IMG/VR virus record: IMGVR_UViG_3300049137_000054
Location: 1-29,969 of that record
From: a virus
Lineage: Duplodnaviria > Caudoviricetes
Length of the DNA: 29,969 nt
Reading direction: 5' to 3' (one strand)
The notes under the pieces were generated by a model that had not been told where the DNA came from, searched no databases, and saw only the letters and a program-made list of their open reading frames with translations. Position numbers and translations under genes: made by a program. Positions within the stretch are counted from its first letter, which is position 1. Each line of letters starts with the position of its first letter. Below, one piece after another: positions 1 through 29,969 of the stretch.

Positions 1-256
1 CGCGCCAGCGCGCGGCCTGCCTGGGGGAGCGGCGTCCGCGGGCATCGGCCGCGGCGAGCAGGGCATCGACCAGGTCGACGGCGTCGGCGGAGCCGCCGGG
101 GAGGCGGAGCATGGTGGCCATCAGCGGCGGCCTGCGGGTCTGGTGGGCATCGGGGTCCTGTCTGCGGAGGGCAGTGTGCGGAATCCAGGGGGCCGGCAGG
201 CGTGGGACGCCCGGCCGGACGGTGTCGAGGAGCGCCTGCAGCGCGGCGACGGTCAT
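1..256 (-). CDS. Hypothetical phage protein, 3'-truncated by the window edge
   Basis: ATG at 256 overlaps the upstream TGA (ATGA). The frame stays open to base 1: MTVAALQALLDTVRPG...MATMLRLPGGSADAVDLVDALLAAADAR. Confidence 0.55.
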   Translation of the reverse strand, partial: MTVAALQALLDTVRPGVPRLPAPWIPHTALRRQDPDAHQTRRPPLMATMLRLPGGSADAVDLVDALLAAADARGRRSPRQAARWR

Positions 257-453
257 GGGGAGATGGCGATCTCGGCGAGCGGGACGCCGGCCGCGAGCTG
301 GCGGTGGAGCTCGATGAGTCGGGGCGTGGCGCTGCGGTCCCGACGCTTGAGGGCGCGCTGGGCAGTCCAGGGCAACTGGTTCCAGCAGGACAGGCAGAGG
401 TACTTGCCGCGGGCCTTCGGATGGCGGCATGACGGGCATGGCGTGGGCTGCAC
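253..453 (-). CDS. Small zinc-finger protein (66 aa)
   Basis: GTG at 453 follows AGGAGG. CPSC...CLSCW motif; coupled to the next gene by ATGA. It is the 3' part of track ORF 253..624. Confidence 0.7.
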   Translation of the reverse strand: MQPTPCPSCRHPKARGKYLCLSCWNQLPWTAQRALKRRDRSATPRLIELHRQLAAGVPLAEIAISP

Positions 454-467
454 GGTGGTCCTCCTGC

Positions 468-516
468 GGGGCGGAATCGTCGGGCCTATGGCCTCGGACA
501 GGGCGGCGTAGTGCTG
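468..516. repeat. Direct repeat copy A flanking the HNH-like gene
   Basis: 44/49 nt identical to 1096-1144 by manual alignment. Looser similarity continues to the RBS and GTG at 451-466. Confidence 0.9.
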
Positions 517-1073
517 CCCTCGGCGGCACGCTTGCGCTTGCTTTCGAGGTGGCAGGCGTGGCAGTAGGCGACACCGTCCGGCGCGTATCGGCCGTGCGCG
601 GCTTGGTCGTGCCCTTGCCTGCACGTGGGCTTTCGCTCCTGGCCGCCCGTCAGGTAGCGCAGCTGCTCGCGGACCTGCGTCCGGCCGGCCTCGTCATCGA
701 CGTGGTCGGGAGCCACGCAGTGCCGCAGGCCGCACTCGGCGTACGCGTAGCCCTGCGGCGGCCGGCCGTGCTTGATGCGGAAGGCGATGGCCGCTGCGGT
801 GTGGCGTTCTTTGCCGTACACCAGGACCGGCGTACCGCTCGTCGACTGCCTGCTCCCCGTCCACTCGAGGTGGCCGTCGCCGACGGGGCGGGTCTTGGTC
901 GCCCACTTCTCCTCGAGGGACAGCGGCTGCGCCGGGCGGTCCGGGATACCGAGGTCACGGCGGATGTCGCTGACGCGGTGCCGGTCGCAGCGCAGGCGGC
1001 GGGCGATCTCCGAGTTGGAGAGGTCCCGCTGCAGCAGCTCGACGATCTGCTCGCGGGTGGCGTTCATGTACAC
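486..1073 (-). CDS. HTH plus degenerate HNH (His-Me finger, Zn-binding loop type) protein
   Basis: N-terminal HTH (LSNSEIARRLRCDRHRVSDIRR), then HLEWTG, CGLRHCVAPDHV and a C-terminal CRQGH...CHAC zinc module. Start is GTG 1073 (after GAGGAGG) or ATG 1067 (ATGA overlap). Confidence 0.75.
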   Translation of the reverse strand: MYMNATREQIVELLQRDLSNSEIARRLRCDRHRVSDIRRDLGIPDRPAQPLSLEEKWATKTRPVGDGHLEWTGSRQSTSGTPVLVYGKERHTAAAIAFRIKHGRPPQGYAYAECGLRHCVAPDHVDDEAGRTQVREQLRYLTGGQERKPTCRQGHDQAAHGRYAPDGVAYCHACHLESKRKRAAEGSTTPPCPRP

Positions 1074-1276
1074 GGTTGCCTCCTCTTACGGGGCGGGGGC
1101 GGGATCTTCGGGCCGATGGCCTCGGCGAGGGCGGCGTAGTGCTGAGGGGCGGCGTAGTCCCGACGGATGGGCTCGCCGTTGCTGTGCGTCGGGCGCTCCC
1201 AGTCGCCGCCGAAGGGGACGATCGGCCACCACTCGGCGAGCAGCGCCCGCAGCTCCGGCTCGGCCGGGGCGGTCAC
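1064..1276 (-). CDS. Hypothetical protein (70 aa)
   Basis: GTGA overlap with the upstream gene at 1273-1276. MTAPAEPELRALLAEWWP...QHYAALAEAIGPKIPP. Confidence 0.65.
   Translation of the reverse strand: MTAPAEPELRALLAEWWPIVPFGGDWERPTHSNGEPIRRDYAAPQHYAALAEAIGPKIPPPPRKRRQPCT
1096..1144. repeat. Direct repeat copy B flanking the HNH-like gene
   Basis: 44/49 nt identical to 468-516; encodes QHYAALAEAIGPKIP in frame. Confidence 0.9.
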
Positions 1277-1584
1277 CGCGGCCGCCAGGGCGTCGGGCGG
1301 ACACCGGTCCTCGTACGGGCGCCCGGGCGGGTGCTGCGCCGGGCCGGGGGCGCCTTGCAGGTGGCGAAGTGGGGCATGGCCTGCCACTCGTTGTGCTCGA
1401 GCGTCGGGCGCTCCTTGGTGAGCGCCCGGGAGCGGACCCGGCCGGTGCCGTCGGTGTAGACGGCGAGGTTGCCGTCCGTGCTGGGCTCGGCGTCCACCGG
1501 GAGACGCCTCGCGGCCGCGGTCACGGTCCAGCGAATCGGGGCGTAGCAGCTGGGGCAGAGCGTCACGTCGTGGTCAGTGGGCAT
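1273..1584 (-). CDS. Actinophage zinc-ribbon protein (103 aa)
   Basis: ATG 1584 after GAGGAGG. The CPSCYAPIRW...LPVDAEP...GN...HFATC pattern is common in actinophage early genes. Confidence 0.75.
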   Translation of the reverse strand: MPTDHDVTLCPSCYAPIRWTVTAAARRLPVDAEPSTDGNLAVYTDGTGRVRSRALTKERPTLEHNEWQAMPHFATCKAPPARRSTRPGARTRTGVRPTPWRPR

Positions 1585-3103
1585 CGGGGGCCTCCTCTGG
1601 GCCGTATCCGTCGAGTCGGTTGAGCTCCTGGGCGACGCGCTGCAGGCCGTAGATGCGGCCGGCGGCCGCGGGGCCGTAGGCGGTGATCGCGGCACGGACG
1701 CTGTCGGGCGTCGCTGTCTGGCGCAGGGCCTGGCGCTGCGCCCGGGTCAGGTCGGGCACGGCAGGCCCGTCCGGTGGCCGGGGCGGCAGAGTGATCGGAT
1801 CCGGTGCGGCCGGTGCCGGCGGCGGTGGCTGCTCCTCGAGGGGCGCGGCCGCAGGCTGTGCGGCGAGCGTGATGTCGAGGCAGACCTGGCAGGCCTGGCC
1901 GGTGTGCCAGAGCACGCCGTCCTCGCACACGTCGAGCCCGCATCCCCGCCGGGGCAGGCCTGCGCCGAGGATCCAGCGCCCGCCGTCCCGCACGGTGTCC
2001 GTGGTGGCGTAGCGGCGCTGCAGGCGCTCGGTGATCCGGCGCATCCCGGTACCGGCCGCCAGCTGCGCCGCGATCTCTGCCTCGATCCGGCGGACCACGA
2101 ACGGCCTGCAGCCGTCGAGGAGGTGCCGTACGGGCTCGAGGACTGTCCACGCTCGGGCGGACAGCGAAGGACCGGAACCGTCGCCGGAGCTCCCGCCCTT
2201 GGCGCCGCTTGTGCCCTGGCCCCGTGCCGACCGGAAGATGCCCGGGGCCGGGTTATCCACAGGCCCTCGCGCTACCTCCTGCAGACGCCTACGGCGGATC
2301 CCACCACTGCCCCCTGCGCTCGTCTTGAGTCGGTCAATCCTGGGGTCTTCCTCAGACAGGGATCCGTCGTGATCGTCGGGACCGGATCCGTCATGAATGT
2401 CAGGAGACGCAGCCACAGGGTGCAGGGGCCGGAGGTGGGCCTCGTAGGCGTGGCGGCCCTGCAGGCCCTCGCGCTCGCGGACGGTGGCCCAGCCGGTGGC
2501 GCCGAGCTCCTCGACCAGGCGCGCGATCTGCCGGTCGCCGAGCGGTTCGCCGGCGGCGCGGCCGCCCTGGTGGACGAGGACGCCGCCCATGTCGCTGTAC
2601 GCGAGGGGCTGGCGGCGGGTCTGGGCGTAGGAGATGAGCGCGTACAGGCGCAGCAGGCGCGGCGGCAGGGCCGTGCCCGCACGGGCGGGCAGCCAGACGA
2701 ACAGCTCGTCCGGCTCGGCCTGGCGCACGACGCGGTGTGCCGAGTCGCCCTGTCCGCCGCGTTTCGTGCGGCGGGTCGTGGCAACCTCCACCAGGCCGTC
2801 GACACTGTCGGGCCGGGTGAGCTGACGCAGGGCCCGCTCCACGACGGACTTGGACATGCCGAGGTACTCGGCGAGCGTCTCGACTCGAGCCGTGCAGCCC
2901 TCCGAACGGAGGCCAAGTGCTGCGATCTTGATGTAGACGGCCAGGGCAGCATCGCTGTACTGGACGCCTACAACGAGACGCAGAGGTACGCGGATACGCA
3001 GGCCGCCGCCGGCGCGCGGGCGCGTCCCGGCGGCCGCGGCTGCGGCTGCTCGAGGGCGCGCTGCAGCAGCACCAGGTGCTGCGTGCGCGACGGCGGCGGA
3101 CAT
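1574..3103 (-). CDS. Putative replication initiator with two winged-HTH regions
   Basis: ALAVYIKIAAL...VETLAEYLGMSKSVVERALRQL HTH; a second wHTH-like region (LRLYALISY...IARLVEELGATGW); linker with DNA repeats and a DnaA box; C-terminal Cys cluster (CGLDVCEDG...CQVC). Confidence 0.7.
   Translation of the reverse strand: MSAAVAHAAPGAAAARPRAAAAAAAGTRPRAGGGLRIRVPLRLVVGVQYSDAALAVYIKIAALGLRSEGCTARVETLAEYLGMSKSVVERALRQLTRPDSVDGLVEVATTRRTKRGGQGDSAHRVVRQAEPDELFVWLPARAGTALPPRLLRLYALISYAQTRRQPLAYSDMGGVLVHQGGRAAGEPLGDRQIARLVEELGATGWATVREREGLQGRHAYEAHLRPLHPVAASPDIHDGSGPDDHDGSLSEEDPRIDRLKTSAGGSGGIRRRRLQEVARGPVDNPAPGIFRSARGQGTSGAKGGSSGDGSGPSLSARAWTVLEPVRHLLDGCRPFVVRRIEAEIAAQLAAGTGMRRITERLQRRYATTDTVRDGGRWILGAGLPRRGCGLDVCEDGVLWHTGQACQVCLDITLAAQPAAAPLEEQPPPPAPAAPDPITLPPRPPDGPAVPDLTRAQRQALRQTATPDSVRAAITAYGPAAAGRIYGLQRVAQELNRLDGYGPEEAPDAH
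2253..2261 (+). promoter_or_regulatory. Perfect DnaA box TTATCCACA
   Basis: Exact consensus inside the initiator gene (encodes PVDN on the minus strand); AT-rich 9-mer in a very GC-rich context. Confidence 0.7.
2360..2405. repeat. Tandem iteron-like repeat (2 x 22 nt, 24-nt period)
   Basis: ggatccgtcgtgatcgtcggga versus ggatccgtcatgaatgtcagga, 18/22 identical; encodes PDIHDGSG/PDDHDGS. Confidence 0.65.
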
Positions 3104-3129
3104 GTACGTCTCCGGTCTGTGATGGCGGG

Positions 3130-3579
3130 TCAGGATGCGGAAGCGGGGCCGCGGCAGATCCGCAGGTGGCGGGAGCGGTAGGCCAGGGCCACCGCATGTG
3201 CGCGGGTGCGGGCGCCGTAGTGGGCGACGACCTGGTTGCGGTACCGCCGGGCCGTGCTCTCTGAGCAGAAGCTGCGACGGGCGATCTCGCGGACGTTCAT
3301 CCCTTCAGCCATCAGCCGCAGGACCTGGTGCAGGTGGCTGGGCAGGGGCGGCAGGGGAACGTCTTCAGCAGGAGGGAGCCAGCCGAGCCAGAAAGCGGTA
3401 CGCATGATGGCGTCCCGGTTCGGCTCGGCGTAGGCGCGGCAGAAGGCCGAGAGATAGTTCGTGAACGTGGACCGCTTCACGCCGAGGTCGGCCGCGATCT
3501 CCTCGTCCCGCCTGCCTTCGGCCAGGCCGGCCACGAGCAGGGCCAGTCGGGCGGGGCCGATGGTGTCGCCAGTGATCAT
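3130..3579 (-). CDS. Regulator with two tandem LuxR-type HTH domains
   Basis: LAEGRRDEEIAADLGVKRSTF...NRDAIMRTAFWLGWL and VLRLMAEGMNVREIARRSFCSESTARRY...GARTRAHAVALAYR. Confidence 0.85.
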   Translation of the reverse strand: MITGDTIGPARLALLVAGLAEGRRDEEIAADLGVKRSTFTNYLSAFCRAYAEPNRDAIMRTAFWLGWLPPAEDVPLPPLPSHLHQVLRLMAEGMNVREIARRSFCSESTARRYRNQVVAHYGARTRAHAVALAYRSRHLRICRGPASAS

Positions 3580-3595
3580 GCGGGAAGTCCGTTCA

Positions 3596-4006
3596 TCACT
3601 TGCGGCGAAGGCCGGGCAGGAGCAGGGCGGGGATTGCGAGGCGCATCGGACAGACCTCGTAGGCGCGGAACTTGTCGCGGGCGCTGTTGCGGCGGATCCA
3701 GCCGCGCTCGAGGAGCGCGGTCAGCGCAACGGCGACCTGGCCGCGGGACAGCCGGGTCTCGGCGACCAGGCCGTCGAGGAGGGGCTGCCGGGAGCCGGGG
3801 ATGGAGCCGGTGTCGTAGGCGGCGTGGGTGGCGAGCGTGAGCGCGACCAGACGGTGGTGGGCGATCAGGGAGGAGCGGCGGATGCCTCGCTCCCACAGGA
3901 GCCGGAACGGCTCGTCCGGCAGCTCGACCACGCGCTCGGCGAGAGCCCTGTCAGCGGCCCGGTTGGCCAGCGTCAGCGGAGTCGGGCGGGATGGTGCGGT
4001 CGTCAT
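3596..4006 (-). CDS. Winged-HTH DNA-binding protein
   Basis: RLVALTLATHA...LVAETRLSRGQVAVALTALLERGWI resembles the wHTH of phage initiator N-termini. Confidence 0.75.
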   Translation of the reverse strand: MTTAPSRPTPLTLANRAADRALAERVVELPDEPFRLLWERGIRRSSLIAHHRLVALTLATHAAYDTGSIPGSRQPLLDGLVAETRLSRGQVAVALTALLERGWIRRNSARDKFRAYEVCPMRLAIPALLLPGLRRK

Positions 4007-4205
4007 GGGTCGGCTCCTGGTCCTCGAGGGCGAGCTGGTTGAGGTAGTTGCCTGCCGGCCAGCCGGGCCCGGGCGGGATCTCCGGCAGGCCGCGCAGCGC
4101 GCGGGGGGTGTGAAGGGTGCAGCGCCAGCCGCCCACGAACAGCCGGTTGTGGACGCCGTGCGGCAGTTGGGGGTAGTCGCACGGCTTCCGGCGGCGGGCG
4201 CTCAC
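3951..4205 (-). CDS. Small Cys/His protein (84 aa)
   Basis: GTGA overlap at 4202-4205; CDYPQLPHG...GGWRCTLHTPRALRG motif. Overlaps the next gene by 56 nt. Confidence 0.6.
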   Translation of the reverse strand: MSARRRKPCDYPQLPHGVHNRLFVGGWRCTLHTPRALRGLPEIPPGPGWPAGNYLNQLALEDQEPTHDDRTIPPDSADAGQPGR

Positions 4206-4504
4206 CGGCTGGAGGGGGTGGCGCAGTGCTCGCACACCAGCCGGCCGTCGGCGCCGGGGACGTGCACGGTCTCCATGTGGCCGCAGGCCAGCGAGTGACA
4301 CGGCAGGTACCTGGCGGCCGGGGCGACCAGCTGCTGCACCAGCTGCTCGCGCCGGCGGGCCGTACGGACCAGGCCCACCAGCCAGGCGCGGCCTCCCTGC
4401 AGGAACCGCAGGAACGCGATCACGATCAGGGCCAAGCCCACGCCGGTGGCCACCACACCGATGGCCATGACGGCCATGGCGGCACGGACTATCCAGTCAG
4501 GCAT
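4202..4504 (-). CDS. Membrane-anchored protein with C-terminal zinc-binding motif
   Basis: Hydrophobic N-terminal helix, then CHSLACGH...H...CEHC. Confidence 0.7.
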   Translation of the reverse strand: MPDWIVRAAMAVMAIGVVATGVGLALIVIAFLRFLQGGRAWLVGLVRTARRREQLVQQLVAPAARYLPCHSLACGHMETVHVPGADGRLVCEHCATPSSR

Positions 4505-4673
4505 CGGGGTCTCCGAGGAGCATCAGCAGGGCGGCGAGGGTGAGGGGGAGCCGGGCCCACGCCGCCCGCAGCCAGGCGGGCGTGATGTGCTCGGCGCGGG
4601 CCAGGCGAAGGCCCGGAGGGAAGGTCAGCGCGTACAGAGCGGTGGCCACGCCCAGCCACTGGAGCTCGCTCAC
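4497..4673 (-). CDS. Small hydrophobic protein (58 aa; below the ORF-track cutoff)
   Basis: GTGA overlap at 4670-4673. MSELQWLGVATALYALTFPPG...LPLTLAALLMLLGDPDA fills the gap between neighbouring genes. Confidence 0.65.
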   Translation of the reverse strand: MSELQWLGVATALYALTFPPGLRLARAEHITPAWLRAAWARLPLTLAALLMLLGDPDA

Positions 4674-5083
4674 CACTCGGCGTCCGGGTCGAAGTGATGC
4701 TCGGCGGTCTCCGTCGTGACGGTGTAGAGGGTGCTCACCGACTCGTCATCGAGTCGCACGGCCAGCTCGAGGACGGACGCGTCGTACTCGTCCACCGACC
4801 ACTCGAAGAACAGGGCCTGATCCGCCGGGTACTCGTCGCTGACGACTCCCTGGCAGTGCGCCTTGGCGGCCTCCACGTTGGAGTACAGGCCGCACTTCAT
4901 GTGGCTGTCGTAGTCCACGCGGTACACCAGCAGCGGCGCAGCCGGGACGGCCGGAGTGGACCCGCCCGCGGGCGGCTGGTCGCCGCCGCGGGTGTCCTTC
5001 TCCGTCGCGCCGATGCGGCCGAGCGGCACCGGGAGTGCGCCCATCTCGGCGACCGCGGCCGCCAGTTCCTCGCGGGCGCTCAC
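4670..5083 (-). CDS. Hypothetical phage protein
   Basis: Coupled by GTGA overlaps on both sides; acidic, globular C-terminal half. Confidence 0.75.
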   Translation of the reverse strand: MSAREELAAAVAEMGALPVPLGRIGATEKDTRGGDQPPAGGSTPAVPAAPLLVYRVDYDSHMKCGLYSNVEAAKAHCQGVVSDEYPADQALFFEWSVDEYDASVLELAVRLDDESVSTLYTVTTETAEHHFDPDAEW

Positions 5084-5451
5084 GTTTCGTCCTGCGTGAG
5101 GGTCCAGGCGACGACCTGGACGCCGCGGATCCGGGCCGTGGCCTCGGTGTAGGACCAGCCCTCGCGGGACTGGTGCGCCACCGTGGCGACCGGCACGTCG
5201 TAGGCGGTCGCGAACTCTCGCACCCTGGGCGGCGCTTCGGAGAACTGGAGACGGACCTCGTAGCCGCTGCCGTCGACCAGTTGGGTCGCGGACACCTCGC
5301 GGGGCATGCGGACCTGCAGGACGCCCACGGCGGCCTCGGCCGCGGCGAAGGCGTGCATCAGGGCGTCGCGCTGCTGCGGCTGGTTCCGTACGTCGCGGTC
5401 TTGGAGGGCGACCACTGCGCCCGGGGGAATGTCGCTAGGGTTGGTGCTCAC
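5080..5451 (-). CDS. Hypothetical phage protein
   Basis: GTG after AGAGAGG; coupled to the downstream gene; normal composition. Confidence 0.75.
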   Translation of the reverse strand: MSTNPSDIPPGAVVALQDRDVRNQPQQRDALMHAFAAAEAAVGVLQVRMPREVSATQLVDGSGYEVRLQFSEAPPRVREFATAYDVPVATVAHQSREGWSYTEATARIRGVQVVAWTLTQDET

Positions 5452-5481
5452 GGTGAGCCTCTCTGGGTTGAGGTGATCCGT

Positions 5482-5518
5482 AAGGGGTCGCTCGAGCCGG
5501 GAAGCGGAGCGGCCCCTT
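5482..5518 (-). terminator. Stem-loop after the first two early genes
   Basis: aaggggtcgctc ... gagcggcccctt inverted repeat in an intergenic gap. Confidence 0.5.
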
Positions 5519-5527
5519 TGACGTGCG

Positions 5528-5704
5528 CTATGCAGCGCGGGCGATCGGCGTGGGCGCCGATGTCGCGTAGGGGCGGTGCAGGGTGGCCATCTGGCTGATC
5601 TCGGCGTCCGTGAGCCGACAGGCCGGGCAGAGCAACGGATCCGTCTCGTGCTCGCAGTCGGCGGCGAGGCCGGCCTCGAAGGCTTCGGCCCGGGTGCGGA
5701 TCAT
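5528..5704 (-). CDS. Small Cys/His protein (58 aa)
   Basis: ATGA overlap with the Cro-like gene; CEH...CPAC motif. Confidence 0.7.
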   Translation of the reverse strand: MIRTRAEAFEAGLAADCEHETDPLLCPACRLTDAEISQMATLHRPYATSAPTPIARAA

Positions 5705-6015
5705 GACGCCGCCGATATGGCGGGGATACGCCCGTCCACGACGATCGCCTGGGCGCGGGGCACCCACAGGACGAGCAGGGCGACGCCGAGACGGTCGGCG
5801 ATTGCCTGGGCGATGTCGGCGGGCTGGGTGCGGGTGGCGCCGCTGAGCAGGCCGTCGATCGTGGACGACGGTATGCCGACGTCCTTGGCAAGCTGGCGGC
5901 CGCTGATGCTCTCGCCGGTGCCGGTGCGCTCCATGATCATGCGGAGCCGGTCGGGGCTGAAGAGACGGAGCCGCGGCTGCGGTCGTGCGGGTGCCGATGA
6001 TGCTGCAGGTTCCAT
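5701..6015 (-). CDS. Cro-like XRE HTH regulator
   Basis: SISGRQLAKDVGIPSSTIDGLLSG...AQAIADRLGV; divergent from the repressor; ATG 6015 after GAGGT. Confidence 0.85.
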   Translation of the reverse strand: MEPAASSAPARPQPRLRLFSPDRLRMIMERTGTGESISGRQLAKDVGIPSSTIDGLLSGATRTQPADIAQAIADRLGVALLVLWVPRAQAIVVDGRIPAISAAS

Positions 6016-6046
6016 GCGCCTACCTCGTGATCCCACTTGGGCGGTG

Positions 6047-6064
6047 TGCCTAAGTTTTTGGGCA
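6047..6064. promoter_or_regulatory. Operator 1 (TGCCTAAGTTTTTGGGCA)
   Basis: 18-bp imperfect palindrome TGYCYA-N6-TGGRCA, one of three in the divergent intergenic region. Confidence 0.75.
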
Positions 6065-6094
6065 GGGCCTCACGGTGGCACAGCTTGGGCGGGG

Positions 6095-6112
6095 TGTCCA
6101 GTTTTTTGGGCA
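6095..6112. promoter_or_regulatory. Operator 2 (TGTCCAGTTTTTTGGGCA)
   Basis: Same consensus; 6084-6112 matches 6036-6064 at 24/29 nt. Confidence 0.75.
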
Positions 6113-6172
6113 ATCCGCATGTGGGGGTTGCGTACCTATTCGGTCAACATCCGGAGGCCTACTGGCGTGGCG

Positions 6173-6190
6173 CGTCCAAATTCCTGGACA
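6173..6190. promoter_or_regulatory. Operator 3 (CGTCCAAATTCCTGGACA)
   Basis: Same consensus with one outer mismatch. Confidence 0.7.
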
Positions 6191-6294
6191 CTCTGCCTAG
6201 GAGGGGGCGCGGGTGTACGCGCTGAGCTGGGCCACAATGGATCAGCAGCACCTGCCACATGGGCACCCCCAGGCCCGTGTGAATCAGACAAGGG

Positions 6295-6720
6295 ATGGTC
6301 ATGGACGAGTCAGAGCGCAGGACCGACCTGAGTGACCTCGTGCGCGAACGCCTCGAGGCGCTACGGCTGAGCTACCGCGCCGCCGAGGAAATGTCCGCCG
6401 ACCCGGAAGGTCGCGAGGCCGGCCTCCTGTGGAAGCGCGGCACCCTCGAGAACCTGACCAAGGGCCAGCGAATCAAAGCGCCGACCCCCGGACAGTTGCG
6501 CGCCCTCGCCGTGATGATCCAAATGCCACTCCGCACCATCCAGGACGCAGCGGCCGGCCAATTCTTCGAGATGGACACCATCTGGAACGAGGACGGCGAC
6601 GCGCGCCTGGTCGCTCAGCGTTACGCCGAGATGTCCGAAGAGGACAAGGCGCGCCTACGCGCCATCGTCGAGTCCTGGGGCGTCAAGAGCGCCATCCCCC
6701 GTACGGGTGACAATAAGTGA
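6295..6720 (+). CDS. Immunity repressor (XRE-like HTH, no S24 peptidase domain)
   Basis: LSDLVRERLEALRLSYRAAEE...RGTLENLTKG...PTPGQLRALA; divergent from the Cro-like gene and near the integrase. Start may be 6301. Confidence 0.8.
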   Translation: MVMDESERRTDLSDLVRERLEALRLSYRAAEEMSADPEGREAGLLWKRGTLENLTKGQRIKAPTPGQLRALAVMIQMPLRTIQDAAAGQFFEMDTIWNEDGDARLVAQRYAEMSEEDKARLRAIVESWGVKSAIPRTGDNK

Positions 6721-6813
6721 GTTTCATGTAGCAGCTAGTCAGACCGCGTTCCGCGCGGCACGATGGTGCCCTGCCTGGGAGTGGAAGATCGAAGTCCGCA
6801 AACGGCCCTCGAT

Positions 6814-6829
6814 TCGAACTGACGTACGG
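6814..6829. promoter_or_regulatory. Candidate LexA (SOS) box overlapping a -10 element
   Basis: TCGAAC-TGAC-GTACGG versus the actinobacterial consensus TCGAAC-N4-GTTCGA (2 mismatches). Overlaps TACGGT (TANNNT) at 6825-6830. Confidence 0.5.
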
Positions 6830-6871
6830 TGTGAGGGTCGGGTGCGGTACGGCGCGGGGAGGTATGCACCA

Positions 6872-7336
6872 ATGCATGAGGTGTCCAGCGGGAACGTGGG
6901 TGCGAGCATCCAGTTCGAGGGCGTTTCCCCCGACAAGCTGCCCCCAGGCAGAGTCTGTGACGTGCGCGAAGGGCAAGGATGGCTCGCCGTACGAATGAAT
7001 GAACGGGAGGTCACGCCGCAGCTGCTGCGCCAGCTGAACCGGAAGTGCCAGCTCCTCCTGGGGCAGGAGCGGTGGGCGCAGACGGAGATGGAAGACGACC
7101 ATCGAATCGAACAGCCTGCCGAGGGTCGGGAGATAGCCACCTCATCGTGGCACCGGCTCCGCGACGATCAGCTGCCAGAGGGGGAGCTGTGCGTGTTCGT
7201 AGAACTCGAAGGTTGCTGCTTCGGACTGATCCACGAAGATCACCTCACGCAGCAGCTGTGCGACGAGATCAACGATTACCTGGCCCGCCTCGTCGGAGAC
7301 GGGCTCTGGCGGCAGCACTGGCCCGACAAGAACTGA
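6872..7336 (+). CDS. Internally duplicated protein (154 aa); candidate antirepressor
   Basis: ATG 6872 lies 8 nt after GGAGGT. Two 50-aa units are 16/50 identical without gaps. Located between repressor and integrase. Confidence 0.7.
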   Translation: MHEVSSGNVGASIQFEGVSPDKLPPGRVCDVREGQGWLAVRMNEREVTPQLLRQLNRKCQLLLGQERWAQTEMEDDHRIEQPAEGREIATSSWHRLRDDQLPEGELCVFVELEGCCFGLIHEDHLTQQLCDEINDYLARLVGDGLWRQHWPDKN

Positions 7337-7337
7337 G

Positions 7338-8825
7338 TCACAGCGCCTGCCGGCGCCGTTCGATGGTGACGCTGGCCGGATCGAAGCCGGGCCCTCTGCG
7401 GGTGGTGGGATTCACGATCACCCGCAGCAGGGCCCGAACTGTTGCCGAGCGCACGTCCAGCGGCTCGTCCGCCCACTGCTCGGCGCTGATACCCACCATG
7501 CGCGAGAGCTGCTTGTCGACGGCCACCGCCTTGAGCCGGTTGCGCAGCATGGCGATCTTGGTGTCGAAGCTTGCGATGGCGGCCAAGGCGAGGCCTGCGT
7601 CGAGCCCGGGGTGATCGGCCAGGTTCTCGATCTGCTTCCGCCGGTCACGCCGTTGCCGCTCGAGCTCGGCGATTTCCGATACGAGCCCCTGGTCCGCTGT
7701 GACCGCGGCCAGTTCCTCACCCAACCGGGGATCCTGCAGCAGACGGAGGGCGCGCCCCTCGACGTACGCGTCCAGCAGCTCGACGCTCCGGCCCACCTTC
7801 TTGCAGCCCGGGCAGTAGTAGACCCGCGCCGTCTTCCGGTTCCGTCCACCAGATGGCTTCGTGCCCATGTACGTGCCGCACAGGCCACACTCGGCACCGC
7901 CGACCCCTGACAGCAGGTAAACCCGCTCACGCCCCGCGTACGGGCTCTCCTCGGCGCTCCGGCGGTACAGGGCCCGAACGTCTTCCCATGTCTCCCGGGA
8001 AAGGATGCCGTCCCACGCGGCCTCGTACAGCTGTCCGTCTCGCTCGATCAGCCCTGCGATCCGCGGGGAGAGCATCAGGTTCCGCAGGGTCTTGGCTCGC
8101 CAGAGGTTGCCCTCCGTGGTCCTGCAGGGCACAGCGTTCATCCACCGGACGACAGCCATCTGGTTCTGGCCCGCCAGCAGCTGCTCGGCGGCCTCCCGAA
8201 GGATGGCGGCCTCCTCGGGCACCTGCTGGTTGGTGTCGTACTCGGGGGCCTCGGTGCGCGTCCCCGTCTGTCGGTCCACCTTCGTGCGGGTGCCGACCAG
8301 GACGCCGTACCCGAACGGCCTGCGACCGCCGGCCTGGGTGAGTCCCTTCTCCAATCGAGCGGTGAGAGCGCGACGTACACGGCGGCTGGTGTTGTCCGAC
8401 TCGCGGCAGGCCTGCGCGGCCTCGATGCGCAGGATGAACCGATCGTCCGGGCTGTCGAGGTCCCGCGTACCGGAGGGCGACGCGATGCGCAGGCCCTTGG
8501 CGTCGGAGATGCTGATCAGCTTCTCGAGGTCGTGCGGCTGCCGGATGAGCCGGTCACCGTGGTAGACGATGATGCCGTCGATCTCGCCGTCGTCGATCGC
8601 CTGCAGCATCCGGTCCCACTGCGGCCGCTTTCGGTTTCTCTGCCATGCCGAGCGACTGTTGTCGGGAAAGATGTGAGCCTCGCTGATGGCCCAGTCGAGG
8701 CGCGCCGCAAGGTCCCTGCAATCGGCCTCCTGGCGCTCGACCTTCTCGAGCGATCCGTCCGGCGCGTACGAGAGCCGGCAGTAGATTCCCGCCCGCTGAG
8801 GGGGCGTCTGCATCCTGTGCATCAT
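7338..8825 (-). CDS. int: Large serine integrase
   Basis: Catalytic YCRLS, DN.RSA, RPQWDRML, DRLIR; recombinase domain (GGRRPFGY); zinc ribbon CGLCG...YYCPGC; coiled coil. Start uncertain among 8834, 8825, 8822 and 8813. Confidence 0.95.
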   Translation of the reverse strand: MMHRMQTPPQRAGIYCRLSYAPDGSLEKVERQEADCRDLAARLDWAISEAHIFPDNSRSAWQRNRKRPQWDRMLQAIDDGEIDGIIVYHGDRLIRQPHDLEKLISISDAKGLRIASPSGTRDLDSPDDRFILRIEAAQACRESDNTSRRVRRALTARLEKGLTQAGGRRPFGYGVLVGTRTKVDRQTGTRTEAPEYDTNQQVPEEAAILREAAEQLLAGQNQMAVVRWMNAVPCRTTEGNLWRAKTLRNLMLSPRIAGLIERDGQLYEAAWDGILSRETWEDVRALYRRSAEESPYAGRERVYLLSGVGGAECGLCGTYMGTKPSGGRNRKTARVYYCPGCKKVGRSVELLDAYVEGRALRLLQDPRLGEELAAVTADQGLVSEIAELERQRRDRRKQIENLADHPGLDAGLALAAIASFDTKIAMLRNRLKAVAVDKQLSRMVGISAEQWADEPLDVRSATVRALLRVIVNPTTRRGPGFDPASVTIERRRQAL

Positions 8826-8834
8826 GCCGAGCAA

Positions 8835-8888
8835 GTGTAGGTGTCTATGGACCTGTTAGGGAGCTAACGGGTCAGGAAACACCTATAC
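8835..8888. other. attP site for the serine integrase
   Basis: gtgtaggtgt-N5-gacctgttag-ggag-ctaacgggtc-N5-acacctatac. Both arm pairs are 9/10 inverted repeats about one axis (8861/8862), immediately upstream of int. Confidence 0.85.
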
Positions 8889-8914
8889 AAGCGCTGAGTG
8901 ATAGTCCCTGGTCA

Positions 8915-9030
8915 CAGCACCGAGCCCCCGGAGCACGGGCTCCAGGGGCTCGGCTGGCCGCTCCCGCCTGCCTGGGAGCAAGGACAGGGAGGGCCGTCTA
9001 TGGGAGGGGCGCTGGGCCCCACATGTTCTT
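8915..9030 (-). ncRNA. Possible small structured RNA
   Basis: Gap with no convincing ORF, divergent from the small XRE gene. Contains CU-rich tracts and two hairpins, ending in a strong stem-loop. No family recognised. Confidence 0.25.
8920..8953. terminator. GC-rich stem-loop next to attP
   Basis: ccgagcccc-c-ggagc-acgg-gctcc-a-ggggctcgg. Confidence 0.6.
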
Positions 9031-9092
9031 GATCGAAAAATGCGACAGGCCTGACGCTGACACAGCTTTGATCAAGTTCCACGGTTTGTCGA

Positions 9093-9323
9093 GTGCCGAG
9101 CGAAGACGAGTGGATCCATGACCGACGTCGGCAGCTCGGTGACCAGCTGCGTGAGCGCCGCCTGTACGCGAACTTGACCCAGGAGGCTTTGGCGGACCTG
9201 ACGGGCATCGATCGTCGGACGCTGCAGCGGTTCGAACGTGGCACCAGCGATCCCACGTACGGGCGTCTCCTTCGCATCGCCCGTGCCCTTGCCGTACCGG
9301 TCGAGGACCTCGTACGGGAGTAG
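9093..9323 (+). CDS. Small XRE-family HTH regulator
   Basis: LGDQLRERRLYANLTQEALADLTGIDRRTLQRFERGTSDPTYGRLLRIARALAVPVEDLV; no obvious RBS, possibly leaderless. Confidence 0.9.
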   Translation: MPSEDEWIHDRRRQLGDQLRERRLYANLTQEALADLTGIDRRTLQRFERGTSDPTYGRLLRIARALAVPVEDLVRE

Positions 9324-9364
9324 CCCCGGCCGGCCTGCGACGGGGGACGCAGACCGACCAGGGC
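9323..9364 (-). terminator. Terminator hairpin between convergent genes
   Basis: 17-bp stem that pairs fully only on the minus strand (three G-U pairs), 8-nt loop. Confidence 0.75.
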
Positions 9365-9380
9365 AGTCGAGGCCAACAGC

Positions 9381-9758
9381 TCACGCTGTGGGATGCGAGA
9401 GCGTCTCGTAGTGGCCGCACAGTGACACGACCGACATCGCGAGCTTCCTGGCGTGCCGACGGAAGGCGTCGTGGCCTGGGCCAGGCGTCGTGGTCAGCCT
9501 GCGCTGGGCCTCCATCACGCCGACGAGCGCCACCTGCGCCTCACGGTCCTCCGGGTGGCTGGCGCGGATGATGGCCTGGAGGTCGGCGATCAGGAGCTCG
9601 ATGTGCCCGCGCATCGTGATGGCGGCGACCTCCACCTCGCCGATGCTCAGCCGCTCGAGCAGTACCCGCCGGGCCGTCTCCTGCATCGTGAGGACGTCGA
9701 GCGGTAAGGCGGCCGCCTCCACGCCGGCGTCGAGCGTTCCTCTGCCGTCCTGTGTCAT
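9381..9758 (-). CDS. DUF6415-like helical protein containing a TTA codon
   Basis: PLDVLTMQETA...MRGHIELLI...EAQRRL...ARKLAMSVVSLCGHYETL recalls streptomycete DUF6415 (recognised from memory). In-frame TTA at 9707-9705. Confidence 0.75.
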   Translation of the reverse strand: MTQDGRGTLDAGVEAAALPLDVLTMQETARRVLLERLSIGEVEVAAITMRGHIELLIADLQAIIRASHPEDREAQVALVGVMEAQRRLTTTPGPGHDAFRRHARKLAMSVVSLCGHYETLSHPTA

Positions 9759-9822
9759 GGGTCCCACCTGACTGTCTCGGTAATCTCGTCATCACCGAAG
9801 GTAGGTACGCATGCGAGAGGCC

Positions 9823-9843
9823 AGGGGCAGCATTCCTGCCCCT
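9823..9843. promoter_or_regulatory. Perfect palindrome AGGGGCAG-N5-CTGCCCCT
   Basis: Lies about 20-40 nt upstream of a TACCTT -10-like hexamer (9803-9798) for the DUF6415-like gene. Could be an operator or a short terminator. Confidence 0.5.
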
Positions 9844-9858
9844 CGCTCATCCGTTCGG

Positions 9859-11109
9859 TTATGCGGCGAGCAGGCCCACCTTCGCCGCCAGTTGTGAAGC
9901 ACGCCGCCGGCGCTCGGGTGACTTCGCTTCGGTCTCCTCGAGGATGATCCGGCGGGCGTAGCCGTTGTAGCGGATCGTTTCCGGCGCGGCCTCGTGCGCG
10001 CGGTCCAACGTGTCGAGGGCGACGTCCGGTTGTCCGTCCAGCTGGTAGCCGCGGGCCTCCTCGATCCGGTGCCGGGCCAGGCGTGGCCGGGACGGGATCG
10101 CGGTGGCGTCGGCGCGCACGGCCTGGCGCACACTTTCGCCTCCGGCGCGCAGCTCGACGGCCACCGTGACGGCGTGGGCGCCCATGATGGCCCGGGAGAA
10201 GCTGGTGATGGGGTGGTAGTACGCGGCGTCCAGCTTGCGGGCGGCCTTGTCGGCCTTGTCCCACCACGCCCAGGCGGTGGCCGTCTCGCCGCGGCGGGCG
10301 GCCGTGTAGCCAGCCTCGAACTGGAGCGCTCCGGCGATGGCGATGACGCGGTCCTCGGCGGCCGCCAGGTGCGGCTCGAGGTAGCGCAGCGCCTCGAGGT
10401 TGACGGCGTCGGCTGCGTCGAAGTGCCGGGGGCCGGAGTCGCGGTGGGCCTGGGCGGCGAGCCAGGCGGCGACACCGATCGCGTGCGGGTCCTCGGACTC
10501 CTGTGCCGCGACCATGCCGCGCTCGGCGACGCGCCACAGCAGGGCAGAGTCGGGCTGATAGGCCACGAAGAACTGGCAGAGCGAGTACACCTCGGAGAGC
10601 ACGGCCTGCGCAGCGCGGCGCTCGGGAGCGGTGTCGGCATGGCGGACGGCCAGCTGCGCGTCGCGGATCAGGTCGGGCAGGAGCTCGCCGAGGACTTCGC
10701 GGTGGTTCGGCGCTGTGTGCCGGGCGGCCCAGGCGCGGGCAAGCCGGTGCTGCAGGTGGGCAGTTGGCGGCGGCGCCTGGTCGGCGGCAAGGGGGAAGGC
10801 GTCCACGGCGGCCTTCACGGCGGCGAGGCGCGGGTGCCCCGGGCCGATGAAGAGGTCGACGGGCGCGGTGACGTCTCCGGTCAGCTCGGAGAGGTCACGG
10901 ACGCGGAGAGCTTCGGCGATGCGCAGGATCATGGGCAACTTGGGGACGTGAATCTGGCCGGTCTCGATCTGCTTCAGCCAGGAGGGCGACATGCCGAGCA
11001 GCCCGGCGAGGACAGGGCGGCTCATGCCGCGGCGGGTGCGGAGAATTTGCACGCGTTGCCCGAACACCAGCTGGCTGGAGTACGGGTCGGGGGTAGCATC
11101 AGATGACAC
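9859..11109 (-). CDS. XRE-HTH regulator with large helical (TPR-like) C-terminal domain
   Basis: FGQRVQILRTRRGMSRPVLAGLLGMSPSWLKQIETG, then about 320 aa of Ala-rich helices; GTG 11109 after GAGAGGGG. Confidence 0.85.
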   Translation of the reverse strand: MSSDATPDPYSSQLVFGQRVQILRTRRGMSRPVLAGLLGMSPSWLKQIETGQIHVPKLPMILRIAEALRVRDLSELTGDVTAPVDLFIGPGHPRLAAVKAAVDAFPLAADQAPPPTAHLQHRLARAWAARHTAPNHREVLGELLPDLIRDAQLAVRHADTAPERRAAQAVLSEVYSLCQFFVAYQPDSALLWRVAERGMVAAQESEDPHAIGVAAWLAAQAHRDSGPRHFDAADAVNLEALRYLEPHLAAAEDRVIAIAGALQFEAGYTAARRGETATAWAWWDKADKAARKLDAAYYHPITSFSRAIMGAHAVTVAVELRAGGESVRQAVRADATAIPSRPRLARHRIEEARGYQLDGQPDVALDTLDRAHEAAPETIRYNGYARRIILEETEAKSPERRRRASQLAAKVGLLAA

Positions 11110-11187
11110 GGCCTTGCCCCTCTCTGAACAGCTCGACACTGTCAGGGTATGGGGCAGGGCCGATTCTCGTGAGCCCCATGGGGAATG

Positions 11188-11235
11188 ACGAAACCGCCCC
11201 CTCTCCGCCTGTGTGGCGGGAGGGGGCGGTTTCGT
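11188..11235 (-). terminator. Terminator closing the late/lysis operon
   Basis: acgaaaccgccccctc ... gagggggcggtttcgt perfect 16-bp arms directly after the collagen-like gene stop. Confidence 0.85.
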
Positions 11236-11868
11236 TCACGGGTACTGGCGGCGGGACGGATCGAGCGCCAGGGGCGAGGGCGCGGACGGTTCGTCTGGCG
11301 GTGGCGCACCGTCGCGCCGGCAGACGAGCGCGTCCGGGTCCCCCTTCGCGGGCTGCAGGCTGTACCCCTCGGGGCAGGTCTGCCCGTCGCGGCCGTCCTT
11401 GCCGTCGGCCCCGTCCTTCCCAGCGGGCCCCGGCGGCCCAGCGGGTCCTGCCGGTCCGCCAGGACCGGGCACGGTGGAGTCCGCACCAGGCGGTCCCGTG
11501 ACGGTGGCACCAGCAGGCCCGGGCGGCCCCGGCGCGGGGGTGAGGGTGGGTGCCGGCTTGCCGGACACTCCCGGCGGCCCGGGGGGCCCTGACACGGTTG
11601 ATGCAGGCCCCGGCGGTCCCGGGGGACCGGAGGGGCCGGGCACGGATTCGCCGGGCTCGCCGCGGGACCCGGGAGGGCCGGCCACCGGCTTGCCGCCCAG
11701 CTGCTGCACCTGCTGCGCCAGCGCGTCCCGGGCAGCGTTGGACTCACGGAGCTCGTGGGCCAGGTCCTGCACGGTGAACAGCGCGGCCCCAGCGAGGAGC
11801 GCACCGAGAACGGCCAGGAGGTCGCCCTGCCAGGACCAGCCACGGAACCGAGCGGAAAGGCGCTTCAC
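11236..11868 (-). CDS. Membrane-anchored collagen-like protein
   Basis: GTGA overlap; TM helix, coiled coil, interrupted G-X-Y repeats, C-terminal CPEGY...LVC. Confidence 0.85.
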   Translation of the reverse strand: MKRLSARFRGWSWQGDLLAVLGALLAGAALFTVQDLAHELRESNAARDALAQQVQQLGGKPVAGPPGSRGEPGESVPGPSGPPGPPGPASTVSGPPGPPGVSGKPAPTLTPAPGPPGPAGATVTGPPGADSTVPGPGGPAGPAGPPGPAGKDGADGKDGRDGQTCPEGYSLQPAKGDPDALVCRRDGAPPPDEPSAPSPLALDPSRRQYP

Positions 11869-12158
11869 GCTGCTGCCCCCTTCACCATCGTCGTCAGGTA
11901 CGGCAGGAGGACCGCGGCGACGGTGACAAGGGTGCCGATGATCCATCGCCTGGTGGCGGTGATCCGCTCGGTGTCCTTCTCCCGGCCCTGCTCGATTGCG
12001 GTGATCCGCTCGGTCATGGCCGTCTTCTCGATGGTGTAGACGTCGAGCGGGACGACCTTGTCCAGACGGGTGTTGAGCTGCCCGAGGTCCTCGCGGAACT
12101 CGGAGCGTAGCGACTGGATGAGCCGCCCGAGCTCACCGTTCGTCGGCTCATCAGTCAC
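11865..12158 (-). CDS. Lysis-cassette membrane protein (coiled coil plus C-terminal TM helix)
   Basis: EPTNGELGRLI...RRWIIGTLVTVAAVLLPYL; directly downstream of the holin. Confidence 0.8.
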   Translation of the reverse strand: MTDEPTNGELGRLIQSLRSEFREDLGQLNTRLDKVVPLDVYTIEKTAMTERITAIEQGREKDTERITATRRWIIGTLVTVAAVLLPYLTTMVKGAAA

Positions 12159-12172
12159 AGGGGTGGCTCCGT

Positions 12173-12385
12173 TCAGATGCGCGGGGTGTGCCGGGCCTTC
12201 CAGCCGGCCGCGAAGGTGAGGGCCGCGGGGACCAGGGCGAGCACGACCGGCTCGAGCGGGTCGGGCAGCGGCTCGATGAGCCCGGCGTCACCCTGGACGG
12301 CGGTGAGGATGGCGAGCAGGCCGGTGCTGCCGAGGTAGGCGGCGACGGTGGCCCAGCGGACCTTCTTCTCTACGGGTTCAGCCAC
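12173..12385 (-). CDS. Holin
   Basis: Two TM helices, PVEKKV...FAAGWKARHTPR; follows the endolysin; GTG after AAGGAG. Confidence 0.85.
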   Translation of the reverse strand: MAEPVEKKVRWATVAAYLGSTGLLAILTAVQGDAGLIEPLPDPLEPVVLALVPAALTFAAGWKARHTPRI

Positions 12386-12399
12386 GACGGGCTCCTTTC

Positions 12400-13272
12400 T
12401 CAATCGGTGAGGCGGCCGGACATCTTGTCCAGCAGCCGGTCGGCGATGGCGTCGGTCTGGGGTTCACCGATGCCTGTGGCCTCGATCGCCTTCACGTTGG
12501 CGTCGATGTCCTTCACGACCTGGTGCATGTCGCGCGGGTCGCCGTGGCCTACGTAGGTCCACGGGTCGCGGGCCAGCTTCTCCTCGATCCGCCGTACGGC
12601 GGCCGCCGTGTCGGTCAGGAGCTTCGCCTGCTCAGGGGTCATGTCGTCCTCCTCGGACGGGGTAGGGGTGGATCCGGCGGGGCGGCCGAGCCGGGCCCGG
12701 ATGCGGGCGCGCATGTCGGCCATGGAGAAGCCGCGCGGGTCGACCTTCCCGGGCTGCCACTCGAGGTGGCCGATGGTCGAGGCAGAACCCCAGCCGTACG
12801 CCCGGCAGATCGCGGCCGCGGCCTTCTCGATCGCCTCCAGCTGCGCGGCCGGCCAGGGGTCCTTGCCGTCGCCGAGGTTGATGCACTCGAAGCCGTAGAA
12901 GTGCCGGTTGCCGTCGGTGTTGGCCTCGTTGTCGGCGGGCAGCGGCCGCTCGTCAATGACGGCCTGGAGTACGTCGTCGTCGCCGAGGCCGGCGTGATTC
13001 GTGCGGCCGTTGCCCACCAGGTAGACGGTGCCGTCCTTGGCGATGACGCCGTGGCACAGCGGTCCGGGGAGCGAGGAGTGGCCGTTGTAGCAGAGCTCGA
13101 CGCTCTGCTGGGTGCCCTCGGTGACGGTGTGGTGGATCATCACGCCGTGCACCGGCCCCCACGGGCCCTTGTGGTTGCGGTTGTGCGTGCGCCACGACCG
13201 ATGCTCGACAACGCGCAGGCCCTCCTTGCGGAGGGCCTGGAGCAGCCGGTCAGCGGTCAGGGGTGTGGCCAT
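12400..13272 (-). CDS. Endolysin, N-acetylmuramoyl-L-alanine amidase (Amidase_2)
   Basis: GVMIHHT, HAGLG, YGFEC, IGHLEWQPGKVDP. ATG 13272 after GGAGG; the track ORF's 5' extension overlaps another gene. Confidence 0.92.
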   Translation of the reverse strand: MATPLTADRLLQALRKEGLRVVEHRSWRTHNRNHKGPWGPVHGVMIHHTVTEGTQQSVELCYNGHSSLPGPLCHGVIAKDGTVYLVGNGRTNHAGLGDDDVLQAVIDERPLPADNEANTDGNRHFYGFECINLGDGKDPWPAAQLEAIEKAAAAICRAYGWGSASTIGHLEWQPGKVDPRGFSMADMRARIRARLGRPAGSTPTPSEEDDMTPEQAKLLTDTAAAVRRIEEKLARDPWTYVGHGDPRDMHQVVKDIDANVKAIEATGIGEPQTDAIADRLLDKMSGRLTD

Positions 13273-13283
13273 ACGGCGCCCTC

Positions 13284-13712
13284 CTACTGGGGGTTGGTGA
13301 TGCGGCAGTCGTCCAGCCAGGCGACGCCTGGCGGGGTGCCTTCGGTCGGCAGGGACACCGTGAGGGCGCCGGACGACAGGAAGCCGAGCCGGACGCCGAA
13401 GTGATCGGAGTTGGCGGCGTAGACGGTGAAGCCGCGTTCGGTGGTCACCCGGTGGGCCGCGTCGAAGTTGAAGACGGTGGTGGTCGTCGCCACTGGGATG
13501 CCGGTGGTGCTGATACGGCCCTCGTACTCCCAGATCACGGTGCCGAGGATCCGGATCTTGTGCATCCGGGGGATCATCGTGCCGTTGCTGCCGTTGGCGG
13601 TGAAGGTGCCGAGCTGGTCCAGGGGGGTCCAGGGCATCAGCTCCTCGGCGATACGGGAGTTGAGCAGGAGGGCCGTGGCCTTCTGCCCGGCGAGGAACGG
13701 TGTCCACACCAT
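13284..13712 (-). CDS. Minor tail / receptor-binding-type protein
   Basis: FLAGQKATALLLN N-terminal motif typical of actinophage tail-fibre proteins; beta-rich body; follows the large tail protein. Confidence 0.7.
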   Translation of the reverse strand: MVWTPFLAGQKATALLLNSRIAEELMPWTPLDQLGTFTANGSNGTMIPRMHKIRILGTVIWEYEGRISTTGIPVATTTTVFNFDAAHRVTTERGFTVYAANSDHFGVRLGFLSSGALTVSLPTEGTPPGVAWLDDCRITNPQ

Positions 13713-13721
13713 CGGGTCTCC

Positions 13722-16700
13722 TCACAGGGGGATGTAGTTCGGGCGGGCGAGCTCCACGGCGGCGCCTGCCGTGTGGGCCTTGACCACACCGTTGATGGAC
13801 CGGGCGACGGTGAAGACTTGCGGGTTGTTCCAGAGCAGGTTGTCGACCTGGAAAGTGACCGGCAGCGGGTTGGTGACCCCGGAATCCAGCAGCGTGCGGA
13901 CACCGATGGAGCCCGCAGCGGTCAGGGCGCTGTCCGTGGCGGTCACCTGCCAGTTCGGCGGCTCCCCGCGGTCACGTAGCCACACCTTCGCGGCGAGGCT
14001 GTTGCCCTGCACCGAGAGCCGCACGGTGTACCAGGCGCCGGCGGTGTACGTCAGGCCCGTCGCGAACGTGGCCAGCTGGGTTTCGGCGCCGTCGCGTTTG
14101 CGGAGGGACAGTGTCATCGCGCCGCCCGCGGCGATGTGCAGCCGGGCCAGGTAGGCGTGGGTGCTGTCGGTGTACCGGGCCATGAGGAAGGCGTAGGCGG
14201 CGGCGCCGGTGGGGACGACGCCGAGGGACACGTCTGCCCGCAGGTCCACGTTGGCGGCGGGCGCCGCGGCGAGCGCGGTACGGAACAGGCCGGCGGTGCT
14301 GTGGATCTGGCGGCCGGTGCCGCCGGTCACCGCGAAGTCGGACGAGGCCGCCCCGGAAACGGTCCAGGCCTGCCCGCTGTCGGCGGAGCCCCAGCCGTTG
14401 GCGACGGTGCGGCCGAACGCGTCGGCGGCCGCCTGCGCGACGGCGGAGACGGTCATCACCTCCCCACCGACCCTGATGTCGAACGGCATGTCGCCCGGGT
14501 AGGTCGCCGAGTCGATCCAGACCGGGCCCTGGGTGGTGGCCACGGTGAGCGTCGTGTCGTCGGTGTCGATCGCGGCCACCAGCTCTGAGCCCGCGGTGTC
14601 GAGGCGGGATGCCTCGCCGGCGTCGAGCTGCAGCACGTCGTACGGCTGGCCTGGGGTGCAGTTGAAGGTGATCTGCCAGTCCTCGCCGATCGTCTCGGTG
14701 TAGCCGCGGACGAGGAGGTCGACGTCGTCCGGCCCGTACTGCTCCGGCGGCAGATTGGTGAGCCGGATCTTGTCGCCGACGTCCAGGCGCAGGATGCGGT
14801 CGGCCATGGCGTAGACGCGTGGGTTGCCGAGCTTGAGGGTGATCGACGTGAACCGCAGTCCGTCGTAGGTGCCGGTGTGCATGATCCAGGAGGCGAGCTG
14901 GTCGGCCTGCCCGTCCTCGGCGAGCGACAGGGTGTGTTCCCGGTCGTAGCGGCCGACGCCGTCCGGCGGGTCGAGGACGGACATGCGGCCCTCCTCGAGG
15001 ACCGCGGTGCCCTTGCTGCCGCCCTGGCGGGTGACCGTGACGTCGTTCTGGGTGTCCTTGTCGTCGTCCGTCGGCTTGAACGGGGCGGCGATCACCTTGT
15101 CCGCCCAGTCGAGGGTGAGGATCGGGGACTGGCTGTACAGCGTGGACCGGGCCCGGAAGACCAGCGCCCGGTCGTCGCGCTGCTCGAGCACGTATCCCCG
15201 CTCGGACAGGGCGGTGCTCTGCAGCACGTCGAGGAACTTTTCCCGCTGCTGCGTGCCCATGGCCACCTGGCCGTCCGGAGCTCCGGACACCGACAGGGGC
15301 ACCCCCTGCTCGGTGGCGACCCGCAGGGCCCGCGCCCCGGCGCTCTCGCCGGGGAATCCCATGAGTGCGTCGTACGTGTCGGAGGCGGCGGGCAGCGCCG
15401 CGTTATACGGCCACGCGGTGACGTAGCCGACCGACAGATCTTCCTGGCTCGCTCCCCAGGAATACTCGATGCGGCGCAGCGGCCGGACGGCGACACCGGT
15501 GTCGCCGCTGGCCCGCTCGACTCCGTCCAGGGACAGGGACCAGGACGCGGTGGCGCCGGACTGGATCACCTGGAAACGCACATGGTGCGGCAGGCCGTCG
15601 AAGATCCCCGCTGCCGTGATGCTGCCGAGCGAGGTGCCCGAGGAGGCGTCCGTTCCTATCGACTCCCGGAAAATGAGGATCTTGTCCAGCGGGGCCTGGA
15701 AAAGGAGCTGGAAGACGTGCCGATTTTGGGCGTCGGTGCCCGCGCCCCAGTCGCGCGCATACAGGCTGTCGACCTCGCCGGGCCCGGAGCGGACGTGGTC
15801 GACAGCCCAGCCGCCCGCCATGCTGGCCTGGTAGTCGAGGCTGGCCGACAGCCGCCCGACGCCGGGCAGGGAGACGACCGGCTCGATCCAGTCGGCGATC
15901 TCGCCCTCGCCCCAGAGAGGCGGATCGTCGTCGGCCTGACGGGAGTAGGCCATGGGGGCCGCGCCGAACAGGGATGCGCCCTGCGTGGCCTCCGTGCCGT
16001 CGGTGAGCGGCCAGCATTCGACCGCGCTGCTTCCCGCGATGTAGCGGCGCAGCGCGCTGTCCAACGGCTTGTTGCCGATGCCGAGTCGGCGGGTGATCCC
16101 ACTCGGCTCGATGGACACGGTGCGGTCCGCGCCGGACAGGTTCCGCTCCGGCGGCCACGCCGGCACTTCGCCGGCGAGCCTGGTGTGCCGGTTGGACAGG
16201 GATGCGGTCCCGGTCACGGACCACACCCGTCCGGTGGCGTCGGTGAAGTTCGTGTCTCCGGCTGCGGCGTCGCGGGCGGTGTCGACGTTGACCTTCAGGG
16301 TGCCGTTGATGCCGTCGTACACGCGGATCCCGTGCGCCTTGCCCCTCAGACGGTCGATGCCGGATGTGCCGTCCGGCGTGAGGGACAGCTGGTTGTCCCC
16401 GAGGTACAGCGCCCCCGTGGCGTTGAACAGGCTGGTGGTGCCGGACCCGGTCGGGGTGATCGGATCGCCGATCAGGGTCCACGTCTCGGCGTCGAGGGTC
16501 TTGGCGTAGGAGAAGACGACGGTGCAGCCGCCGCTGCCGTTGTTGACGTCCAGCGTCGCCCGGACCGCCAGTCGTTCGCCCGTGTGGGCGGGCACTGCCG
16601 TGCTCGAGATGGCCCACCGCTTGTTGGCGTCCAGCCCGGTCGGCGACCACCAGAAGACCAACTGCCCGTCCTGGTGCAGGGCGAGCGCCCAGTGGAAGTG

Positions 16701-17108
16701 TCCGCCGGGCCCCCAGCGCAGGGCCAGCATCTGCGGGCTGTCCCAGGAGTTGGGGGCCACGTCCACCCGGACGTCGATGTCGCCGAGGACGTCCAGGGCG
16801 GCGGCGTCCGGGGTCGACACCGAGTAGACGCCCGCCGGCAGGTCGAGGTACGGGCCGCCCGCGTCGACCGAGAAACGCAGCGGCGTGTTCCGTCCGATCG
16901 CCCCATACAGCGGGCTGTTCGGGTTCCGCGGCGAGTAGTCGCCGGACCGGTTGTCCAGGAGCATGCTGCCCGCGGTCGGCTCCGCGCGGGAGCCTTCCGC
17001 GGACACGCCTCGGCTGATGGTGACCGCGGACCGCTCCAGCACCGGAGCGGTGTTCCACTGCCCGTCGTAGTACAGCTCGGTGGTGCGGGGCGGTGGCAGA
17101 CGCACCAT
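13722..17108 (-). CDS. Large minor tail (tail tip) protein with LamG/ConA-like domains
   Basis: Follows the tape measure; TISRG...LDNRSGDYSPRNPNSPLYG, WPLTDG, FTVARSINGVVKAH motifs. Confidence 0.85.
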   Translation of the reverse strand: MVRLPPPRTTELYYDGQWNTAPVLERSAVTISRGVSAEGSRAEPTAGSMLLDNRSGDYSPRNPNSPLYGAIGRNTPLRFSVDAGGPYLDLPAGVYSVSTPDAAALDVLGDIDVRVDVAPNSWDSPQMLALRWGPGGHFHWALALHQDGQLVFWWSPTGLDANKRWAISSTAVPAHTGERLAVRATLDVNNGSGGCTVVFSYAKTLDAETWTLIGDPITPTGSGTTSLFNATGALYLGDNQLSLTPDGTSGIDRLRGKAHGIRVYDGINGTLKVNVDTARDAAAGDTNFTDATGRVWSVTGTASLSNRHTRLAGEVPAWPPERNLSGADRTVSIEPSGITRRLGIGNKPLDSALRRYIAGSSAVECWPLTDGTEATQGASLFGAAPMAYSRQADDDPPLWGEGEIADWIEPVVSLPGVGRLSASLDYQASMAGGWAVDHVRSGPGEVDSLYARDWGAGTDAQNRHVFQLLFQAPLDKILIFRESIGTDASSGTSLGSITAAGIFDGLPHHVRFQVIQSGATASWSLSLDGVERASGDTGVAVRPLRRIEYSWGASQEDLSVGYVTAWPYNAALPAASDTYDALMGFPGESAGARALRVATEQGVPLSVSGAPDGQVAMGTQQREKFLDVLQSTALSERGYVLEQRDDRALVFRARSTLYSQSPILTLDWADKVIAAPFKPTDDDKDTQNDVTVTRQGGSKGTAVLEEGRMSVLDPPDGVGRYDREHTLSLAEDGQADQLASWIMHTGTYDGLRFTSITLKLGNPRVYAMADRILRLDVGDKIRLTNLPPEQYGPDDVDLLVRGYTETIGEDWQITFNCTPGQPYDVLQLDAGEASRLDTAGSELVAAIDTDDTTLTVATTQGPVWIDSATYPGDMPFDIRVGGEVMTVSAVAQAAADAFGRTVANGWGSADSGQAWTVSGAASSDFAVTGGTGRQIHSTAGLFRTALAAAPAANVDLRADVSLGVVPTGAAAYAFLMARYTDSTHAYLARLHIAAGGAMTLSLRKRDGAETQLATFATGLTYTAGAWYTVRLSVQGNSLAAKVWLRDRGEPPNWQVTATDSALTAAGSIGVRTLLDSGVTNPLPVTFQVDNLLWNNPQVFTVARSINGVVKAHTAGAAVELARPNYIPL

Positions 17109-17111
17109 AGG

Positions 17112-19217
17112 TCACTCCTCCTCGATGAGTTGCACGACGGAGCCCCCGGCGCGGTTGCGGGTGGCAACGCGCAGCTGCTCGACGATGAAGTCGCCGGCCG
17201 CGCTGCCGTCGGAGCGGATGACGAGCGTGGCGGGCTCGCGGCCGACCTGGCCGACGTTCCCGGCGACGGATCGGAGCATCCCGTCGAGCTTGGACAGCGG
17301 CAGGACGGCTTCCTGCTCGGCCCCTTCGCCGATCATCGCCAGGGTGGGGCCGGTGGTGATGCCGCCCTCGGCGAGGTACGGGATGTCTGGGGTGTGCAGG
17401 GTCAGCTCGGGGATGTCCATGCCCATGAACGACCCGCCGCCGATGGTGAAGGACAAGTTGTTCCACAGCCAGATCAGGCTGTTGATGGTGTCCTTGAACG
17501 AGTTTTTGATGCCGTCCCACATGCCGGATGCGGCGCGGCTGATCCGGCCGGGCAGGCCGGCCACCCAGTCGACAACGTCGCCGAACCATCCGGCGACCTT
17601 TCCTGGCAGGTCACTCAGCCAGTCGAAGGTGTCCATCACCTTGTCGATGCCCCAGGTCACCTTGTCGGCGATCCAGGTGATGGTGTCGTTGACGATCCCG
17701 GAGATCCAGTCCCAGACCGTGGCGACACCGAGCATGATCAGGTCCCAGGCGGCGCTGAGCTTGGCCGTGATCCAGTCCCACACCTCGCCCGTGGCGGCGG
17801 CGATCTCGTCCCAGTACACGATGATCAGCACGATCACGGCGATCAGGGCGATGATCCCCGCGATGATCCACGTCCCAGGGAACGCCCACAGTGCGGTGTT
17901 CCACGCCCATTGGGCGATGACTGCGATGCCGATCGCGACCGCGAGGCCCAGGAGCACCGGCACGAGGATCTTCAGCAGCACCGGGTGCTCGGCCAGGAAT
18001 TCGGAGATCGTCTTGAGCGCCGGGGCGAGGAACTCGCCGAGCGTGGTGGAGATGGAGCGCCAGATGGCATCCATGGACTGTGAGGCGGCCGCCTGGTTGG
18101 TGACCTCCTCCGCCACCCCGCCGAACTCGCCGAGGGTCCTGGTGGCCTCGGACGGGTCGATGGCGAGGAGGGTCTTCTGCATCGCGGCGCCCTCTTCGCC
18201 GAACAGGGCGGCGACGACCGCGTCCTGCTTGATCGGGTCCTCGAGCTTGCGGATCCCGTCCAGGAGCTTGTCCAGGGCCTCGTTCGCGGCGGGTCCGCCG
18301 GACGTGAGGTCCTTGGCCATCTGCTGGCCGTCCAGGCCGATCATCTTCATGGTCTCGGCCAGGTCGTCGCCGCCTGCGGACACGTTGCCCACGAGCTCCT
18401 CGAACAGGCCGGTCACCTGTTCGGCGCTCTCGGCGCCCGCGTCGAGGCCTTGGATGATCAGGCCGGTGGCCTGCTCGCCGGAGAACCCGAAGCTGGAGAG
18501 GTTGTCCGCGCCGCCGACGATCGTGTCGAGGAAGTCGCCGCCGAGGTCCGCGCCCCGCTTCAGGCCGGCCGCGATGATGTCGAGCGCCTCGGTGGCGTTG
18601 TCGGCCATGCCGGTCTTCATCAGCTGGCCCACCGCGCGGCTGGTTTGCCCGAGGTCCTGGTCGAATCGGTCAGACAGGGCGAGGACGGCGGCCGACATGT
18701 CCGTCAGCTCGTCCTGGGTCAGTTTCCCGAATCCGCCCATGTTGGAGGCGACGCCGTTGATGGCGGCGTTGACGTCATCGATTGACTGCCCGAAGCCTTG
18801 CGCGAACAGGTCGCCGGCGACGTCCCCGGCCCGCTGGGCCTCCTCCTTGGTCAGCCCCAGCTGGGTGGCGAGCTTGTCGTTCGCGTGCTTGGCGTCCATC
18901 GCGCTGGTGAGACCGGCCATGAACAGCGCGCCCACGGCGGCGCCGGCCGCGGCCGCGCCGATCCCGCCGAGGGACTGCTCCACCCCTTGGGCGGCCTGCT
19001 CGGCGTCGGCCGCCGCCTGGTCCGCCGACTCGCCCACCGCGTCCATCGCGTCGGACGCCTGGTCGGCGACCTGGGCAATGTCGCGGCCCATGGCCTCGGC
19101 GGCGTCCCCGACACCGTCCAGGGACCGCTCGACGTCGTCGGCGACCCCGTCCACACCGGAGGCCAGGTCCTCGGCGTCGATGCCGATCTCTACGAGCAGC
19201 TCATCCAGCGTCGTCAT
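17112..19217 (-). CDS. Tape measure protein
   Basis: 701 aa, Ala/Gly-rich, hydrophobic segment, periodic Trp repeats, PYLAEGG...GPTLAMIGEG; follows the tail chaperones. Confidence 0.92.
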   Translation of the reverse strand: MTTLDELLVEIGIDAEDLASGVDGVADDVERSLDGVGDAAEAMGRDIAQVADQASDAMDAVGESADQAAADAEQAAQGVEQSLGGIGAAAAGAAVGALFMAGLTSAMDAKHANDKLATQLGLTKEEAQRAGDVAGDLFAQGFGQSIDDVNAAINGVASNMGGFGKLTQDELTDMSAAVLALSDRFDQDLGQTSRAVGQLMKTGMADNATEALDIIAAGLKRGADLGGDFLDTIVGGADNLSSFGFSGEQATGLIIQGLDAGAESAEQVTGLFEELVGNVSAGGDDLAETMKMIGLDGQQMAKDLTSGGPAANEALDKLLDGIRKLEDPIKQDAVVAALFGEEGAAMQKTLLAIDPSEATRTLGEFGGVAEEVTNQAAASQSMDAIWRSISTTLGEFLAPALKTISEFLAEHPVLLKILVPVLLGLAVAIGIAVIAQWAWNTALWAFPGTWIIAGIIALIAVIVLIIVYWDEIAAATGEVWDWITAKLSAAWDLIMLGVATVWDWISGIVNDTITWIADKVTWGIDKVMDTFDWLSDLPGKVAGWFGDVVDWVAGLPGRISRAASGMWDGIKNSFKDTINSLIWLWNNLSFTIGGGSFMGMDIPELTLHTPDIPYLAEGGITTGPTLAMIGEGAEQEAVLPLSKLDGMLRSVAGNVGQVGREPATLVIRSDGSAAGDFIVEQLRVATRNRAGGSVVQLIEEE

Positions 19218-19575
19218 CGTCGCCGCCCCCTTGTCTGGTGGTGTCGGTTCCGCCGAGGCGGCTGGTCAGCGCCTTCGCGGTGGCGAGCATCTGCTCCCAG
19301 TCCGGTTCTGCGTTGCGGTCCCATTCGGGGATGTAGTCCGTGGGCTTCGCCTTGCGGCCCTTGGCGATCGCGGTGTTGGCGATGACCGCGGTCTGGATGC
19401 CGTGCAGCAGGTCATGCCGGGCCGGGCCGAGCGGACCGGTGACCTGCTCGTAGGCCATCCACTCGGTGATCTCGTCCGAGTCCATGTCGGCGAGCATGTG
19501 CCGCACCGAGCGGGCCCCGAGGTGAGCCGCTAGCCGGAAGTAGAACTGTCGCTCGGGGTCGCTTCGGATTTTCCC
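19201..19575 (-). CDS. Tail assembly chaperone, -1 frameshift extension (gpT-like)
   Basis: The -1 frame is open from the slippery site: KIRSDPERQFYFRLAAHLG...SDEITEWMAYEQVTGPLG. Confidence 0.85.
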   Translation of the reverse strand, partial: GKIRSDPERQFYFRLAAHLGARSVRHMLADMDSDEITEWMAYEQVTGPLGPARHDLLHGIQTAVIANTAIAKGRKAKPTDYIPEWDRNAEPDWEQMLATAKALTSRLGGTDTTRQGGGDDDDAG

Positions 19576-19931
19576 GCCGCGTCCTTGACCGCGTTCTCGC
19601 CGAGGCCGGAGAGGCGTTTGGCGACCGTGGCCAGGCGCTCGAGGACGGCTCCGTTCTTCGCGCCGAGCTTCTTGATGTCGGCGTCGGTGTAGAGGCGCTT
19701 GAAGTCCTCGCCGACGATGCACTTGGCGAGCAGCTTCGCCAACTGGTCCTCGAGCTGGACCTCCTTCGGCTTGCCGTTATCGCCGATGACGACCATCTGC
19801 TTCTGGAAGAGGTTGCGGGCGGTGCCGGACATGCCGAGGATCCGCACCTCCCCGCCCCACTCTTCGACGGGGACGTCTTCCCACTTACGGTCGTCCGCCG
19901 CATCGATCTGCGCCCTGCCGAGAACTGCCAT
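19530..19931 (-). CDS. Tail assembly chaperone (gpG-like)
   Basis: EDVPVEEWGGEVRI...KRLSGL; ATG after AAAGGA; between tail tube and tape measure. Confidence 0.88.
   Translation of the reverse strand: MAVLGRAQIDAADDRKWEDVPVEEWGGEVRILGMSGTARNLFQKQMVVIGDNGKPKEVQLEDQLAKLLAKCIVGEDFKRLYTDADIKKLGAKNGAVLERLATVAKRLSGLGENAVKDAAGKSEATPSDSSTSG
19569..19575 (-). other. Programmed -1 frameshift heptamer G GGA AAA
   Basis: X XXY YYZ in the correct phase (Gly-Lys) near the end of the gpG-like gene. Confidence 0.85.
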
Positions 19932-19945
19932 GCGTGTGATTCCTT

Positions 19946-20359
19946 TCAGGAGATGGTGGGCTTGCCGGACACCTTGAAGGTGAGCGACGCGGCGAGCTTG
20001 TCGTCGGTGGGCGCGGACGGCTCGAAGCCGGTCATGATCGCGGAGATGCCCCACGTCGTCGCGGCGGTGTCCGGGAAAACCACCTGGTAGTTGCGCGGGT
20101 CGACGTCCTCGAGGTCGGCGATCAGCGTGTCGTGTACGGCCGGGTTGTAGTTGATGTCGATGGACACCTCGCCCGGGTCGACCAGGCCGCCGATGAACTC
20201 CATGTGGTTGTCCGGGGAGTCGTGCGCGGTGACGTCGATGGTGTTCCGGGACAGGCCCGGACCGGTCAGGTTGGTGATGTTGGCGATCGCGGTGAACACC
20301 TCGGGACCGGCGCCGTCGCCGCGCTTGAGCTGTACGCCCTTCGCGTCGATTCCAGCCAT
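19946..20359 (-). CDS. Major tail (tube) protein
   Basis: GPGLSRNTIDVTAHDS...EFIGGLVDPGEVS...FKVSGKPT; ATG after AAGGAGG. Confidence 0.9.
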   Translation of the reverse strand: MAGIDAKGVQLKRGDGAGPEVFTAIANITNLTGPGLSRNTIDVTAHDSPDNHMEFIGGLVDPGEVSIDINYNPAVHDTLIADLEDVDPRNYQVVFPDTAATTWGISAIMTGFEPSAPTDDKLAASLTFKVSGKPTIS

Positions 20360-20418
20360 GGCAGTGCCTCCTTGGGCATGAAGAAGGCCCCGGCCGTCGG
20401 CGCGGGGCGAAAAGAGAG

Positions 20419-20841
20419 TCAGGCAGGTTGTTCGGTGACGACCCGGTATCTGAGGACCAGGTGCCGGATGTCGCCTGGCGGTTCCGGATCGGTCAGCGTC
20501 TGGGAGAACTCGAACCGGGTGGCGACGTGGTCGTATCCGGGGATGGTGAGCGGCTGGTGGTCCAGCAGCGCGGTGGCCCGGGCGCCGATCTGCAGGGCCT
20601 GCTCGTAGCCCTCGGACTCGGTCCACACGTGCAGGGTCACGACGGTCTGCCAGCCGTACCGGTCATGGGAGTTGTCGGGGACCTCGGTCGCCTCACCGAT
20701 CACGATGAACGGGTACGGGACGTCCTCGGGCGTGAAGTCGTGCACGCTGCTGACCAGACCCTGCAGCGTGGCGTCTCCGGCCAGCGTGGCGTACAGGACC
20801 GTCTGGATCGGCAGCATCGGAGAGGCCGGCGGCGTGCTCAC
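20419..20841 (-). CDS. Tail terminator (DUF3168-like)
   Basis: IQTVLYATL...PYPFIVIGE...TLHVW; immediately upstream of the tail tube gene. Confidence 0.85.
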   Translation of the reverse strand: MSTPPASPMLPIQTVLYATLAGDATLQGLVSSVHDFTPEDVPYPFIVIGEATEVPDNSHDRYGWQTVVTLHVWTESEGYEQALQIGARATALLDHQPLTIPGYDHVATRFEFSQTLTDPEPPGDIRHLVLRYRVVTEQPA

Positions 20842-21242
20842 TGCAGAATCCTTTGGATCTCGATGCGCAGGCGGGCGTTGAACCGGGCCCGCTCCTGCTC
20901 GAGCGCGGGCCCGAGCGCGGGCTGCGCCGGGATCCGGCGGGTGCCGAGCTCGTGCAGTGTGGAGTACCACTCGCTGCGGTTCTTCCAGCCGACCTTCGCG
21001 GACAGGCCCCCGCGGGCGTAGTGGATGTCGACCTTGTCGCGCAGGTTGCCGGTCCTCACGCGCACCCCGGCCTTGGTGTCGTCGCGGACGACCTCTGCGG
21101 AGGCCTGCACGGCGGCCCGGGACGCTTGGATCAGCTTCGGTGCCAGCTCGGTCAGCCGCTCCCGCAGGGAGTCGATGCCCTCGATGTTGACGTGGACCGG
21201 GCTGCGGGAGCGCCTGCCGCCACGGCGGCTGCGTCGGGCCAT
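20838..21242 (-). CDS. HK97 gp10-like tail completion protein
   Basis: IEGIDSL...VRTGNLR...HELGTRRIPAQPALGPA. Confidence 0.85.
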   Translation of the reverse strand: MARRSRRGGRRSRSPVHVNIEGIDSLRERLTELAPKLIQASRAAVQASAEVVRDDTKAGVRVRTGNLRDKVDIHYARGGLSAKVGWKNRSEWYSTLHELGTRRIPAQPALGPALEQERARFNARLRIEIQRILQ

Positions 21243-21256
21243 GAGCGCACCTCCGT

Positions 21257-21445
21257 TCAGCGTCGCCTGCGCAGCTCGCGCCGGATCTCGGCGAGCTCGC
21301 CCGCGATCGCGAGCAGCGCCCACGCGGTGGCGAAGGCGGCGTTCTCGGGGACGGGCTTCTGGTGGAAGAGGTTCTGCTCGGCGTTCTGCCGGCACGCGAG
21401 CGGTTCCTGCGGCAGCGGCAGGTCCGGCTCCTCGGGGGCGCTCAT
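21257..21445 (-). CDS. Hypothetical protein (62 aa)
   Basis: ATGA overlap with the upstream gene; fills the gap in the late operon. Confidence 0.65.
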   Translation of the reverse strand: MSAPEEPDLPLPQEPLACRQNAEQNLFHQKPVPENAAFATAWALLAIAGELAEIRRELRRRR

Positions 21446-21777
21446 CGCTCGAGCTCGAAGGCGGCCACAGACAGGGCGGTGACCGCGTCGTAGGTGATCG
21501 ACGCGCGGCCGTTGGTGCCGCGGAACACGGGGGCGAGCGGCAGGATCGCGGACTCGCCGGCCGGGACGAGGACCGCGACGTCCGGGATCGCCAGGCCTGA
21601 CACGGTGCCCGGGGTGGACACCGTCGCGGTGTGCGAGGAGGCGTCGCCGTTCATGACGTACAGGAAGCGCCCCGGCCCTACCGGGGCGGTGTCGCCTCCG
21701 GAGGACGCGGCGACCGCGCTGTCTTCCAAGCCGATGCCGCCGTTGACGGGCACCGTCACTAGCTCAAGAGCGGCCAT
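21442..21777 (-). CDS. Probable virion structural beta-sandwich protein
   Basis: 111 aa, beta-rich, in the head-tail gene block, good RBS. Confidence 0.7.
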   Translation of the reverse strand: MAALELVTVPVNGGIGLEDSAVAASSGGDTAPVGPGRFLYVMNGDASSHTATVSTPGTVSGLAIPDVAVLVPAGESAILPLAPVFRGTNGRASITYDAVTALSVAAFELER

Positions 21778-21778
21778 G

Positions 21779-22108
21779 TCAGGCGCCCTCCCTTTCGATC
21801 AGTTGGCACTCGGCCTTGCTGTAGATCGGTGTCGACGGCTGCACCACGGACAGCACCTGGAACGTCTGGCCGTCGCCGCGCAGCTGGTCGCCGCGGCGCA
21901 CGTCGGCGGTCGGCTGCAGGTAGACGCTGTGCGTGTGCTCCGTGCCGCCCTGCATCGCCAGGAGCCGTTCGGAGGCGGAGGGTTGGTCGACCTTCGCGGC
22001 GACGTCGGCCTGGCGCACGGGCGTGGTGCGGTAGCCGCCGGATCCGTTGGGTTCCCGGGCGATCCGCCATACCTCGAGCGTCCGGTTCAGCAGGTGCGTG
22101 ATGTCCAC
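21779..22108 (-). CDS. Head-to-tail stopper (SPP1 gp16-like)
   Basis: LLNRTLEVWR...NGSGGY...ADVRRGDQL...FQVLSV. Confidence 0.85.
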   Translation of the reverse strand: MDITHLLNRTLEVWRIAREPNGSGGYRTTPVRQADVAAKVDQPSASERLLAMQGGTEHTHSVYLQPTADVRRGDQLRGDGQTFQVLSVVQPSTPIYSKAECQLIEREGA

Positions 22109-22111
22109 GGC

Positions 22112-22657
22112 TCACCTGCTCTCGTTGCCGCGGGCGTACCGGGCGAGCAGGCGCTCCTCGTAGTCGGTGAGCGCCTCGCCTGTGCGGTCCTTGTCGTAGG
22201 TGACCGACCGGTCGCCGAGCGACTCGGCCGCCGTCGCGGTGCTGGCGTGAACGTAGGCCCGGCCGGCGACCTGCAGACAGACCTGCTTCACGATCTGCGG
22301 GACGGTCGCATAGCCGTGGTCGTAGACCACTTCTATGTCGGCGTCCAGCGGCCACACTCCGCCGCACCGGGTCAGGATCCCGTACCGGTTCACGCGCCAG
22401 TCGGCGGCGTCCAGGAGGACGCCGTCGACCGTGACGGACGCGGTGGCGGTGACGGGCATCTCCGGCAGGTTGATGACCCGCCTTCCGTTGCCGACCAGGC
22501 CCAGCACGTCGGCCGCCACCTGGTCGATGTGCTGCTCCAGGGCGCCGCGGACGACGACCTCAGCCTCTGCGATCTTGCTGGCGGCTGAGTCGGCGTCGAT
22601 GGCGGTGAGCCGGAGGTGGTTCCGCAGCTCCTCCGGTGTGGCCCAGGGTGATGCCAC
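22112..22657 (-). CDS. Head-to-tail adaptor
   Basis: WATPEELR...LPEMPVTA...VVYDHGYATVP...ESLGDRSVTY. Confidence 0.85.
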   Translation of the reverse strand: MASPWATPEELRNHLRLTAIDADSAASKIAEAEVVVRGALEQHIDQVAADVLGLVGNGRRVINLPEMPVTATASVTVDGVLLDAADWRVNRYGILTRCGGVWPLDADIEVVYDHGYATVPQIVKQVCLQVAGRAYVHASTATAAESLGDRSVTYDKDRTGEALTDYEERLLARYARGNESR

Positions 22658-22672
22658 GGTCCCACCTCCCGG

Positions 22673-22996
22673 TCAGTCGCTCGAGGCGTCGTCGTCGCCG
22701 CTGTCGGTCGTCGGCGCGTCGTCGTCGTGGCCGTCGGCGGTCTGCTCCGTCTCCGAAGAGGTGGCGCCGGCCGCCTTCTTGGCGGTGTTCCTGGGCGGGG
22801 TGTTGGTGGCCTGCCGCCGACCTGTGGGCTTGCCTGTGCCGGTCTCCCGCTTGGTGGCGGTGTACGGCTCGGCGTGTCCGGCGGCGATCCACGCGGTGGC
22901 CAGGGTCTCGTCCACCTCGGCCACCTGGCCGTCGTTGTAGCGGTGGCCGGCGCCGTCGGCGACCGATGTCACTGAGGTGATCCTGATCTTCTTCAT
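22673..22996 (-). CDS. Hypothetical protein following the capsid gene
   Basis: TGATG overlap; GQVAEVDETLATAWIAAGHAE motif plus a disordered tail. Confidence 0.75.
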   Translation of the reverse strand: MKKIRITSVTSVADGAGHRYNDGQVAEVDETLATAWIAAGHAEPYTATKRETGTGKPTGRRQATNTPPRNTAKKAAGATSSETEQTADGHDDDAPTTDSGDDDASSD

Positions 22997-24207
22997 CACG
23001 CGGCCGCCATGGTGAGGATGCGCAGGGCCTGCGGACGGATCACGTCGCCGCCGACCCGCTTGCGGATCTTCCAGCCGATCATGCCTTCCTCGGCGTACAG
23101 CTGGTCCAACACCTTGACGGTCATGCCCGCGCGGTCGTAGATGCGGTAGCCGGCGTTGAAGTCGCCGAAGGCCGCCACCCGGGCGGACGCCGCGATGACC
23201 GCGATGTCTTCCTGGTTCTCCACCGGGAAGCCCAGCAGGGAGGAGGGGCGGCCGGCCTGGACGCTCTGCTGCCAGATGTACTGGCCGTTGCCGTCCTTGA
23301 GCACGGAGATCGCGAGCTCCGTGCCGGACGGGATGGTGAAGCGCCCGTTCCTGCGGTACTGCGCAGGCGTGGCGTAGATCAGCTTCTTCAGGTCGTCCAC
23401 GCTGATCGTGGCGGCTGCCGCCGCAGCGACGGTGGGCACGCCTCCGCCGGGAGTCATGTAGCCGACCGGCTGGTGGGCGGCGTGTCCGGTGCCGACGGTG
23501 AAGGCGGTGTCCTCCGCCTCGGCGCACGCGCGGGCGAACGAGTCGCGGACGAACGCCTCGAGGTTCACGTCGGAGTCATCGAGCTCGTCCTCGCCGATCT
23601 TGGCCAGGCCGTAGAGGTCCTCGATGTACGTGAACTCTTCCTCGGGGGTGTTGGGCATCGAGTCGGTGAGCACCTGCTCGTTGGTCTCGAGCTTGCCCCA
23701 GCCCACGGACACCTCGGCCAGGCTGCGCCGGCGCACCCGGTTGGAGGTGATGGACCGCTGCGATGCGATGCCGCGCATGATCGTCAGCTCCGGCAGGGCG
23801 CGCGCGATCTCGACCTCGAGGTCCTCGGGCACGAGGATTTCACCGGCGGTGTTCTCCACCAGGGCGCGCTGCTCCGGGGCCAGGCGCGGCAGGCCGCGGC
23901 GCAGGGCCTGGAAGAACGCCGAGCGGCGCTCCTGGGCCCGCTGCTCGTTGCCGCCCGTGCCGGGGCCGTCGTCGGGCCGGTTGGCGCCGCGGCGGATCGG
24001 CTCGGCCATCTGCGCCGCGCGCTGCTCCTCGGCCTCCCGGCGCTCGATGCGCTCGGTCAGGCCGGCGAAGTCCGTCTCGTGCTGGTCGTAGGCGGTGCGT
24101 TCCTCGACGGACAGGCCGCGGTTCTCGCCCTCGGCCCGCTCGGTGATGGCCCGCATCGACTCAACGACGCCGGCCCGCTGCTGACGCAGCTCCACGCTCG
24201 TAGGCAT
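22996..24207 (-). CDS. Major capsid protein, HK97 fold with delta (scaffold) domain
   Basis: N-terminal coiled coil; AGEILVP, LKDGNGQYIWQ, LLGFPV, FGDF, RVGGDV. Confidence 0.95.
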   Translation of the reverse strand: MPTSVELRQQRAGVVESMRAITERAEGENRGLSVEERTAYDQHETDFAGLTERIERREAEEQRAAQMAEPIRRGANRPDDGPGTGGNEQRAQERRSAFFQALRRGLPRLAPEQRALVENTAGEILVPEDLEVEIARALPELTIMRGIASQRSITSNRVRRRSLAEVSVGWGKLETNEQVLTDSMPNTPEEEFTYIEDLYGLAKIGEDELDDSDVNLEAFVRDSFARACAEAEDTAFTVGTGHAAHQPVGYMTPGGGVPTVAAAAAATISVDDLKKLIYATPAQYRRNGRFTIPSGTELAISVLKDGNGQYIWQQSVQAGRPSSLLGFPVENQEDIAVIAASARVAAFGDFNAGYRIYDRAGMTVKVLDQLYAEEGMIGWKIRKRVGGDVIRPQALRILTMAAA

Positions 24208-24270
24208 GGGGAACTCCTCTGCTGTTGAAACGGGGTGGTGCGTCCCGGGCCGGTCGGCCGGGAGGTCTGG

Positions 24271-25014
24271 TTACAGCTGGGCGAGCAGCTCGTACTCGCG
24301 CAGCTTGTGCTGGGCCCGCTCGAGCGGGTACGCCTCCGGCGTCGGGCCGGAGCGGTCGGCCGCATCGAGCAGCGCGTCCAGCGCGTCGCGCGCGTCCTGG
24401 ACGAGCTGGCGGTTCGAGGCGGACAGGACCTTGCCCGCGCGCATCTCGGCGAGCGCCCGGGTCACCTGCTCCGGGTCCGGCTGCTGGACGCTCTGGCCGG
24501 TGTGGCGGGCAGCTGCGGACCGCAGCTCGGCGGACGTGGCGGCGAAGGCGGGATACGTGACCACGGAGACGTCGCCGCCGTCCAGGTCGATGCCGTACAC
24601 CTCGTGGGTGTTGCCGGCCCAGCCGTCGGCGGTGACCCAGAACCCGAAGGACATCTGGGTGATGTCGCCACGCTCCAGCGAGACGGCGAGGTCGCGGGCG
24701 TAGGACACGTCTGCCATGCGCGCATCGACGTCCACGCCCTCTTCGGGGACTTCGGCCAGGTCTGCGGTGCCGGCCGCGGTGCGGGCCAGCAGGAGGTTGG
24801 GGTCGTGGTTGATCAGGAACCGCACATCGGGCGACTGGCTCAGGGTGCGGGTGGCGGCGCCGGGCATGATGCGCTCGCGCCAGCCGCCCATGTCCTCGGA
24901 CAGGGAGTTGTAGACGATGCTCCGGCCGTGGAACTCCAGGCGTCCCAGCTTCTCGTCAGCCCGGGTGATCCGCAGGTTCTGCAGCGGGAAGGCCCGCACC
25001 TCACGCGTGCGCAC
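24271..25014 (-). CDS. HK97-family prohead maturation protease
   Basis: ERIMPGA, FLINHD, QMSFGF, DVSVVTYPAF. Confidence 0.93.
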   Translation of the reverse strand: MRTREVRAFPLQNLRITRADEKLGRLEFHGRSIVYNSLSEDMGGWRERIMPGAATRTLSQSPDVRFLINHDPNLLLARTAAGTADLAEVPEEGVDVDARMADVSYARDLAVSLERGDITQMSFGFWVTADGWAGNTHEVYGIDLDGGDVSVVTYPAFAATSAELRSAAARHTGQSVQQPDPEQVTRALAEMRAGKVLSASNRQLVQDARDALDALLDAADRSGPTPEAYPLERAQHKLREYELLAQL

Positions 25015-25026
25015 GACGGCGCCTCC

Positions 25027-27480
25027 TCACAGGTTGAATTGGAGCCGGCAGGTGCATCCGGCGATCTCGTCCACGCCGAGCCGGTGATCGTGCGGCCAGC
25101 GGCCCTTGCGCGTGCCGATGGAGAACTCGTCGCGGATGTCGACGGTCTGGCCGTCCGCCTGCCGGTGGGTCTTCCTGGGGTTCGCGTCCCACACGCGCCA
25201 GGTCTTGGTCCGCGCTCCAGCCTGCTTGGCGCCCTCGTGGCCGGCGAAGTTCGTGGTCTGGGAGACGCGCGCCTGCGCCAGGACCTTGGCCCGGGACTCG
25301 GTCATCTTGTCGAACATGTCCCGCGCCGATTTCTGCACCTCGACCGGCGACTGGGCCAGGTTGATCGTGGACCTGAGCTTTTCGATCGTCGTGCCGTTGA
25401 CGTTCGCCGCGGTGGACGCGGCCGAGGCGGCGAGCAGCGCGGAGGTCTCCTCGAGGACGAACGCGCCGCCGAGCGCGGCCGCGGTCGCGGAGCCGACCTC
25501 TGCCGTCAGCCCGCGGGCCAGCTGCAGCAGGATCTCCGTCAGCAGCTCGTTGTCCGTGACCAGGTCGATCAGGTCGTCGGCCGACGCGTCAGGGGTGATG
25601 CCGAGCGCGGCCAGGACCCGCTCTCCCTGGTCGGCGAAGTAGGCGCTGATCGCTTCGAAGTGCCGCTGGATCCACGACGGCAGCTCGTCCGCGGCCGGCG
25701 TCTCGACGCTGTCCTCCGCGCGGCGGTGCGGCGCCTGCAGCCCGGCCCGGGTGCCGCTCATCATGAACCCGGCCCGCTGCTCTCCGGTCGCCAGCGTCAG
25801 CTCATCGAACCCGACGCCGACCGGCTCCACCGGCTCCGGGGCTTCCTGTCCCTCCTCGAGGTAGGTGAGCGTCATGTGCGGGGTGAAGCCGTGCCCGGTG
25901 TCGACCGGGACACCGGCCGCCTCGAGGCCTTCCACCAGGCGGTGACGCAGCTCGGCCAGACCGGGCACGTCGACCGTGGCGAAGTACGGGGCCACCGTGC
26001 CGTCGCCGGGGAATCGGCCCAGCCCGCCGACGGTACCGGCGAGCGCCTGGTGCTGCGCGGCGATGCCGGCCACCACGGTCATGGCGTCCGCGTGCTGCTG
26101 CTCGGTCAGGTCCTCACCGAGGTAGGCGAGGGTGACGTGCAGCTCGTCGGCAGGCAGGCCGCCCTCGACGGCCAGCTGCTCGGCGACGTCGGCCGGCGGG
26201 AACAGCGCGACCATCGTGGCGCCCTCCGGCACGTCTCCAGCTGCTCGAAGCGCCGGACGCGGCAGCGCCCGCTGCTCCGGCGGTGCGGCCTGTCCGGCCG
26301 GGGACATGTTCAGCGGGACGATGTAGTCGTCGCCGCCCTCGATCGGCGGCTCGTCCTCCTTCGCGCGAATGTCGTTGACGGACATCCACCCCCACTGGCG
26401 GGCCTGCGCGTACCCGGCGAACCGCTGTTGTGTGTCACCCCGCAGCAGAGCGTCCGGGTTGAACTTCAGGTACAGCGACGGGCTGCCGAAGAGTCGGTTC
26501 GTGGTGCGCTCGAGGCGGGTCAGCCACGGCATCAGCGAGTAGATGACGTAGCCGAGGGACTGCTGTTCGATGCCTGAGCCCCAGGACGTGGACCGCTCGA
26601 CGTCGCCGATCATGTGCGGCGGTACGCCGAAGATCCCGGCGATCTCGGCGCGGGTGAGTTTGTAGACCTCGAGGAACTGCGCGTCGGCCGGGGACAGGGT
26701 GGTCTTCTCCCACTTGGCGCCGGCCTCCATGAGGGCCAGGCGGTGGGCGTTGTCGAACCCCTCGTGGAGGTCGTGCCATTGACGGGTCAGCCGCTCGTAC
26801 TGCGTGTCATCGAGCTTCCCCGGCACGGACACGACGCCGCCGGGGGACGCGTCGCGCTGGAAGAAGCTGCCGATGTACGAGGTGGCGGCCCACCCGGTGC
26901 CGACCGACTGGCGGGCCATACCGATCGGGGACAGGCCCTCCGGCCCGCCGACGCCGAAGGACCGGAAGTGCAGGAAGTTCTCGGAGCGGACCAGGCCGTC
27001 AGGCTCGCGGATCGGCGCCCATTCGTCGTCGTCCAGCGTGATCTTCCAGACCGGTTCGCCGGTGTCCTTGATCCGGCGCTGTTCCACGCTGGTCCACGAA
27101 ACGGGCCACAGGCCCACCTCCCGGCCGGCCTGGTTCCGCTCGATGTAGACGCCGCCGTTGCCGCGGACCAGCATCCATCCCAGGACCTGCGCCCAGAACT
27201 CGCCTGCGGCCAGATGAGGGTTGGCCTGGTAGGTGAGCAGCGGCGCAAGCGGGTGCTCCATCGCGGGCACCCGTGTGTTCCCCGACTTCTGGAAGACACC
27301 GGTCGGCAGCATGCTGCCGGTCTCGGCGAGCAGCCGCACCGAGGAGAACACGGCGGCCACCTGCAGCGCACGCTCCGGGGTGACGGACACTCCCGCCGCC
27401 GTCGACCGGCCATCGAGGCGGGGCAGGCTCTTGCGGCTGCGCCGCTGGGTGCCTCCGAGGAGGCGTCGGATCAGCGGCAT
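25027..27480 (-). CDS. HK97-family portal fused to a 2H phosphoesterase (Acb1/LigT-like) and a MuF/gp7-like domain
   Basis: aa ~1-395 portal (GLSPI, EIAGIFGVPP, SWGSGIEQQ, MSVNDIRAKED). aa ~420-570 carry HVTL (26139-26128) and HMTL (25878-25867). C-terminus is MuF-like (KTWRV...RKTHRQADGQ...F...WPHD...EIAGCTC). Confidence 0.9.
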   Translation of the reverse strand: MPLIRRLLGGTQRRSRKSLPRLDGRSTAAGVSVTPERALQVAAVFSSVRLLAETGSMLPTGVFQKSGNTRVPAMEHPLAPLLTYQANPHLAAGEFWAQVLGWMLVRGNGGVYIERNQAGREVGLWPVSWTSVEQRRIKDTGEPVWKITLDDDEWAPIREPDGLVRSENFLHFRSFGVGGPEGLSPIGMARQSVGTGWAATSYIGSFFQRDASPGGVVSVPGKLDDTQYERLTRQWHDLHEGFDNAHRLALMEAGAKWEKTTLSPADAQFLEVYKLTRAEIAGIFGVPPHMIGDVERSTSWGSGIEQQSLGYVIYSLMPWLTRLERTTNRLFGSPSLYLKFNPDALLRGDTQQRFAGYAQARQWGWMSVNDIRAKEDEPPIEGGDDYIVPLNMSPAGQAAPPEQRALPRPALRAAGDVPEGATMVALFPPADVAEQLAVEGGLPADELHVTLAYLGEDLTEQQHADAMTVVAGIAAQHQALAGTVGGLGRFPGDGTVAPYFATVDVPGLAELRHRLVEGLEAAGVPVDTGHGFTPHMTLTYLEEGQEAPEPVEPVGVGFDELTLATGEQRAGFMMSGTRAGLQAPHRRAEDSVETPAADELPSWIQRHFEAISAYFADQGERVLAALGITPDASADDLIDLVTDNELLTEILLQLARGLTAEVGSATAAALGGAFVLEETSALLAASAASTAANVNGTTIEKLRSTINLAQSPVEVQKSARDMFDKMTESRAKVLAQARVSQTTNFAGHEGAKQAGARTKTWRVWDANPRKTHRQADGQTVDIRDEFSIGTRKGRWPHDHRLGVDEIAGCTCRLQFNL

Positions 27481-27656
27481 CAGTCGCCTCCTCCCTTGGG
27501 CCGGATGTTCCCGGCGATGATCAGCGGTACAGACAGGGCCAGCAGCGCGAGGCCGGCGCCGAGCACGCCCCCGAGCGCGACGCCGACCACCACCGCCCCC
27601 GCCCCTCCGGCCGCCAACCCGGCCAGTTCACACAGCCACTGAGCACGCTCGTGCAC
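27480..27656 (-). CDS. Small membrane protein between terL and portal (58 aa)
   Basis: MHERAQWLCELAGLAAGG...LALLALSVPLIIAG; TGATG overlap with the portal; not in the ORF track. Confidence 0.75.
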   Translation of the reverse strand: MHERAQWLCELAGLAAGGAGAVVVGVALGGVLGAGLALLALSVPLIIAGNIRPKGGGD

Positions 27657-27675
27657 AGCAACGCACCCCCTCGGG

Positions 27676-29463
27676 TCAGCTGATGATGCGGATGTCCGGC
27701 GTGGCCTCTTCTTCGGGCTCGGCGCGCAGCAGGTGCAGAGCCAAGGCGTTCAGCCCGCTGGCCACACCGTCGATCCGCTTCGTGGACACCTGCCGGTCCG
27801 GCTTGACCGGCTTGCGGTAGCCGTCGGTGTTGGTCTTGATGCCGACACAGTCGACGTGCCAGGCCAGGATCGGGTGCCCGCCGTGCGACACCCGGTGCGA
27901 GAGCACCAGGCGCTCGAGCTCCTTGCACGGCTCGTTCAACCCTGCGTAGCCCTGCGAGACCTGCTCCATCTCGACCCCGGCGTCCATCAGCTCTGACACA
28001 GTCTCAGTCGCGTTCCACCGGTCGTAGCCGATGGACCTGATGTTGAACCGCTCGCCCAGGTCGTCGGTGATGAGCGACCGGATCGCCCGGTAGTCGACGA
28101 CGTTCCCTTCGGTCAGCCGAAGCGCCGGCCCGGCGTGGGCCGCGGTCTTGGACCAGCGCTCCAGCGGAACCTTCATGCGCCGCTCGAGGTCGCGCAGGTT
28201 GTCCTCCGGGAGCCAGAAGAACGGGACCCAGATGTGTGGCTCGGCTGGGTCGTCCGTCTCGGGCGGGAACCATAGGCTCAGCGCGGTCATGTCGGTGGTG
28301 GCCGACAGGTCCAGGCCGCCGTAGCAGTCGCGGCCCTCGAGCTCCTCGAGCTCCACAGGGATCGGCACCCCGGACGCGGTACGTGCCGACCGGTGCCAGT
28401 CGTCCATCGACAACCAGCGTGTCGTCTGTTTCGTGCGGACGTTCAGGTGCAGCCGCAGGTAGCGGTTCAGCTGCGCCGGGGACCGCTCGGCCTGGCGGGC
28501 CTTGCCCTCGAGGTAGTCGGCCAGCACGGTCACGCCGTAGCCAGGGTTGGCGGTGCGCAGCGTGTCCTCGGAGAACGGGTCGAAGTCCTCGGCCTCCTGG
28601 TCGGCGCCGAACACCACGCCGAACACCGTTGGGTCCTCGGCATGCCCGCCCGCCAGGGCCTCGATCTCCTCGCGCTTCGTGGCGTAGATGGATCCGGTCT
28701 CGGCCCCGTCGTCCGCCGTGGTGATGAAGATGATGAGCGGCTGCGCGCGGGAGCCCACGCCCGTCTCCAAGGCGTCGACAACGTCGGGGTTCCGGTGGAC
28801 GTGGACCTCATCGATCACGCCGCCGTGGACATTCAGGCCGTGCGCGCGCAGGCCCTCCGAGGACAGGGCCCGGAAGATGCTGTGCGTGGTCGGGTGCTCG
28901 AGCAGCTTGCGCTGAATGCCTCGGCGTCCCAGCTTCTTCTTCAGCGGCGGGCTGCCGGACGCCATGTTGGCCGCGGCCCGGAAGACGATGTTGGCCTGCT
29001 CGCGGTCGCCGGCCGCCGCGTATACCTCGGCGCCCTGCTCGCGGTCCGCGGCGAACAGGTACAGGCCCAGGCCGGAGCAGATGGTGCTCTTGCCGTTCTT
29101 GCGGGGGATCTCGAACCAGACGGTCCTGACCACCCGGTAGCCGTCCGGCCGCTTGAGCCCGAAGACGGGGGCGATCAGGTAGCGCACCTGCCAGTCCATC
29201 AGCCGGAACTCGCGCCCGGCGTGACGGCCGATCAGTTGCTTCAGTAGCAGGAAGAACTTCAGGACCCGCTCGACGGCCAGTAGGTCGAACCAGGTACCCG
29301 GCGGCGCCGGCAGTGGTGTGACGAGCAGCGGCCGGCGGCCCTGCGCCAGCCACTCCGTCCCGTCGACCAGGCCCTCATCGACCCAGGCCGCGATGGCCTG
29401 GTCGATCTCGGCGGTGAGCTGCGCCCGCAGCTGCTCAGTCGAGGATGTCGTCCTCCTGCTCAT
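27676..29463 (-). CDS. terL: Terminase large subunit
   Basis: Walker A PRKNGKS, Walker B VIDEVH, ITTA, nuclease GGLDLS, YDRWNA, KRIDG. Confidence 0.96.
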   Translation of the reverse strand: MSRRTTSSTEQLRAQLTAEIDQAIAAWVDEGLVDGTEWLAQGRRPLLVTPLPAPPGTWFDLLAVERVLKFFLLLKQLIGRHAGREFRLMDWQVRYLIAPVFGLKRPDGYRVVRTVWFEIPRKNGKSTICSGLGLYLFAADREQGAEVYAAAGDREQANIVFRAAANMASGSPPLKKKLGRRGIQRKLLEHPTTHSIFRALSSEGLRAHGLNVHGGVIDEVHVHRNPDVVDALETGVGSRAQPLIIFITTADDGAETGSIYATKREEIEALAGGHAEDPTVFGVVFGADQEAEDFDPFSEDTLRTANPGYGVTVLADYLEGKARQAERSPAQLNRYLRLHLNVRTKQTTRWLSMDDWHRSARTASGVPIPVELEELEGRDCYGGLDLSATTDMTALSLWFPPETDDPAEPHIWVPFFWLPEDNLRDLERRMKVPLERWSKTAAHAGPALRLTEGNVVDYRAIRSLITDDLGERFNIRSIGYDRWNATETVSELMDAGVEMEQVSQGYAGLNEPCKELERLVLSHRVSHGGHPILAWHVDCVGIKTNTDGYRKPVKPDRQVSTKRIDGVASGLNALALHLLRAEPEEEATPDIRIIS

Positions 29464-29887
29464 CGTCACCCTCCGGCTTGATGGAGCGCAGGCGCGCGTT
29501 CGGCGATGCGAACAGCTCGCGGCTGAGCTGCGCGACCACGCCGGCGGCCTCCCTCCACTGCTGCCAGGCGGGGTGCTTGCGCTCGGCGCCGCGGTGTCCG
29601 ATGACGGTGATGCCGTCGCGCTGGATCGCCTGCTCGGCCTGGACGAACTTGGCCCAGCTCGAGCAGTAGGTGGCCAGGACCGCGCGGTCCACCTGGGCCA
29701 GGACGCCGAGCCGGTCGAGGTCGGGGACGACCCTGCGCCACTCGGCCTTGGCCTCGCGGTCCAGCCAGCTCGGCGGGTTGGGTGCGCTGGGCTTGGCCGT
29801 CACGCGCTTCGGTGATGGCCGGCCGCCCGGGTTGCCGCGCAGGGCGCGCACGTTGGCCGGCATCGGGACGGGTCCACGCAGGCCCAT
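29435..29887 (-). CDS. terS: Terminase small subunit, P27 family
   Basis: RGPVPMP...LRGNPG, PPSWLDREAKAEWRRV, LATYC, KHPA, SPNAR; ATG after GGAGGT. Confidence 0.93.
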   Translation of the reverse strand: MGLRGPVPMPANVRALRGNPGGRPSPKRVTAKPSAPNPPSWLDREAKAEWRRVVPDLDRLGVLAQVDRAVLATYCSSWAKFVQAEQAIQRDGITVIGHRGAERKHPAWQQWREAAGVVAQLSRELFASPNARLRSIKPEGDDEQEDDILD

Positions 29888-29969
29888 GATCGGCACCTCC
29901 CGGGGGGTGGCGGTGAGTGAGCGGACGGGCACGGCCCGGTGACGAACCCGGCCGTAACTCGCGGTCGTG

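Follow-up and report, generated by a model that had tools for sequence, protein, structure and literature searches.

A 2H phosphoesterase domain as an optional cassette between the portal and MuF-like domains of a phage head protein, with candidate prohead protease sites on both sides

Fusions of 2H phosphoesterase domains to phage head proteins have been described before. Iyer et al. 2017 (PMC5512222) reported phage polyvalent proteins in which a 2H domain is fused to MuF or portal, and proposed that such domains act as RNases or degrade signals. Iyer et al. 2022 (PMC9503650) proposed packaging and injection of such proteins against SMODS, cyclic-mononucleotide and CRISPR signalling. The parts of these two texts considered here describe no optional cassette between portal and MuF, no lineage-matched protease sites around the 2H domain and no experiment. 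Doherty et al. 2025 (bioRxiv 2025.08.21.671373) described 13 multidomain 2H phosphodiesterases, some with proteases; the words portal, capsid and virion are not used in the portions of the text considered, and the supplements may include the clade treated here. In the MuF toxins (Jamet et al. 2017, PMC5576092), as presented there, enzyme cargo is carried into the head C-terminal to MuF, whereas the cargo described below lies between portal and MuF. In actinophages, for instance Microbacterium phages (PMC7302621), MuF is reported beside the portal or fused with it, as is the case here.

Here we describe a further member of this fusion type. The 2H domain is fused to portal and MuF-like parts, and the absence of a linked RNA ligase, judged by PF09414, is likewise shared with the polyvalent proteins of Iyer et al. 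(PMC5512222, PMC9503650), as far as these are described in the parts of the texts considered. Neither the fusion type nor the counter-defence idea of the preliminary description of this DNA is new, as both are already found in the 2017 and 2022 papers. What is new here is the behaviour of the domain as an optional cassette, the lineage-matched motifs at its flanks and the finding that a virion peptide published for Gordonia phage GMA2 falls inside a homologous 2H domain. Our literature searches did not reveal these three points, nor an experimental test of the delivery of head-fused 2H domains.

The window, the whole stretch of 29,969 nucleotides analysed, is an entire virus record. It represents a siphophage of 70% GC with integrase, tail and amidase genes. 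The region 7338-11139 encodes a serine integrase, Cro-like and XRE-type regulators and a DUF6415 protein, and from the integrase and regulators we conclude that the phage is temperate. The closest named relatives, among the matches listed, are from Streptomyces, Kitasatospora and Micromonospora. The fusion gene lies between the terminase large subunit gene (27676..29469, identified by profile match) and the gene for an S78 prohead protease (24271..25014), followed by that for an HK97 major capsid protein (22996..24207), all on the minus strand. By eye we also noted a 58-codon hydrophobic ORF (27480-27656, minus strand) between terminase and portal, with a stop codon that overlaps the portal ATG.

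The fusion is a single open frame of 817 aa (25027..27480, minus strand) preceded by a ribosome site, GGAGGAGG. In brief, it encodes an HK97-type portal core (aa 33-395, 26296..27384), a first linker, a 2H domain, a second linker and a MuF/SPP1 gp7-like domain (aa 599-817, 25030..25686). The portal part matches Pfam PF04860 (Phage_portal, aa 43-376, E 4.7e-93) and TIGR01537 (229.9 bits against a cut-off of 112), and together with the position of the gene this places it in the HK97 portal family. The C-terminal part matches the PHROG head morphogenesis families phrog_2468 (E 7.7e-20) and phrog_3517 (E 3.5e-9), with a place directly after the portal. The Pfam match to Phage_Mu_F (PF04233, aa 714-788, E 1.5e-4) reaches 22.9 bits, below the cut-off of 29.6, and TIGR01641 reaches 13.3 bits, below 39.65. 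MuF is thus the weakest of the three domain labels. The uninterrupted frame and the portal of the preliminary description were confirmed, and its MuF-like C-terminus stands on the PHROG matches and not on Pfam. The full-length structure model has three separate domains, including a helical folded one at the C-terminus, joined by segments with pLDDT below 50 (aa 386-417 and 578-587).

The fusion is not an assembly artefact, since the same joins are seen in homologues and in an independent metagenome. Nine of the 120 homologues listed (P0002-P0010), including Streptomyces, Kitasatospora and Micromonospora records, have strong matches to each of the three parts. A contig of 4,834 bases, from a diverged strain in metagenome run X4 of a different study, covers positions 24610-27539 and hence both junctions, with the exception of one 88-base stretch that is diverged but equal in length. 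Run X1 is identical to the window and possibly its source, and was left out of this comparison.

The 2H domain (aa 418-574, 25759..26229, minus strand) matches Pfam 2_5_RNA_ligase2 above the cut-off (aa 441-547, E 4.9e-13). It contains H448-x-T-x-x-Y453 and H535-x-T-x-x-Y540. The HVTL and HMTL sequences seen earlier correspond to H448 and H535; they are the sole HxT/S motifs of the protein and form the pair of Hx(T/S) motifs characteristic of the 2H superfamily. Both histidines are invariant in the 121 clade domains compared, and the full HxT/HxT(S) tetrad is found in 120 of these. The 2H fold proposed for this domain is borne out by an AlphaFold prediction (pLDDT 90.4).

The preliminary description had related the domain to T4 Acb1 (gp57B, FBB1; Hobbs et al. 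2022, PMC9117128). As Acb1 is described in the parts of that paper considered, the two share a 2H fold, an HxT/HxT tetrad, a tyrosine five residues after each histidine and phage origin; these features are also common to the phage 2H phosphodiesterases in the portions of Doherty et al. (2025) considered. Acb1 differs in being a stand-alone protein of 152 aa with 69 residues between the histidines, compared with 87 in the fused domain. The Acb1 cage is formed by Y12, W74, F107 and W147, with E141 and a C-terminal lid, whereas aa 418-574 of our protein contain no tryptophan to match W74 and W147; the conserved aromatics are Y453, F490, F/W/Y500, F532 and Y540, compared with the cage at the level of sequence. 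The Acb1 profile PF23474 gave no match to the 817-aa protein at E up to 0.01, two distant clade members scored 20.5-21.1 bits with it, below the cut-off of 27, and T4 Acb1 scored 15.3 bits against the HMM of the 2H clade, through the motifs only. As nearest structural neighbour Acb1 was rejected, its score being far below that of LigT. The kinship with Acb1 was thus not upheld: the nearest sequences and solved folds are those of LigT/ThpR, and the predicted structure is of the LigT type.

Proximity to LigT/ThpR raises the question of an RNA-end enzyme, either a ThpR-like 2',3'-cyclic phosphodiesterase that heals tRNAs or mRNAs after their cleavage by host RNases, or a Usb1-like RNase (Iyer 2017, in the part of the text considered). 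Members of the LigT/ThpR family (E. coli ThpR, Thermus TT0787, Deinococcus CPDase) have HxTxxF/HxTxxR motifs, whereas the clade described here has HxTxxY/HxTxxY, is strongly acidic and occurs in phage head fusions. The distal arginine is reported as essential in ThpR (PMC4201822, in the portion considered), yet this position is tyrosine in 118 and arginine in none of the 121 domains. At the proximal position the aromatic residue is kept (tyrosine in 115, phenylalanine in six). The 2H domain has 4 K+R against 24 D+E, and 118 of the 121 clade domains are net acidic. Fusion to a P-loop kinase (zeta/AAA_33), as in end-healing modules, is found in three of the 120 listed homologues and one of 62 clade ORFs. 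A search for the RNA ligase PF09414, the one ligase profile used, gave hits in two of the 50 carrier virus records, in none of the 13 near-complete ones and in none of the window ORFs scanned. Taken together, we regard an RNA-end role as improbable. The twin HxTxxY motifs, as in T4 Acb1, the acidic domain and the scarcity of PF09414 suggest a small substrate instead.

To place the locus among its relatives we compared 19 IMG/VR loci, 12 close relatives and 7 distant plain portals. The 2H domain is present in two of the 12 close loci. In nine it is absent with the portal-MuF frame intact (627-651 aa; one ends at a contig edge after the junction), and the remaining one (L012:6001-8061) retains a stump, an in-frame deletion having left the last ~25 aa between both linkers. 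On a portal tree of 20 rows, with one row excluded as a near copy of another, the distribution needs four gains or losses, at least two of which are forced by well-supported branches. The 2H domain is an optional cassette, an accessory cargo of the portal gene. In three pairwise comparisons its dN/dS was 0.18-0.25, with 0.13-0.14 for the portal, and the domain is under purifying selection. The synonymous distance between the window and the close relative L001 is 0.037 in the portal, 0.35 in the 2H domain and 0.52 in the MuF-like domain. The tenfold jump falls at linker 1 (26230-26295), and we therefore conclude that a recent recombination swapped the cargo half relative to L001.

Frequent loss, seen in nine close loci and the stump, would be expected of a passenger that stays on the portal, or is degraded like scaffold, and plays no part in the following infection. 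Such a passenger would not be expected to keep invariant catalytic residues at a dN/dS of about 0.2, to be depleted in candidate protease sites within its fold (0.45 per 100 aa) or to be fused repeatedly to unrelated head proteins, and we consider this explanation very unlikely.

The repeated fusion is evident across phages. A query with aa 415-580 gave 186 matches among proteins of 449-1430 aa and nine among those of 91-291 aa. IMG/VR contains 296 stretches that encode a relative; 80 were kept and 62 of the 80 ORFs scanned, the set leaving out the two closest ORFs and 16 near-duplicates. A head-protein domain (portal, prohead protease, capsid or MuF) is present in 37 of the 62. These comprise 14 with a portal (9 HK97, 2 Mu-type, 3 PF06381), five of which also match MuF, 17 with a prohead protease (6 S78, 10 S78_2, 1 Mu-type), five with a capsid domain and one with MuF alone. 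The remaining ORFs have DUF2213 (3), NUDIX (4), a zeta-type kinase (1) or are long without other Pfam match (15), and two are short stand-alone 2H proteins. The NUDIX fusions, and the fusion to an ADP-ribosyltransferase (PF03496) in P0048 and P0083 among the listed homologues, would fit an ADP-ribose cyclic phosphate as substrate. The tyrosine of the distal motif occurs likewise in yeast Cpd1 and Arabidopsis CPDase, and such a substrate is considered for viral 2H proteins in the part of PMC9503650 covered here. We give this substrate a small probability, slightly below that of the RNA-end role.

Among cultured phages, 356 INPHARED records match the 2H clade (E up to 1e-3), mostly under the name 'RNA ligase', which stems from the Pfam label. 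Such genes in the head modules of actinophages (a Mycobacterium cluster with Bxz1 and ET08, and Gordonia, Arthrobacter and Streptomyces phages) belong to the same clade and provide the closest predicted viral structures; they are stand-alone or fused to the protease or other head proteins. In phages Edmundo and ET08 the clade gene lies inside the head module. We also observed long head-type proteins in which the clade domain is accompanied by a NUDIX, ADP-ribosyltransferase or zeta/AAA_33 kinase domain (L033, L069, L075, L090, L058; P0048, P0083, P0054, P0107, P0117).

The portal ring remains in the virion, and delivery of the 2H domain therefore requires that it is cut off, a step that the preliminary description had missed. 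Both linkers offer candidate sites. Linker 1 (aa 396-417, 26230..26295, minus strand) is predicted to be disordered and has EQR-A (R404) and ALR-A (R412), and linker 2 (aa 575-598, 25687..25758, minus strand), predicted to be disordered at 578-587, has GTR-A (R578) and HRR-A (R587), so that each linker keeps two R-A/S motifs. The six residues PEQRAL are identical in linker 1 and at the scaffold junction of the major capsid protein (aa 111-116, 23860-23877), directly ahead of the capsid domain. This capsid motif is found in 10 of 11 close capsids, with PERRAL in one. The catalytic domain of the S78 protease, the putative releasing enzyme, is itself bracketed by EVRAF and ELRSA, giving EVR-A and ELR-S at its two ends. 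Per 100 aa, the linkers have 7.0 and 7.9 R-A/S motifs, the capsid scaffold domain 6.3 and the protease ends 5.4-10, whereas the 2H domain has 0.45, the remaining folded parts 1.3-1.7 and a set of 10 control ORFs 1.5. From this pattern we infer that the S78 protease is specific for arginine. The disordered N-terminus of the portal (aa 1-30, 27391-27480, minus strand) has 5.5 R-A/S per 100 aa and may be trimmed too.

Prohead proteases are known to strip the scaffold of HK97-type capsids and, in SPN3US, to cut the portal and internal proteins, as published. The flanks of the 2H domain differ between lineages, in a comparison that covers 50 of the 121 proteins; these form three sets of kin, and groups and motifs were chosen after the flanks had been seen. 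R-A/S motifs flank the domain in HK97 portal fusions (13/15 upstream, 12/12 downstream) and also in 6 of 27 proteins of the protease-fusion, or K, group. E-x-K-A/S/T is found around the domain of protease fusions (27/27 upstream, where the motif doubles as the protease's own end, and 17/27 downstream) and in none of the other groups. R/K-x-x-E-A/S is found on both sides in all eight capsid polyproteins, and in 0/15 and 1/27 of the other groups. The K and E motifs are absent from the flanks in the HK97 portal-fusion group. As a hold-out, capsids were found in 4 of the 80 loci, and those of the two distant loci broadly fit the pattern, with an R-type motif in L022 and a K-type motif in L039. R-, K- or E-type motifs that match the lineage around the same domain indicate release by the maturation protease, and we consider cleavage of the 2H domain from the portal probable. 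Such flank motifs could also serve to recognise further head cargo and to predict, from sequence, the specificity of maturation proteases. A fourth candidate motif, (L/I/V/M)-(V/T/A)-A-(A/S), was noted in the capsid and 2H-bearing proteins of Gordonia phages GTE6 and GMA2 (L182:4744-7596, 7978-9867; L184:7981-10632, 15295-16959); a copy in GMA2 Orf10 precedes the 2H domain by 12 residues.

Orf10 of GMA2 has been detected in purified virions (Dyson et al. 2015, PMC4524720 S5). We found a clade 2H domain at aa 725-875 of this protein (E 4.7e-21). One of its published virion peptides begins at aa 825 and includes H836 of the distal HxT motif, inside the 2H domain. The 2H proteins GTE6 Orf18 and GMA6 Orf12 are not in the published virion lists, which hold three proteins each; one of three phages is thus positive.

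The absence of GTE6 Orf18 and GMA6 Orf12 from these lists agrees with a scenario in which the same counter-defence phosphodiesterase acts late in the producing cell, the head fusion setting its amount and timing while packaging is incidental. CBASS and Thoeris are reported to respond to prohead protease and capsid proteins (PMC13728456, in the part considered), stand-alone genes occur in head modules (ET08 gp84), and delivery would amount to 12 copies at most. A late promoter would, however, suffice without fusion, yet 37 of the 62 ORFs are head-fused, and neither motifs on both sides of the domain nor the GMA2 peptide in virions would be expected. We regard late action as rather unlikely, though less so than the other alternatives.

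We favour delivery with the virion. The gene encodes a head polyprotein whose portal and MuF-like domains enclose an optional 2H phosphodiesterase domain with intact motifs. The 2H domain would enter the prohead on the portal ring, be released by the prohead protease through cuts at arginines on either side, travel with the DNA and hydrolyse a small nucleotide signal of the host, probably one that serves anti-phage defence. Because the 2H domain lies between portal and MuF, up to 12 copies would be carried per head, and we consider their packaging very probable. SPP1 gp7, as far as described in PMC6316719, is present in 1-2 copies, whereas the cargo here is on the portal side of MuF. Retention and injection of the freed domain are about as likely as not. 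A defence nucleotide as substrate has about an even chance; candidates are CBASS-type cyclic oligonucleotides and 2'-5' linked or 2',3'-cyclic nucleotides. The whole chain, from packaging on the portal through release and delivery to activity on a small defence nucleotide, is a tentative reading that we hold at somewhat below even. More doubtful is the extension to several lineages, in which head proteins would carry one 2H clade (LigT fold, HxTxxY/HxTxxY, acidic) between their own protease sites, to be freed in the head and injected against an immune nucleotide before phage genes are expressed.

The earlier proposal of a virion-delivered anti-defence enzyme thus stands as regards the intact active site under purifying selection, the head-protein context and the homologous GMA2 domain in virions, and falls as regards Acb1 kinship and novelty. 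To our knowledge, the characterised destroyers of bacterial immune nucleotides (Acb1, Apyc1, Acb5) are found as stand-alone proteins. If the reading is true, a packaged, protease-released enzyme that acts at entry would add a delivery route. Near-identical phages with and without the cassette provide natural controls and, with the predicted cut sites and the cultured-actinophage records, make the idea testable. Of 251 genomes sampled from the host class, 16 have SMODS cyclases; a target of the CBASS type therefore exists but is not common.

A second phosphodiesterase label occurs elsewhere in the window. The 1128-aa tail protein encoded at 13722-17108 (minus strand) matches the PHROG 'phosphodiesterase' family phrog_24476 over aa 832-1127 (E 8e-93) without a Pfam match, and this label may have been carried over from another domain.
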